Below are positions 1 to 64,000 of a stretch of DNA of 64,000 bases, piece after piece. Positions within the stretch are counted from its first letter, which is position 1. The number at the start of each line of letters is the position of its first letter. This stretch comes from Pseudomonadota bacterium (GTDB lineage: Bacteria; Pseudomonadota; Alphaproteobacteria; Caulobacterales; Parvularculaceae). The stretch lies in contig JBCDHW010000013.1 in assembly GCA_038749595.1 (NCBI GenBank), positions 2,002 through 66,001 on the forward strand, read 5' to 3'. Position numbers and translations under genes: made by a program. The notes below the pieces were generated by a model. The model was given only the letters and a program-made list of their open reading frames with translations, was not told where the DNA came from and did no database searches.

Positions 1-457
1 CGAAAAGGTGGAGGTCGTCTTTATTCGGCATACGCACCATGCCGAAGAGGTTGACGAAGAGACCTTCTTCTACTCACGCCAATCGGGCGGCACGATCGTC
101 AGCACGGCGATTGAGGTGATGCAGCAGATCCAGCGCGAACGTTTCCCCACGGACGATTGGAACATCTACGTGGCGCAAGCCTCAGACGGCTACACCCAGT
201 CGGGCGATGCCCAGCGCTGCGTTCAGCTCCTCAACGAGGAAGTGCTGCCGATCCTTCAGTACTACGCCTATATCGAGATCCTCGACGAGCGCGAGATGGA
301 TGTCTTCAGCGACCCCGATGCCGGGGCTGAGCTGTGGCGGGCCTACCGCTCGATCACCGACGACCGCTTCGCCCAAACCCGCATCGCCCACCCGCGCGAC
401 ATCTTCCCGGTCTTCCGTGAGCTGTTCTCAAAGGAGAAGAAGGGCCAAGCGGCGTGA
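1..457 (+). CDS. yeaH: YeaH/YhbH (DUF444) family protein, 5'-partial
   Basis: C-terminal motifs FIRHT..A.EVDE..FFY...SGGT.VS and WNIY.AQASDG; spoVR homolog downstream; ORF runs off the window start. Confidence 0.88.
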   Translation, partial: EKVEVVFIRHTHHAEEVDEETFFYSRQSGGTIVSTAIEVMQQIQRERFPTDDWNIYVAQASDGYTQSGDAQRCVQLLNEEVLPILQYYAYIEILDEREMDVFSDPDAGAELWRAYRSITDDRFAQTRIAHPRDIFPVFRELFSKEKKGQAA

Positions 458-813
458 GCTTCAGTGACGTCGCTGTGTTCTTGGCGGCGTCGGCCTTCGG
501 TCTCACTGCCTCCTACTTCAGCGTCGGCGCGATTGTCGCTTGGTCCGCCGATCGGTCAGCACGACAAGGTAGCGCCGCCCAGCGAGCCATCCACCGCCTT
601 GGGACGTTAGCCCTGTTGGCGCTTGTAGTTATACTGATCATTCCATTTATCGTCGCCTGCATCGTCCTTCGGTTTTGGGGCACGTCAGAGGACTATCCGC
701 ACGCGGCTGCGGTCTCACTGCTGGCGACCCCTGTCGTGGGATTAATTGGAACGGTGCTTCGGCGCCGGAAGGACTGGACCACACTTATGCTTAGGAACGC
801 GACCGAATGGTAA
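454..813 (+). CDS. small hypothetical membrane protein (about 3 TM segments)
   Basis: three hydrophobic stretches; GTGA overlap with the yeaH stop. Confidence 0.6.
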   Translation: MSFSDVAVFLAASAFGLTASYFSVGAIVAWSADRSARQGSAAQRAIHRLGTLALLALVVILIIPFIVACIVLRFWGTSEDYPHAAAVSLLATPVVGLIGTVLRRRKDWTTLMLRNATEW

Positions 814-929
814 GGGCGTGTCGCCAGGCACCAGCTGCTCCCCCCTTTTGCGGCCTCGCTCAGCTCTGCTAAGCCCTTAGTTGCGCACCGACATCGCCGC
901 TGCGCTAAAGTGGGAAGGAACTGTTCGCC

Positions 930-1331
930 ATGCTTACAACACTTGTCGCCGTGCTGTCTCTGGCCGCATCAGAAATCGGTACGATGAAGGATGGCGTGAT
1001 CCATGTGGACGCTTCCGAAGCTGCTGAGCTGCTGAAGGAGCGGGATGACATCCAAATCTTGGACGTCCGTACACGGCGGGAATTTAACGCTGAACGGATT
1101 GAGGGCGCAGCGCAGATCAACTACTACGCGCCGAACTTTAAAAGCCAAGTGATCAAACTCCCCCGCGATGTGCCCTATCTCGTCCACTGCCGATCGGGTA
1201 ATCGCTCGGGCCGGGCCGTCCGCATTCTGAAGGACGCAGGCATCGACGAGATCTACCACCTCGACGGCGGGATCTTAGGCTGGAAAGCTGCGTCACTGCC
1301 TGTTGTCACGGGCGCCCCGGGCGACGAATAA
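930..1331 (+). CDS. rhodanese-like domain protein with N-terminal signal/hydrophobic segment
   Basis: ILDVRTRREF, active-site loop HCRSGNRS, LDGGILGW. Confidence 0.9.
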   Translation: MLTTLVAVLSLAASEIGTMKDGVIHVDASEAAELLKERDDIQILDVRTRREFNAERIEGAAQINYYAPNFKSQVIKLPRDVPYLVHCRSGNRSGRAVRILKDAGIDEIYHLDGGILGWKAASLPVVTGAPGDE

Positions 1332-1340
1332 ACCTGCGGG

Positions 1341-2183
1341 TCAAGCAGATGGCGCGAAGTAGGCACCGGTTGGGAGTGTACGGAGCGTTTTTTTGTCCCA
1401 ATGCGAGCGCGGCGTTTTGCCAAGGCATGCATAGTGGCTCACCAGGCTCTTCCGTGTACGGCTACGATCCTCGATCGGGCCACCGCCATGGACCAGGTCG
1501 CCGTGCCAGAAGAGGACGTCGCCAGCCTCGGCGTGGAAACGGATCGGCGCAATGCCCGCCTCCGCGCACAGGTCTTCGAGATGCCGAACGTACGCGGAAT
1601 AGTCGCCTGCGAAGTCATCCTTGAGCCGCTTTTTCTCCAACCGATGCGAACCAGGCCAGACGATCAAGGCGCCATTGCCATCGTCGGCAGCCTCCAGCGC
1701 AACCCAAGAGGCAATGAGCGTCTCCCGGTCATAGGGCCCGGCGGCACGGGGGCTGACGAGGTACTTATCCGAATGGGCCGCCTGCTGGCTTGAGTGCGAA
1801 TAGGTCAGGGTTTGGATGCAGGTCGGCACCCCGCCAATCGCCTCTTTGAGGAACGCAGCGACGGTTTTGTGCAGCATCAGTTCAGCCGTCAGGGCGACCT
1901 GAGCTTCGATATCGATGATCCGATCGGGATTGCCCTGCCCCGTCCAAAGCGGACCAAACGGTACGGCGCGCTCGGCGTTCCGCACCGGCGCACCTCGCGT
2001 GACCACCCGCAAATCAGGGTCCTCGGCGAGGCTGCGTTCAACGTCCTCCCAAAACCGTGAGCAGAGATCCGCCGAAATGGCCCCGCGCAGGACGGCATAT
2101 CCGTCCTCGCGATAACGTGTGATCGCCTCGGAAACCTCCGCAGAAGGCCGCGCCCCAAAGGCACGGCGCAGGCTGTCGAGCAT
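1341..2183 (-). CDS. phytanoyl-CoA dioxygenase (PhyH) family Fe(II)/2-oxoglutarate dioxygenase
   Basis: Y.EDGYAVL start, HxD (AHSD), WVALE...NGAL.VWPGSH, GDVLFWHG.LVHGG. Confidence 0.88.
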   Translation of the reverse strand: MLDSLRRAFGARPSAEVSEAITRYREDGYAVLRGAISADLCSRFWEDVERSLAEDPDLRVVTRGAPVRNAERAVPFGPLWTGQGNPDRIIDIEAQVALTAELMLHKTVAAFLKEAIGGVPTCIQTLTYSHSSQQAAHSDKYLVSPRAAGPYDRETLIASWVALEAADDGNGALIVWPGSHRLEKKRLKDDFAGDYSAYVRHLEDLCAEAGIAPIRFHAEAGDVLFWHGDLVHGGGPIEDRSRTRKSLVSHYACLGKTPRSHWDKKTLRTLPTGAYFAPSA

Positions 2184-2303
2184 CGACCGCTCCCTAGATG
2201 AACAAACCGCGCATAGCCCAAGGCGGAATGTGTGGTAAATGTTTAGGAGTAGCGCTGCATAATCCCAGCAAAACCGCTCGTTGCAGAGCCAGGAGATAAC
2301 CCC

Positions 2304-3800
2304 ATGAGCGCATCGCCAAAATCTGAATTGCTCTACGATGATGGTGCTTGGACGTTTGCCGATTTGCAGCGCGCGCTTGATGCAATCGAGGACATTGCTC
2401 TGAACGATCTTGGTCTGAACATTTACGAGAACCAGATCGAGATCATCACGTCAGAGCAGATGCTCGATTCCTACAGCTCCCACGGCATGCCGCTGATGTA
2501 TCGGCATTGGTCCTTCGGCAAGGCGTTTGCGCGGGACAGCATGAACTACCAGAAGGGTTATTCAGGCCTCGCGTACGAGATCGTTATCAATTCTGATCCG
2601 TGTATCGCCTATCTCATGGAGGAGAACTCCATGACGATGCAGGCGCTGGTGATGGCGCACGCGTGCTATGGGCACAACCACTTCTTCAAGAACAACTACC
2701 TCTTCCGTCAGTGGACGGATGCTTCGGCCATTCTCTCCTATCTCGACTTCGCCAAGAAATATATTTCTCGGTGTGAGGATGAATATGGCTGGGAGGAGGT
2801 GGAGCAAACGCTCGACGCGGCCCATGCGCTGCAGGACCAAGGCGTCTTTCGATACAACCGTCCTCCGAAACTGTCGCAGACGGAGCAAAAAGAGAAGGTG
2901 ATGGCGCGGCTCGAGCATGAGCGCGAGAACTTCAACGACCTGTGGCGCACGCTTCCTCAGCGTGAGGAGGATCCCGAGAGTGCCGAAGCGCGCCTTGGCG
3001 AAGTGCGGAACATCAAGCTCCCCGAGGAGAATATTCTCTACTTCGTGGAGAAGGCTTCGCCGTCCCTGCGGCCCTGGCAGCGGGAAATCATCCGTATCGT
3101 GCGGAACGTCTCGCAGTACTTCTATCCACAGAAGCAAACCAAGGTGATGAACGAGGGCTGCGCCACATTTGTGCACCACTATATCATGAATGAGCTCCAC
3201 GCTCGGGGTCAGATTTCTGACGGTGCGGTGCTGGAGTTCCTCCACTCCCACAGCTCGGTTGTCTTCCAACCCGACTTCGATGATCGCCGGTATTCAGGTA
3301 TCAATCCGTATGCGCTTGGTTTTGCGATGATGGAAGATATCGTCCGTATCTGTACGGATCCCACCGATGAGGACCGCGAGTGGTTCCCCGGCCTCGCAGG
3401 CAAAGGCGACTGGCGCGAGGAGCTGAAGTTCGCCTGGGCCAACTTCCGGGACGAAAGCTTTATCCAGCAATATCTATCACCGAAAGTGATCCGCGACTTC
3501 CGCCTGTTCGCCCTCGACGATGATGGTCGAAAGCCGTACTACCGGGTCGAAGCGATCCACGACGAAATGGGGTATATCAAGGCGCGCGATGCGTTAGCGA
3601 CGATGTATGATCTCGGCATGCACGAACCCAACCTTCAAGTCGTCGGCACCGACCTTGAGGGAGACCGTACACTGAAGATCCGGCATACGGTGTACAAGGA
3701 TCGTGTCCTCGACCCCAAAACCAAAGACGCGGTGATGAACCACCTCAAGTACCTCTGGGGCTACGACGTGGAGCTAACGCAGGATAAGGCCGAGGGGTGA
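2304..3800 (+). CDS. SpoVR/YcgB family protein
   Basis: GMPLMYRHWSFGK, GLAYEIVINSDPC, HACYGHNHFFKNN, KVMNEGCATF; good RBS (AGGAG). Confidence 0.95.
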   Translation: MSASPKSELLYDDGAWTFADLQRALDAIEDIALNDLGLNIYENQIEIITSEQMLDSYSSHGMPLMYRHWSFGKAFARDSMNYQKGYSGLAYEIVINSDPCIAYLMEENSMTMQALVMAHACYGHNHFFKNNYLFRQWTDASAILSYLDFAKKYISRCEDEYGWEEVEQTLDAAHALQDQGVFRYNRPPKLSQTEQKEKVMARLEHERENFNDLWRTLPQREEDPESAEARLGEVRNIKLPEENILYFVEKASPSLRPWQREIIRIVRNVSQYFYPQKQTKVMNEGCATFVHHYIMNELHARGQISDGAVLEFLHSHSSVVFQPDFDDRRYSGINPYALGFAMMEDIVRICTDPTDEDREWFPGLAGKGDWREELKFAWANFRDESFIQQYLSPKVIRDFRLFALDDDGRKPYYRVEAIHDEMGYIKARDALATMYDLGMHEPNLQVVGTDLEGDRTLKIRHTVYKDRVLDPKTKDAVMNHLKYLWGYDVELTQDKAEG

Positions 3801-3910
3801 ACTCTTCGAGGAGTTAAAAAATCATCGCGCCGACGAGCGATTTAAATCCTCCAAACCTCAGATTCAGTCAAACGAATTTATAGCGCCTCTTACAAGACTT
3901 GCTACTAAGA

Positions 3911-4573
3911 TCAGCACTCTAATTCGATTACGTTGTTAGGCATGCGCTGGGCTTGACTTAAGGCTTGTTTTGTGGATGACAGTATCAACTCAAATTCATC
4001 TATCGATAATGGCAAAGAAATTTGTTGCCTAGGCTTTTTGTATTCCTGTAATTCTACGGAGATCGAGGTACTCACAAGGTCGTCAGTTGTTAGATCACAA
4101 GTGTCGTTGTACATCTCAACGAGGATCGGTTGCGCGAGTATTGTCAGAGGTGTATCCGGAAAAACGGAAAACGTCCCAGTCATTAGTATCGTCTGGACCG
4201 ATCTTTGCGCGTCTTCTGTCTCAAAATTTATCTGTATGCGGTCGATGATTGCACTTCGATTGCCCTCATTGAAAACAGAAAATGAAAGAGTCGCCTGCTG
4301 CGACCCTACATACATCACCTCGGTCTTTGAATACTTTTTTTGCGTAACACTAGAGACTGTTTGAACGGCAACAGTAGAGACCGAAACGAAGGCAACAAGC
4401 AATGCCAATAGAGTATTTGATAGATTAAGCTTTCTCCGCCAATCTTGAAAAGAGGAGCAGTGGTGACATCTTAGAGCATTTGCGTGAATCGACTGAAAGC
4501 AATGGATGCAAAGCTTTAGCTTCTCGTTAGCCGATCTGCTGACTTCCACACCGTCTAGAACTTCTTCACCCAT
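3911..4573 (-). CDS. hypothetical protein: N-terminal CxxC-x10-CxxC zinc ribbon, one TM helix, extracytoplasmic domain; AT-rich
   Basis: CIHC...CHHC followed by hydrophobic TLLALLVAFVSVSTVAV; visibly lower GC than flanks. Confidence 0.7.
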   Translation of the reverse strand: MGEEVLDGVEVSRSANEKLKLCIHCFQSIHANALRCHHCSSFQDWRRKLNLSNTLLALLVAFVSVSTVAVQTVSSVTQKKYSKTEVMYVGSQQATLSFSVFNEGNRSAIIDRIQINFETEDAQRSVQTILMTGTFSVFPDTPLTILAQPILVEMYNDTCDLTTDDLVSTSISVELQEYKKPRQQISLPLSIDEFELILSSTKQALSQAQRMPNNVIELEC

Positions 4574-4650
4574 AAGCGACCATTGCTTTCAGTTCGAATA
4601 CGCATATAAGTAGGGCAAGTCGTCATCAACCAAGTTTTCCAGCAGTGTTG

Positions 4651-5304
4651 CTACCGCGCGGCGGCAATTCGCTCATCCGCGGTGACCAGTGCGCCGGAGA
4701 ATTTCAGCGTCACTTTGTTACCGACCAGGCCTCGGAATTCGGTCATGTCGAAGTCGCGGCGGTTGAGGATGATCTCGCCGGAGAAGCCGACCGCATCAAT
4801 CGGACACGGATCATTCACATCACAGTTAAGGCGGATCGAAAACTCGGCCGGTTTGGTGATGCCCTTCACAGTGATCTGCCCAGCGATGGTGCCGGTGCCT
4901 TCACCGTCCCACCCATCGAGAGAGCCCGCGAAGACCGCCTGCGGATGATTTTCGACGTCGAACCAAGCGGGGCTTTTGACGACGTTTTCGTACCAATCGC
5001 TGTTGAAGGTGACGCTGTCGAGATCGACGGTCGCCTCAACGCTGATCTTATCTTCGGCCGCCTTTTCCACCACGACGCTGCCGTCGAACCCGGCGAAGCT
5101 GCCCTTCACGGAGGGGAAGCCGAGGGGTTTGACCGAGAAATTGAGGTCGGCGTCCTCGGGCTGGATCACGTAAGTTTGGGTGGGCAAAGCGCGGAGCGCC
5201 TCGACCGTGAGCGAATTTGCCGGAGGCGGCGCCACCACAGAGCTACAGGCCGATGCAACGATCGCTGCGAGCCAAATGGGCCGTTTCATGAATTGCTTGA
5301 GCAC
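4651..5304 (-). CDS. YceI family (polyisoprenoid-binding) periplasmic/lipoprotein
   Basis: FSVK.LGF..VKGSF..F.G, WFDVENHP.A.F, G.ITVKGITKP, NRRDF.M; GGAGGAGG RBS. Confidence 0.9.
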   Translation of the reverse strand: MLKQFMKRPIWLAAIVASACSSVVAPPPANSLTVEALRALPTQTYVIQPEDADLNFSVKPLGFPSVKGSFAGFDGSVVVEKAAEDKISVEATVDLDSVTFNSDWYENVVKSPAWFDVENHPQAVFAGSLDGWDGEGTGTIAGQITVKGITKPAEFSIRLNCDVNDPCPIDAVGFSGEIILNRRDFDMTEFRGLVGNKVTLKFSGALVTADERIAAAR

Positions 5305-5493
5305 GCCGACACCTCCTCCAACCCCTGTTGCCCCAAGGGTTGCTCGTTCGCGGCGCGCTTGGGTGGCGCCTTTGGCTCTCTAGAGCCGAGCGGGACCGCA
5401 AACTGCGATGGCTGAGCTCGGGAGCGGTTTATAGCGTCTCATAATCGCGCAGTGATGCCAAATGTCATTTTATTCGGTCAGGAGGACAGAATG

Positions 5494-6075
5494 TCACCAC
5501 CCTTGGGAGCCGGGACCTCCCTTGATCGGTCCGGTGATGCGGCTGGTGACCCATCCTGCATAGAAGCCGCCGGGCTGGGGCGTGGCGCGTTCGTCGCCAA
5601 CCCAGGCTTCGTCGACGCGGCTGGCGTAGAACGCGATCCAGCCTGCGATCCGGCTGAAGCCGCGGCCGAGGTCATCGAGCGGGTCGGGGTAGAGGAAGGC
5701 GGCGTCCGCGCTGGTGGCCTCGCCAACGACCAGATCGAGGTAATGCGCCTCGCCCTTCCACTCGCAAAAGCTGCTCTGGCCAGTGGGTTTCAGCCAATCG
5801 AGGCGCACGTCTTCCGGCGGAAAGAAATAAACCGGCGCGCCGGCGGTTTCGACGATGCGTAAGCCATGCTCGGTCCGCGCGACCTCTTCACCAGCAAAGA
5901 CGATCCGAAGCGGGCCTTCGGCATCGCGGACCTCGGGTGGGCGCGGATAGTCCCAGACGCTCTCTTGGCCGGGGCCAGGAGCGACGATGTTGCTCGGCCG
6001 CTTCGCCTTTGCCCAGGACGTGCGATGGGCCTGAAGCTGCTTCACAAATCGCGGGTCGTCGGGGAGATCAGCCAT
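5494..6075 (-). CDS. DUF427 (nucleotidyltransferase-like) domain protein
   Basis: ESVWDYPRPP, ET.GAPVYFFPPEDV, SFCEWKG.A.Y, PQPGGFYAGW. Confidence 0.9.
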   Translation of the reverse strand: MADLPDDPRFVKQLQAHRTSWAKAKRPSNIVAPGPGQESVWDYPRPPEVRDAEGPLRIVFAGEEVARTEHGLRIVETAGAPVYFFPPEDVRLDWLKPTGQSSFCEWKGEAHYLDLVVGEATSADAAFLYPDPLDDLGRGFSRIAGWIAFYASRVDEAWVGDERATPQPGGFYAGWVTSRITGPIKGGPGSQGW

Positions 6076-6123
6076 GACCTACGGGCTCCAATGAATGTCC
6101 TAGGCACGGTGCGCGCACCCTGG

Positions 6124-6663
6124 TCAGGGCGCAAGACGAACGAACGTCCCACCGTACCAATTTCCCGTCGGACGGTCGTCGGCATCGTATTGGCGTGAGA
6201 CCATTTCGTAGGTGTCGGGATCGCGCCATTCATACGTGTAGAGACGATAGGTCCCCTCGGGCTCGTCTGTGAACTGAACACGGAGGCGGAGGTTGCCAGC
6301 GTCATCGATGGTCCCCGCACCTGTGCCGAGACGGCTCGTGCCGAAATGCGAAAGGTGGCGCAGGCCTGCGCTTTTGTCATAGGCCCAGAGGATGTGGCCC
6401 TTGAGCCCGCCCGCATCGACGACGCAGAGCACGGTTTGATCCGTATTCACCTTATCGCAGACGGTGATGTGGTTGGGGATCGTGAGGGTCTGGAGGGTTT
6501 TGGTATCCCAAACCTGCTGGAAGGTGTCGTCCTTCAACGTCCAAGTGCCGTAGAATTGCGCGAACGGCGGGGAAGCCTCCTCAGCTGCGCTAGCGAGCGC
6601 AAGCGAGAGCCAGAGGGACAGAACCGACAACACAACCACAGGACACACGCTCCACAAGCCCAT
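6124..6663 (-). CDS. hypothetical secreted beta-barrel (lipocalin/DUF1579-like) protein
   Basis: signal-peptide-like N-terminus from Met at 6663, then F..FYGTW; start uncertain (6711 or 6780 possible). Confidence 0.6.
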   Translation of the reverse strand: MGLWSVCPVVVLSVLSLWLSLALASAAEEASPPFAQFYGTWTLKDDTFQQVWDTKTLQTLTIPNHITVCDKVNTDQTVLCVVDAGGLKGHILWAYDKSAGLRHLSHFGTSRLGTGAGTIDDAGNLRLRVQFTDEPEGTYRLYTYEWRDPDTYEMVSRQYDADDRPTGNWYGGTFVRLAP

Positions 6664-6776
6664 CGAGAGCTTTGCAGCTCCGGTCGCAAACGCAAGCGAC
6701 GTTTGTCGCATCGTGGGACCGGTGACGCGGTGCCAGGAGAGTTGGGAGCGCCGGACGAGCTGAGCGCAACACAAAC

Positions 6777-6908
6777 GCACTCAAACAGGCCAACGGCCGG
6801 TAGTGCAGAAACAGATGCCCGGTAGCGCAAAATCGCCGCGCTCAAATAGGCCGAAAGGCCGGTAGCGCCACGGAGATGCACTCAAACAGGCCGGAAGGCC
6901 GATAGTGC
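6777..6908 (-). repeat. three ~30-bp imperfect hairpin repeats (6777-6806, 6838-6868, 6878-6908) plus a half copy at 6819-6828
   Basis: minus-strand consensus GCRCT-AYC-GGCC-(3-4 nt loop)-GGCC-TRTTTG-AGYGC, read directly from the sequence. Confidence 0.85.
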
Positions 6909-6911
6909 CAA

Positions 6912-7243
6912 AAAAATGCCGGGGTTCTGTTGCCAGGCCCCCGGCGGCCCCGCCTAGCCTTGATAAGAGACTAGGGCTTTAAAGCGGTTTACCCGCGCTG
7001 CGTTACGCAGCGAGAGCGAAACCTTCATCATAGTTGTCATTTGCAACTAGTTTAAATGGTCCAATAACGGAGACCATCCGGACGAAAGCAGAACCTTTAC
7101 ACGTCTGTCGATGCTATTTCGGCCCCGCCGAAAGACTTGCGAATTCTTCCTCAAGTCCTTGGGTGGAGCCGCCGGGTACCGCCCCCGGGTCCAGTCCGCT
7201 TATTACGAGCGCCTTTTATCGCCATATCTGCCGAGGCAGCCTC
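6912..7243 (-). ncRNA. ssrA: two-piece (circularly permuted) tmRNA; tag peptide ANDNYDEGFALAA encoded at 7044-7003
   Basis: acceptor piece ends ...CCCGGCGGCTCCACC (~7162); coding piece starts GGGGCCG at 7127; acceptor stem with G3.U wobble; ANDN...ALAA tag ORF; 3' hairpin GCCGGGGGCCTGGCAACAGAACCCCGGC; outer ends approximate. Confidence 0.95.
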
Positions 7244-7341
7244 TCGTACATAGGCCCAAAGCCTTACGAATTGAAGGCCTCGCAGCAGGTTTGGATAACA
7301 GGCGCTTATGCCCGCCGCGTTCCGCCGAGGCGACAGGCGAA

Positions 7342-7992
7342 CTAGCCGCCGAATTTGGGGAAAATCCGGCCGGTGCGTGCGCAGTAGAAATCGTACTCTT
7401 CGCCGAACTGCTCGCGCATCATCGCCTCTTCGTAAGGCACGCGGACGAAGTACATGAGGGTGAAGGCGGCAAGACCCGACCAGCCGGCGATCCAGTTCTG
7501 CAGAAACAGAGGCTGCAAGCCGAACAGGAGGAAGATCGCGAGATACATGGGGTGACGGATGCGCGCGTAGACACCCCGCGTGGTCAGGTTGTGGCCTTCG
7601 CGGAGCTCTGTGGTCACACTCCAATTGTCACCGAGGTCAGCGTGGCTTCGCCAGAAAAGCCAAAGCGCAAACACAAGCGCCACCCCTCCCGCGGCCGAAG
7701 CCCAGACGGGAACGCTATAGTTGGCAAAGCTGAAAATACCGAAGGCCAGGTGCGCAATGGGGAGCGGACCGCCGAGAACGGCGACCAAACCGAGCAGAAG
7801 CCGCTCCGTGCCTTGGGCGCTTTGCTTCATCGAGACATTTTCGCTCGTCCGCTTTGAATAAGGCGCGCGGATGAACGTGATACCCAGCTGGGTGGCGAGC
7901 CAGAGCAGCGAGGGCCAACCATTGGTCGGGAGCCGCCATATCACCGCGGCCACCACAACGAGCAGGAGGATCGTTCCGAAAACGCGTTGCAT
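7342..7992 (-). CDS. isoprenylcysteine carboxylmethyltransferase (ICMT) family membrane methyltransferase
   Basis: SH.DLG.NWS.T.ELR.GH.L.T.GVY..IRHPMY, RVP.EE..M...FG.EY. Confidence 0.9.
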   Translation of the reverse strand: MQRVFGTILLLVVVAAVIWRLPTNGWPSLLWLATQLGITFIRAPYSKRTSENVSMKQSAQGTERLLLGLVAVLGGPLPIAHLAFGIFSFANYSVPVWASAAGGVALVFALWLFWRSHADLGDNWSVTTELREGHNLTTRGVYARIRHPMYLAIFLLFGLQPLFLQNWIAGWSGLAAFTLMYFVRVPYEEAMMREQFGEEYDFYCARTGRIFPKFGG

Positions 7993-8115
7993 GGCGAGCT
8001 CCCTTTAATGTCGACACCTTGCACTATTTGCGAATGACTCGCAACAACTGATCGCAGCGCGCTCAGGTGTAAAAGTTAAAGACCGCTCCAGCGAAGAATC
8101 GTCCATGTTCCGCAC

Positions 8116-8910
8116 ATGCGCGCGTATCATGATCTTCTCGAGCGGGTTCTGGCTGACGGCATCACCCGCGACGACCGAACCGGCACGGGCACCAAGAGTG
8201 TCTTCGGCCACCAAATGCGGTTTGACCTCAGCGAGGGCTTTCCGCTGCTCACCACAAAACGGGTCCACCGTAAGTCGGTGATCCATGAGCTCCTCTGGTT
8301 CCTCCGTGGTGAGACGAATGTGCGATCGCTGCAAGAAGCGGGCGTCAGCATTTGGGATGAGTGGGCCGACGAGAACGGTGAGCTTGGCCCCGTCTACGGC
8401 GCGCAGTGGCGGTCTTGGCCGGACTATGACGGCGGCACCGTCGATCAGATTGGCAAGGTGCAGGACGCGCTGCGCACGAACGCGCACTCGCGCCGGCATG
8501 TGGTGAGTGCCTGGAACCCTGCGCTGGTTGACGATATGGCGCTTCCGCCGTGCCACTGCCTTTTCCAGTTTTACGTCGCGGACGGACGGTTATCCTGCCA
8601 ACTTTATCAGCGTTCGGCGGATATTTTCCTCGGGGTCCCGTTCAATATCGCATCCTATGCTCTGCTAACCCATATGCTGGCCCAAGCCACGGGGCTGGGT
8701 GTCGGGGACTTTGTTCATACGCTCGGCGACGCGCACCTCTACCTCAACCACATTGAGCAGGCCGAACTCCAGTTGACGCGAGCTGAGCGTCCTCTGCCGC
8801 TCTTGAAGCTGAACCCCGATGTCCAGGATGTCCTCGACTTTCAGTATGAGGACATTGACGTCGTGGGCTATGATCCGCACCCGGCGATCAAAGCGCCGAT
8901 CGCCGTATGA
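8116..8910 (+). CDS. thyA: thymidylate synthase
   Basis: [39 protein letters not shown]. Confidence 0.98.
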
Positions 8911-9425
8911 GCGCGGCACCGATCGCTCTTGTGGTGGCTCGGGCGCAGAACGGGATCATCGGGAAGGACGGTGACCTGCCGTGGAAAATGCGCTCGGACC
9001 TCAAGTGGTTCAAAAGCGTGACGATCGGTAAGCCCGTCATTATGGGGCGGAAGACGTATGAGAGCATTGGCAAGGCCCTCCCTGAACGGACGAATATTGT
9101 CATTACACGGAGCAACGACTTTCGGCCGACCGATGCGCTGGTCTGTGAGAGCATCGGCGCGGCCATGATGGCAGCGCGAAAGGACATCCTCGACAACGAG
9201 GCGGATGAGATCTGCATCATCGGTGGCGGGACGATTTACGAACAGACGTTCCGTCTTGCCGACAAGCTTTACCTCACCACAATCGAAGCGGACGTTGATG
9301 GGGATACGTCCTTCCCGCCGCTTGATGAAGCGGAGTGGGATATCGAACTCAGCAAACGGATTAAGCCGTCAGAGCGCGACGACTATCCCGCCCGGCTGGA
9401 AATTTGGACCCGGCGCGACGTCTGA
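8907..9425 (+). CDS. folA: dihydrofolate reductase
   Basis: [34 protein letters not shown]; ATGA overlap with thyA. Confidence 0.95.
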
Positions 9426-10781
9426 CTACTGGCTCGGGATAAGGTGCAACCTAGTCTGGCGGCCATCCATATAACGCACTGAAGTGCCATCAAAAAATGC
9501 GTCTTCTTCTGCTTTGAAGACGACATCCTGGCCGCCCCACTCGGGCACGCTGGCGACGTTATTCAACTCGATTGCCCACGCTGTCATCGGACGCAGCGGA
9601 AGAAATCCACTCGGGTGCTCTGTGGACTGATCGTCCCACCAGCCGATGCCGCTGCCCGCACCATGGCCATGGTATCCGATGCCGTGGCTATAATATGTCG
9701 GACGCAGACCATCAGCACGCGCCGCATCGAGAGCGCAGCCAAGGACCGCATTGCTCGACACGCCCACTTCGAAACAAGACGTCAAGTGATCGGTCGCTCG
9801 GTTCATCGCCGCGATACCCGTTTTCAGACCCTGCGGTGCGTCGGTCTCGCCGGGCGTCAGAATATAGGCGTGCTGCTGCGTGTCGGTGTTCATTCCCAAA
9901 TAGGTCACGCCGAAATCCACATGCACCAGATCTCCCGGTCGGATGACCTGCTCTTCGCCTAACGTTGCTGGCCAATTGTCGGCAACTCCCAACTCCTGGC
10001 GTTGGACACTGACCGAGGGATGAAACCATGTCCCAAGCCCGAGGGCCGTCAAGCGATCGCGCATCCACCATTCGACGTCCTCGGTCGTTGTTTCTCCCGG
10101 CGTGATCACCTGCCGAGAGAAGGCCGTCTCGATGATGTCATGGGCAATACGGACAATGCCAGGGAACACGGCCATTTCCGAGGCTGATCGCGTTTGAAGC
10201 CAGTTGATTGCCAACCGCTCACCGCTGACAACCCGCCGCCGGTACCGGCGCGGCAATGCAGCCATAAACTCTTTGTGCTGCCGATAGGCCATACCATCGG
10301 CGAGACCGAAGAGCGACGATGTATTGATGGCGATCTTTGCGGGATCGTGCTCGGCAATGAGCTCTGCAAGGCGGGCCCATTGATCCGGTTGTGTCTCAGG
10401 ATCCCAAGCCGAAGGGAAGAGCGTTCCTACGGGATAGCGGGCGACAGCATAGCGTGCGACGCCGGTTTCCGTTCGTGCAAAGAGCAAGATGGTCCGCCTA
10501 CGGGCGTTAAGCCACGTCGCGGGCAGCATCGTCTTGACGACGGGATCCTCGTTGTACTCCCGCGCGATCAAGACCCAAAGATCGATTTCGGCCTCGTCCA
10601 TCAGCTGCGGCATCAGGTTATCGAGACGCTCCTCAAGCCAAGCATCGCGCACGGCTGCGCGTTCTTTCATCGGCAGGATCTCGGCTCGGTCCGCGCGCGC
10701 ACCGGTGGTTGCGGGCTGCGCCCCAGCGGTCCCGGCGGCGGAAAATAGCGCTACGCACAATAAAAGAGCTATACGGATCAT
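9426..10781 (-). CDS. M24 family (Xaa-Pro) metallopeptidase with signal peptide
   Basis: GDLVHVDFG, TDTQQ, HGIGYHGH, IEL, AEED metal ligands; RBS GAGAGGA before Met 10781. Confidence 0.88.
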   Translation of the reverse strand: MIRIALLLCVALFSAAGTAGAQPATTGARADRAEILPMKERAAVRDAWLEERLDNLMPQLMDEAEIDLWVLIAREYNEDPVVKTMLPATWLNARRRTILLFARTETGVARYAVARYPVGTLFPSAWDPETQPDQWARLAELIAEHDPAKIAINTSSLFGLADGMAYRQHKEFMAALPRRYRRRVVSGERLAINWLQTRSASEMAVFPGIVRIAHDIIETAFSRQVITPGETTTEDVEWWMRDRLTALGLGTWFHPSVSVQRQELGVADNWPATLGEEQVIRPGDLVHVDFGVTYLGMNTDTQQHAYILTPGETDAPQGLKTGIAAMNRATDHLTSCFEVGVSSNAVLGCALDAARADGLRPTYYSHGIGYHGHGAGSGIGWWDDQSTEHPSGFLPLRPMTAWAIELNNVASVPEWGGQDVVFKAEEDAFFDGTSVRYMDGRQTRLHLIPSQ

Positions 10782-10814
10782 TGGGGCGTCCTCTCGAGAC
10801 ATATCACGTGGCTT

Positions 10815-11267
10815 TCATGCCAGACTGAGCGGCGGGCGGCACCCGGTGGTGGTGAAGATTTCTGCTTCCAACAGCCAGCCGCCGCCCTCTTGGCGCCACT
10901 TTGCAGTGTAGTCGCCGCGCACATCGCTGCCGTCCGCGCGCTCGGGCTTGCCGATCCAGGTGCCGAGCTCGGTGGCCAACGGTTCGACGGGTGAAGGGAG
11001 AACGCAGTGCGGTGTGCGGCTGAAAACCAGCCGCTCGGCTGATTGAAATCCATCGCGCCAGATGGCGAGCTGGGCGTCGCGCCCGACGATGGCGCCGCTA
11101 TCGGAGCCGGTCACCAGAACGACATCCGAACTGAGCAGCCGTTTGATCGGCCCGGTCTTTTTCTCGCGGATGGCGTCGTTGAAGGCCGCGCGCCGCGCAA
11201 CGATCGGATGGTCGAGATTGGCCGGAAAGCCGCTTTTGATCGCTGAAGAAACGAGCGTGTCGATCAT
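10815..11267 (-). CDS. NTF2-like (DUF4440/YybH-like) protein
   Basis: FNDAI, LVTGSD....GRD, E.G.W.G, G.Y.AKWR...G.W.LEAEIF. Confidence 0.8.
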   Translation of the reverse strand: MIDTLVSSAIKSGFPANLDHPIVARRAAFNDAIREKKTGPIKRLLSSDVVLVTGSDSGAIVGRDAQLAIWRDGFQSAERLVFSRTPHCVLPSPVEPLATELGTWIGKPERADGSDVRGDYTAKWRQEGGGWLLEAEIFTTTGCRPPLSLA

Positions 11268-11431
11268 GGTCTACTCTCCAAAGCGGCTGGTCGGGCGCAG
11301 CTTAGGCGCGGCCTAGGCGCGCAATTTGAAGCCTCCCAGCGGCTGCCTCAACGCCAGACATCGGGAATTGGCAGGACAAAAGCGATCAAACGGCTTGAGC
11401 AGAGCGCCTAGCGTCCGCTACCAAAATCGGG

Positions 11432-12496
11432 ATGGAATTTCTGACCACCCGCGACTGGGCCAACCCTGTCCTCGGCGCGCTCACGACGCTGAGCCAAGCG
11501 ACGATTTTGCTGCTCAGCGTGCTGGTGAGCCTGGCGTTTTTGTTGCTGTTCGATCGCAAGGTCTGGGCGGCCGTGCAGATGCGCAAAGGGCCGAACGTGG
11601 TGGGCGCCTTTGGGTTGCTCCAGTCCTTCGCCGACTTCATCAAGTTCGCCCTCAAGGAAATCGTGATCCCAGACGGCGCGGATAAATCCGTCTTCTTGAT
11701 CGCGCCGATGCTGAGCTTTGTGCTCGCCGTCATTTCCTGGGCTGTTATTCCGGTGGGCCAAGGGCTGGTGGTCGCCGACATCAACGTCGGCATTCTGTAT
11801 CTGTTCGCGGTCAGCTCACTCGGCGTTTACGGCATTATCATGGGCGGCTGGGCGTCGAACTCGAAGTACCCGTTTCTCGGCGCGCTCCGCTCAGCAGCGC
11901 AGATGGTCAGTTATGAGGTCTCTCTCGGTTTCATCATCATCTCGGTGCTGCTGCTCGTTGGGTCGATGAACCTCAGCGATATCGTGATGAGCCAGGACCG
12001 GGGGCTTGGCCTTCTCAACTGGCACGTCCTGCCGTTGTTCCCGCTCTTCGTGATGTTCTTCATCTCGGCGCTTGCCGAGACCAACCGGCCGCCCTTTGAT
12101 TTGCCCGAAGCGGAGTCCGAGCTCGTGGCAGGCTACCAAGTGGAGTACAGCTCGACGCCGTATCTTCTGTTCATGATCGGCGAGTACATGAACATCGTCC
12201 TGATGTGCTCGATGACCGTCATATTGTTTCTAGGCGGATGGCTTTCGCCTTTTGGGGATTTCGCAGGCCTCAACACGCCTGCGCTGGGGCCGCTATGGTT
12301 CATCGTCAAAGTGGTCTTCATCTTCTTCCTGTTCGCGATGGTGAAAGCGATTGTGCCGCGCTACCGGTATGATCAGCTGATGCGGATCGGGTGGAAGATC
12401 TTCTTGCCGACGTCGGTCGCCTATCTGATGCTTGTCGCGCTCGCCCTCCTTTATATTCCGGGTGCGCAGGACCTCTTCAATGCGTGGAGAAGCTGA
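11432..12496 (+). CDS. nuoH: NADH-quinone oxidoreductase subunit H
   Basis: [65 protein letters not shown]. Confidence 0.98.
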
Positions 12497-12499
12497 GCC

Positions 12500-12988
12500 A
12501 TGTCGCGTGTTGCCCAAGCTCTCAAAGGTGCTCTGCTTACGGACTTTGCGTCAGCCTTTTGGCTGGGGCTGAAGTACTATTTTCGGCCAAAGCACACGGT
12601 GAACTATCCGTTCGAACGCGGAGCAATCTCCCCGCGCTACCGCGGAGAGCATGCCCTGCGGCGTTACCCGAACGGAGAAGAGCGCTGTATCGCGTGCAAG
12701 CTCTGCGAAGCGGTGTGCCCGGCGCAAGCCATCACGATTGAGGCCGAGCCGCGCGAAGACGGCAGCCGCCGCACCACCCGCTACGACATCGACATGACCA
12801 AGTGCATCTATTGCGGCTATTGCCAAGAGAGCTGCCCCGTCGATGCCATCGTAGAAGGTCCCAATCTCGAGTTCGCTGCGGAGACTCGGGAAGAGCTTTT
12901 CTATAACAAAGACAAGCTTTTGGCGAATGGCGACCGGTGGGAACGGGAAATCGCCCGCAACATCGAACTCGACGCGCCTTACCGGTAG
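12500..12988 (+). CDS. nuoI: NADH-quinone oxidoreductase subunit I
   Basis: [43 protein letters not shown] (two 4Fe-4S clusters). Confidence 0.98.
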
Positions 12989-12993
12989 TCCGT

Positions 12994-13674
12994 CTACTTC
13001 ATATGTGAAGCGGCCCCTGGGAAAGCTAAAGATGCGACGTACGCGGCGGTCAGTGCGTCGACCTCGTACTCATTGGCCATACGATCGAGCGCGGCGCCCC
13101 GCCCGATATCGTTCAGCCGTTGGCGCTGGGCCCGCAGAAGCCGCCGGTCGAAATAATGGGGCAGCACCCCAGCACCCCTGGCCAGGGTAATCATCACGGC
13201 CAGCTCAAACGGAATATCGCGGTTGCCGAAGATCGTATCCGTCATCCGCTTCACCAGGGCTTCCTGGGGAACCGGATTGTCCACCGGAAAGATCGTCTCC
13301 CAAAAGATGAGGTACCTCTGGCGCGACTCCCGCCGCAGAATGCCCTTGTGCAGGAGGTTGTTCTTCAGCCCCGTTATCAGCGGACGCTGGTTCGCGACCG
13401 CCGAAACCAAGGCACCGGCGCGCTTCTCAAAACTCTTCGCGGTCATAATGTCGAGCACGTAGGCGAGCATCTCATCGCGCGGATGCTGCATGTAGGTCGG
13501 CTGGAACCACGTGGTCCGCCCCTCACCCACCGGTGTGATGTGGCCGCGATAGGTCAGCTCCGCGATCGCCGCACCGGCCGCCAGATAGCCAGGCATCACA
13601 GCGCCGTCCCATGTCGTGATCTCATCGAGCACGAGCAGCAGCACTTTCTCAGGAAGCGTGAGCCGGAGCGGCAA
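12994..13674 (-). CDS. GPP34/GOLPH3 (Vps74) family protein, copy 1
   Basis: LTLPEKVLLLVLD, LAAGAAIAEL...G.I, L..KGILRRE...L.FWET.FP; TTG start. Confidence 0.85.
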   Translation of the reverse strand: MPLRLTLPEKVLLLVLDEITTWDGAVMPGYLAAGAAIAELTYRGHITPVGEGRTTWFQPTYMQHPRDEMLAYVLDIMTAKSFEKRAGALVSAVANQRPLITGLKNNLLHKGILRRESRQRYLIFWETIFPVDNPVPQEALVKRMTDTIFGNRDIPFELAVMITLARGAGVLPHYFDRRLLRAQRQRLNDIGRGAALDRMANEYEVDALTAAYVASLAFPGAASHMK

Positions 13675-13816
13675 AGTGGACCCCCATCACCTTTCGGATG
13701 ACACTTCCTTGCAAGCCAAAAGCCAACGCCAATGCAACGCCTATTCTGATCGCGCGGACCAATTGTAATCTGACGGCACGGCGATGCACCTGCTGAACCG
13801 CGAAAATGAGCGCGGG

Positions 13817-14503
13817 TTAGCTGGCGGTGATGGCAACGGTTGGAACGATGGTAGCGACCATGATGGCCATCTGGACAGCTTCGATCGCTTGCAGCGTGGC
13901 GCCGGCCGCGAGATTTTCGCCGGACGTGATTTCTTTCAGGCGCTCCTTGCGGCTCTTCAGCAGCTCTTTGTCGAAGTTCCGCCGGAGGACGTTTCCGGTT
14001 TTCGCCAACGTGATCAGGACAGCGTCTTCAGGCGCGACAGGATCTGATCCGGCGATCACTGCCCGCAGACGCTCTTTCAACGCAGCTTCCGGCGCGGCGT
14101 TTGCTGTCGGATAAGTCGTCTGTGTAAAGAAGAAGAGGACTTTCTTCTCGTCGCGACTGAGAATGCCGCGATCGACGAGACCATTGCGCAGCAACGCCAT
14201 GATACCCTTGGTGTTGGCCACGCGGGAAACGAGCGCTTCCGGTTTCTTATCCAGCCCCTTTTCAACCAGCCTCTCAAGCACGGCCTGAAGATGCGCGTTG
14301 GTCGGCTGATCGGCACCGTAGACACGTTCAAACCGCGCCTTTTTCCCCTCGCCCGTCGTCTTCAGCTGACCGCCGAACGCGAGATCGGCGAGGGCAGCGC
14401 CCGCCGCGAGGTAAGAGGGCATCCCGGCGACGTTGCGACCAGAAATGTCGTCCAACATCAGCAACAGAATTTCTTCGGCTAAGGTCAGTGGTGCATCGAT
14501 CAT
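13817..14503 (-). CDS. GPP34/GOLPH3 (Vps74) family protein, copy 2
   Basis: LTLAEEILLLMLDD.SG, LAAGAALADL...G.L, LVDRGIL..DEKKVLFFF..T.YP; GGGAGG RBS before Met 14503. Confidence 0.9.
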   Translation of the reverse strand: MIDAPLTLAEEILLLMLDDISGRNVAGMPSYLAAGAALADLAFGGQLKTTGEGKKARFERVYGADQPTNAHLQAVLERLVEKGLDKKPEALVSRVANTKGIMALLRNGLVDRGILSRDEKKVLFFFTQTTYPTANAAPEAALKERLRAVIAGSDPVAPEDAVLITLAKTGNVLRRNFDKELLKSRKERLKEITSGENLAAGATLQAIEAVQMAIMVATIVPTVAITAS

Positions 14504-14673
14504 TGTACGCCTCCCGTCTATGCATATGGAGAGGCGGTAGGGTTGGCAAAAGACCCGGCCCTCTTTCACCGCCCATTCCGTGTGGAGCGTGTCTTGCGTA
14601 GGGGGATAACTCCCGCTAGTTGTTTTTATCGATTTTCAACAAACCTAAGCATGCACTTTGGGAGCACACAACC

Positions 14674-17412
14674 TTGAAACGTCTCATGAACTTCACAGCT
14701 TGCGCGGTTCTCCTGGCGGCGAACCTAACGGCCTGTGTCGGCAGTGCCCTCGCCCAAGACATCGCGATCCCGTTCGAAAAATTTGAGACCGACAACGGTC
14801 TGACCGTCATCGTCCACGAAGACCGGAAGGCGCCTGTGGTCGCCGTCAGCGTCTGGTACAAAGTGGGCTCAAAGGACGAGCCGGAAGGAAAGTCCGGGTT
14901 CGCGCATCTGTTCGAACACCTCATGTTCAACGGCTCCGAAAACTATGACGACGAATGGTTCAAGCCGCTGCAGGAAATCGGTGCGACGGATCTGAACGGC
15001 ACGACCAGCTTCGACCGCACCAACTATTTCCAGACGGTGCCCACCCCTGCCTTGGATCGCATTCTGTGGATGGAATCGGACCGGATGGGCCACTTCATCG
15101 GCGCGATCACCCAGGACAAGCTCGATGAGCAACGGGGCGTGGTCAAAAATGAAAAGCGCCAGGGCGAAAACGCCCCATACGGACGCGTATTCGGCTCGAT
15201 CATCGAAGGTCTTTTTCCGCCCAACCACCCGTATGGACATACCGTGATCGGATCAATGGAGGACATCAATGCGGCGACGCTTGAGGATGTGAAGGGGTGG
15301 TTCGAAGAATATTACGGCCCGAACAACGCGATCCTCGTGCTCGCGGGCGATATCAATGCTGAGGAAGCAAAACCTCTTGTCGAAAAGTACTTCGGCGACA
15401 TCGAGGCCGGGCCGCCGCTGACCAAATGGGAAGCATGGATTCCTAACCGTACACAGATCAATCGTGAAACCATGTATGACCAAGTCCCGCAGGCGCGGAT
15501 CTACCGCGTGTGGGTCGCGCCTGAGGACACAAGCCCCGTTTCCACGGACCTTGCCATCGCTGCATCTATCTTAGGCAGCGGTAAAAACTCACGTCTTTAC
15601 AAGTCGATGGTATACGATCAGCAGATTGCCACCGATGTGAGTGTGTTCAATCTCGAACAGCAAATGGCCTCCGTTTTCGGCGTTGTTGTCTCGGTGAAAG
15701 ATGGCGAAGACATCGCTGAAGTCGAGGCTGAACTCGACCGTCAGATAGCGGACTTTCTTGCTAAAGCCCCAAAACGCAGCGAAGTCGATTTGGTATCTAC
15801 AAAGACGAAAGCATCAATCGTCCGTGGTCTTGAGCAAGTCGGCGGTTTCGGCGGCAAGGCGGTGACCCTCGCGCAAGGGGAACTCGTCGCCGGCGATCCG
15901 GGCTATTACCAGCGTGAACTTGATCAGCTCGAAAACGCCGATCCGAATTCTGTCCAGGCCGCTGCACGGGCGTGGCTGAAGGACAATTACTATCAGCTTA
16001 CAGTTCTTCCGTCTAAGGACTTTACATCGGCGCAGGCGGGTGTGGATCGGAGTACCGGTCTTCCAGATGTGGTGGGTGAGACAACGCTCGACTTCCCCGA
16101 TGTTCAGACCACGACGCTTTCGAATGGCATCGAGATCGTGCTGGCTGAGCGGAACACCGTCCCCGTGGTCAATGTGGCGCTCCAGTTCGACGCCGGCTAC
16201 GCCGCAGACGCTGGCGGCAATCTCGGTCTCGCAAGTTTCACCACGTCCATGCTCGATGAAGGCGCCGGCCGGCGCGATGCGTTAGAACTCTCTGCGGAGC
16301 TTGAAAAGTTGGGCACGACGCTTGGCGCAGGGTCCAACCTCGACACGACCTCTGTTCAGATGTCGTCCCTAACGGAAAATCTTTCGAATTCTCTCGACCT
16401 TATGGCCGACGTCGTTCTACGCCCATCGTTCCCCGTTGAGGAGATCGAGCGCCAACGCACACAAATCTTGACGGGCATCGCGCAGGAAAAAGCTAACCCT
16501 ACAGCCATTGCCCTCCGTATGCTTCCTGCTTTGATGTACGGTGAAGGCCACGCTTACGGTATCCCGCTCACCGGGTCGGGCACCATCGAAAGTGTGTCGG
16601 CAATCACGCGCGATGACCTCGTCGGCTGGCAACGAAATTGGATGCGTCCGGACAATGTGACGATTTACGTCGTTGGCGATACAGACATGGAAACGATTAA
16701 GCCGATGCTCGAGCGGGCATTTGGTCGGTGGTCTGCAGACGGAGCAAAACCGGAGAAGAATATTGCGACTGTCGATTACGCGGAGCCGCAGGTCGTCCTA
16801 GTCGATCGTCCGGGCTCGGCCCAATCGTTCATCCTGACCGGCCATGTCGCGCCGCCGATGGGTGTGGAGAACAACATCGAAATTTCTGCAATGAATGAGA
16901 TCCTTGGCGGCGGGTTTATCAGTCGGATCAACCTGAACCTCCGGGAGGACAAAGGGTGGTCCTACGGCGTGCAGTCCTTGCTTGTCAGCGCCGAAGGCCA
17001 ACGCCCCTTCATTATTCTCGCCCCGGTCCAGACCGACAAGACCGCTGAGTCCATTGCAGAAATCAAAAAGGAGCTGACTGATTATCTCGGTGACAATCCT
17101 CCGACTGCGGATGAGCTCGCGAAGGTGGTTCTCGACAATGTCCGCTCACTGCCTGGCCGGTATGAAACATCGGGCTCGGTTTTGGGCAGCCTGTTATCGT
17201 CCGGCAGGTTCGGGCGCGCGTATAACTACCCAGAAACGCTGCCCGAACGGTATCGTGCTCTGACGACCGATCAGCTGGAAGCGGCAGCCGAGCAGGTCCT
17301 CCGCCCGGACGACATGGTTTGGGTGATCATCGGCGACGCCGAAAAAATCCGCGGCGATGTCGAGGCTGCGGGAATTGGTCCGGTCACGGTCTTAGGACTC
17401 GACGAGCTTTGA
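14674..17412 (+). CDS. M16 (pitrilysin) family zinc protease, secreted, fused two-module form
   Basis: inverted zinc motif HLFEH, LNGTT..DRTNY, second M16 half ending LREDKGWSYG; signal peptide; start 14674 (TTG) or 14686. Confidence 0.95.
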   Translation: MKRLMNFTACAVLLAANLTACVGSALAQDIAIPFEKFETDNGLTVIVHEDRKAPVVAVSVWYKVGSKDEPEGKSGFAHLFEHLMFNGSENYDDEWFKPLQEIGATDLNGTTSFDRTNYFQTVPTPALDRILWMESDRMGHFIGAITQDKLDEQRGVVKNEKRQGENAPYGRVFGSIIEGLFPPNHPYGHTVIGSMEDINAATLEDVKGWFEEYYGPNNAILVLAGDINAEEAKPLVEKYFGDIEAGPPLTKWEAWIPNRTQINRETMYDQVPQARIYRVWVAPEDTSPVSTDLAIAASILGSGKNSRLYKSMVYDQQIATDVSVFNLEQQMASVFGVVVSVKDGEDIAEVEAELDRQIADFLAKAPKRSEVDLVSTKTKASIVRGLEQVGGFGGKAVTLAQGELVAGDPGYYQRELDQLENADPNSVQAAARAWLKDNYYQLTVLPSKDFTSAQAGVDRSTGLPDVVGETTLDFPDVQTTTLSNGIEIVLAERNTVPVVNVALQFDAGYAADAGGNLGLASFTTSMLDEGAGRRDALELSAELEKLGTTLGAGSNLDTTSVQMSSLTENLSNSLDLMADVVLRPSFPVEEIERQRTQILTGIAQEKANPTAIALRMLPALMYGEGHAYGIPLTGSGTIESVSAITRDDLVGWQRNWMRPDNVTIYVVGDTDMETIKPMLERAFGRWSADGAKPEKNIATVDYAEPQVVLVDRPGSAQSFILTGHVAPPMGVENNIEISAMNEILGGGFISRINLNLREDKGWSYGVQSLLVSAEGQRPFIILAPVQTDKTAESIAEIKKELTDYLGDNPPTADELAKVVLDNVRSLPGRYETSGSVLGSLLSSGRFGRAYNYPETLPERYRALTTDQLEAAAEQVLRPDDMVWVIIGDAEKIRGDVEAAGIGPVTVLGLDEL

Positions 17413-17461
17413 TCCGTAGGCTGTTGATCGACGAAGCCCAGCTGACCCCAATGCAGAAGCG

Positions 17462-17494
17462 AAGAGCCCGCGGCTCCACCCGCGGGCTTTTTTT
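17462..17494 (+). terminator. rho-independent terminator between the M16 peptidase gene and uvrB
   Basis: AGCCCGCGG/CCGCGGGCT stem followed by T7. Confidence 0.85.
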
Positions 17495-19658
17495 ACGCCG
17501 TCTCGAGATCCAAATCCTGAAGCTTTTTGATCTCGTCGCGAAGCTCTGCAGCTTTTTCGAAATCAAGATCCGCCGCAGCTTCGCGCATCTGTTTTTCAAG
17601 CGCTTTGATATGGGCCTGGAGGTTCGGGCCGGGCTCGAACTTAGCCGGCGCTTCGGCCAATCCCGAAGCGCCGCCCGTCAAACGGGCTGAGCTAAACGTC
17701 GTCCCGGCGGCAGCTTTGGTCGCTTCGTCGTCGCTGTCGACGATCTCGGCGATTTTCGCCTTGACGGTTTTTGGCGTAATGCCGTGAGCCTCGTTGTGCT
17801 CAAGCTGTTTCGTGCGACGCCGCTCGGTTTCCGCAAGGGCGCGCTCCATCGATCCCGTCATACGATCCGCATAAAGAATAACGCGGCCGTCGACATTTCG
17901 GGCAGCGCGTCCGATCGTTTGGACGAGTGACGTCTCCGACCGCAAGAACCCCTCCTTGTCTGCGTCAAGGATCGCAACGAACTTGCACTCGGGGATATCA
18001 AGCCCTTCGCGCAGAAGGTTGATTCCGATCAACACATCAAAAACACCGAGGCGCAGATCGCGTATAATCTCTATACGTTCAACCGTATCCACGTCCGAGT
18101 GCATGTACCGCACACGAACACCCTGCTCATGCATATATTCCGTGAGGTCTTCTGCCATCTTTTTCGTCAGTGTCGTGACGAGCGAGCGGCCACCTTGCTT
18201 CGCGACCATTTTGACTTCGTCAATGACGTCGTCGACTTGGCTGAAATTATCCTTCGATACGGGGCGAATTTCTACGGGTGGATCCACGAGGCCGGTCGGA
18301 CGGATCACCTGCTCGACGAAAATACCTGACGTACGCTCAAGCTCCCAACCGCCGGGCGTGGCCGAGACATGCACCGTTTGTGGCCGCATCGCATCCCACT
18401 CTTCGAACTTCAGCGGGCGGTTATCCATACAACTCGGCAGTCGGAACCCATATTCCGCAAGCGTCCTTTTGCGCGCGTAGTCGCCTTTGAACATCGCGCC
18501 AATCTGGGGAACCGTCACGTGACTTTCGTCGGCGAACAGGAGAGCATTCTCTGGCAGATATTCAAACAACGTAGGCGGAGGTTCGCCGGGGTTTCTTCCG
18601 GTCAGGTAGCGCGAGTAGTTTTCGATCCCTTGGCACGCGCCGGTCGCAGCCATCATTTCAAGATCAAACTGGACTCTTTGTTCGAGGCGTTGGGCTTCCA
18701 GCAACTTTCCTTCTTTCTGAAGGATCGGCAGTGTACGTGCCAACTCAGCTTTAATTTGATCCATGGCACGGGACAGCGTTGGACGCGGGGTTACATAGTG
18801 ACTGTTTGCGTACAGACGGACTTTCTCAAGCGATTGAACTTTTTTGCCGGTGAGAGGGTCAAACTCGACGATCTCTTCGATTTCATCACCGAACAAAGTG
18901 ACACGCCAAGCGGCGTCTTCGTAGTGGGCTGGGAAAATCTCGATCGTATCGCCACGTGCACGGAAGGTTCCGCGCTGGAACGCTTGATCGTTCCGCTTAT
19001 ATTGGAGAGCGACGAGGTCCGCGAGCAATTGCTTTCGTTCGATCTGCTCGCCGACGGCGAGGTCAAACACCATTGCCGTATACGTCTCAACAGATCCGAT
19101 ACCATAAAGACAGGAAACCGACGCCACGATGATAACGTCATCGCGCTCCAAAAGCGCCCGCGTCGCAGAATGCCGCATACGGTCGATCTGCTCGTTAATC
19201 GTCGACTCTTTCTCGATATAAGTATCCGTACGCGGAACGTAGGCTTCCGGCTGGTAGTAGTCGTAATAGCTGACAAAATACTCGACGGCATTGTTGGGGA
19301 AGAACGCCTTGAACTCACCGTAGAGCTGCGCTGCGAGGGTTTTGTTGTGCGCCAAAATGAGGGCGGGCCGTTGAGTCGCCTCGATCACCTTCGCCATGGT
19401 GAAAGTTTTGCCCGAGCCCGTGACACCGAGCAGAACCTGGTCGCGGTCATGCACCTTAATCCCGCTGACCAACTCTTCGATAGCGGCAGGCTGGTCGCCG
19501 GCTGGCTGGTAGTCGGAGACGACTTCAAATCGGCGTCCGCCCTCGGATTTTTCCGGGCGCTCTGGGCGATGGGGGACCCAGGCTGATGGCTTCAGGCGAC
19601 CGTGATAGGTGGCGATGGCTTCGGAGAAGCCTTGGTCGGTTGGCAGAATGTCATCCAT
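17493..19658 (-). CDS. uvrB: excinuclease ABC subunit B
   Basis: [45 protein letters not shown]-terminal UVR domain. Confidence 0.99.
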
Positions 19659-19771
19659 CGGTTGGATGTAGCGACCGACGTCGCACAACGGTAGGGGCGC
19701 GTGGGCGCAGCTGGGCGACGACAGAAAACGAACCCGGTTCGTCGGACGAATTGGAAACGCGTTTGGCGCTT

Positions 19772-20020
19772 CTACGAGAAACGCTGCTTTCTTCGGGCGA
19801 GAAGGCGATCGACCTCGTTTTTTAAGGCGCGGTCGGCGTAGATAAGCTCCCTCATCGAACTCAGATCAAAGGTGTTGCGGAGATACCGCGCAGCCCGCTC
19901 CAGGGGCAAGGATCGTTCTGCGAGGAATTTTTCAACCTCACGCCGCCGCACACCACGCAGCTCGCCGTCAATGTAGGCGTGAATGTCCTGCTCAGTGATT
20001 AGGTGAAATTCGGAGCGCAT
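19772..20020 (-). CDS. short anti-sigma-factor-like protein (PrtR/RsiW-type N-terminal domain only, no TM)
   Basis: [14 protein letters not shown]...RREVE.FL motif; overlaps the 3' end of the ECF gene by 22 nt. Confidence 0.7.
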
Positions 20021-20553
20021 ACCCCAACGGACACCGGCGCGGCGCGATTCGTTCCGTCAAGAGGCTTCGAATCAAGCATGTCGCGGAGGCGTGACCGGGC
20101 GCGGCTGAGCCGCGAACGCACCGTACCCACCGGAACATCGAGCAATTCTGCGGCCTCTTCATACTTGAGGCCCTCAATGGCGATGAGTGAAAGCACCACT
20201 TTATCGTTGAGCGGAAGCTCCCGAAAACTCTGGACGACATCGTGGTAATGCATGGTCTCCTCCTGGCTGGGGTCGATGGAAAGGGTTGAGGCGGGGGCGT
20301 CTTCAAGCTCGACCGACTGGCCGCGGGAGCGCTCCTTGCGCAGCTGATTGAGAAAAACCCGGCGGCAGACGGTGAACATCCAAGACCGCAGATTTTGACC
20401 GTCGAACAGATGCTGTTTTCGAATGCACCGCTCAACGCAGTCTTGGACCAAGTCCGAGGCACGATCCGGGCTACGGGTCAGGGTCAACGCAAACCGGTTC
20501 AGCGCAGGTAGGCAGTGATTGAGTTCAGTAACAGTAAAAGTATGAGCGTCCAT
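19999..20553 (-). CDS. ECF sigma-70 factor
   Basis: LP.L.RFA..LTR....A.DLVQD, LRSWMFTV, EGLKYEEAAELL.VPVGTVRSRLSRAR; RBS GAGG. Confidence 0.93.
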   Translation of the reverse strand: MDAHTFTVTELNHCLPALNRFALTLTRSPDRASDLVQDCVERCIRKQHLFDGQNLRSWMFTVCRRVFLNQLRKERSRGQSVELEDAPASTLSIDPSQEETMHYHDVVQSFRELPLNDKVVLSLIAIEGLKYEEAAELLDVPVGTVRSRLSRARSRLRDMLDSKPLDGTNRAAPVSVGVCAPNFT

Positions 20554-20747
20554 AAATAACCTCAGCAATCAAGGGATTAATTGAGGCTAATGGATCCCGC
20601 CAAAGGTGGCAAAGTCTTTTGACGTCTACACTCACTGACAATTACGGCGACCACGCAGTGACTACTGCGCATGTGAATACTTATATGAACAGATACATTG
20701 CTTATACAATGCTTGAGTATCCATGCCTTTCTGAGAGTTATGATGCA

Positions 20748-20766
20748 CATGAGTATGTCACTCATG
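20748..20766. promoter_or_regulatory. 7-5-7 inverted repeat CATGAGT-ATGTC-ACTCATG in the AT-rich region upstream of the ECF gene
   Basis: palindrome read directly; TGAGTAT also occurs at 20714-20720; function unknown. Confidence 0.4.
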
Positions 20767-20991
20767 CCGAAAGCCAGGTGCTGGTTGGTTCTGTCTCGCG
20801 GCAGCACCCGGAGGCTGTTGTGGTCGTTCACCCGATCCGAGGCCGATGCAGCGAAGGACACCGTTAGAGTTCGCGGCACCCGAACGACCGCAAGGGCGGA
20901 ATGGCGCCAGTCACGCCCACTCACAGCGAGAATTCTCAGATGAAGAACATTTCACAAGGCGGTGAAATGTCGAACACGACTTTAGTCGAAC

Positions 20992-21198
20992 CTAGGGCGC
21001 CTTCCGGATCAGCCGCAGCTTCTCCTCGGCTGCGTCAGGGTGCTCTTCAGTGAGGCTAAGGCCAAGCGCGATAAGCTCGCGGACAGCTGAGGACCGGTTT
21101 TCCGCACGATGCGCGAAACGCCAGTCGTCAATGTTCTCAAGCTCGCTGTCCGTTACGAGGATTTGGAGCTTAGAGAGCCGTTTTTCATGTGCCGCCAT
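20992..21198 (-). CDS. small ribbon-helix-helix-like DNA-binding protein
   Basis: KLQILVTDSELENIDDWRFAHR..NRSSAVRELIALGL, a recurring small alphaproteobacterial family (beta-strand, helix, turn, helix). Confidence 0.75.
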   Translation of the reverse strand: MAAHEKRLSKLQILVTDSELENIDDWRFAHRAENRSSAVRELIALGLSLTEEHPDAAEEKLRLIRKAP

Positions 21199-21264
21199 AA
21201 AGCGTCGACACTCCACACTGACCCTGCCCGGGCAGCGGCCTACTACTGATGGGTCGTTGTGCTT

Positions 21265-22026
21265 CTAGGCACGCCGAACGTCAAGGCAGTGGACCACTGC
21301 CGCACGAACATTATCAGGCGTATAGGGTTTGCTGATCACGAAATCTGGTTCGATTTCATCACCATGGAGGACGCGATCGGGAAAGCCTGTGATGAAAACT
21401 ACAGGGCAATCGTGCACTTCGCTGATCTGCGTCATCGCTTCGACACCGGTCGTATTCCCGTCCAGATTGTAGTCGGCGAGAATGATGTCGGGGCGATTCG
21501 CGGCCGCCTTTTCAACCGCCGCCGGCGCAGTGCGGGCCTGTCCGCAAACGTTGACACCAAGCCGATCGAGGATCCCGCGGATGTCGGCCGCAATCAGCGG
21601 CTCATTCTCGACCACGAGAGCCGTTGCTGAGGTCTCCACAGCAAGCGCATTTCTCGTCGCATGCAGCAGCGGAATGGGGTCACGCTTCAGCCCAATGACC
21701 TGCGCCGCGGTCTCAGGTTGGAGCCCCAAGGCATCGACCATCAAAAGAAGAAGCCGCGAGTCCTCTGGCGGTACGGGTAAGGAGTCGATCAAAGCCGCAT
21801 CTGAAAAGAGCGTGGGATTCGCGACCCTTTCCTTCACGGCCATGCGCCAGGAGTGCAGAAACGCCGACATCATATCGACGACAGAAGACGAAGAACTGGT
21901 CGGGTCGATCGAAACGCGCGCCATCGTCAGACGCAGAAGCTCATCGCCAATCAGTCGGTCAGCAAAAACTGCTCGGGAAAATTGGCGGACGACCGCAAGC
22001 GGGGGGCGTGTCATCACGTTTAACAT
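21265..22026 (-). CDS. phyR: PhyR-like response regulator (degenerate sigma-like N-terminus plus C-terminal receiver)
   Basis: LVVENEPLIA.DI, RPDIILAD, PVVFITGFP.R.L.G...EP.FVI.KPY; N-terminal R.FSRAVF....GD resembles the PhyR sigma-like domain. Confidence 0.8.
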   Translation of the reverse strand: MLNVMTRPPLAVVRQFSRAVFADRLIGDELLRLTMARVSIDPTSSSSSVVDMMSAFLHSWRMAVKERVANPTLFSDAALIDSLPVPPEDSRLLLLMVDALGLQPETAAQVIGLKRDPIPLLHATRNALAVETSATALVVENEPLIAADIRGILDRLGVNVCGQARTAPAAVEKAAANRPDIILADYNLDGNTTGVEAMTQISEVHDCPVVFITGFPDRVLHGDEIEPDFVISKPYTPDNVRAAVVHCLDVRRA

Positions 22027-22115
22027 GGCGGGCTTAGCCCCTTTCGTATGCTGCCCCAACACAACGTGTGTGCGGCAGTCTCGAACAGCGAACTTCAACC
22101 CTGGCTCTGAAATAC

Positions 22116-22535
22116 TTAAGCATCCGCGCGCAGAGTCCAGTGGTTCGAGAAGAGAAAGTCGCGGGTCGCAAGCAAAAGTGATCGCACATCGGGCTCGTCC
22201 AGCCCCATGATCCCCGCTGCCTCTTCAATGGAAAATTCCTCAATCACCACCAGCGCGAATGCCACACGCTGATGGTAAGGGAGAGACGAAAACCTCGCCA
22301 CGATCGACCGCGGCTGGCTCACACCGAGGGAAACATCCTCCTGATCAAACGCGGACATTTGACCCAACAAAGCGCGAAACGCGCCCGCGATGGTGTCACC
22401 AGGGTGTTTATTTTCAAACGGTTCGATCGCATCAAGCGCGCTTAATGCATGGCCGCTGGACGGCGCGATACAAAGCGCGAAACGGCTGAGGCGGGCCACC
22501 AAACCCGGAACTTCACTCGGTGCTTCAATAGACAT
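22116..22535 (-). CDS. stand-alone degenerate sigma-like protein (PhyR N-terminal-like, region 2/4 remnants)
   Basis: L.RFAL (region-2-like) and LPYHQRVAF.LVVIEEFSIEEAAGIMG (region-4-like); no receiver domain. Confidence 0.65.
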   Translation of the reverse strand: MSIEAPSEVPGLVARLSRFALCIAPSSGHALSALDAIEPFENKHPGDTIAGAFRALLGQMSAFDQEDVSLGVSQPRSIVARFSSLPYHQRVAFALVVIEEFSIEEAAGIMGLDEPDVRSLLLATRDFLFSNHWTLRADA

Positions 22536-22637
22536 CCCGATCAAAATAGTTCGGCGATCGCCGAATGGGAACGGTTTTGGCCACAAATTTCACATTTTTG
22601 CGATTTTGATCGCAATCGTCACTAGACGCGCGCGGTT

Positions 22638-23930
22638 TTAGGAGGCCGCAGAGGCCAGGGGCACGGTCATGGTGGCGATGAGCCCGCCCACCTCACGGTT
22701 CTTGAGCGAAAGTGTTCCGCCGTGGGCCTCGGCGACGGCCTTCGCAATCGAGAGGCCCAGGCCAGTTCCACCCTTTGCTCGGCTACGCGAGGGCTCAGCA
22801 CGCTCAAACGGTTGGAGCATCTGTTCCATCAGCTCTGGGGGGATACCCGGCCCGTCATCGGTCACCACAAACTGTGCGCACTGCCCCGATTGATAAACGG
22901 AGACCTCAGCGTGGGTGCCGTAGCGCACAGCATTATCGATAAGGTTCCTGAGGGCGCGCAACAACGCTTGCGGCGCACCATCGACGGTCAGGCCTTCGGT
23001 CTCGCGGATGCTGAGCACCTCGGCCGCATAGTCCGCCTGCAGATTACGCAGAAGCGCATCGGCGCGAACCCGCTCACGCCCGTCGGGGGTCGTCGCCTGC
23101 GAGAATGCTAGGACATCGTCGAGGGTCGCTGCCAACGCTTCGATCGAAGAGATCATCTCGGCACGAAGCTTTTCGTCAGCCACAGACTCAACGCGAATTC
23201 GCAGGGATGCGAGGGGCGTTCTGAGGTCATGGCCGATCGCACCAAACATCACCGCTTTCTCTTCTAATGTCTTCAGTACACGTTGCTCCAGCGATGCAAA
23301 GGCCTTGCACAGTGCTTCGACGTCGGGTGGCCCGCCTGACGGTAGGGAGGGTGCCGGCCTTCCCGTCAAGAAACCGTCGGCTGCAGCGGTCAGCTGGCGC
23401 AGGGGGGTTGCCACGCGGCGACCGACCCAGACCGCAGGAATGAGAAGGACAAGGGTCAGAACGGCCGTCTGTACGCTGATCGCCACCCATGGCGCACGCA
23501 CCGAGGGCGGAAGGATCTGCCGATAATGGATCCAACGCCCGTCGGTCAGTTGCGCCGCTGCGATCACAAAGGGAGGCCGTCCGCGTTCGGCAAAGACGAC
23601 GACCCTGACGTCGCGGTCCCCCAGGTCATTGTCGGCGAAGACGCGCAGCAAGGCCGACTCGGCGGTTTCGTCGCGCACGCCCTCTTGGGGCGGTCGCGAT
23701 AGGATGCGCACCGCCTGGCGGCGACCCAGGCGGCGACTTGCTCCGGGAGAGAACTCGGCCATGCGAACGGCCTGGGTCAGGCGCTCGGCGGTAATGTCTT
23801 CAAACCGCTCCCATCGTAAGTTACGCTGGACCTCAACCAAAACTAAGCCGTTGATCAGCTGACAGATCAAAACCAACGCGACGATCAGAAGTGTCAGGCG
23901 GGCTGATATTCCGAGCTTAGGAAATTTCAC
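22638..23930 (-). CDS. sensor histidine kinase (2 TM, HAMP, HisKA, HATPase)
   Basis: AIGHDLRTPL, RNLIDNAVRYG, DDGPGIP, GTGLGL. Confidence 0.95.
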   Translation of the reverse strand: MKFPKLGISARLTLLIVALVLICQLINGLVLVEVQRNLRWERFEDITAERLTQAVRMAEFSPGASRRLGRRQAVRILSRPPQEGVRDETAESALLRVFADNDLGDRDVRVVVFAERGRPPFVIAAAQLTDGRWIHYRQILPPSVRAPWVAISVQTAVLTLVLLIPAVWVGRRVATPLRQLTAAADGFLTGRPAPSLPSGGPPDVEALCKAFASLEQRVLKTLEEKAVMFGAIGHDLRTPLASLRIRVESVADEKLRAEMISSIEALAATLDDVLAFSQATTPDGRERVRADALLRNLQADYAAEVLSIRETEGLTVDGAPQALLRALRNLIDNAVRYGTHAEVSVYQSGQCAQFVVTDDGPGIPPELMEQMLQPFERAEPSRSRAKGGTGLGLSIAKAVAEAHGGTLSLKNREVGGLIATMTVPLASAAS

Positions 23931-24652
23931 CGGACACGGACTTTCGCCGCGAGTGTATAGCCGCCGCCGCGGACCGTCTTGATCAACATGGGATTGGCGC
24001 TGTCCCGCTCAACCTTCCGCCTTAATCGGCTCACCTGATTGTCCACCGATCGATCGAAGACATCGGCGCGGCGGTTTTGCGTCAGCTCGAGGAGGTCATC
24101 GCGGCTGACCACCCGGCCAGCACGTTCGGCGAGGACTTGGAGCAAGCGAAACTCTCCACCGGTCAGCGGGATCAATGCACCGTCACGCCCGACGAGTTGG
24201 TGGCGTGTCAATTGCATCGTCAGATCATCGAAAAGGTACGTTTCTGGAAGCTGGTCTTTATCCTCCGTACGCGTACCGCGGCGGAGGACAGCGCGGATCC
24301 GCGCCACCAGCTCGCGCGGTGAGAATGGCTTCGCGACGTAATCGTCAGCACCAAGCTCTAATCCCACCACGCGATCCGTCTCCTCAGCGCGCGCGGTTAG
24401 CAGGATTACGGGGAGATCCTGTGCGGCGAGGAGATAGCGGGCGAGGGATAGGCCGTCCTCGCCCGGCATCATCACGTCGAGCAACGCCAGATCAAACGCC
24501 TGCGCTGCGACGTGTTCCCGGGCCTCGGCCGCATCAGCTGCTGTGACGACGTCAAACTGCTCCCGCTGTAGATAGTCCGTAAGCGGTTCTCTGATGGAGG
24601 GTTCATCGTCGACAAGAAGAAGCTTTGCGGCCTTCGGCCCGGAAGGTGTCAT
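23927..24652 (-). CDS. OmpR-family response regulator
   Basis: LLVDDE, LLDVMMPGEDGL, GADDYVAKPF, RSVDNQVSRLRRK, TVRGGGY. Confidence 0.97.
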   Translation of the reverse strand: MTPSGPKAAKLLLVDDEPSIREPLTDYLQREQFDVVTAADAAEAREHVAAQAFDLALLDVMMPGEDGLSLARYLLAAQDLPVILLTARAEETDRVVGLELGADDYVAKPFSPRELVARIRAVLRRGTRTEDKDQLPETYLFDDLTMQLTRHQLVGRDGALIPLTGGEFRLLQVLAERAGRVVSRDDLLELTQNRRADVFDRSVDNQVSRLRRKVERDSANPMLIKTVRGGGYTLAAKVRVR

Positions 24653-25050
24653 CCGCGGCGTTCCCCGCGACGGTCACGGCGCGCATCGCGCGCAGCGTCC
24701 AATTCCTCATCACTCAAAACGCCGTCCCCGTCTGTGTCGATGTTATCGAACCGATCGCCTGCGTGCTCTTCGACTTCCGCTTCAGAGAGGAGGCCGTCTT
24801 CGTTGGCGTCTTGGGCTTCGAACATCCGCTTGGCCAGCCGAGCACGGCGGCCGGTTGCGCCGATTTCGTCCAGTGACACGTAGCCGTCGCCATTGTCGTC
24901 GGCGCGCGCATGGCGCTCGAGCGCACGCTCGATGGCTTCTTCGCGGGTGCGTGGCGGTTCGGGCCGGTCGCCGCGCGGCTGCGCTGCGGCAACACCAGCA
25001 AACGCGGTGGCGGCAACAGCGAGGCTCAGCAGGGTCGGTTTCATCGTCAT
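24649..25050 (-). CDS. secreted EF-hand domain protein
   Basis: signal peptide; DDNGDGYVSLDE, DANEDGLLSEAE, DTDGDGVLSDEE. Confidence 0.9.
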   Translation of the reverse strand: MTMKPTLLSLAVAATAFAGVAAAQPRGDRPEPPRTREEAIERALERHARADDNGDGYVSLDEIGATGRRARLAKRMFEAQDANEDGLLSEAEVEEHAGDRFDNIDTDGDGVLSDEELDAARDARRDRRGERRG

Positions 25051-25235
25051 AGCGGGTTTTCCTTCTTTGGGGTTTTGCGGTGGTCAACCGCGATGACAAG
25101 AAGGTGGGGCTTGGATGTCACGGCTGGTTGTCAGAAACCGCCCGACGTGTCGCAAAGTGTATTCGCAGGTCGCGCCCAGTCGCACGAAGCATGGATTGAC
25201 GACGCCCTTTTTGCGGGCCATACACCGCGCCCTCT

Positions 25236-25312
25236 GGCGGAGTAGCTCAGTTGGTTAGAGCAGCGGAATCATAATCCGCGTGTCGGGGGTTCAAGTCCCT
25301 CCTCCGCTACCA
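25236..25312 (+). tRNA. tRNA-Met (CAT), elongator type
   Basis: 77-nt cloverleaf GGCGGAG...CTCCGCTACCA, anticodon arm GCGGA-ATCATAA-TCCGC, TTCAA T-loop; TTGACG-17-CATACA promoter upstream. Confidence 0.96.
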
Positions 25313-25361
25313 CCCTTTCTCAGAGGCTCTTGAGTTCAACGGTCCCTTATCGCCGAGCGTT

Positions 25362-27344
25362 TCAGGCAAACGTGATGTCGCTGAAGGCGAAACGCCAATG
25401 GATCAACGCCGCGCCAAACGCGCCGTAGGACAACGCGAGCAAGGAGTGGTGGAGCTTCCGCCAAATCGAATATCCTGAGCCTTTCCAAGCGGGGAGCAGG
25501 CTGAGCAGCATCACGCCGCCGGTGGCGGCGACGAAGCTCGACGCCAGGGACAACGTGATCACGGACTGCGGCGGGAACACGGTCATCAGCTCGGCGAAGG
25601 ACTGTTCCTCAGTTACGGAAAACGCGCGCGCCGACAGACCGAACCAAATCATCGGACCAGCCGAGGCGAGGGTCAGGAACGACAGCACGCGACCGGTGCC
25701 CGAAACATAGTCAGGCCGCCCAAGCCGCCGCCAGAACCCGAGGACCGTTGTGACGAGGAACCCAACGACCGCGATCAGCGGGACAAAGAAAGTCTTCGGA
25801 TCTTCCCAAACGCACATCGGAAGCAACATCGATGCGCCGAAACTGTCCTGGACCCCGATCACACTGCCGTCTGCGGCGCGCTCGACATGCAGTCGGCTGC
25901 CCAGCGGATTTTCCCAGGTATCGGCTCCGATTGGCTGGTACGCACCGCCGCCGCCTCCACCGATGATGATGGCGCCGTCCTGGGCCGTGATCTCCGTGGC
26001 GTCGAAGATCGTGAAGGCTTTTGCGAACCCTGTGTGCGGGCGCCGGCTGGCGACATAGCTGCCCGCCAGCTCTTCAGCCGCGGCAACAGCGGCGTCTCCG
26101 GTAGGCGCATCATCGCGGACGCCGTCTTGCTCGAGCCCGCGGAGCTCCATTTCACGCGCAAAAAACAGCGGGGCGATCTGGGATAACGGTGTGTACGTCG
26201 TATGGCTGTTTTGCACCAAGAACACACCGCGATCGAGGTCAGGCGCCACCATGAAAACGGAGTAGACGGAATTGATTGACCCAGAGTGGCCATAAATGCG
26301 CAGGCCACGGAAGATCTGATCACTGAAACCGTGGGCCATGTCAGCGCCGAGGCTGTCATCCTCGAACGCGCGCGTCCGCATCAAGGCGTAGGTCTCCTCC
26401 TGCATGAGGCGGACGCCGTCGAGTGCACCGCGCCCCAGGTGGAAGCGCATCCATTTTGCCATGTCGCTGGTGGTGATGGTCATTCCGCCGAGCGGCGCAA
26501 ATGAGCCCGAGTCAAACTGTCCGTCGTCCTCAGGACCCCAGGGCGTGACGCTGTAGTTTTTGCCGGCCGCTAGCTGCTCGTAGGCCGCACCCTTGGTGCC
26601 CAGCGTGGTCCCTGTCATACCCAGCGGTTCAAGAATCTCCGTGAACAGGAAGTCGTCGTAACTGCCGGTGACGTCGTCGATAATCAGAGCCGCGAGGTTC
26701 GTTGCCCAGTTCGAGTAGGCGCGCACCGTTCCGCGATCATAGACTTGCGCCGGGCGCGTCTGCTCCATCGCGGCAAGACGCGGGGTGTCCTGAATATCCT
26801 TTGCGAACAGCGTGAACTCATCTTCTAAGCCGCTGCGATGGGCCATGATCATGTTGAGTGTGAGCGGCTTGTCCCCGGCGGGCATTTCGAAGCCTTTGAG
26901 ATACGTGTTCACGTCCGTATCAAGATCAAGTGCACCGCGTTCGACCAGCATCATCACGGATGTCCAAACGAACGTCTTGGAGATCGATGCCACGTGCCAC
27001 CGGGTTTCGTCCGGTGACACGGCGAGGCCTTCTTCGACATCCGCAAGGCCGTAGCCTTTGATCAGGAGGTCCTTCTCTGCGCTGACAACAGCGACGCCAT
27101 AGCCGGGGGCCCGGTAGGTTGCTCTGTACACGTCGAGGAGGCCGTCGATGTAGCTCTCAAGAGCGGGATCAGTTGGCGCATCGGCAGGCTCGGGCAACGC
27201 CTCGAGCTCGGCGGGAGCGCTTGCCGAGGGCTCTTCGCGCGCTTCGAAAAGGGCCTCTTCGGCTTCAAAGGTTTCATCGGGTTGGACGAATCCGGCCAAC
27301 GTCAACCCGGCTGCTAGAACTGCCAATATCCGCAAGATCTGCAT
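25362..27344 (-). CDS. serine hydrolase (beta-lactamase/peptidase S12 family) with C-terminal TM helices
   Basis: SxxK (ASISKTF), YxN (YSNW), HxG (GHSG); three hydrophobic helices at the C-terminus. Confidence 0.92.
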   Translation of the reverse strand: MQILRILAVLAAGLTLAGFVQPDETFEAEEALFEAREEPSASAPAELEALPEPADAPTDPALESYIDGLLDVYRATYRAPGYGVAVVSAEKDLLIKGYGLADVEEGLAVSPDETRWHVASISKTFVWTSVMMLVERGALDLDTDVNTYLKGFEMPAGDKPLTLNMIMAHRSGLEDEFTLFAKDIQDTPRLAAMEQTRPAQVYDRGTVRAYSNWATNLAALIIDDVTGSYDDFLFTEILEPLGMTGTTLGTKGAAYEQLAAGKNYSVTPWGPEDDGQFDSGSFAPLGGMTITTSDMAKWMRFHLGRGALDGVRLMQEETYALMRTRAFEDDSLGADMAHGFSDQIFRGLRIYGHSGSINSVYSVFMVAPDLDRGVFLVQNSHTTYTPLSQIAPLFFAREMELRGLEQDGVRDDAPTGDAAVAAAEELAGSYVASRRPHTGFAKAFTIFDATEITAQDGAIIIGGGGGGAYQPIGADTWENPLGSRLHVERAADGSVIGVQDSFGASMLLPMCVWEDPKTFFVPLIAVVGFLVTTVLGFWRRLGRPDYVSGTGRVLSFLTLASAGPMIWFGLSARAFSVTEEQSFAELMTVFPPQSVITLSLASSFVAATGGVMLLSLLPAWKGSGYSIWRKLHHSLLALSYGAFGAALIHWRFAFSDITFA

Positions 27345-27409
27345 CTCGCCCTCCCGCCACCTTAATGACGGGACGGTAAGCTCTCGTGAGCCTAAGAAGC
27401 AAGCGGCGT

Positions 27410-27799
27410 CTATGCCTGGCGCTGATGTTCCAGAAAGAGCATCCGCACCAGCATCGCGAAAAGGCCAACGCTGCCGGACAAACAGATCAGCACGATCCAG
27501 ACCTCTGACGCCATCCCCACCGCCCGCGCGCGGGGAAGCAGCAAGAAGTAAGCGGCACCCACCGACATCAGGAGGTCAACCCAGACCTGGATGCCCCACA
27601 TGTTGACCGTATGGTTCGGCCAAAAGCCAAGCGGACCCTCCAGGACGACTGCGGCGACGCTCCAGCCAGCGAAGGGGATGAGGAGAGCCGCTGGGAACAG
27701 CCATACCGGCCACGCCGCAGTCTTCTTGCTCTGGGTGATGACCAAGACGCTGGCAAAAGCGAAGAGCAGGGTTCCTAGCGCAAGAGCTTGGTAGTTCAT
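27410..27799 (-). CDS. small membrane protein (DUF2834-like)
   Basis: four TM segments, EG..GFW......WG.QVW.DL and GSVG motifs. Confidence 0.65.
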   Translation of the reverse strand: MNYQALALGTLLFAFASVLVITQSKKTAAWPVWLFPAALLIPFAGWSVAAVVLEGPLGFWPNHTVNMWGIQVWVDLLMSVGAAYFLLLPRARAVGMASEVWIVLICLSGSVGLFAMLVRMLFLEHQRQA

Positions 27800-27832
27800 C
27801 GTCTTTCTCCGTTCACGGCCACGTTCTGTCTG

Positions 27833-27878
27833 ATGTAGCGACCGCTACATTTGCTATCACGATGTAGCGGACGCTACA
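27833..27878. promoter_or_regulatory. two palindromic TetR-type operators (27833-27850, 27863-27878)
   Basis: ATGTAGCG-AC-CGCTACAT and TGTAGCG-GA-CGCTACA between divergent tetR and membrane-protein genes. Confidence 0.85.
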
Positions 27879-27885
27879 AGGGGGC

Positions 27886-28446
27886 ATGGCAGATCGAAAC
27901 GAACAACGCGCCCGGGTGGCTGAAACTCTGGTGGATCACGTCCTGGCCACGGGCCTTTCCCAGGTGAGTGTGCGCCAGCTCGCAGCGGCGGCGGGGATCA
28001 GCGACCGCATGCTGATCTATTATTTTGACAACAAAAATAATGCGCTGAGCGAGGTGCTCATGGCCGCGGCCATGCGGATGGAGGCCATGCTGAACGCTTC
28101 GCTGCCGCCTGATGCTGGCCTGCCGCGCGCGGCGCTGTTCGGGGTGCTGACAGAGGCCTTTCGGGACGAAGACACGAAGCTTTTCATGGCCCTATGGATC
28201 GAGATCATCGCCAAGTCTCTGCGCGAGCCAGAGCCTTATGGCCCCGTGGCGACGCGGATCGCGCTCTTTTTTCTGGATTTGATGACCGACCGCGTTGAGG
28301 GCCAAACCCGCGAGGAACGGCGCCGCAACGCCGGTCTCGTTTTCGCCGCGATCGACGGAATGGCAATGATCGAAGCGTGCCTGCCCGAAGACGAGACAGC
28401 GCCGATGCGCGAAGCCGTCGCTGCAGCGGTTGCCTCTGGGAGCTGA
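27886..28446 (+). CDS. TetR/AcrR family transcriptional regulator
   Basis: GL...SVRQLA.AAGIS.RMLIYYF.NK. Confidence 0.93.
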   Translation: MADRNEQRARVAETLVDHVLATGLSQVSVRQLAAAAGISDRMLIYYFDNKNNALSEVLMAAAMRMEAMLNASLPPDAGLPRAALFGVLTEAFRDEDTKLFMALWIEIIAKSLREPEPYGPVATRIALFFLDLMTDRVEGQTREERRRNAGLVFAAIDGMAMIEACLPEDETAPMREAVAAAVASGS

Positions 28447-28626
28447 GCCGCGAAAGAGGCTTTGTGCGGTAAGATTTTCGGGCGGCGCCGCCTTTTGCGG
28501 AACCTCTGCCCCAGTCCGCGTTCGCGCAGGAATGCTGCGCTGCAGCTACACGAATTGAAACATGGCGTGTTTCGAATGTGGTTAATATTCATCCGCAACC
28601 GGCACAGCTTATGCTTAGCTTCACAG

Positions 28627-29310
28627 ATGACCGCACGCTTCGCCAACGCTGCTGAGAGGGCCCACACGGCCGCTGAAGAGGTCTGGCACGCGGCAACACA
28701 CGGGCTCGGCATCGTCCTCGCGGTCGTTGCGTTGGTCTTTTTGGTGTTGAAAGCGACGATGGCGGGCGGCGCGAAAGAGATCACCGCCGTGTCGATCTAT
28801 GGCGGCACCGCGGTTCTGCTCTACCTGGCGTCGACGGTTTATCACGCTGCCTTCAGGTCGAGCTTTCAGCCTTTTCTCGAGGTGGTCGATCACGCGGCGA
28901 TCTATTTGAAGATCGCGGGCAGCTACACGCCGTTCGCGCTGATCACGCTGCCGACGGCATCGGGCACCGCGATCTTGATCGTCGTCTGGGCGCTCGCGGC
29001 GATTGGCATCGTCTTGAAGTTCGTCGCGCACTTTTTGTCGGGCATCCGCAAATACGATTGGATCAGCCTCGCCGGATATGTCGGCATGGGCTGGCTGGCG
29101 CTCTTCATCGCTTGGCCGCTGTTCCAGAACCTGCCGTTAGCGGGCTTCCTCTGGCTGGTTGGCGGAGGGCTCTGCTTTACCGTCGGTGCAGGGTTCTTTG
29201 CATGGAAGTCGCGCATGTACACCCACGCGATTTTCCATGTGTTCGTCCTGGCGGGGAGCATTTGCCACTTTGTGGCGATCTACCGATTTGTTCTGCCAAC
29301 AAGCGCGTAG
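28627..29310 (+). CDS. hemolysin III / PAQR family membrane protein
   Basis: EE..HA.THG, ASTVYH, DHAAIYLKIAGSYTPF, HAIFHVFVLAG. Confidence 0.93.
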   Translation: MTARFANAAERAHTAAEEVWHAATHGLGIVLAVVALVFLVLKATMAGGAKEITAVSIYGGTAVLLYLASTVYHAAFRSSFQPFLEVVDHAAIYLKIAGSYTPFALITLPTASGTAILIVVWALAAIGIVLKFVAHFLSGIRKYDWISLAGYVGMGWLALFIAWPLFQNLPLAGFLWLVGGGLCFTVGAGFFAWKSRMYTHAIFHVFVLAGSICHFVAIYRFVLPTSA

Positions 29311-29323
29311 GCGGCGCCGGGTT

Positions 29324-30919
29324 TTAGAAGTTCCCCAGCACCAGCGAACCCGCGACGAATGCGGTCAGCAAGCCGCCGATCAACGCCGCTGATTTGAACA
29401 GCACACGGAAGCTGCGCGGAACGAAGGGTTTCGTCCGCACACCCTCGGGTACCATTGGCGTGACCGCGGGGAAGGTTGCCAAGCGCTCTGACCCTTTGTG
29501 GGCACGGATCGCCTTGATGGCAGGCTTAAGGCTTTGCAGGTGACCGTTGGGGACATCGATCGCGACGACGATCGGCTTGCCGGGACGGTTTTCGAGCGGT
29601 TGGACCCGGTAGGACAGGCCGAAATCCGCAAGCTTCGCCAGAACCTTCGAGGGATCGCGGGCACTCTGCCCAACGGTCGGTAGCGCATAAACGATGCGCG
29701 CGTAGGGATACGGTTCGGTCTCGCGGTTCGGTAGGCCACGGCGGCTATCCATACCCGGAATAGTCCGTGTACCGCTCGTTTGGAGCAACTGATAGCTCGG
29801 ACGACGCGAGAAGTAGCGCTTCATCACTTCCATGTCGGCCCGAGCGCGCTCGCTCCAGTGATCCATCAGCCAACGGGCCGCTTGGCCGAAGATCGGCACC
29901 TGATAGGCAAGCGGCGGAGTTGGCTCGCCTTCAAGCTGTTGCGTCGTGGCGATGAACGAGGTGCGGACACGGTCAGCACCCGCCATTTCAGCTTCCATCA
30001 CAGTGTAATCGTTGTCGAAGCAATAGCCGCCATCGCCCAAAGCTTTGTCAAAAGCGATCAGCACACCGATCAGTGGCTTGGCGTGGTTTGATGCTTTGGT
30101 CTTCGACACCCGCTGCTGCCCATTCGGGCCGTAAGTCGTCGCGACTTCCCGATTGGGGTCGAGGCGCGCATGGGCCTGCTCAAGCCCGGCGCGGTAGCTA
30201 TCAATGCCTTCGGGCAGCTGCTGCACCTCAATGCCCCGCGCGCGCATCCCATCGATCGCGGCGGCGCAGTGGCGCATCGCATCGGGAGAAGCGAGCACTG
30301 TGCCGATGCGGTTGCGATACTTCCGCTGCTTATCGGCGGTCCATTGAAAGGAGCGACTGCCCTGCCCTTCAAAGCTGTTGGTGAAGCCCGCCTGGTCGAC
30401 CTCGTGGATGAGGTCGGTGGGCACAGCGAGCACGTAATTGCTCTCCGCGACGTACTCGGCGACGACATCCTGCCTGAAGTCGATGAGTGCTGACAGCGTT
30501 TCGGTGTTGAACCCCGTGGTTTCCTCGTAAAAAGGCAGGACGCCCACCTGCGCCTGACCGGCAATCACCGCGGCAGACGTGGCTTCGGCCGAAGCACGGG
30601 GGCTGGTCCATGTCTTATAAGCCTGGGACGAGACCGACGGCGCTTGCGCTTGAGCAACGGGCGCTTGTCCACCGTAGCGGCGTTCGGTCCCGGAGCCGAG
30701 GAGACTCAACGACAGGTCGGCGCTCGAGACCGCGCGACCAGCCATATCGGCCTGATCTTTCTTGCCTTTTTTACGCTTGGATTTGGTGGGACGCGCCTTT
30801 GGTGCATCGGCGGTGTTGCGGAACAGGTCCGCCGCCACCTGCTCGGCGACCCACGCGCCAAGACCATGGCGCTCGTCCATGAAAGCGACAAACTGATTGG
30901 CCACGGTGCTTTCTCCCAC
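29324..30919 (-). CDS. divergent prephenate-dehydratase-fold plus ACT-like protein with C-terminal TM anchor (probable pseudoenzyme)
   Basis: by-eye match to PDT blocks: AVIAGQAQVGVLPFYEETTG (cf. AVESG.ADYGVVPIENS.EG), TVLASPDAMRHC (cf. TVYSHPQALAQC), RTSFI (cf. TTRFL); ACT-like RIVYALP...VLAKLADFGL...AIDV. Confidence 0.6.
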   Translation of the reverse strand: MGESTVANQFVAFMDERHGLGAWVAEQVAADLFRNTADAPKARPTKSKRKKGKKDQADMAGRAVSSADLSLSLLGSGTERRYGGQAPVAQAQAPSVSSQAYKTWTSPRASAEATSAAVIAGQAQVGVLPFYEETTGFNTETLSALIDFRQDVVAEYVAESNYVLAVPTDLIHEVDQAGFTNSFEGQGSRSFQWTADKQRKYRNRIGTVLASPDAMRHCAAAIDGMRARGIEVQQLPEGIDSYRAGLEQAHARLDPNREVATTYGPNGQQRVSKTKASNHAKPLIGVLIAFDKALGDGGYCFDNDYTVMEAEMAGADRVRTSFIATTQQLEGEPTPPLAYQVPIFGQAARWLMDHWSERARADMEVMKRYFSRRPSYQLLQTSGTRTIPGMDSRRGLPNRETEPYPYARIVYALPTVGQSARDPSKVLAKLADFGLSYRVQPLENRPGKPIVVAIDVPNGHLQSLKPAIKAIRAHKGSERLATFPAVTPMVPEGVRTKPFVPRSFRVLFKSAALIGGLLTAFVAGSLVLGNF

Positions 30920-31011
30920 GCTCCGGCGAACAAGTTAACGCGGATGAAAGGTTTAGGCTAGAGGGCGCTGCGCCCGCTGATTTCTCTTTGTTTTTCAGTT
31001 GCTCCGCAGCA

Positions 31012-32322
31012 TCACAAGATGAACTTCGACAAATCTTGGTTGGCAGCCAGGTCTTCAAGGGCCGCTTCGACGTAGGCGCGGTCGATCACCACCTCATCGC
31101 CGGAACGGTCGGGCGCTGTGAAGCTGATCTCCTCCAGGACCCGCTCGAGGATCGTGGAGAGACGGCGAGCGCCGATGTTCTCGACGTTCTCGTTCGCCCG
31201 GGCGGCCATGTCGGCCAAAGCGTCGATTCCGTCTTCGGTGAAATTGAGCGTGACGCCCTCGGCGTTGATCAGCGCTTTGTACTGGCGAAGCAGGCTTGCC
31301 TCGGTGTCGGTCAGGATGGCGCGGAAATCATCGCGGGTCAGCGAGCGCAGCTCAACGCGGATAGGCAACCGGCCCTGAAGCTCAGGCAAGAGGTCTGAGG
31401 GCTTGGCGAGGTGGAACGCGCCTGACGCGATAAAGAGGATATGATCCGTACGCACCGTGCCGTGCTTGGTCGGCACAACTGAGCCTTCGATAAGCGGCAG
31501 GAGATCGCGCTGCACTCCCTCGCGGCTCACATCACCTGATCCGCGTTCGGAGGATTTTGCCACCTTGTCGATTTCGTCGAGGAAGACGATGCCTTCATTC
31601 TCAACGAGGTCGAGGGCTTCGCTGTTGATCTTTTCGTCGTCGAGAAGCTTGTCGCTCTCTTCTTCGATGAGCGGTTGGTAGGCGTCTTTGACCAGCATCG
31701 TCTTGCGCTTGTGCTGGCCGCCCATGGCGCCCTTGAACATATCGGAGAGGTTGATCATCCCCACCGAACTTCCGGGCATGCCGGGAATGTCGAAGCTCGG
31801 CATGCCGCCCCGGCCCTGGTCGACAATGTCGATCTCAATTTCTTTATCGTCGAGGAGGCCATCCCTCAGTTTACGGCGGAAACTGTCGCGGGTGGCCTCG
31901 CCAGCATTCTCTCCGACGAGCGCTTCGATCACGCGCTGCTCGGCGGCATCTTGTGCCCGGGCGCGGACTTCCTCACGGCGCCGTTCACGGACGAGTTGCA
32001 GCGCCACCTCGACGAGGTCACGGACGATCGAGTCGACATCGCGGCCGACATAGCCGACCTCGGTGAACTTGGTCGCCTCCACCTTCACGAAGGGTGCGCC
32101 GACAAGCTTGGCCAGGCGGCGGCTGATTTCCGTCTTACCGACGCCGGTTGGCCCGATCATCAGGATGTTCTTCGGAGTGACTTCGTCTTTGAGCTGACCA
32201 TCGAGCTGACGGCGGCGCCAGCGGTTGCGCAAGGCCACAGCCACAGCGCGCTTGGCGTCCTTTTGGCCGATGATATAGCGGTCGAGTTCAGAGACGATTT
32301 CCCGAGGGGTGAGGTCGGTCAT
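31012..32322 (-). CDS. hslU: ATP-dependent protease ATPase subunit HslU
   Basis: [43 protein letters not shown]. Confidence 0.99.
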
Positions 32323-32699
32323 GGTCTTTGTCCTTTCGAGAAAGAATAATCTGTACCCAGCGCAATGACGGCGCCGAGGGCATACATAAGAAGATCAACA
32401 GGGTCGAAGCGGTGACCGATGATCAGCTGCGTCGCGGGGTCGTCGTCGATCCCGAGCCTTTCGGCCAGGCCAAGCGCTTGGCTCGTCTCGATGGCGACCG
32501 CTGCGGCGAACACCAAAAGCGCAACGATCAGCATCGGCCAGAGCGTCAGGGCCCGAGCGCAGCAATACATCCAGACCACCACCAGCGCATCGCCGCCATG
32601 GGTCCTGAGCGAACCCTCAGCATAAAGCGCAATCGCGGCAAGGCCTGCAAAGAGGATAATAGCGCCAAGCGCGTAGGTCTTGCGACCGAGCCCCCTCAC
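32319..32699 (-). CDS. DUF2809-like membrane protein inside the hslVU operon
   Basis: LR.HGGD.L....Y, IETSQ, LIIG..FDP.DL.MY..G; GTGA and ATGA overlaps with both neighbours. Confidence 0.8.
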
Positions 32700-33232
32700 C
32701 CGCCGATCACCTCGACCGTAGGCTGATCATTGGTGAAGACGTCGATCTTGCCCGCAATCGCCAGGCTCTCCCGCACAATTTCCTCGGCCGAGAGGTCTGT
32801 GTTCTGAAGAAGCGCGATCCCAGCAGCCTGGGCGAAGTTGCCTCCTGACCCAATCGCGACGAGCGAACCGTCCGCCATCGCCTCGGGCTCAATGACGTCG
32901 CCGAGGCCGGAGATCATCAGCGTCGTCTCTTCGTTGGCAACGATCAGGAGCGCTTGGAGCTGGCGGAGCGCCCGGTCGGTGCGCCAGTCTTTGGCGAGCT
33001 CAACACAGGCGCGGGTCAACTGCGTTGGGTATTGCTCAAGCTTCGCCTCGAGCCTCTCCAGCAGCGCGAAGGCATCGGCGGTGCCGCCAGCGAAGCCCGC
33101 GACCACGCGGCCTCCGGCGATGCGGCGCACCTTACGGGCGTCACCTTTGGAGATGGTCTTGTCCATCGAGACTTGCCCATCGCCGCCCACGGCGACTTGG
33201 CCCTTGCGGCGCACGGCAACAATCGTGGTCAT
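32696..33232 (-). CDS. hslV: ATP-dependent protease peptidase subunit HslV
   Basis: N-terminal TTI nucleophile, GDGQVS, AGFAG.TADAF, WRTDR.LR.L, AIGSGG. Confidence 0.98.
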
Positions 33233-33348
33233 AAAAAGCCCTTCCTCTAGGCTGAGCCCTCATGTGGGGGACGGGAGAGCCGACAGCTAGAGGAAGGGAC
33301 GCGCGAGGCCAAGGTGTAGAGGGAGGAACAGCCTCGCAGTATCTTTCG

Positions 33349-34002
33349 TTAGAACCGACGACCAAAACCAAAGCCGACAACAAACGGGTTCACGTCGAGA
33401 TCGATGTTGTTGATCATCTCTCCCGTCCGTAGCGTTGCCTCGGTCGAGATCCCGATATATTTGAAATCGACGTTTACGAACCAATTCTCGGACACGGCAT
33501 AATCCGCACCGACCTGAACGGCCCAACCGAACGTGTCATCGACATCGAGCTCGGTCTCGCCGATGGCGCGGGTCAGACTTTGCGCCGAGTCCTCATTGTA
33601 GAAGATCGTGTAATTGATCCCTGCACCGACATAAGGCCGGAACCGTTCGCCGGGGAGGAAGTGGTACTGCACGGTCAATGTCGGCGGCAGCACCCAAACG
33701 TCGCCGACGCGACCTAACCCCGCGACATCGCCCGTTCCATCAATGATATGCTGGCTTGTTGCCGCGATCAGTTCGAGCGCGACGTTGTCTGTCACGAAGT
33801 ACGTGAAGTCGACCTCAGGGACGACGGCGTCTTCGACCTCAATGGAGCCACCGGGAATGGCAGGTTCGATTCCTCCGGCATCATCATTCGGCAGTACACC
33901 TATGATGCGGGCACGAACCAATATGTCCCCAGCTTCTGCCATCGCCGAGATCGGCGCCAGTGCATTACACGATAGTGCGGCCGCGAGAATGAGCTTCCGC
34001 AT
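33349..34002 (-). CDS. ompW: OmpW family outer-membrane protein
   Basis: signal peptide, P..DFTYF.TDN..LEL, LPPTLT.QYHF, RPYVGAGINYT, terminal GRRF. Confidence 0.95.
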   Translation of the reverse strand: MRKLILAAALSCNALAPISAMAEAGDILVRARIIGVLPNDDAGGIEPAIPGGSIEVEDAVVPEVDFTYFVTDNVALELIAATSQHIIDGTGDVAGLGRVGDVWVLPPTLTVQYHFLPGERFRPYVGAGINYTIFYNEDSAQSLTRAIGETELDVDDTFGWAVQVGADYAVSENWFVNVDFKYIGISTEATLRTGEMINNIDLDVNPFVVGFGFGRRF

Positions 34003-34057
34003 AGAAATTCTCCTTGTTTCCACAAGGCAGGCCCTACAACCGACGGGGACGGACGAT

Positions 34058-34071
34058 TTGATTGAAATCAA
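34058..34071. promoter_or_regulatory. FNR/FixK box upstream of ompW
   Basis: perfect TTGAT-TGAA-ATCAA. Confidence 0.85.
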
Positions 34072-34358
34072 AAAATTTGCTGCGGGCGCGAAGAGCTTGG
34101 ACAAAACCGCTCATGCGGCGCTATTAATCAGTATACAGCATAGAGCGACGTGATCCGCGAATGGGCCGGAGGGCAGCGGCTTTCTGCACCGCGCGCGTTT
34201 CTGGTCGGGACCCCTGCAACCTCCGAGAGGTTTGGAGAGCGCGCGCAACCCACCGCCGAAAAAAGCTGGCTCTTGCTGTTTGTTTTTCAAACTTGTCTCT
34301 TGAAACCACGATAAGTTTGTATTACAAACTATGTTGTGGAAACGAGAGGATACCCACC

Positions 34359-34733
34359 ATGTTGATGACCACCCTTCTGATGCTCGCCCCGCTGACCGTC
34401 GTTGTTGAAGACGTCCGCTCCGACAAAGGCGACATCTACATCTCTGTTCAAACGTCGGATGAGTACATGCAGAGCAGCTCAAGTGCCGGGAGCATGGAAG
34501 ACCCTGAAAAAGGCACGATGACCTTGGAATATGAGGTCCCCGAGGGCACCTACGCGATCTCTGTCTGGCATGACGAAGACGGCAACGGCGAATTCGACCG
34601 CCAAGAGAACGGCATGCCTCTCGACGGCTGGGCCCTGTCCAGCGACGGCAGCGGCTGGCAGTTCGATGACGTCAGCTTCAAGGTCTCGCGCCGCGGCAAA
34701 ACCGTGACGGTTGAGATGGAATACCCCGAATAA
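34359..34733 (+). CDS. DUF2141 domain protein
   Basis: GTYAISVWHDEDGNGEFD....GMP.DGW..S; RBS GAGGA. Confidence 0.85.
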   Translation: MLMTTLLMLAPLTVVVEDVRSDKGDIYISVQTSDEYMQSSSSAGSMEDPEKGTMTLEYEVPEGTYAISVWHDEDGNGEFDRQENGMPLDGWALSSDGSGWQFDDVSFKVSRRGKTVTVEMEYPE

Positions 34734-34764
34734 CCGGGAAATCTCTTGGCTAATCGACAACGCG

Positions 34765-34793
34765 AGGTCGGCATAGCATGCCGGCCTTTTTTT
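34765..34793 (+). terminator. rho-independent terminator
   Basis: AGGTCGGCAT/ATGCCGGCCT stem followed by T7. Confidence 0.8.
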
Positions 34794-35007
34794 CTGTGAG
34801 AACGCTAGCCTTGAGGGTGCAACAACGCTCAGCAAGCGCTTCGGACCTTGACGAAAAGTCCAATTGCGCAACGATTGTGCGGGGCGTTAGCATTTCGATT
34901 GCGTCACCGCTATATCTGAGACTAGTGGCCTCTGGCCTTGCTTGAACGTGCGGCTGGCGGCCATCGGCTGCGTCCGAATAATGTGAAGAGCTTTTGAAGA
35001 CTGCGCC

Positions 35008-36180
35008 GTGAACACAGCAACCATCGCCCAAGTGATCTCCATCTCACCCGACCTCTCGCCGAGGGCTCGGGTTGGGCGGTACGCCGTTGTCACGGCCCTC
35101 TTCTCGATCGCTGCATTTGGCAACGAGGCGACGCGAACCCTCTTTTGGGAGACGCTGTCTTCGGCCTACATTTCAGTGACCGTGTTCGTCGCCCTGACGT
35201 TGCTCATTTTCTATGGGTTGGAGCATGTGCTGCGGGTCGATATCGGCGCGTTGCTTGAAAAGTACCGAAAGCACCAAATCCCCGTCGCTGCGTTGCTTGG
35301 TGCACTGCCAGGATGCGGCGGGGCCATTATGGTGGTCACCCAGTACAGCATTGGCCGGGCCGGTTTTGGTTCGGTCGTCGCGGTTTTGACGTCCACGATG
35401 GGGGACGCTGCGTTTCTGCTGATCGCCAAGGAGCCGGTGACCGGTCTCGCGATCATGGCGATGAGCATCGTGGTCGGAACAGTCTCCGGGTATGTTGTCG
35501 AGCTGATCCACGGCTACGACTTCCTCGGCGTTGATAACGAAAGCAAAATCTCGAAGAGCTGCCCGCCTTTCAACTTTGGAAAACTCAACTGGCCATGGTT
35601 CGCGCTGCTCGTGCCGGGAATTTTGTTCGGGCTGCTCGCAGCATTCCAGGTCGATATCGATCAGGCCGTTGGCGTCCCGGGAGCGGAGCTGTCGATTGGC
35701 GCCCTCGGCGCGATGATGTCCCTCGCCCTATGGTTCATCAATCCGTGCACCAGCGCGAGTTATATGAACCGGACCAACGCCGACATGGCGGGCGGCGTAT
35801 GGGATAAAACGACCACCGACACATGCTTTGTGACAGTCTGGGTCGTCATCGCATTTCTTCTGTTCGAACTCACCGTTCTGTGGACAGGATGGGACCTCAA
35901 AGCTGTGTTCGCCACGGCCGGGGCGATCATGCCGCTCACGGGGATCTTGATCGGCTTGATACCAGGCTGTGGCCCCCAAGTGCTGACCACTGGCCTTTAT
36001 CTCGCAGGGGCGATCCCGCTTTCAGCGCAAATTGGTAATGCGATCTCCAATGATGGCGATGCGTTGTTCCCGGCACTCGCGGTCGCCCCGAAAGCATCGC
36101 TGCTGGCCACAATTTACACGATGGTCCCGGCCGTTCTTGTTGCCTACGGATACTTCTTCGTTATTGAATTGCGAGGCTAA
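35008..36180 (+). CDS. putative manganese transporter family membrane protein (DUF2899-like)
   Basis: LLGA.PGCGGAI.V, STMGDAAFLL, GLIPGCGPQV, NAISNDGDALFP. Confidence 0.85.
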   Translation: MNTATIAQVISISPDLSPRARVGRYAVVTALFSIAAFGNEATRTLFWETLSSAYISVTVFVALTLLIFYGLEHVLRVDIGALLEKYRKHQIPVAALLGALPGCGGAIMVVTQYSIGRAGFGSVVAVLTSTMGDAAFLLIAKEPVTGLAIMAMSIVVGTVSGYVVELIHGYDFLGVDNESKISKSCPPFNFGKLNWPWFALLVPGILFGLLAAFQVDIDQAVGVPGAELSIGALGAMMSLALWFINPCTSASYMNRTNADMAGGVWDKTTTDTCFVTVWVVIAFLLFELTVLWTGWDLKAVFATAGAIMPLTGILIGLIPGCGPQVLTTGLYLAGAIPLSAQIGNAISNDGDALFPALAVAPKASLLATIYTMVPAVLVAYGYFFVIELRG

Positions 36181-36246
36181 AGCACCGGAGCCGTCAGAAT
36201 ATCTGACAGGATCTGTGGGTGCAGGTCTATCGATCTAAAAAGACAT

Positions 36247-37233
36247 TTGGACCGAATGGCGGCGCAGTTTACGCCAACGCTTATGTTTGAGCACCGCAGA
36301 AAGACATTTGTCGTCACCGGTGGAAACACCGGGATCGGTTTTGAAACCGCAAAGGCCCTCGCCGCGATTGGTGCGCGCGTAATTATCACAGCGCGCGACC
36401 GGCAACGTGGTGAAGGCGCCCTTCAGGCAATCCAAGACGCCGTTGAGGAACCAAACGTAGCGCTCCAAATGCTCGATCTCGCTGATCTCGTGTCGATCAG
36501 GACGGCTGCGGACGAGCTGGCCACCAACGAAGAGCGGATCGATTGCCTGATCAACAATGCTGGTCTCGGTAACACCAAAGGCGGCGAGACCAAGGACGGC
36601 TTTCCCCTGGTGATGGGAACAAACCACATCGGCCCGTTCGCATTCACCGAAGCGCTGATGCCGAAGCTTAAAGAGACGGCGAAAACCCGCGGCGAAGTGC
36701 GGGTTATCAACCTCAGCTCCACGGCCCACCAATTTGCGCGCAAGCTCGATCCGACGGATCTCTTCCCGGAGAAGAAAAGCATGGGCCGCGACGCCTACTG
36801 CGAGAGCAAGCTGTGCAACCTTCTCCATGCGCGCGAAATGGCGCGCCGGTACGGGATGTCCGGCATTCGCGCCCATGCGGTACATCCCGGCTTCGTGAAT
36901 TCCGAGTTTGGGCGGTCGAGCCATTTTCCCGGAGCCTGGCAAGCGCTCTTTGCCTTGACCAAACCCATGCAAATCTCGGCTGAGAAGGGGGCAAAGACGA
37001 CGCTCGCCGCAGCGCTATCGGACGACGGCGCGTGGCAGAACGGTCTTTATTGGGACAAAGAGAAGCCGTCTGAGCCGACCCTTCCTGTCGACGCTGACCA
37101 ACTGGCAAAGACGCTTTGGAAGGAAACCGAGCGGCTGCTGGCGGAGAAAGGGTTCGTCGTCGAACACGAAAAAGACGACGACGCGACGCCGTTTGCGGGC
37201 GCACCGAGCCAGATCTTCCCCAACGGGCTCTAA
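36247..37233 (+). CDS. SDR family oxidoreductase (retinol-dehydrogenase-like)
   Basis: TGGNTGIG, LINNAG, NHIGPF, YCESK, VHPGFV. Confidence 0.93.
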   Translation: MDRMAAQFTPTLMFEHRRKTFVVTGGNTGIGFETAKALAAIGARVIITARDRQRGEGALQAIQDAVEEPNVALQMLDLADLVSIRTAADELATNEERIDCLINNAGLGNTKGGETKDGFPLVMGTNHIGPFAFTEALMPKLKETAKTRGEVRVINLSSTAHQFARKLDPTDLFPEKKSMGRDAYCESKLCNLLHAREMARRYGMSGIRAHAVHPGFVNSEFGRSSHFPGAWQALFALTKPMQISAEKGAKTTLAAALSDDGAWQNGLYWDKEKPSEPTLPVDADQLAKTLWKETERLLAEKGFVVEHEKDDDATPFAGAPSQIFPNGL

Positions 37234-37318
37234 CCCGCACGCATTTCGCAGTGCGGTCGGTTCCGCTCAGGCCAACATTTTGTTAACCTTTTCCCACCGG
37301 TTTGGTGGGGATTAATCT

Positions 37319-39466
37319 ATGTTCCGCGTTTTCAACGCTGTAGCAGCGGCAGCTGCGCTCATACTTGCACCCGCTTGGGCGCAAGAGACGCTCCAACTCG
37401 ATCCAGAGGATAAAGCCGAGGTGTTGACCCCATCAGGTGACAGCACCGTCGCAGAGCTGACACCTCCGGATCCCGAGAGTGCGGTCGAAGCACGGGACCC
37501 CTTTGCGCTCGATACGTATCGGCTCCGCTCCTTCGTTTGCCCGTTCAAGGGCCGCGTTGCTTACGACGACGAGTTGACCACGTGCCAGATGCTGGAGGTT
37601 CCCGAGAACCGCGCATCGGACACGACGCGGATGATTGAAATCCTTGTCGTCACCATCGTTGCTGACGAACCAGAAGATTGGGATGCGGAGGAAAAAGGCG
37701 CTTGGGAGAAGCGTCCTGATCCGATGATCTACCTTTCGGGCGGCCCTGGTGGTCCTGCCTACGGCCTGACGGAACGGTTCCGCGAGGTGGCCAACCGCAC
37801 GATGCGCGATCTCATCTTGCTCGATCAGCGCGGCACCGGCTTCTCAAGCGATTTCTGCCGATTTTACGGAAACCCTGAGCCCGAAGCGACGAATGCGGCC
37901 GATTTTGAGAGCTATCTTGAGGCCGCCGAGCAGCTGAGTCGGATCTGCTTTGAAACAGCGATCGCAGCCGGGGTCGACCTCCAAGGCTACTCCAATGAAG
38001 ACAACGCGCTCGACGTCATCGCCCTGCGCAAGGCGTTGGGTCTTGAGACCTGGAACGTCTGGGGGATCTCCTACGGCTCAACGCTCGCGCTAGAGCTGCT
38101 GCGGGTCGATGCCGAGGGCATGCGGTCGTCCATCATCGACGGCATTGCGCCGGTCGACTACCCGGACGACTTTGGTTCGTTTGCGAAGTATTATGCCCGC
38201 GCCATCGGCGAGCTCCAGGACGTGTGCGATAACGACCCGTCGTGCAGCGACACCTTCCCCGACATGCGCGCCGACATCGCGGCAGCGATCAAGATTGTCT
38301 CTGAGAACCCGATCGTTGTCGAAGACGCTCTTGATGCGGAAGTTTTCCCGTCAGGATCGGCGACGTTCTTCCAAGACTTCGTGGCTGGGCTTCCCTTCTT
38401 GGCGCTTTACGGCAACGACTTTTATCCCTCGTTCCCCGCGATGGTTGGCGGAATGCGGGCTGCGGCAGAGGACGGCAGCCTCGACGAGCGCCTGCGCTTC
38501 TTAACGAGTGGTGGCCTCAACGTCTTTGGGGACTTCGCCGAAGGCATGAGCAACGCGGTCACGTGCCAGCTCGGTTGGAACCACAACACCCTGGCCGTCA
38601 TTGACGAAGACCTTGCTACGTACCCTGATCTTTCCGGCTTGAGCACGAAACGCGCAGCTGAGAGCACGGTCGAGGTGTGCGAGGATTTTGGATTGACGCC
38701 GCGCCCGACGACGCCGCTTGCGACAGATGTTCCGACATTCGTCGCCAACGGCCAAATCGATCCGATCACGCCTCCGGGGCATGCGGAGTTTATTTTGCCT
38801 GGATTTTCTCAAGCGCAGTACATTGAGGTCCCCTTTGCAGGGCACGGACCAACCGCAGACGAAGATACGTGCATGTTCGAGGTGATGCGGGCGTTTCTTG
38901 ATGCGCCCACGGATGAACTCGATACCGGCTGCTTGGAAAATGAGATCGAAGCACCGGAGTTCTGGGCACCGCTTTGGCATACCGCAGCGTTGCCGAAGCT
39001 GCTCGCCGACGCGGCGGACGAAGGCTACAAAGCGGCAGCGATGGGTGGGCTGGCGGGCCTCGTAACCCTGTCCTTCCTGATCTTGACCGGGGGCGGTGTT
39101 GCGCGGGTCATCAACCCCAGCGACTACTCCGTCGGCGCGGATATGGCTGGCGGCAGGTCGTTTACGTGGCTCGCAGCGGCGCTCGCTGTCGGCGGAATGG
39201 GGACCGTGGCCTACGGCGCATACATGGCCTCCGAGAGCAATCCGTTCACGTTGTTGTTCGGGCTTCCAGGCTACACACGATGGGGCGCGACAGCGGCCTT
39301 GGTCGCCGTCGTTCCCGCAGCGCTCGGCCTGTTCCAGTTGGTGACGCATCTTTTCGCGCCGAGGCTCCCGGCGGGGACGTTCTTTGGGACGCTCATCACC
39401 AACGCCGCGATCCTTGCACTGGGTGTCCTTGCGGTGATGGTCGGCTTCCATCCCTGGGCTGGCTGA
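37319..39466 (+). CDS. secreted alpha/beta hydrolase (S33/TAP-like) with C-terminal TM helices
   Basis: YLSGGPGG, DQRGTG.S, GISYG nucleophile, D.ITP, GHG; three terminal hydrophobic helices. Confidence 0.9.
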   Translation: MFRVFNAVAAAAALILAPAWAQETLQLDPEDKAEVLTPSGDSTVAELTPPDPESAVEARDPFALDTYRLRSFVCPFKGRVAYDDELTTCQMLEVPENRASDTTRMIEILVVTIVADEPEDWDAEEKGAWEKRPDPMIYLSGGPGGPAYGLTERFREVANRTMRDLILLDQRGTGFSSDFCRFYGNPEPEATNAADFESYLEAAEQLSRICFETAIAAGVDLQGYSNEDNALDVIALRKALGLETWNVWGISYGSTLALELLRVDAEGMRSSIIDGIAPVDYPDDFGSFAKYYARAIGELQDVCDNDPSCSDTFPDMRADIAAAIKIVSENPIVVEDALDAEVFPSGSATFFQDFVAGLPFLALYGNDFYPSFPAMVGGMRAAAEDGSLDERLRFLTSGGLNVFGDFAEGMSNAVTCQLGWNHNTLAVIDEDLATYPDLSGLSTKRAAESTVEVCEDFGLTPRPTTPLATDVPTFVANGQIDPITPPGHAEFILPGFSQAQYIEVPFAGHGPTADEDTCMFEVMRAFLDAPTDELDTGCLENEIEAPEFWAPLWHTAALPKLLADAADEGYKAAAMGGLAGLVTLSFLILTGGGVARVINPSDYSVGADMAGGRSFTWLAAALAVGGMGTVAYGAYMASESNPFTLLFGLPGYTRWGATAALVAVVPAALGLFQLVTHLFAPRLPAGTFFGTLITNAAILALGVLAVMVGFHPWAG

Positions 39467-39548
39467 CGAAGCGAAACGTGCCCTCTTTGCGCGGAGGCGA
39501 CCGTCCTGCTAGCGGGATGGTCTGCCTACGCCTTAGAGGAGCCTGCCT

Positions 39549-40154
39549 GTGACCGATACGGTCCGCGCTGCCGTCCGGCATCGCCAAACGAAAGAGACAA
39601 AGATCAGCGTCGAGCTTAATCTCGACGGGACGGGTCAGTCCGAGATCCATACGGGGATCGGCTTTTTCGACCACATGCTCGAAGGTTTCGCTAAGCATAG
39701 CCTGTGTGATTTGAAGGTGCAGGCCGACGGCGATCTCCACATCGATCACCACCACACGGTGGAGGACGTCGGCATCGTCATGGGTCTCGCCGCCGCTGAA
39801 GCCCTCAAGGACGGTGCGGGCATTACCCGGTTTGGGCACGCTTATATCCCGATGGACGAAACACTCACCCGCGCGTCAATCGACCTGTCGTTTCGGCCTT
39901 ACCTGATCTGGAAAGTCGACTTCACGCGGGACAAAATTGGGGAGTTCGACACCGAGCTCTTCAAAGAATGGTTCCACGCCTTCGCAACGAACGCGGGCGC
40001 CTGTCTGCACGTCGAAAACCTGCACGGCACCAACAACCACCATATCGCTGAGAGCTGCTTCAAGGCCTTAGCCCGCGCCTTCAAGATGGCGGTGACGCGC
40101 GAACCACGGCTGTCGGGCGCCGTTCCCTCAACCAAAGGTTCACTCGGGTCTTAA
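39549..40154 (+). CDS. hisB: imidazoleglycerol-phosphate dehydratase
   Basis: [37 protein letters not shown]. Confidence 0.98.
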
Positions 40155-40259
40155 CAGCTGCTCACGGGGCGAAAAGACGCTTGAAACATGGTAAACGCGA
40201 GGTAAAAAAAACTGTCGCCCACAGAGCGACGGCAAACAGAGATCAAGGGAAGACCGAAC

Positions 40260-40502
40260 ATGATCGCATCAATCCTCGCCTCGCTCCTGGCGATTACCAC
40301 CGTTCAGACGGCTGATGAGCTGGAAGAGAACTGCCTTGCTTTCCAAGAAGAGTATGGCGGCGAGTCTGACTGCTCTTGCCTCGCGGAGAAAGCTGCTGAA
40401 GACGAGGATCTTCTGGCGATGTTCAACGAAATCACCTCACCGGAAGATCTCGCCGACGCTCCGGCTGAAGTTCTCGAAGCGATCGAGGAGTGCACCGACT
40501 AA
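40260..40502 (+). CDS. small acidic secreted protein with four Cys
   Basis: signal peptide, C-x12-CxC-...-C, very Glu/Asp-rich; own RBS (AAGGGA) and terminator. Confidence 0.7.
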   Translation: MIASILASLLAITTVQTADELEENCLAFQEEYGGESDCSCLAEKAAEDEDLLAMFNEITSPEDLADAPAEVLEAIEECTD

Positions 40503-40530
40503 GCGCGGAGCATCCGATCCTTCTAAGAAG

Positions 40531-40563
40531 AGGCGCGCCAATCCCCCGGCGCGCCTTTTTTTT
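40531..40563 (+). terminator. rho-independent terminator upstream of hisH
   Basis: AGGCGCGCC/GGCGCGCCT stem followed by a T-run. Confidence 0.8.
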
Positions 40564-40651
40564 CATGAACCGGCGACCTCGTGACGAGTGACCGAGCGAT
40601 CCGTCGGAAAACTCTTTGGCGAGGCTGAAAAAAGGGGCTAACGGCCCGGGC

Positions 40652-41272
40652 ATGCCCACAGTCTGCCTCATCGATTACGGCGCAGGAAACCTGCACTCTG
40701 CGCAGCGCGGCCTGGAACGCGCGGCGCCGTCGGCGGACCATAGGATTGTCGTCAGCGCCGATCCCAACGTTATTCTGCATGCTGATCGCCTTGTTCTTCC
40801 CGGTGTCGGCGCGTTCGCGAGCTGCGCCGAGGGGCTGCGCGCGCGGCTGGGTCTTGAAGACGCTATCCGCGACGCTGTCTTGGAAAAGGGGCGCCCGTTT
40901 CTTGGGATCTGTGTCGGGATGCAGCTTCTCGCCGACCGCGGGTTGGAGCACGGTGTCACGGAAGGGCTGGGGTTCATTCCTGGAGAAGTGCGCTTGCTCG
41001 ACACACGCGGAGAGCGGATCCCGCACATGGGTTGGAACGATGTCCGTACAGAGACGAGCCACCCGCTTTCACCTAACGATGGTGATGCTTACTTCGTCCA
41101 TAGCTACTGTTTTGACGCGAGCGGTTCCGACATCGTTGCCACGACAACCTATGGCGAAACCTTCCCCGCAACCGTTGCACGCGGCAATGTCGCCGGGGCG
41201 CAATTCCACCCGGAAAAAAGTGGGCAGTACGGACAAGCGTTTCTGACAAATTTTTTGGAGTGGCGGCCGTGA
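40652..41272 (+). CDS. hisH: imidazole glycerol phosphate synthase glutaminase subunit
   Basis: IDYGAGNL.S, LPGVGAF, LGICVGMQ, PHMGWN, YFVHSY, QFHPEKS. Confidence 0.98.
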   Translation: MPTVCLIDYGAGNLHSAQRGLERAAPSADHRIVVSADPNVILHADRLVLPGVGAFASCAEGLRARLGLEDAIRDAVLEKGRPFLGICVGMQLLADRGLEHGVTEGLGFIPGEVRLLDTRGERIPHMGWNDVRTETSHPLSPNDGDAYFVHSYCFDASGSDIVATTTYGETFPATVARGNVAGAQFHPEKSGQYGQAFLTNFLEWRP

Positions 41273-42000
41273 CCTTCGAACTTTGGCCAGCGATCGATCT
41301 CAAAGGCGGCAAGGCTGTGCGTCTTCTCCGCGGCGACATGAACCAAGCCACCACGTATGCGGATGATCCTGCGGAACAGGCTTGGACGTTCCGTGACGCA
41401 GGCTTTACGAACCTGCACGTGGTCGACCTCGACGGTGCATTTGCGGGCAAGCCGGAAAACGCCGCCGCGGTTGAACGGATCCTGCAAGAGACCGACGCAA
41501 AGGTCGAACTCGGCGGCGGCATCCGCGATAAAACGACCGCGCTGCGATGGCTCGACCTTGGCGTCACGCGGGTGATCCTCGGCACGATAGCTGTAAAAGA
41601 TCCGGACACGACGAAATCGATCATCGAAGCCTTCCCCGGCAGAGTGGTGATTGGCCTCGACGCGAAAGACGGCAAGGTGGCGACCTCCGGCTGGGCGGAA
41701 GCATCGACCGTAACTGCTGAGGACGTGGCCTCGTGGTATGACGGTCTACCCGTTGCCGCGATTGTGTATACGGACATTTCGAAAGATGGTGCGCTTGAAG
41801 GTCCGAACTTGCACGCAACAGCGGCCCTCGCCCAGTCAACGGCCGTTCCGGTCATTGCCTCTGGTGGTGTGTCGTGTGCTGATGACCTTCGCGCGCTTGC
41901 GGCACTGCGCAATGATGGGGTTGCGGGCGCTGTGATCGGAAAAGCGCTTTACGAAGAGCGTATTACGCCGACCGAAGCCTTCGAAGCGGTGCAGGCATGA
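41269..42000 (+). CDS. hisA: ProFAR isomerase
   Basis: [43 protein letters not shown]. Confidence 0.98.
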
Positions 42001-42764
42001 CCCTGAAGACCCGACTGATACCGTGCCTTGATGTTCAGGACGGCCGGGTTGTGAAGGGTGTGAATTTCGTCAACATCCGCGATGCCGGTGATCCCGTCGA
42101 GGCAGCCGCCGCCTACGCCGCGGCGGGCGCTGATGAAATCTGCTTTTTGGACATCACAGCTAGCCATGAAAACCGCGGTACACTGCTTGAAACCGTCACG
42201 CGCACCGCGCAAGAAGCGCTGTGTCCCCTCACCGTTGGTGGCGGTGTACGGACGGTTGACGATGTCAAAGCGCTCCTGCGTGCCGGGGCCGATAAGATTG
42301 CGATCAACTCCGCGGCTGTCCGAAATCCTGAAATTCTCCGTGACGCAGCGATCGCCGTCGGCGCCCAGTGCGTCGTCTGCGCGATTGATGCGAAATCGGT
42401 GGCGCCGGGGCGATGGGAAATCTTCACCCACGGCGGCCGCAAAGCCACCGGCATCGACGCGGTGTCTTTTGCTCAGCAGGCTGAAGCTTTGGGCGCAGGA
42501 GAGATCCTACTAACGTCGATGGATCGTGACGGCGTCAAGACCGGATACGACATCGCCCTCCTCCGCGCGATCACCGATGCTGTCCGTGTCCCCGTCATCG
42601 CTTCGGGAGGCGCAGGCGAGCTCAAACATCTCTCGGCGGCCGTGCTTGAAGGGGGGGCATCGGCTGTTCTGGCCGCTTCGATCTTCCATTTTGGTACGTA
42701 TACAATCGAACAGGCGAAGAAGGCGATGAAGCAGGATGGAATTGCCGTGAGGAGAACGTGGTGA
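41997..42764 (+). CDS. hisF: imidazole glycerol phosphate synthase cyclase subunit
   Basis: [44 protein letters not shown]. Confidence 0.99.
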
Positions 42765-43087
42765 GTGCGATCGGCGAAGCGTTAGACGCCCTCACGGCGC
42801 GCATTGTCGCTCGCCGCGGTGAGGATACCAATACATCGTATACGGCAAAACTTATTGGAACCGGCCGGGAACTCTGCGCCAAAAAAGTCGGCGAGGAGGC
42901 GGTTGAAACTGCACTCGCGGGCGCCTTGGGACAGAAGGCCGAGCTTGTCGCCGAAAGTGCTGATTTGCTTTACCATTTGGCTGTTCTGCTGGAGAGCAAC
43001 GACCTCTCTTTCGAAGAAGTCGCAACCGAGTTGAACCGGCGTGCGGGTGTTTCGGGGATCACCGAAAAGGCTAACAGACAGAGTTAA
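42761..43087 (+). CDS. hisE: phosphoribosyl-ATP pyrophosphohydrolase
   Basis: [25 protein letters not shown]. Confidence 0.96.
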
Positions 43088-43187
43088 CTCGTAAACGAAC
43101 TTTCTTTGGTTAACAGGCCCTTTCTACATTGTGTACGGAAACTTAAAATGGTATCGATCGCCAGGTCTAAAACTGGGGGTCCTATCC

Positions 43188-43814
43188 ATGCGTATTCTTC
43201 CCGCCGCCGTTGCGGCGATTGCTCTTCTTACACCCGCTCATGCTGCACAACTGATTGGGGTTGTCGGCGAGGTCTGGGAATCATCCACCACACTGAACAA
43301 CATCACCGATGCCCGGGCGGCCATCACCGGTTCGCCGGCAGCGATGTTTGACGTGACCAATCTCGATTATCCGAATACGGATGCTGATAATGTCGACGCC
43401 TCAAACAGCACGCTGGCCGATTTTCTCGGTGTCGATGGCGGCAGCATTGTGGGTACGAACCTCAGCGAGCTGAACAACACGGTTTTCCGGTTCTCGGGCA
43501 GCATCCGCGTCGATGCGTTTGGCGATGCGTGGAGCGTCGGGTCGGACGACGGTTTCGAGCTGGTCGTCGATGGGGGCGTGATCGGTGCGAACCCGGGTGC
43601 CCGTTCGTTCGGAACAACGACGGGTACGATCGACCTCAACCCAGGCGTTTACACGTTTGAGCTCGTCTACTTCGAGCGGACCGGCGCCACCGGTGTTGAG
43701 CTGAAGCTAAACGATGAGATCGCCGACAACACGGCCGTTCCGGTTCCCGGCGCTGCAGTTCTGATGGGCGGCGTTCTTGCTGCAGGCGCCGCGCGGCGTA
43801 AGCGCCAGAGCTAA
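43188..43814 (+). CDS. PA14-like domain protein with PEP-CTERM/VPxxxP-CTERM sorting signal
   Basis: signal peptide; F.G.I......W.VGSDDGF.L.VDG; LVYFE..G; C-terminal VPVPGAAVLMGGVLAAGAARRKR. Confidence 0.85.
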   Translation: MRILPAAVAAIALLTPAHAAQLIGVVGEVWESSTTLNNITDARAAITGSPAAMFDVTNLDYPNTDADNVDASNSTLADFLGVDGGSIVGTNLSELNNTVFRFSGSIRVDAFGDAWSVGSDDGFELVVDGGVIGANPGARSFGTTTGTIDLNPGVYTFELVYFERTGATGVELKLNDEIADNTAVPVPGAAVLMGGVLAAGAARRKRQS

Positions 43815-43832
43815 ACCGACAAAAATGAGTTA

Positions 43833-43870
43833 GAAAACCCTCGTCGGCCCAGCGCCGGCGGGGGTTTCTT
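43833..43870 (+). terminator. rho-independent terminator after the PEP-CTERM gene
   Basis: GAAAACCCTCGTCGG...CCGGCGGGGGTTTC hairpin. Confidence 0.65.
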
Positions 43871-43932
43871 GTGGCGCGCGGCGGCCGCTGGGCTACGTTT
43901 ACTCCCGACCACGAGGTGTTACGCTGTAGGGC

Positions 43933-44634
43933 TTGGGGGTCTTTATGAGTTGGTTGGGAATAACCACCGCCGCAGCGCTCACCGCATTCTGGCTGGAGAA
44001 CACACTCCGGCGGATGGAGCGGGCCAAAGGCACCGAACGTGCCGACTGCGAGCAGCGCGCTAACGCCGCCGTGACAGCTGGGGACGCGTTCCGCGACGCG
44101 CTCCGCAGGATCATCGCGTACTACGAAGACCCTGAGATCACTGTCTTTCCCGAGCACCGAAGCGTCTTCCTCGCCACCTGGCGCCGGACGCTCACCCGGC
44201 TGGAAGCCTTCGAGGACGAGATGGATGAGCGCTTCCCCGATTTGCAGTGGGACTCGATCAAAGCGAAGGACCGCTTTCGCGAAGATCGCCAAACCATCCA
44301 AAACTTCAGAGCCACCGCGCTGAGCGGTGTTGAGAGCCTCTTTTGGCACTGGGCCCTTGGGATCCTGCATGTGTCAGGTTGGAAGACCAAAGACCGTATC
44401 GCCGAAATGGGCTGGAGCGGCGACATTCCCCGTGATCTTCAGGCCGCCAACCAGCTCCTGACGGTCTACGAGCAGGATATAAGGGCGGTTTTGCAGTACC
44501 TGGCGAAGTCTGTCGCGCCGTACAGCATCTCCGGTGAAGCGGCCGACGGCCGTCCTCTTATGACGAGATCAGACCACGCTTTTCGGCGAGGGTTCGTAGG
44601 GACTGTTCCGGACGCGCGCCGACGTGAGAAATAA
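43933..44634 (+). CDS. hypothetical protein, N-terminal TM plus helical domain
   Basis: 233-aa ORF with plausible composition; no recognised family; overlaps the convergent kinase 3' end by 77 nt. Confidence 0.6.
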   Translation: MGVFMSWLGITTAAALTAFWLENTLRRMERAKGTERADCEQRANAAVTAGDAFRDALRRIIAYYEDPEITVFPEHRSVFLATWRRTLTRLEAFEDEMDERFPDLQWDSIKAKDRFREDRQTIQNFRATALSGVESLFWHWALGILHVSGWKTKDRIAEMGWSGDIPRDLQAANQLLTVYEQDIRAVLQYLAKSVAPYSISGEAADGRPLMTRSDHAFRRGFVGTVPDARRREK

Positions 44635-45556
44635 CCTCGGACGCTGCGAGCGAGCCGAACATGCCGCATTCCGCCAGGGGATGGCACTTGGTGAAGCCGT
44701 AGATCCAGCCCGCAGCGTAGGCATCGCCCGCACCGGTCGTATCAACCAGCTTGGTCGGTTGGATCGCTTCGACGTGCTCAACGTCACCCTGGGGACCGAA
44801 GACCAGTGAGCCTTTATCACTCATGGTGATGGCGCCCCACAAGCAGAGCTCGCGCATCGCGGTCGCCGCTTCCATTGCGTCGTCTTTGCCCGTGAGCACA
44901 GACGCCTCGGCGTGGTTGGCGAACACCATGTCGACGGTTCCAAGCAGGAAGTTGCGCAAGGCTTCTTTATGGCGCCCAACCATGCCCGCATCGGCAAGCG
45001 TGATCGCAGCAAAGCGACCGCTGCCTTTGGCGCGGTGGGCGGCCTCGGCGCAGGTCGCGCGGCTGCGCTCGTCTTCGAAGTGGTAGCCCTCGATGAAGAA
45101 CACCTGAGCGTTCTCGACATCACCTTCTTGCAAATCCTCGATCAGGATATCGCCGGCGACGCCGAGATAGGTGGCCATCGACCGCTCAGCGTCTGGGGTG
45201 ACGGAGATCAAACAACGCCCCGTGGGCATGCCAGAGGTCTTCGCCGGCGTGTCAAACAGAACGCCGGTGTCGCGCATAGAGCTGCGGTAAGCGTTGCCTA
45301 GCTCGTCATCCGCGACCGAGCCGATAAAGCGCGCGGTTCCGCCAAAGCTGGTCATGCAGGCCATGGTATTGCCAGCGGACCCGCCGGCGACCACCTTAGT
45401 TTCACCGAAAGCGGCAGTAATTTCTTCAGCTTTTTCCGTATCGATCAGGATCATCCCGCCCCGAGGGATGCCGTGTTTCTCAAGAAAGCTGTCATCAACT
45501 TCGGCCAGGACATCGACAATCGCGTTACCCAGCGCTGCGACTTGGACTTCTGACAT
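44558..45556 (-). CDS. adenosine kinase-like PfkB carbohydrate kinase
   Basis: ALGNAIVD, GGSAGNT, PTGRC.I.VTPDAERSM.TYLG, DTTGAGDAYAAG. Confidence 0.93.
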   Translation of the reverse strand: MSEVQVAALGNAIVDVLAEVDDSFLEKHGIPRGGMILIDTEKAEEITAAFGETKVVAGGSAGNTMACMTSFGGTARFIGSVADDELGNAYRSSMRDTGVLFDTPAKTSGMPTGRCLISVTPDAERSMATYLGVAGDILIEDLQEGDVENAQVFFIEGYHFEDERSRATCAEAAHRAKGSGRFAAITLADAGMVGRHKEALRNFLLGTVDMVFANHAEASVLTGKDDAMEAATAMRELCLWGAITMSDKGSLVFGPQGDVEHVEAIQPTKLVDTTGAGDAYAAGWIYGFTKCHPLAECGMFGSLAASEVISHVGARPEQSLRTLAEKRGLISS

Positions 45557-45977
45557 GACCCATCCTCTCTTCCGAACACCGCGCGTTAGAACCGCAGCCG
45601 GGGCTTTGTCCATGGCTGTGTTGATGGCGGCCTGCCAAACGCCCTCAGGCGATGCGCCGAGCGGGCTGGCGACCGATGCTCTTGGCGCCTTGATTGAGCG
45701 GGAGACGCCCGCGGGCGACGCGCCGGAGGTGGTGACCCCCGGGCGCCCGGCGGCCGAATTTATCGGGCGCGAAGTAGCAGAGCTCGACGCCTATCTCGGC
45801 GCCCCGGCCCTAGTGCGTACCGAGGGGCGCAACGCTTTTCAGCGCTATGATCTCGAGCGGTGCCGCGCCTTCGCTGTGGTGGCGCCAGCAGGCGGGCTCG
45901 TGCAGGCGCTCAACACCGGGCCGCTTGTCAGCGGCGATCCTGCCCCGAGCTTTGAGGACTGCACCCGCGGCCTTTAA
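45555..45977 (+). CDS. putative lipoprotein
   Basis: Arg-rich n-region, hydrophobic h-region, LMAAC lipobox; LG.P.LVRTEG....QRY...C; start uncertain. Confidence 0.65.
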   Translation: MTHPLFRTPRVRTAAGALSMAVLMAACQTPSGDAPSGLATDALGALIERETPAGDAPEVVTPGRPAAEFIGREVAELDAYLGAPALVRTEGRNAFQRYDLERCRAFAVVAPAGGLVQALNTGPLVSGDPAPSFEDCTRGL

Positions 45978-46052
45978 CGGGGCCAGCGCGCTTGCGCGAA
46001 AAAGCGGTACTCCCCAGACTCACACCATGCAGCAGGGCACGAGGAGCCGGGC

Positions 46053-47399
46053 GTGAGCAGCCAACCCCAAGCGACACCGATGGACGACGACGGCCGCGGC
46101 TGGCTCGCCAAAACCTGGGCCGCCTATTCGCGCCCCTCGATGGCCGCGATGCTGCTCTTGGGGTTCGCGTCAGGCCTCCCGCTTTACCTCGTTTATCAGA
46201 AGACGTCCTTTTGGCTGCGGCTTGAGGGGATCGAGCGTTCCACCATCGGCTTTTTCTACTGGGTCGGCCTGTTCTACTCCTTCAAGTTCGTCTGGGCACC
46301 GATCATCGACAAGATCCGCCTTCCGGGCCTCGGCACCCTCGGGCACCGCCGATCCTGGATGATCTTATCGATCGCGGGGACGGTGGCGGGATTATCAGTC
46401 ATCGCGACGGGCAATCCCTCGGAAAGCCTCGTACCCATTACAATTGGTGCACTGCTCTTATCGTTTTCTGGCGCGACCCTCGACATCTCGATCGACGCGT
46501 GGCGGATTGAAAGTGCGCCAACTGATCTTCAGGCGAACATGGCCGCCGCCTATTCGTTCGGGTACAGAATGGCGTTGATCTACTCCGGCATTGGCTTCGT
46601 CATTGCAGACTTCGCCAACTGGAACGTTAGCTTTGCGGTGATGGCGATCTCTATGGGCCTGACGGCGGGCCTTGTGCTGTTGGTCAAGGAACCCCCTCGA
46701 CCCGAAGGCGCCACGATTGAAAGCCACGACCCTCTTGCCGTTCGTATACGAAAGATTTTTGCGGAACCATTCATCCAGGTGTGGGCACGCTATGGCCGGG
46801 TGATGATCCCGATCTTGGGGCTGGTTTTCATCTACCGATTGTCGGACTTCACGATGGGCGTCATGGCCAGCCCGCTTTATGCCGACCTCGGCTATACCCC
46901 TGCAGTCGTAGGTGGAATCCAGTCAGGACCCGGCGTTATCGCGACCTTCGCTGGACTGTTCGTAGGCGGACTAGCGGCTCAGCAGGTGGGCCTCACGCGA
47001 AGTCTTGTCCTCGGCTCGGCGCTCACCCTCGTCACCAACGGAGCCTACGCTTGGTTCGCGGCAACCGCGTCGGGCGGCGATGTCGGTCTGCTGACCCTAG
47101 CGGTGTGTGCGGACAATCTAGCAGGCGGCTTCGTCACCACCGTGTTCATCGCCTACCTCTCAAGCCTAGTCGATCCAGCCAATGCCGCAACCCAATACGC
47201 GTTGTTCAGCTCCCTCTACGCGTTCGTCAACAAGTTCCTCGCGGGATATTCAGGGGTGATGGCTGACGCGCTTGGCTACGTGAACTTCTTCTTGGTGACT
47301 GCGAGTTACGCCATTCCGGGCGCGCTCCTCGTGGTTGTTGTTGCTTACATGATGAAGCGGTATCCGCCGGCGCCGATTGCTGGTCCTAAAGAGACGTAA
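46053..47399 (+). CDS. ampG: AmpG family muropeptide MFS permease
   Basis: LLGFASGLPL, SFKFVWAP.ID, RRSW, SGATLDI.IDAWRIE, ATQYALFSS. Confidence 0.93.
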   Translation: MSSQPQATPMDDDGRGWLAKTWAAYSRPSMAAMLLLGFASGLPLYLVYQKTSFWLRLEGIERSTIGFFYWVGLFYSFKFVWAPIIDKIRLPGLGTLGHRRSWMILSIAGTVAGLSVIATGNPSESLVPITIGALLLSFSGATLDISIDAWRIESAPTDLQANMAAAYSFGYRMALIYSGIGFVIADFANWNVSFAVMAISMGLTAGLVLLVKEPPRPEGATIESHDPLAVRIRKIFAEPFIQVWARYGRVMIPILGLVFIYRLSDFTMGVMASPLYADLGYTPAVVGGIQSGPGVIATFAGLFVGGLAAQQVGLTRSLVLGSALTLVTNGAYAWFAATASGGDVGLLTLAVCADNLAGGFVTTVFIAYLSSLVDPANAATQYALFSSLYAFVNKFLAGYSGVMADALGYVNFFLVTASYAIPGALLVVVVAYMMKRYPPAPIAGPKET

Positions 47400-47403
47400 G
47401 CTG

Positions 47404-48537
47404 ATGGAAACCGTTTCCCTGCCCAAACCTCCGAAGGGTGGTCTGTCGGCTGTGTTTTATAGCGCAGCGTTGTTCGTCCTTGGCGGCTATGTTCTTTACA
47501 TCGGTCAAGGCGTGATCATCCCGATGGTCATCGCCGTGTTCTTATCGTTTCTCATCGTCACCGTGAAACGGCAGTTTGAGCGCGTTCCGAAAATTGGACA
47601 CCTGCTGCCAGAGGCTGTGACCTTCGCGCTCGCCTTTGGAGTTATCGTCCTTGTACTGTTTATCCTTGTAGCGATCGTTCGCAACAATGTCGGCATTGTT
47701 GCCACAGCGGTTCCTGCTTACACGGAACGGCTGAGCGAAATTTGGCAAAATATCAATATGCTGGAGGTCGACCTGCCGTTTATGGACGATGTCTCGTCAT
47801 CGCTTGATAACATCCGCAGCTCAGCACTCGGCGTCGTCCAAGGGGCCCTGACGAATTTGGCAAGTGCGGCGGGAGGATTCCTCGGCGGCCTCACGACCGT
47901 TGTTCTCTATACCGCCTTTATGCTTCTCGAACGCGGACGGTTTCTCAAAAAGATCGTGACGATCGCCGGGCCGGAAGGGGGTGCAAGGATCGTTTCCGGC
48001 GTCCTTGATGATCTGGGCCGTTTGATCAGAGAGTATATCTCAGTCAAAACATCGACCAGCCTCCTTACCGGCGCGATCTCATGGGCAATTATGTTCGCGC
48101 TCGGGATCGACTTTGCCGGTTTCTGGGCACTGATCATCTTTGCACTGAACTATATCCCCGTCATCGGATCGATCATCGGTGTGATCCTTCCAACGGTGTT
48201 GGCGTTGGTTCAACCAGGCGGCGGCGTCACGCTTTTTCTGCTCTCCGCCGTGCTGCTTACTGGCGCACAGCAACTTGTCGGATCGTTTATTGAACCACGC
48301 ATGATGGGGAAATCTCTGAACCTCTCGCCGCTCGTCATCCTGCTGTCCCTCGCTGCATGGGGCAGCCTTTGGGGCATCGCTGGAATGTTCCTCTGTGTGC
48401 CGATGACCGTTGTCCTGATGATTGTGCTCGCGCAGTTCGAGTCGACCCGCGCGGTCGCCGTGCTGCTGTCTGACGACGGGAGCATCACCTCCCTCGCACA
48501 GTCGAACGCCAGCGACGGCGCGGCCCATTCGGCTTAG
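47404..48537 (+). CDS. AI-2E (PerM) family transporter
   Basis: FWALIIFALNYIP.IGSIIG, IEPRMMGKSLNLSPLVILLSL..WG.LWG. Confidence 0.93.
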   Translation: METVSLPKPPKGGLSAVFYSAALFVLGGYVLYIGQGVIIPMVIAVFLSFLIVTVKRQFERVPKIGHLLPEAVTFALAFGVIVLVLFILVAIVRNNVGIVATAVPAYTERLSEIWQNINMLEVDLPFMDDVSSSLDNIRSSALGVVQGALTNLASAAGGFLGGLTTVVLYTAFMLLERGRFLKKIVTIAGPEGGARIVSGVLDDLGRLIREYISVKTSTSLLTGAISWAIMFALGIDFAGFWALIIFALNYIPVIGSIIGVILPTVLALVQPGGGVTLFLLSAVLLTGAQQLVGSFIEPRMMGKSLNLSPLVILLSLAAWGSLWGIAGMFLCVPMTVVLMIVLAQFESTRAVAVLLSDDGSITSLAQSNASDGAAHSA

Positions 48538-49292
48538 TTCGCCTGCTGACCTTCCTTAAGCGCCGCGAGCATCAAGCCAGGCAACGCGGCGAAGTTTGAC
48601 GCATACCGCGCACGTAATGCGGGCTCTTTATAGGCACGCCAAACCCACTCAAACCCCGCTTTGCTCAAGGCTTCCGGCGCCTCCGTCGTATCGCCAGAAA
48701 CGTGGCGAACCACGGCGCCCAGGTGCGCGACCACCGGCGGGCCAAGCCGGTCGAGGTTGTGCTCGATCCACAGCTGAGCCTTCCGTGCACCGAGGGAAAG
48801 GACAAGAACGTCGGCGTCCATGGCATTGATCGCATTGATATGATCATCCGCACTCAACTCTTCCACTGAGCCATGCCCAGGATTATACCCACCGGCACCG
48901 ATCAATGGCGTGTCTTCCGTATTCAGAACTTCAGAAGCGCGCGCAGCCTCGTCATTCTCCGCTCCGAAAAAGCCTACCCGCAGAGGGCCTGCCTCGCCAG
49001 CGCGGAGACGCTTGAAAATCTCAACGCCAGTCACCCGGTGCGGGATCGGCTTCTTCGCAATCTGTGCCAGTTTCATCACCGGTGCGCCATCGCAGGTCAC
49101 CAAGTCTGAACGTTCGATCGTACGCAGAAAGTCCGGGTCCCGCTGAGCCATCACGACCCAGTCCAAGTTCGCCGTTGAAATCCACATGCGCCGCTTGTGC
49201 GCCGCCGCATCGGCGATCGCGCGGGATATGTCGTCACCGCTGAGCAAGTCGAAAGGGACCCCGAGGAGAGTCAGGCGCTGATGCTCAGTCAT
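48534..49292 (-). CDS. WecB/TagA/CpsF family glycosyltransferase
   Basis: ISTANLD, DL.TCDG.P, RVTGVE, LSLGA.KAQ.W, EWVWR..KEP.L..RY. Confidence 0.9.
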   Translation of the reverse strand: MTEHQRLTLLGVPFDLLSGDDISRAIADAAAHKRRMWISTANLDWVVMAQRDPDFLRTIERSDLVTCDGAPVMKLAQIAKKPIPHRVTGVEIFKRLRAGEAGPLRVGFFGAENDEAARASEVLNTEDTPLIGAGGYNPGHGSVEELSADDHINAINAMDADVLVLSLGARKAQLWIEHNLDRLGPPVVAHLGAVVRHVSGDTTEAPEALSKAGFEWVWRAYKEPALRARYASNFAALPGLMLAALKEGQQAN

Positions 49293-50194
49293 GACAGAAA
49301 CCCTTGTTCGAGAACGGGAATGAGAGCTGCTGCTTCATCAGCGCGCCGTGTCGAGCGGCGCCAGACGAGGCCCAGATCACGGCTCGGCGAGGTCCCATCA
49401 GGATCGCGCAGGGGCCGCGTGATCAATCCGTCCGCCATGCCCTGATCGACTGCAAGCTTCGGCAACAGCGTCACCCCCAGGCCCGACTTGACCATCTGCA
49501 CAAGCGTAAAAAGACTCGTAGCCGCGAACGATCCACTACCGCGACGGTCCGATAGTCGGCATGCGGAAAGTGCGTGGTCCCGAAGGCAATGGCCATCCTC
49601 CAAGAGAAGCAAGGGCTCGTCATCAAGGTCCGCGGTCTCGATCACGTCACGTTCCGCGAAAGGATGATCGGGCCGGCACGCAAAAACGAAAGGATCCTCC
49701 GCAAACATCGCGAAGTCCAAACCGTTTAACTCGACGGGAAGTGCCAAAACGGCGATGTCCAACTGATCAGCCCTCAAAAGATCGACGAGATTTGCCGTCA
49801 GGTCTTCGCGCAGGAACAACTTCAAATTCGGAAACGCTTCGTCGATTCCGGCCATCGTCTGCGGTAAGAGAAATGGGCCAATCGTCGGGATCAATCCGAG
49901 GCGGTACTCACCATCGAGCAGCGGCCGATTGGTCGAAGCGGCGCGGACGAGCTCGCGGGCGTCGGCGAGAAGAGCTTCACTGCGCGCCTGAACATCCTCA
50001 CCCGAAGGGGTCAGGGCAAAGCCTTTGGCAGTCCGGTCAACAAGCGCTGCGTCGAGAATCAACTCCAGCTCTTTAATCCCGGACGACAGCGTCGATTGGC
50101 TGACGAAGCAGAGCTCAGCGGCCCGGCTGAACGATTGTGTGCGGCATAGCGCCTCGAAAAACTGCAGTTGGCGGAGGGTGGGGAGGTGTTGCAT
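49289..50194 (-). CDS. oxyR: hydrogen-peroxide-inducible activator OxyR (LysR family)
   Basis: PTLRQL, F.RAAE.CFVSQSTLS.GIKELE, LLLEDGHCLRDHALSAC, ATSL.TLVQMV; divergent from ahpC. The ORF track's longer N-terminus (to 50953) is an antisense extension. Confidence 0.95.
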   Translation of the reverse strand: MQHLPTLRQLQFFEALCRTQSFSRAAELCFVSQSTLSSGIKELELILDAALVDRTAKGFALTPSGEDVQARSEALLADARELVRAASTNRPLLDGEYRLGLIPTIGPFLLPQTMAGIDEAFPNLKLFLREDLTANLVDLLRADQLDIAVLALPVELNGLDFAMFAEDPFVFACRPDHPFAERDVIETADLDDEPLLLLEDGHCLRDHALSACRLSDRRGSGSFAATSLFTLVQMVKSGLGVTLLPKLAVDQGMADGLITRPLRDPDGTSPSRDLGLVWRRSTRRADEAAALIPVLEQGFLS

Positions 50195-50199
50195 GGCAT

Positions 50200-50236
50200 A
50201 TCGATAATTCCGATAGCTCGTCTCGGCAATATCAAT
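50200..50236. promoter_or_regulatory. OxyR-binding tetrad between oxyR and ahpC
   Basis: ATCG-N7-CGAT-N7-CTCG-N7-CAAT versus consensus ATAG-N7-CTAT-N7-ATAG-N7-CTAT. Confidence 0.75.
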
Positions 50237-50326
50237 TTGCTTCGGAGGGAGGATTCGTCCACACGAAGGCCAGTCGGTCACGTGCCGACAGCGTTTTCCC
50301 ATCTCAGTTCCAAAAAGGAGATCCCG

Positions 50327-50872
50327 ATGCTCGGTATTGGTGACCGTATCCCTGATTTTAAAGTCGTCGGCGTGAAGCCGAAGTTTATGCAGATTGAAGA
50401 GAATGGCGAGAGCGCATTCGAGGACATCACGCAGGAGAGCTTCGAAGGGAAATGGAAGGTCATCTATTTCTATCCGAAGGACTTCACGTTTGTGTGTCCG
50501 ACGGAGATTGCTGAATTCGGTCGCCTGGCTGGCGAATTCGACGACCGCGACGCGGTGGTCATGGGCGGATCTACGGACAACGAGTTTTGTAAGCTCGCAT
50601 GGCGCCGCGACCACCCCGACCTGAACGAGCACCCGGCATGGCAATTCGCCGACACGACCGGCAGCTTGGTCGACGGGCTTGGCATCCGGTCTGAAGAAGG
50701 CGTTGCTCTGCGTGCGACCTTTGTTGTCGATCCGCATGGCATCATCCAGCACGTCTACGTCAACAACCTGAACGTTGGCCGGAACCCGCAAGACACGCTC
50801 CGTGTCCTCGATGCTCTGCAAACGGATGAGCTTTGCCCGTGTAATCGTCCGCTCGGCGGCGACACGCTCTAA
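50327..50872 (+). CDS. ahpC: peroxiredoxin AhpC
   Basis: FYPKDFTFVCPTE, NVGRNP...LR.LDALQTDELCPC; RBS AAGGAG. Confidence 0.97.
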   Translation: MLGIGDRIPDFKVVGVKPKFMQIEENGESAFEDITQESFEGKWKVIYFYPKDFTFVCPTEIAEFGRLAGEFDDRDAVVMGGSTDNEFCKLAWRRDHPDLNEHPAWQFADTTGSLVDGLGIRSEEGVALRATFVVDPHGIIQHVYVNNLNVGRNPQDTLRVLDALQTDELCPCNRPLGGDTL

Positions 50873-51009
50873 GACGCGTTCTAAGGCGCCGGTTCGCTCC
50901 TGCCGACCTTTTCTTGCGAACCGGCTGCTCAAAGCGCGAGCCCCTTTGGGCAAGCGCTTCTTACCCTCGGCAGAATTTCATTCCAATTTCAAAACGATGG
51001 AGATGAGCC

Positions 51010-51543
51010 ATGTCGCTCGAGTCCCTGCGCGAGCAGCTCCCCGACTACGCCAAAGACACAAAGCTGAACCTCGGCAATCTGGCTACGGAAGATACCCTCA
51101 CGGATCAACAAAAGTGGGGCACCTTCCTCGCGACAGCATTGGCAAGCCGTAACGCCGACGTCATTCGCGCCATTGCAGCAGAAGCAGAGAGCAAGCTGTC
51201 ACCCGAAGCGATGCGCGGCGCCAAAGCGGCCGCAGGCATCATGGCGATGAACAACATCTATTACCGCTTCGGTCACGAGGCCGCGAACGATGTGTACAAG
51301 ACGCTACCAGCGAAGCTCCGTATGACGATCATCGGTAATCCCGGCGTCGACAAAGTAGACTTTGAACTTTGGTCGCTCGCCGTCTCATCGATCAACGGCT
51401 GTTTCATGTGCGTCAACGCCCACGAAGACGTCGTCCGCAAAGGCGGGATGACCACGGAGCAAATCCAAGCGTCGGTGAGGATCGCCGCAGTCGTCCATGC
51501 AGCGAGCGCTATTCTCGAAGGCGAGGCCGCGCTCGCGGGCTAA
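51010..51543 (+). CDS. ahpD: alkylhydroperoxidase AhpD
   Basis: [36 protein letters not shown]. Confidence 0.95.
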
Positions 51544-51611
51544 ATCGCGAGGCCCTTTTCACAGGCCTTTGAGGCTCCTACGCTATCGGAAAAGCGTTGG
51601 GAGCCTTTTTT

Positions 51612-52067
51612 ATGTTCGCGTTGATTGCCGTCCTCGCCGCCTCGATCCAGACGACGGCGTTGGAGCAGAGTTTTCTGAGCTGCGCAGAAATTCGTAACGA
51701 TAAGAGACGCTTAGAATGCTATGACGCCACGGCATCAACGATCCAGCGCACGGCAAAAGAGCGGGCAGAGGAAAAGGCAGAGAAAGCCGTCTCGCAATTT
51801 GGGATCGCGCAGCCCAAACCTGAAGTGGTCCCTCTCGAACGGCTCGAGCTCAAGGTGGCAAGCGCCGAGCTGAATTCTTCCGGATACTTGGTTTTGACGT
51901 TTGAGAACGGCCAAGTCTGGCGTCAGGTGGGGTCGACGGGCACCCCCTTCCGGCGTGCCCAATTCAAAAAAATGAAGTCCGCCACAATTATCGCCCGAGC
52001 ACGCGGCCCCCACCGGATCGAGGTCGAGCCGCTTGGCAGAGGCTTTAAGGCGCGACGAGTTCAGTGA
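51612..52067 (+). CDS. hypothetical secreted protein
   Basis: signal peptide, C..I.ND.RRLECYD motif, F.NGQVWRQ. Confidence 0.7.
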   Translation: MFALIAVLAASIQTTALEQSFLSCAEIRNDKRRLECYDATASTIQRTAKERAEEKAEKAVSQFGIAQPKPEVVPLERLELKVASAELNSSGYLVLTFENGQVWRQVGSTGTPFRRAQFKKMKSATIIARARGPHRIEVEPLGRGFKARRVQ

Positions 52068-52180
52068 GCGTGCCCATGCCACTGATTGCGAGCTGCGCAG
52101 CGAAGGTGAGTGGCCCCTGCGCGTGAGCGGTCGCGCCAAGGGCAAACAAAACCGCTAAGATCGTCAGTATACTCGGACGT

Positions 52181-52765
52181 TTAGTCACCGACAGCTCTCA
52201 GGAACGGGTTGTACGGACGGCTGTCATCTGTCTGGAGCGACTCCATGCGGCGGCGTGGTGCCTCCGCTTCTGGCGCTAGCTCAGCCCATAGCTCATCGAG
52301 GGGATCGCGCGGTGTTTCAACGCGTTTGTCCTCGTGACGACGCTCCATCGAGGCTTTGAGTTCCAAAGCTTTCGTCAGCGACTGGATCTCCATCTCCGCC
52401 TTCCGGACAAGCGGCGTGAGCGCTTGCTCCGTCAGCTGACGTGCTTCCTTACACCGGCGCAATTGCAGACCCATTTGCCCGTCCATGGCATCGAGCAGAT
52501 CGTCAATTTCAACCCGGCGGGTTTTAAGATCAGCATAGCGATTATCTAGGTTGACCACCGCCTCCGCAAGCTCATCGCGGAGCGCTACGGACGCATCTTG
52601 GGATGACTTTACCGCTTGATTCAATTCGGTAATTGCTTTCCCCACCCCACCATCAAGGGTTTGAAGTTGCCTCAACGCGCGTTGGATCCGCATGCAGTAA
52701 AGCACCGTCCCCAGACAAGCAAACAATAGGATAGCATCCGTATACAGTTGAAAATTTCCGGTCAT
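52181..52765 (-). CDS. flagellar-cluster-associated hypothetical protein (N-terminal TM plus coiled coil)
   Basis: hydrophobic N-terminus, heptad-rich body; 7 nt downstream of fliL. Confidence 0.7.
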   Translation of the reverse strand: MTGNFQLYTDAILLFACLGTVLYCMRIQRALRQLQTLDGGVGKAITELNQAVKSSQDASVALRDELAEAVVNLDNRYADLKTRRVEIDDLLDAMDGQMGLQLRRCKEARQLTEQALTPLVRKAEMEIQSLTKALELKASMERRHEDKRVETPRDPLDELWAELAPEAEAPRRRMESLQTDDSRPYNPFLRAVGD

Positions 52766-52771
52766 GTAGCC

Positions 52772-53347
52772 TCACAGGACAATCAGTTCAGTGATAAAAA
52801 CATCACGCACTTCTGGACCAAGCGCATCGACTGCCGCATCGCGGAGAACATCACGCAACGCATCTATTCCGCCTGGCTTCCTCAACGTCTCAGCCTCAAC
52901 GCTTTGAAGCGCTGAAATAAACGCGTGCCGCACCCGCTGCCGTGTTCCGTCTCCGTACACGTCAGGCGCCATCTCGATACTCACCTGCATCCGTAGCCGA
53001 GGCACCGATCGCCCTTGCGGTGTGCCAGCCAAAAGGGAAACGACCATCGGTTCGAGATCGATAAGATCGCTTTTCTTATCGCCCTTCCCTTTCTTAGCCT
53101 TCTTCAGCTTTCCTTTTTTCGCGGGAGCTTCGTACGCTTCCTCAGCGACGTATTCTTCCGCAGACGTATCGTCCATCATCTCGGCGGATGCAGCCGAAGC
53201 ATCGCCTCCGTCCGTCAGCATAGGCAGAGCAAGGGTGACCCCCGCACCGCCAACCGCCGCCGCCAACACACCCGCGATCGCCACCTTCACCAAAGGGAAC
53301 TTCTTTGATTGAGGGGGATCAAACAGTCCGTGATCATCAGGGCCCAC
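52772..53347 (-). CDS. fliL: flagellar basal-body-associated protein FliL
   Basis: single TM, DLEP.VVSL, LR.QV.IE, C-terminal V.DVFITELIVL; divergent from fliF. Confidence 0.82.
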   Translation of the reverse strand: MGPDDHGLFDPPQSKKFPLVKVAIAGVLAAAVGGAGVTLALPMLTDGGDASAASAEMMDDTSAEEYVAEEAYEAPAKKGKLKKAKKGKGDKKSDLIDLEPMVVSLLAGTPQGRSVPRLRMQVSIEMAPDVYGDGTRQRVRHAFISALQSVEAETLRKPGGIDALRDVLRDAAVDALGPEVRDVFITELIVL

Positions 53348-53388
53348 AGCAACCTCCCGTTCATCTGCCGCCCTTATTGCAATCTATG

Positions 53389-53404
53389 GTAAAGACTCTG
53401 TTAA
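53389..53404. promoter_or_regulatory. near-consensus CtrA box in the fliL/fliF intergenic region
   Basis: minus strand TTAA-CAGAGTC-TTTAC, one mismatch to TTAA-N7-TTAAC. Confidence 0.6.
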
Positions 53405-53447
53405 GGCTTCACTGACCAAAACGACCTCTGGTTGAAGGCGTGAGGGT

Positions 53448-54959
53448 ATGACGCAACTTCTAGAACGCTTAAAAGAAATGAGCTCGCGGCAGCAGATCAT
53501 CGCTGCCGGCGGGGTTATCGTCACAATTTTCGTCTTGGTGCTGATGCTTCACATGGCGACCGCGAAGAAGATGGCGCTGCTCTACAGTGGCCTGGACGAA
53601 GCGGCTGCAGGTGAAGTGATCGCCGCACTCGATGCTGAAGGCATAGAGTATGATGTACGCGGCCGAAGTCTCTTTGTGCCTGAGACAATGCGCGACCGGC
53701 TGCGCTTGATGCTGGCGCAACAGGACCTACCGAGCCCCGGGTCGCAAGGCTATGAGCTTCTTGATAATCTCGACGGATTTTCAACGACTTCTGAGATGTT
53801 CTCCGTCACCTACTGGCGCGCCAAGGAAGGTGAATTGGCCCGTACACTGATGACGATGCCCGGGATTAAAGCGGCACGCGTGCACATCGGTGCAGAAGAT
53901 CGCGGCGCCTTTTCACGGAGAAATCGTCAGCGTACAGCGTCGGTTACCGTGACCGCACCCGGCGGGCTGGACGATGCGCAGGTGAAAGCCATTCGGTATA
54001 TGACTGCGCTCGCCGTCCCCGACCTTCCGGCCAGTGAAGTTGCCGTGATCGATACGGCACGAGGCTTACTGACGAGTTCTGGCAATCTGCCCAACCTTAA
54101 CGAAAACCGTCGTGCCGAAGCGCTCGAGGCGGACCTTCTGCAGCTGCTGGAAGCGCGCGTTGGTCGAGGCAACGCTCGGGTGACGGTGGCCATGGATGTG
54201 ACACGCCGTCGTGAAGCCATCCAGGCACGGGAGATCGATCCCGAAAGCCGTGTCGTGACGGACAGTATGCGCGAGGAGATGCAGTCTACGGAGCAAGGAA
54301 CCGACCGTGCCGTGACGATCGCATCCGATCTTCCCGACGGAGAAGACACCGGGAACGAGCGCAGTGCGCAGAGCAACGAAACTCGTGAAGAAGTTTCCTA
54401 CGCCGTAAGCACGACAGACCGGACGATCGAAGTGCTTCCTGGTGCTATCGAGCGACTATCCGTAGCCGTTCTTCTGAATGAAGTGGTTGGCGAGGACGGC
54501 GTCGTCATTCCTCGGACAGCGGATGAAATACAGGCGCTCGAAAGTCTTGTACGGGCTGCTGCAGGCATCGACGAGTCCCGCGGTGACAGCATGATCGTCC
54601 GCTCACTCCCCTTTGATCAGCCTGAAATAATTGATGAAACACCCGATCCCAGTTGGACCGAAACCCTCGTGTCTGATCGGTTGATCGAAACCGCCGTTCT
54701 CGGAGCAATTTTACTGCTCTTCGGCCTTTTCGTCCTCCGCCCAATTTTCACATCGCAAGGGTCGGCCGGCGCTGAGCCACTCGTTCTCGCGGAAGCCTTG
54801 GACGGCGGTGAGGTGCCGGCGTTCCTCGCCGATGGTGCGATGGCACCCGTAGCGAGCGGCGATCCCGTCATGCTCCTCCGTGATCGGAGTGCGGAGAAAC
54901 AAGAAGCCGCAGCCACTCTTTTAAATGCCTGGCTTGATGAAAGTGAGACGCCCGCATGA
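53448..54959 (+). CDS. fliF: flagellar M-ring protein FliF
   Basis: LYSGL, R.RL.LA...LP.....GYELLD, YWRAKEGELART, RLSVAVLLN; two TM segments. Confidence 0.95.
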   Translation: MTQLLERLKEMSSRQQIIAAGGVIVTIFVLVLMLHMATAKKMALLYSGLDEAAAGEVIAALDAEGIEYDVRGRSLFVPETMRDRLRLMLAQQDLPSPGSQGYELLDNLDGFSTTSEMFSVTYWRAKEGELARTLMTMPGIKAARVHIGAEDRGAFSRRNRQRTASVTVTAPGGLDDAQVKAIRYMTALAVPDLPASEVAVIDTARGLLTSSGNLPNLNENRRAEALEADLLQLLEARVGRGNARVTVAMDVTRRREAIQAREIDPESRVVTDSMREEMQSTEQGTDRAVTIASDLPDGEDTGNERSAQSNETREEVSYAVSTTDRTIEVLPGAIERLSVAVLLNEVVGEDGVVIPRTADEIQALESLVRAAAGIDESRGDSMIVRSLPFDQPEIIDETPDPSWTETLVSDRLIETAVLGAILLLFGLFVLRPIFTSQGSAGAEPLVLAEALDGGEVPAFLADGAMAPVASGDPVMLLRDRSAEKQEAAATLLNAWLDESETPA

Positions 54960-55231
54960 ATGAACAACTCCCTCAACCGCAAGTATCCCTACCACCCGTT
55001 CTGTCCGGACTAACGATCGAAATTTCTGTCCGTGTCGGGACCAGTGAGGTCACGCTGGAAGAGCTAACACAACTGACGCAAGGCTCGGTGGTGACATTGA
55101 AAGAAAGCGCCGAACGGCCTCTCGATCTGTGTGCGAACGGCCGGGTGATTGCACGGGGCGAGCTCGAGGAAACCGAAGACGGAACGGGCTTGGCGCTGCG
55201 CATAACGGAGACGTGCGGAACAGGCTTATGA
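54956..55231 (+). CDS. fliN: flagellar motor switch protein FliN (SpoA domain)
   Basis: IEISVRVG.....L.EL..L..GSVV.L......PLDL.ANG..IARGEL. Confidence 0.88.
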   Translation: MNEQLPQPQVSLPPVLSGLTIEISVRVGTSEVTLEELTQLTQGSVVTLKESAERPLDLCANGRVIARGELEETEDGTGLALRITETCGTGL

Positions 55232-55980
55232 GCCGTCTGGCGATTTTAATCGCTCTGGCGCTCATCGCCGTCGGTACCTCTCCAGCGACGGCGCAAGAAC
55301 GTCCCGAAGCGCCCAGTGCCGAGGTCGAGAACTTTCTCGACGACACCACATCTCTTCGCCAAGCGATCATCCCCACGCTGGGTTTAATCACCCTGCTGAG
55401 TATCGCGCCGGGTATCTTGATGATGGTGACGTGTTTTCCCTTCATCGCGATCGTGTTTTCGTTTCTCCGGCAGGCCATGGGCTTGCAAACAGCACCGCCC
55501 GCTATGATGCTGACAAGTCTCGCGATTTTCCTAACCTACTTCATCATGGAGCCTGTCTTTTCTGACGCTTGGGAGGTCGGCATCAAACCAGCACTTGCAG
55601 GGGATACGGACGAAGTCACCGCTCTCGCAGAGGCGAGCGTGCCTTTCCGCACGTTCATGGAGACCCGCGTGTCCGAGGAAACGCTCTTCCGGCTGGCGGA
55701 CGCGATCGATCGTCCCATCGCCAACGTCGAGGACGCCGATCTCAGCCTTATGGTCCCGTCGTTTATGCTGTCTGAGGTGACGCGCGCGTTCCAAGTGGGC
55801 TTTGCGATTTTCCTCCCCTTCCTGATTATCGATCTCGTCGTCGCGTCGGTCTTGATGGCGATGGGGATGATGATGGTTCCGCCGACGGTGGTCGCGCTCC
55901 CATTCAAGCTCGCATTCTTCGTACTCGCGGATGGCTGGGTACGGATCACTGAAGCATTATTACGAGGATACATTCCATGA
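55228..55980 (+). CDS. fliP: flagellar export gate protein FliP
   Basis: TLLSIAPGIL.MVT.F, LGLQT.PP, PSFMLSE...AFQ.GF.IFLPFLIIDLVVAS.LMAMGMMMVPP. Confidence 0.97.
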   Translation: MSRLAILIALALIAVGTSPATAQERPEAPSAEVENFLDDTTSLRQAIIPTLGLITLLSIAPGILMMVTCFPFIAIVFSFLRQAMGLQTAPPAMMLTSLAIFLTYFIMEPVFSDAWEVGIKPALAGDTDEVTALAEASVPFRTFMETRVSEETLFRLADAIDRPIANVEDADLSLMVPSFMLSEVTRAFQVGFAIFLPFLIIDLVVASVLMAMGMMMVPPTVVALPFKLAFFVLADGWVRITEALLRGYIP

Positions 55981-57050
55981 CTGATCTGGCTCCCGCGGAA
56001 CCGACGACGCTGCCGATGGTGCTCACCGGCCCTGAACGGGCTGCGATCATTCTTTCGCTGCTCGAGCCCGACGTCGCGCGAAGCATTGCCGAAAGGTTTG
56101 ATGTCGGACGAACCGAACGTGCCATCACCGCGTTTGAAAACTTACCGATGGTTGGGCGCAATGATCTGATGGCAGTCATTGATTCATACCTTGATGCGTT
56201 GGACGGAGATATTCCTCTTGTTGCGGGAGGGCAATTGCGGGCCAGCGAGCTCGCGCGTGCTCTGGAGCCGCCGATGATGGATTTCGCATCACCGTTCACG
56301 GACGATGCGCCTGCTCAAGGGTCACTCGATGATGACGCCGACGCCGAGGCGGTGTGGACCTATGTGCGTGCGCTGGACCCGGAAAAACTCGGAGCGCTGC
56401 TGATCAGCGAGCGCGCGTCCATCATTAGCGCGGTGGTGCAGCAGCTTGAGCGCGACAGCGCCAGCGCCGTGTTGGCCGCCTTACCCGTTGAAAAGGCTGG
56501 CGATGTTGCGCGTATGATGATCGCGGGACGCAAACCCAGTGCACAGACGTATGACGCGATCGCTGAGTCGCTCCGCCGCTCAGCACCCGGACGACTGGCT
56601 GAAGGTGGCGGCGCTACAGGCTTCGTGCCCGAGCACGTGGCGGGGATCTTCAACAGGCTCCCTGCCGCGCAACAAGAGGCTATCTTGGAGCCGATCCGTC
56701 CTGATATGCCCGAGGAAATGGCAGCGCTCGACGAGCACCTGCTGAACTTCCCTAACCTTGAGGCACGCCTGCCTAAAACGATCGTACCCACCCTATTCCG
56801 GGAGATGGATAAGGACATTCTCGATGCAGCGCTCGGCCACGCGCTGAAGCATAAGCCGCACGTTGCAGAGTTCCTTCTGTCGAGCATTTCACAGCGGCTT
56901 GCCGAGCAAATCCGAGAGCGCATTGCTGAGCGACCACCGCAAAGCGACGCCGACGGTGAGAACGCTCAAGCCGAAATTATGAAGCGCTTGATCGCGTGGG
57001 AAGAGGAAGGGCGCTTTGCCTTCAAACTTCTCGACAGCGCCGTGTCCTGA
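55977..57050 (+). CDS. fliG: flagellar motor switch protein FliG (divergent)
   Basis: LTGPERAAIIL..L, L..E....I..V...L, A.IFN.L, FLLS.IS.RLAEQIRE, AQ.EI. Confidence 0.85.
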   Translation: MTDLAPAEPTTLPMVLTGPERAAIILSLLEPDVARSIAERFDVGRTERAITAFENLPMVGRNDLMAVIDSYLDALDGDIPLVAGGQLRASELARALEPPMMDFASPFTDDAPAQGSLDDDADAEAVWTYVRALDPEKLGALLISERASIISAVVQQLERDSASAVLAALPVEKAGDVARMMIAGRKPSAQTYDAIAESLRRSAPGRLAEGGGATGFVPEHVAGIFNRLPAAQQEAILEPIRPDMPEEMAALDEHLLNFPNLEARLPKTIVPTLFREMDKDILDAALGHALKHKPHVAEFLLSSISQRLAEQIRERIAERPPQSDADGENAQAEIMKRLIAWEEEGRFAFKLLDSAVS

Positions 57051-57108
57051 TCGTTTCTACTCTTCCCTTCACGGCGTGTGCGCACCAGCAGTGCCGTCGG
57101 CGTTTCGC

Positions 57109-57369
57109 TTAGGCCAGGCCCACGATGCCAGTGGCCGAGGTCCCCGTACTGCGCACGCGTGTTGCGAGTACAGCATACTGAACACCAGGCTGAAGAGCCG
57201 GAAGCGTCACGGTATCGCCGCCGGTCGTAATGATAGAGACGTCACCTGCGGCAGCGACCATCAGACCACGGATCGCAAAGGTGAGATCGTTGCTGTCCGA
57301 AGGCGAGATCGCAGCGGCACGGGAGGGTGGGCTTTCCAAGCCCGTTTGATAGGTGGCGAGATCAGTCAT
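57109..57369 (-). CDS. spike-base protein of the RcGTA Rcc01079 type (GTA head-spike base homolog)
   Basis: AAAISPSD.NDL....R.LMV.AAGDV......G.TVT......G.......RV.STGT.ATGIVGL pattern, ~86 aa. Confidence 0.75.
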   Translation of the reverse strand: MTDLATYQTGLESPPSRAAAISPSDSNDLTFAIRGLMVAAAGDVSIITTGGDTVTLPALQPGVQYAVLATRVRSTGTSATGIVGLA

Positions 57370-57524
57370 GAGACCATCCAAAGTTGCTTACCGATCGCAT
57401 GATACCTGACCGGCACCCGCCGTGCATAAGTCTAGAACGCGCGCTGCATTCCTTGGTGAAATCAAGACTTTCGCGTCCACGCATCGATGCTATACCTGCG
57501 CGTGAGATCAGTGTGGGGGAAGTT

Positions 57525-57992
57525 ATGATGATCACGCGTTTAGCGATTGGCGCTCTCGCTTTAGGCGGCGCAGCCGTGGCGGAAGAAGCCGAAATTGTTC
57601 GCGTCAATCCAACCTCGCTTGCAGCTTTTCTGCAAAGCGAAGGGTACCGCGCCAAGATGATTGCGGACGACGACGGCGGGCCGGCGACGATCCAAACTTC
57701 GTCTTCGGGTTGGGATTTCTACATTGACTTCGTCGATTGCGAAGGCGGCGCGTGTGGGCGCATCAGCTTCTTCGCCTCGTTCAACATGGAAGACTCAGAA
57801 GGGATCGACCTCGCGAAAGTCAACGAATGGAACTTCTCCCAGTGGGGGCAAGTGTCGCTAGACGACGAAAACGACCCGAGAATTGAGTTCCTCTTCAACA
57901 CCGAAGGCGGCACCACGCGCGATGCGTTGCTCGACACAATCGAACTCTATGCCGGCCAACTTGGACGGTTTGCTGAGTTTATCGACTTCTGA
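57525..57992 (+). CDS. YbjN domain protein with signal peptide
   Basis: L...GY.A, F...F..C....C..I.F...F, VN.WN......VSLD.E.DP. Confidence 0.82.
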   Translation: MMITRLAIGALALGGAAVAEEAEIVRVNPTSLAAFLQSEGYRAKMIADDDGGPATIQTSSSGWDFYIDFVDCEGGACGRISFFASFNMEDSEGIDLAKVNEWNFSQWGQVSLDDENDPRIEFLFNTEGGTTRDALLDTIELYAGQLGRFAEFIDF

Positions 57993-58019
57993 CGACGCTC
58001 GGCTCGCCCTCGCACTGGA

Positions 58020-58457
58020 CTACTCAGTCTTGAAAGCGCACCCAACGCTCGGCACCGCTTGCCGCCTTTGTTTCTTCATGCAGACGTCAACCGTTTCGCG
58101 GCCAGGTTGATCTTGGGACGGATCACTCCCAGTGAACTCACTGCGCCAGTACGATGTCCTAATCGTATCGCCCTTCGTAGCGCCGAGCAGTGCAGTCGTA
58201 ATCACCCAGCCGACGTGGTTTGAGTACTGACAAACCGCGGCACCATTCTCGTCGAGCGGCACGAACTTTGCTTGAGCGGTAAGCACCGTGTCCGGATATT
58301 GTCGTTGAACCCGGGCGCCTGGCCCTTCGGTATAGTTGGGCCATTCCGAAGCGCTTCCCGAAACGAACGCCGCCTGCGCGTCAGACGCGCTAGGACAGGT
58401 CCCATCGGGCTGCAAAAACGAAAGCGCTAAAGCCGCCGCTACGAGATTAGTCATCAC
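58020..58457 (-). CDS. hypothetical secreted Cys-containing protein
   Basis: signal peptide, four Cys (TCPS, VCQY, VCM, GCAF). Confidence 0.65.
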   Translation of the reverse strand: MMTNLVAAALALSFLQPDGTCPSASDAQAAFVSGSASEWPNYTEGPGARVQRQYPDTVLTAQAKFVPLDENGAAVCQYSNHVGWVITTALLGATKGDTIRTSYWRSEFTGSDPSQDQPGRETVDVCMKKQRRQAVPSVGCAFKTE

Positions 58458-58495
58458 TCAAGAACCTTTTTCTGGAGACTTCCAACGCCTACTGA

Positions 58496-61284
<2,789 letters not shown>

Positions 61285-61368
61285 CGCCGTTCCTCCGCCG
61301 GTCTTAACCGGATCAGGTTCTAAGGGTGCGTCTCAACCGGACCCGTGTCCGGTGCCCCTCGGCAGGAA
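61285..61368 (-). promoter_or_regulatory. TPP riboswitch
   Basis: minus strand GCCG-AGGGG...TTGAGA...ACCCTTAGAACCTGATCCGGTTAAGACCGGCGGAGGAA-CGGC-GATG; upstream of thiC; SD (GGAGGA) lies in the 3' arm. Confidence 0.93.
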
Positions 61369-61449
61369 GTGGAGTTAGCCCCTCACTGCGGCAAACGCAA
61401 TTCAAGGGTGCAGGAGGTCAGTGTTGGCGGTCGGCCGCGATGCCCGACC

Positions 61450-63240
61450 TTAAGCCGCGGCGGATCGTTTAGCCTGCAGGGCTTCTGTCGCCGCCTGCAG
61501 GAGCGCCGCGCGACGCACAGGCTTGGTCACGTAACCGTCAAAACCCTCGCCAAGGAACCGCTCGATATCGCTCTGCATCGCGTGGGCCGACACGGCAATG
61601 ATTGGCGGAAGCGACTGGGCGTCGATCTCCGCGCGCATCCGACGGAGCGTTTCTGGCCCGTCCATATGCGGCATCGCAATATCCAGAAGGACCAAGTCAA
61701 AATCGGCTGCCTTCGCGAGTTCCAACCCCTCAGCCCCTGACGTTGCCGTCACGGTGATCACCCCTTCGCGCTTTAAGACGGTCTCAAGCACGGCGAGATT
61801 GACGCTGTTGTCGTCAATCGCGAGCACCCGCCGCCCGCGCAGATCGATTGGCTTCTCGTCATGCGCCTGGGCGGACGGCAAGCCAGCCTCAGGCGCCTCG
61901 GGGAGCGGCAGGAAGATCGTGAAGGTGGTCCCGCGACCTCTCTCCGTATCGAGCTCAAACCGACCGCCCATGGCATCAATCAGACCACTGGTGATCGTCA
62001 GCCCAAGGCCGGTGCCGCCGTACTGGCGTGACGTCGATGACTGCGCTTGTGTGAACGGTTCAAAGACTTGCTTGGCTTCGCCAGGGGTCATTCCGATCCC
62101 CGTATCGGCCACCTCGATTTCGGTCATGCCTTCTGATGAAGAAGGACGAACACGGATGGTTACCGAACCTTCGTGGGTGAACTTGACCGCATTACCGAGC
62201 AGATTGTGGAGCACCTGAATGATCCGGTGCTCGTCGCCAAGCCGCCAATTGGGTGCATCCGGAGCAACCTCAACAGAAAGCTGGATCCCCCGCTTTCCGG
62301 CTTCCACTTCATGCAGAGAAGCCACGCGGTTGACCGCCTTGATGAGTGAGAAAGGCTGTTTTTCAAGGGAAAGGCGGCCCGCTTCAATCTTCGACATGTC
62401 GAGAACATCGTTCAACAAAACGAGCAACAGATCGCTCGCTTGGCGCATCACGTCGACTTGCGCCTGGGCCTCCTCAGGTAAGTCACTCGAGTCCAGCGCT
62501 GCCGCCATCCCGACGATACCATTCATGGGTGTACGGATCTCATGGCTGAGCGTCGCGAGGAAGTTCGATTTTGCTTCATTCGCGGCCTCGGCGGCCTTCC
62601 GGCGCTCCTCCGCCAAAGTCTGGGCCTGCATCAACGCGTGACTTTGTGCGTTGTAGCTTCGGAAGGCGAGGGCGAAGTGGCTGATGAAAACCGCGGTCGC
62701 GAAGAGAAGCGCGCCGCTTGTGAGCGGTGCGATCTCATACCCAAATGCCGCGGACGCAAGCGGCAGGATAAGGGTGAGCGACGCATGCGGAATAAAGCTT
62801 GAAAGAAAGACCTTCAGGTCATGATGCATGTGCAGCATCACATGGAGCATCGACCCGGACAGCCAGAACGCAGCAAAGATTTTGAAGCCATCTTCGGGAA
62901 CCAGCCAAGCGACGATCGGGACCGAACCGTAGAGATAGGCCGTTTGAATATTGGACAAATACATTGCCCACTTCTCATCCGCCGTCAGCGGCGCCGTCCG
63001 CCCATCGCGGAAAATCCGTGCCTTCAGCCATGTGTCGAAGATCTGGCTGACCACGACCACGCTGAAGACAGCCAGCGGAACGGCAAACCCAAGCTCAAGC
63101 GCAAGTAAGAAAAAGCCGATGCCGCCAATACCCAGGCGGGTGCGCAGCTGCGCACGGCGCGCTCGCTCCGTCTGGATCAGTGCCTGAAGTGTGTCCTCAG
63201 ACCTGTTGGCGATGCCCAAAGCCTCGGCCATCCATTGCAC
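61450..63240 (-). CDS. membrane hybrid histidine kinase (TM, HisKA, HATPase, receiver)
   Basis: FLATLSHEIRTPMNG, NLLGNAVKFT, DTGIGM, GGTGLGL, LLDIAMP.MDG. Confidence 0.96.
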   Translation of the reverse strand: MQWMAEALGIANRSEDTLQALIQTERARRAQLRTRLGIGGIGFFLLALELGFAVPLAVFSVVVVSQIFDTWLKARIFRDGRTAPLTADEKWAMYLSNIQTAYLYGSVPIVAWLVPEDGFKIFAAFWLSGSMLHVMLHMHHDLKVFLSSFIPHASLTLILPLASAAFGYEIAPLTSGALLFATAVFISHFALAFRSYNAQSHALMQAQTLAEERRKAAEAANEAKSNFLATLSHEIRTPMNGIVGMAAALDSSDLPEEAQAQVDVMRQASDLLLVLLNDVLDMSKIEAGRLSLEKQPFSLIKAVNRVASLHEVEAGKRGIQLSVEVAPDAPNWRLGDEHRIIQVLHNLLGNAVKFTHEGSVTIRVRPSSSEGMTEIEVADTGIGMTPGEAKQVFEPFTQAQSSTSRQYGGTGLGLTITSGLIDAMGGRFELDTERGRGTTFTIFLPLPEAPEAGLPSAQAHDEKPIDLRGRRVLAIDDNSVNLAVLETVLKREGVITVTATSGAEGLELAKAADFDLVLLDIAMPHMDGPETLRRMRAEIDAQSLPPIIAVSAHAMQSDIERFLGEGFDGYVTKPVRRAALLQAATEALQAKRSAAA

Positions 63241-63294
63241 TCCTCCCCAATGTATTAGAGAGACGGAGCGTTAAATGGGGCTGAAAAAGATCGC

Positions 63295-63309
63295 TTAATG
63301 CCTATTTAA
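63295..63309. promoter_or_regulatory. perfect CtrA box upstream of the hybrid kinase gene
   Basis: TTAA-TGCCTAT-TTAA, 55 nt upstream of the start codon. Confidence 0.7.
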
Positions 63310-63335
63310 ATGCGAAGAGGCTCGGCGAAAGAGCG

Positions 63336-64000
63336 CTAAATCTCAAAAGGATCCTTCATCAGGATCACATCCTCTCTTTCCGGGGATGTGGACACAAGGA
63401 TCACCGGGCGCTCGAGCAATTCTTCGATGCGGCGCACGTATTTCACCGCTTCGCCAGGCAGCTCTGACCAGCTTCGTGCACCGGCGGTCGAGCCCTTCCA
63501 ACCGGGGAGCTCCTCGTAGATCGGCACAGCCTGGGTCTGTTCCTTGGTCCCCGCTGGGAGATAGTCGACGCGTTGACCGGCGATGTCGTAACCAACGCAA
63601 ACCTTGAGGGTTTCCATGCCGTCCAGCACATCAAGCTTGGTCAGCGCGACGCCGTCGATACCGGCTGTCACGAGGGTCTGCCGGACCAAGGCAGCATCGA
63701 ACCACCCGCACCGCCGCTGGCGTCCTGTGACCGTGCCAAATTCGCGCCCGCGCTCGCCGAGCCGTTGGCCAATCTCATCGGTCAGCTCGGTAGGAAACGG
63801 CCCAGAGCCGACGCGGGTGGTGTAGGCTTTAACAATCCCAAGGCCGTAAGCATCGCCCGCGGTGCCGAGACCGGTTCCGCCGGCGGCCTGCCCCGCGACG
63901 GTGTTGGACGACGTGACAAAGGGATAGGTGCCGTGGTCGACATCGAGGAGGACGCCCTGGGCGCCCTCGAAGAGGATGCGCTTTCCCGCTTTGCGCGCGT
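63336..64000 (-). CDS. purA: adenylosuccinate synthetase, 5'-partial
   Basis: [53 protein letters not shown]. Confidence 0.98.

Follow-up and report, generated by a model that had tools for sequence, protein, structure and literature searches.

In the alphaproteobacterial general stress response (GSR), PhyR, NepR and EcfG are regarded as a core trio that does not vary. The canonical PhyR-NepR-EcfG switch is represented by those of Caulobacter, Sphingomonas, Methylobacterium and Bartonella (PDB entries 3n0r, 3t0y, 2lfw, 4qic and 5uxx). The 'GSR' locus of Rubellimicrobium thermophilum encodes PhyR, EcfG and an HWE kinase and lacks a NepR of its own, and RT-PhyR' has been described as behaving in a phosphorylation-independent way (PMC11580852). 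Moreover, multiple EcfG/NepR copies are found in Methylobacterium and Rhizobium etli (PMC4814048, PMC3892343). The locus described here lies in a 64,000-nucleotide stretch of DNA (the window) from a marine Parvularcula genome that is 95.5% complete. In it, a PhyR-type regulator persists where both known partners, NepR and EcfG, have been lost, and has as its companions another ECF sigma factor, an anti-sigma factor of another kind and an uncharacterised small protein.

Gene content of the module and its host genome

The module consists of five co-oriented genes on the minus strand, all with intact reading frames (Table 1). The original prediction had placed it at 19772-22535, exactly where the gene boundaries fall, and had its inventory right: a 139-aa sigma mimic (SigLike), a PhyR-like regulator, an RHH-like protein, an ECF sigma factor (ECFx) and an 82-aa soluble anti-sigma factor (AS). 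The EnvZ/OmpR pair next to it was considered as a part of the module and rejected, as its synteny with the module is confined to the genus.

Table 1. Features of the module and of its surroundings in the window.
Feature	Position	Strand	Evidence or remark
AS (82-aa soluble anti-sigma)	19772..20020	minus	zf-HC2 match, 18.6 bits, E=0.002
ECFx (ECF sigma factor)	19999..20553	minus	Sigma70_r2 and r4_2 matches
Candidate sigma-70-like promoter of ECF gene, TTGCCA-N17-TAGCCT	20584..20612	minus	conserved position in Parvularcula relatives
Palindrome CATGAGT-N5-ACTCATG, candidate operator	20748..20766	minus	repeat clusters upstream of ECF gene in relatives
RHH-like small protein	20992..21216	minus	NikR N-terminal matches (E 0.03-0.6) and sequence pattern
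PhyR-like response regulator, 253 aa	21265..22026	minus	NCBIfam PhyR, 159 bits, full length
SigLike, stand-alone sigma mimic, 139 aa	22116..22535	minus	Pfam PhyR_sigma-like PF22233, 32 bits, above cut-off
EnvZ-like kinase	22638-23930	minus	directly upstream of module; neighbour only
OmpR-like regulator	23927-24652	minus	upstream neighbour only, outside module

No canonical phyR-nepR-ecfG locus is present elsewhere in the genome. The lack of NepR noted for the window was borne out genome-wide, as a PF18557 search of the whole host genome returned nothing but one chance match elsewhere (E=0.5); canonical PhyR is absent too, and no canonical EcfG was matched at E<=1e-30. An arrangement that the original prediction had weighed against itself, a standard EcfG with its nepR elsewhere, was thus not what we found, since the genome encodes neither.

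Components of the module and their relatives

The PhyR-like protein scored 159.3 bits on the NCBIfam PhyR model NF006623 (model positions 9-253 of 258), below the 240-bit cut-off, and the canonical PhyRs of relatives reach 296-380 bits on the same model. It aligned over its full length to the solved PhyRs 5uxw, 4qic, 3n0r and 4g97 (E about 1e-29), and is built of a sigma-like N-domain and a C-terminal receiver, with the phospho-Asp, Asp185, kept along with Thr213 and Lys233. When compared by hhalign, the N-domain reached 97.5% against canonical PhyR N-domains and 94.8% against EcfG. In the window protein only, Asn141 (21604-21606) takes the place of the acidic-pocket Asp, which is found at this position in all of the 18 other receiver-bearing relatives, a count that leaves aside one further relative with a degenerate receiver (L026). 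The PhyR-like family is confined to Parvularculaceae among the sampled genomes.

The free protein had been predicted to be a sigma mimic, in agreement with its PF22233 match, its hhalign similarity to ECFx and the fold matches of its AF2 model. SigLike keeps region 2.1 and sigma-4, and is devoid of regions 2.2-2.4 and of the basic recognition-helix residues. As hhalign gave 97.1% over 118 columns against the ECFx family, versus 88.5% over 47 columns against EcfG, SigLike is, judging from these profiles, a derivative of ECFx. The best fold matches of its AF2 model (pLDDT 77) were PhyR:NepR, EcfG:NepR and PhyR_SL:NepR, and as modelled it folds like an anti-sigma-bound sigma or PhyR_SL. All 23 SigLike homologues come from Parvularcula or from unnamed MAGs and metagenome contigs, where they are annotated at best as hypothetical or generic sigma-like proteins.

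Regarding ECFx, the nearest solved structure is B. quintana EcfG 5uxx (94 bits, the next one 64), a best match owed to the small number of related structures. Its top five NCBIfam models are shared with canonical EcfG, with 95-125 versus 125-190 bits. In a tree with long branches and a small sample, including five canonical EcfGs of relatives, ECFx fell into a separate clade (96/95 support) away from these and joined two other ECFs of the host genome; its nearest paralogue is the sigma factor on contig C6. The possibility of ECFx being a canonical EcfG was rejected on the basis of this tree and of the lack of EcfG matches genome-wide, and by these comparisons ECFx is related to EcfG yet distinct, in a clade of its own.

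The AS gene start overlaps the ECF gene end by 22 nt, and the AS gene lies directly downstream of the ECFx gene in four genera. The anti-sigma assignment first made on an 'AYIDGEL' motif could be refined to a class-I anti-sigma domain. Matches to zf-HC2 (PF13490) were obtained for 11 of the 18 AS family members (best E = 7e-5), the window protein staying below the 22.2-bit cut-off, and the family profile aligned by hhalign (99.1%, E=7e-19) to the N-terminal 64 residues of a family of ~255-aa proteins, among which several match zf-HC2 themselves and have a hydrophobic stretch past residue ~80. AS has no HxxxCxxC zinc-binding motif, nor any His or Cys at that position; an N-terminal class-I domain without zinc ligands is followed by a C-terminal helix with the pattern IYxDxxLxxxVxxLLxxR, and the AF2 model (pLDDT 74) has four helices. 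A fold search with this model yielded nothing significant (E>=3), five of the 12 weak matches being anti-sigma factors, and a profile search of solved structures gave no match. Comparison of the AS family to NepR resulted in hhalign probabilities of 0.04-0.1%, and the NepR core motif (PF18557) matched neither the window AS nor the RHH-like protein. On this evidence, AS is no NepR; it is a class-I anti-sigma domain of the zf-HC2 type in truncated form. A truncated pseudogene was considered as well and rejected, as the family is natively 76-107 aa long across about 40 clusters.

The RHH-like open reading frame probably starts at 21198, which would give a protein of 68 aa. Its 26 family members in the fetched loci share the highly conserved core KLQILVTDSEL..IDDWRF.NRA..RSxAVR.LI.LGL, and their genes adjoin either the PhyR-like gene or ECFx. 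The single sequence matched the NikR N-terminal part at E=0.027, the family profile at E=0.61. A strand-helix-helix order in which a helix opens with 'NRSxAxR' would fit an RHH fold, an assignment that is the weakest part of the gene inventory.

Distribution, kinases and promoters

The PhyR-like module was found in 27 of 121 Parvularculaceae genomes, and the canonical proteins PhyR, NepR and EcfG go together, all three being present in one set of 8 genomes of these 121. Module and trio are mutually exclusive, save for one contaminated MAG (G198) with both; this MAG is also the only PhyR-like genome in which PF18557 detected NepR. ECFx accompanies the PhyR-like gene in 25 of the 27 genomes, and in the two exceptions the latter sits on contig fragments of ~2 kb. 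The neighbourhood proved to be conserved, with PhyR-like, RHH, ECFx and AS genes co-localised across at least four genera, the constant set being PhyR-like, RHH and ECFx, not AS.

The original prediction had also noted the absence of an HWE/HisKA_2 kinase and of a GGAAC promoter, both of which hold for the window locus and neither of which extends to sister species, whose loci carry HWE_HK between the RHH and ECF genes and GGAAC-N16-[CT]GTT before the PhyR-like gene. The locus kinases of relatives score 35-37 bits on HWE_HK (cut-off 22.8 bits), those of sister species having LOV-HK/PhyK-like cores, and most relatives, although devoid of EcfG, have the promoter motif 35-60 nt ahead of the PhyR-like gene. 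Because sister loci carry both elements, the module is, by its sequence features, more GSR-like than had been held, and the window locus is best described as a reduced derivative of the sister-species module from which the HWE-type kinase, a Crp-like regulator and the GGAAC-type promoter are missing. This kinase-less layout is common to the window and two other species, which argues that it is old and stable. The host genome has no homologue of the relatives' locus kinase, and encodes one HisKA_2-type kinase, a LOV-HisKA_2 protein on another contig (C1).

As for further GGAAC sites, GGAAC-N16/17-CGTT has four matches in the window, no more than expected by chance and none within 19772-22535; the near-match closest to the module is GGAAC-N16-CGTG at 22694-22718. 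Across the host genome, 5 of the 101 GGAAC-N16/17-YGTT matches are intergenic, with no enrichment. A genome-wide GGAAC-N16/17-CGTT regulon was not retained, and since counts equal those of controls even in canonical-GSR relatives, this counting test is uninformative.

The promoter of the ECF gene is by sequence of the sigma-70 type, not of the ECF type, and is conserved as TTGAC[CG]-N17-TAA/TAG in Parvularcula relatives; its window counterpart, which a generic promoter scan did not call, is a candidate sigma-70-like promoter. Further upstream, CATGAGT/ACTCATG clusters are shared by the majority of Parvularcula loci and by genus g44; the palindrome was not found in the loci of genus g2. Across the host genome the exact 10-mer CATGAGTGAC is present just twice, no other paired ACTCATG/CATGAGT arrangement was found, and the palindrome of the window is a putative operator. 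A cryptic NepR upstream of the ECF gene was sought by tblastx/blastn comparison of the region and rejected. In relatives, one antisense ORF, read by us as entericidin-like, makes up all the conserved coding signal of this region.

A possible remodelled partner switch

Our preferred reading, which we consider quite conceivable if short of probable, is that the locus represents a lineage-specific remodelling of the alphaproteobacterial GSR partner switch, every protein-protein and protein-DNA contact of which we infer from the gene content, homologies, distribution and promoter motifs reported above. In a subset of Parvularculaceae, a PhyR descendant would pair with ECFx in EcfG's stead, ECFx appearing to retain an EcfG-like promoter preference (GGAAC-N16-YGTT), and the small cytoplasmic class-I AS would stand in for NepR, keeping ECFx inactive. 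Phosphorylation by an HWE/HisKA_2 kinase would expose the sigma-like domain of the PhyR-like protein, and this domain, joined in Parvularcula by free SigLike, may then bind AS, leaving ECFx free to transcribe the PhyR-like gene (positive feedback) and stress genes. In this scheme the RHH-like protein would probably act on the ECFx region as a DNA-binding co-regulator. For the reduced window locus, the input would have to be either the LOV-HisKA_2 kinase encoded at a distance or a phosphorylation-independent one, SigLike then serving as a constitutive decoy. Several findings speak against the model: the ECF gene has a promoter of the sigma-70 and not the ECF type, GGAAC-N16/17-YGTT reveals no regulon in the host genome, and the kinase, the GGAAC promoter and the acidic-pocket Asp are all missing from the window locus, besides the AS-less species, the PhyR-less ECFx-RHH pairs and the EcfG-like N-domain of the PhyR-like protein discussed below.

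An extended version of this model strikes us as rather unlikely when taken as a whole, namely a two-decoy GSR switch evolved in Parvularculaceae, in which the PhyR descendant and a free, phosphorylation-independent mimic copied from the sigma factor would compete for a minimal soluble AS. The mimic would form a new class of anti-anti-sigma factors, and the AS family and a '..LRxxYDxVxxEPVP..' segment of the ~255-aa proteins would serve as witnesses to an origin of NepR from helices 3-4 of a class-I anti-sigma domain.

Among the alternatives, two merely adjacent systems are somewhat unlikely: ECFx and AS would be an ordinary sigma/anti-sigma pair under RHH control, and PhyR-like and SigLike a GSR leftover with another target or with no anti-sigma target. 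The ECFx-RHH pair is indeed widespread without a PhyR-like gene (about 15 other sampled genomes), RHH-ECFx adjoins uvrB in one genome (G111) whose canonical GSR is encoded at another site, and about 200 kb separate ECFx-AS from PhyR-like-RHH in genus g44. The sigma-like domain of the PhyR-like protein is, moreover, closer by hhalign to EcfG than to ECFx. In addition, AS-family genes are missing altogether from the genomes of two sister species (G181 and G155), which nevertheless keep the PhyR-like gene (dN/dS 0.08), SigLike (0.30), RHH and ECFx under purifying selection, from which it follows that AS cannot be the sole target. Against separate systems speak the near-constant company of ECFx, the strict exclusion between the PhyR-like gene and canonical PhyR/NepR/EcfG, and the ECF-type promoter of the PhyR-like gene in genomes where ECFx is among the only EcfG-related sigma candidates. 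Furthermore, a short soluble AS correlates with the PhyR-like gene: AS is of this kind in PhyR-like genomes, whereas the AS-like neighbour of PhyR-less ECFx, read for two genes only (L043 and L044), ends in a hydrophobic, probably membrane-anchoring segment.

The absence of AS in those two species would also suit a switch whose true partner is the RHH-like protein or ECFx, with AS as an accessory brake, an explanation that we regard as distinctly improbable. The sigma-like domains of PhyR-like and SigLike would here relieve RHH repression at the CATGAGT palindrome or act on ECFx. No partner is more tightly linked or better conserved than the RHH-like protein: in the majority of loci its gene adjoins that of PhyR-like and remains with it if ECFx lies at another site, and where the PhyR-like gene is absent it adjoins ECFx. 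The set that is constant across PhyR-like genomes includes RHH and ECFx along with PhyR-like, and not AS. The conserved palindrome upstream of ECFx points the same way, but it was not found in genus g2, the NikR matches (E 0.03-0.6) support the RHH fold weakly, and we know of no precedent for a sigma-like domain binding an RHH protein.

Lastly, that the module of the host genome is a decaying remnant without regulated function is very unlikely, for despite the lost locus kinase, Crp-like gene and ECF-type promoter, the unique Asp-to-Asn change in the acidic pocket, the lost usual stop codon of the ECF gene with its 10-aa extension and the longer branch of the window's proteins, all five frames are intact, dN/dS against relatives is ~0.06-0.18 where measurable, the kinase-less layout, being shared with two other species, is old and stable, and the genome offers a LOV-HisKA_2 kinase from another locus.

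If the remodelled switch works as proposed, a class-I anti-sigma domain could become a new target of sigma-factor mimicry, and a sigma mimic on its own could act as a regulator, either of which would widen the design rules of partner switches. Culturable Parvularcula species, among them P. lutaonensis and P. mediterranea with the full module, provide natural contrasts in this regard: the kinase and the anti-sigma factor are each present or absent, and the acidic pocket has Asp or Asn.

Compared to the canonical GSR, the module shares a regulator that joins a sigma-like N-domain to a receiver and is homologous from end to end, a locus-borne HWE/HisKA_2 kinase and GGAAC-N16-YGTT before the regulator gene (both in sister species), an ECF sigma factor with a small cytoplasmic anti-sigma factor, and its confinement to Alphaproteobacteria. 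It differs in that the host genome has no NepR or EcfG, the sigma factor is of another clade, the anti-sigma factor is a class-I domain whose gene comes after the sigma gene and not before it, an RHH-like gene and a free sigma mimic are added, and the regulator reaches 159 bits versus a cut-off of 240. The absence of an own nepR is shared with the R. thermophilum 'GSR' locus; however, R. thermophilum, Methylobacterium and R. etli encode and use NepR/EcfG elsewhere, whereas the host genome has neither. Finally, AS is homologous to the N-terminus of the ~255-aa anti-sigma-like proteins ('..HAYVDGEL..EPVP..') of ordinary ECF pairs, one of which is present in the host genome on contig C6, but unlike them it has no transmembrane or extracytoplasmic part, its end being a conserved amphipathic helix, and it is found together with a PhyR-type regulator.

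Locus layout and distribution in Parvularculaceae

The five genes of the original prediction form a co-directional run between uvrB and an EnvZ/OmpR-type pair, and both the gene list and the coordinates proved correct. The start of AS82, the short anti-sigma, lies 22 nt ahead of the stop codon of the ECF sigma factor (ECFx). Most ECFx orthologues end after a conserved ..EGTxxAAxV tail; in the window the usual stop codon is gone and 10 residues are added (19999-20030, minus strand), and because the frame runs 10 codons further it reaches past the start of the anti-sigma. As a speculation, the conserved tail could be a degradation signal.

Coordinates of the module genes and flanking genes in the window
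Feature	Position	Strand	Remark
uvrB	17493-19688		flanks module
AS82, 82 aa	19772-20020	-	weak zf-HC2 match
ECF sigma factor (ECFx)	19999-20553	-	
RHH-like small protein	20992-21216	-	strand-helix-helix pattern
PhyR-like response regulator, 253 aa	21265-22026	-	
SigLike, sigma-like protein, 139 aa	22116-22535	-	length set from homologues
EnvZ/OmpR-type pair	22638-24652		flanks module

Homologues place the window in Parvularcula. In its assembly (88 contigs, 95.5% complete) no PhyR above the family cut-off, no NepR and no canonical EcfG was detected, and a search for a canonical phyR-nepR-ecfG locus elsewhere in the genome found none. The sole HWE/HisKA_2-type kinase is a 354-aa LOV-domain blue-light kinase on another contig (G000:C1:142129-143193; L041 6129-7193, minus strand), which matches NCBIfam BluLightHisKinLov at full length with 173 bits and might signal to the PhyR-like regulator from this distant site.

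Across the 121 genomes searched from the window's GTDB family (Parvularculaceae), canonical PhyR, NepR and EcfG occurred together in the same 8, while 27 others carried the PhyR-like protein (35-76% identity); only one contaminated MAG held both. About 86 genomes had neither canonical PhyR nor PhyR-like, and loss of the general stress switch thus seems common in the family. In the rest of the order canonical PhyRs alone were matched (31-35% identity), with no PhyR-like protein. Among the genomes sampled the module is confined to Parvularculaceae, and the window holds a reduced form of it.

Twenty loci around PhyR-like genes were fetched from relatives. The RHH-like gene lies directly downstream of the PhyR-like gene in nearly every locus. 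ECFx, 55-77% identical, is mostly no more than about 3 kb away (200 kb off in genus g44), and in four genera an AS-family gene comes immediately after it, the sister species G181 and G155 being without one. Sister species within Parvularcula encode, between RHH and ECF, an HWE_HK kinase (35-37 bits; cut-off 22.8 bits) with a core similar to LOV-HK and PhyK, and a Crp-like regulator stands upstream. Between this kinase and the ECF gene runs an antisense ORF (L010 ~10050-10210, minus strand; also L011-L013 and L016), kept at 75-84% nucleotide identity, whose product we take to be an entericidin-like small lipoprotein. Homologues of these three are all missing from the window's genome, and the reduced layout is common to the window and two other species, which form one clade in the ECF tree. 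In genus g2 genomes (L022-L024), the ECFx locus is surrounded by three paralogues of the AS family, and G081, G091 and G101 of that genus carry a second PhyR-like paralogue, which where read (L028, L029) adjoins a ~460-aa kinase and in L028 also another RHH gene; no NepR was found in any of these g2 genomes.

Descent of the module proteins

The PhyR-like regulator matches NCBIfam PhyR end to end, with 159 bits, under the 240-bit cut-off, and solved PhyR structures align to it along its full length (E ~1e-29). In profile comparison its N-domain reached 97.5% with PhyR, 94.8% with EcfG and 80.7% with ECFx, being nearer EcfG than ECFx; by these measures the N-domain descends from PhyR. The receiver keeps Asp185 (the phospho-acceptor), Thr213 and Lys233. 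Among 19 aligned PhyR-like sequences, the acidic pocket reads Glu-Asn-Glu in the window only (Asn141, 21604-21606, minus strand), while 17 others, with intact receivers, have the Glu-Asp-Glu of canonical PhyR; in L026, the one exception, the receiver is degenerate. The window's Asn141 coincides with the missing locus kinase.

For ECFx the closest solved structure was Bartonella EcfG (94 bits, the next 64 bits), and its top five NCBIfam models are also those of canonical EcfG, with lower scores for ECFx. In the ECF tree it forms its own clade, apart from relatives' canonical EcfGs and nearer to two other ECFs of the window's genome. Judged from its sequence, ECFx is EcfG-related, not a standard EcfG. 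Next after its nearest paralogue in that genome (G000:C6:150553-151900; L042 5554-6901, plus strand; 91 bits) comes an anti-sigma-like protein of 255 aa, hydrophobic in a central stretch and resembling AS82 at its N-terminus.

SigLike matches Pfam PhyR_sigma-like (32 bits, above cut-off) and Sigma70_r4_2; it retains region 2.1 and sigma-4 and lacks regions 2.2-2.4. Its profile aligned with ECFx at 97.1% over 118 columns, against 88.5% over 47 columns with EcfG, and the structures closest to its model (pLDDT 77) were PhyR:NepR, EcfG:NepR and PhyR_SL:NepR. Its sigma-4 recognition helix has lost the basic residues, as has that of PhyR. By profile, SigLike is a mimic derived from ECFx itself. It is present in seven loci of Parvularcula, and distantly related proteins occur in genus g44; the names given to its homologues go no further than "hypothetical protein" or generic sigma-like labels.

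Profile comparison detected no similarity between the AS family and NepR. Its homology lies with a large group of ~255-aa proteins, to whose first 64 residues it corresponds (hhalign 99.1%, E=7e-19); several of these proteins match zf-HC2, and their N-terminal sequences lead, after about residue 80, into a hydrophobic stretch that is probably membrane-spanning. AS-family members are natively short (76-107 aa), match zf-HC2 in 11 of 18 cases, are without zinc ligands and end in a conserved helix; the AF2 model of AS82 has four helices (pLDDT 74). Beside the two PhyR-less ECFx genes with neighbours read (L043, L044), the AS-like neighbour has a terminal hydrophobic segment, membrane-anchoring by appearance. 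In ~255-aa '..HAYVDGEL..' proteins (P0172, P0188, P0224 and others) a '..LRxxYDxVLxEPVPxRL..' segment is similar to the NepR core, aligning with NepR of L032-L036 at 64% hhalign probability (E=6.6e-5, 29 columns), and one such protein gave a weak Pfam NepR match. This likeness suggests that NepR may derive from helices 3-4 of the class-I anti-sigma domain.

Promoters and a candidate operator

In most relatives GGAAC-N16-[CT]GTT lies 35-60 nt ahead of the PhyR-like start; as these relatives are without EcfG, another ECF would have to read the site, and co-localised ECFx is the obvious candidate. No GGAAC-N16/17-CGTT occurs in the window's locus, where the nearest near-match, GGAAC-N16-CGTG, falls within the 3' end of the upstream kinase gene; compared with its relatives, the window has lost the site. 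The absences originally noted, of NepR, of an HWE/HisKA_2 kinase at the locus and of this promoter, thus hold for the window's genome and locus. As a trait of the module, the lack of NepR extends to PhyR-like relatives, the contaminated MAG apart, whereas kinase and promoter are present in sister loci.

Genome-wide GGAAC motif counts equalled control counts in every genome tried, those with canonical GSR included, so that counting cannot reveal a regulon. A gene resembling a PRC-barrel protein stands behind an exact GGAAC-N16-CGTT in L020, and L016 gave a weak DUF883 match (E=0.013, below cut-off); like entericidin-like genes, these would be typical of stress regulons. Ahead of the ECF gene is a conserved sigma-70-like element, TTGAC[CG]-N17-TAA/TAG, and about 130 nt beyond it, ~200 nt upstream of the ECF start, a perfect palindrome, CATGAGT-N5-ACTCATG (20748-20766, minus strand). 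Repeats of its heptamer also precede ECFx in genus g44 and in most loci of Parvularcula; no such repeats were found in genus g2 loci. The RHH-like protein, whose NikR-type RHH matches are weak, might use this palindrome as its operator.

A proposed switch and its relation to known systems

The best-supported reading, which we infer tentatively and rate a little below an even chance, is a partner switch of the GSR type in which two of the three core components have been exchanged. ECFx would be held by AS; AS would be captured by the phosphorylated PhyR-like regulator and, in Parvularcula, also by the free mimic; freed ECFx would then transcribe stress genes along with the PhyR-like gene. The reading agrees with four observations: PhyR-like and the canonical trio strictly exclude each other, PhyR-like nearly always occurs together with ECFx, relatives' loci encode kinases, and an ECF-type promoter stands ahead of the PhyR-like gene.

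The simple model is nevertheless opposed by several findings, which hold our rating at that level. ECFx+RHH pairs occur without a PhyR-like gene in about 15 sampled genomes. In G111, a Parvularcula, such a pair (L049, G111:C1:305000-318000; ECFx 62% identity) lies at the same uvrB site as in the window, without PhyR-like, SigLike or AS, and a canonical PhyR-NepR-EcfG locus is found elsewhere. Such pairs would suit independent modules merely juxtaposed, which the near-obligate co-occurrence makes an unlikely alternative, if the foremost. Moreover, no AS-family gene was found anywhere in the genomes of G181 or G155, where PhyR-like, SigLike, RHH and ECFx are intact (dN/dS between the species 0.08 for PhyR-like and 0.30 for SigLike); AS cannot therefore be the sole target. 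Of the companions that PhyR-like and ECFx share, the RHH-like protein is the most constant; the target could instead centre on RHH or ECFx, which we consider improbable. Least probable of all is a decaying remnant in the window's genome, reduced as its locus is.

Overall, the partner-switch interpretation is partly supported, and the locus itself is confirmed. Among known GSR variants with extra or missing paralogues are a locus without its own nepR and a PhyR acting independently of phosphorylation (PMC11580852), as well as multiple EcfG and NepR copies (PMC4814048, PMC3892343). In contrast to the present module, these variants all rely on a NepR and an EcfG that their genomes still encode. 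In the literature searched, neither a PhyR-type regulator from a genome devoid of both NepR and EcfG nor a free mimic derived from an ECF was described, although their absence is not thereby proven. As far as that literature shows, the module is a previously undescribed variation on the known GSR switch.
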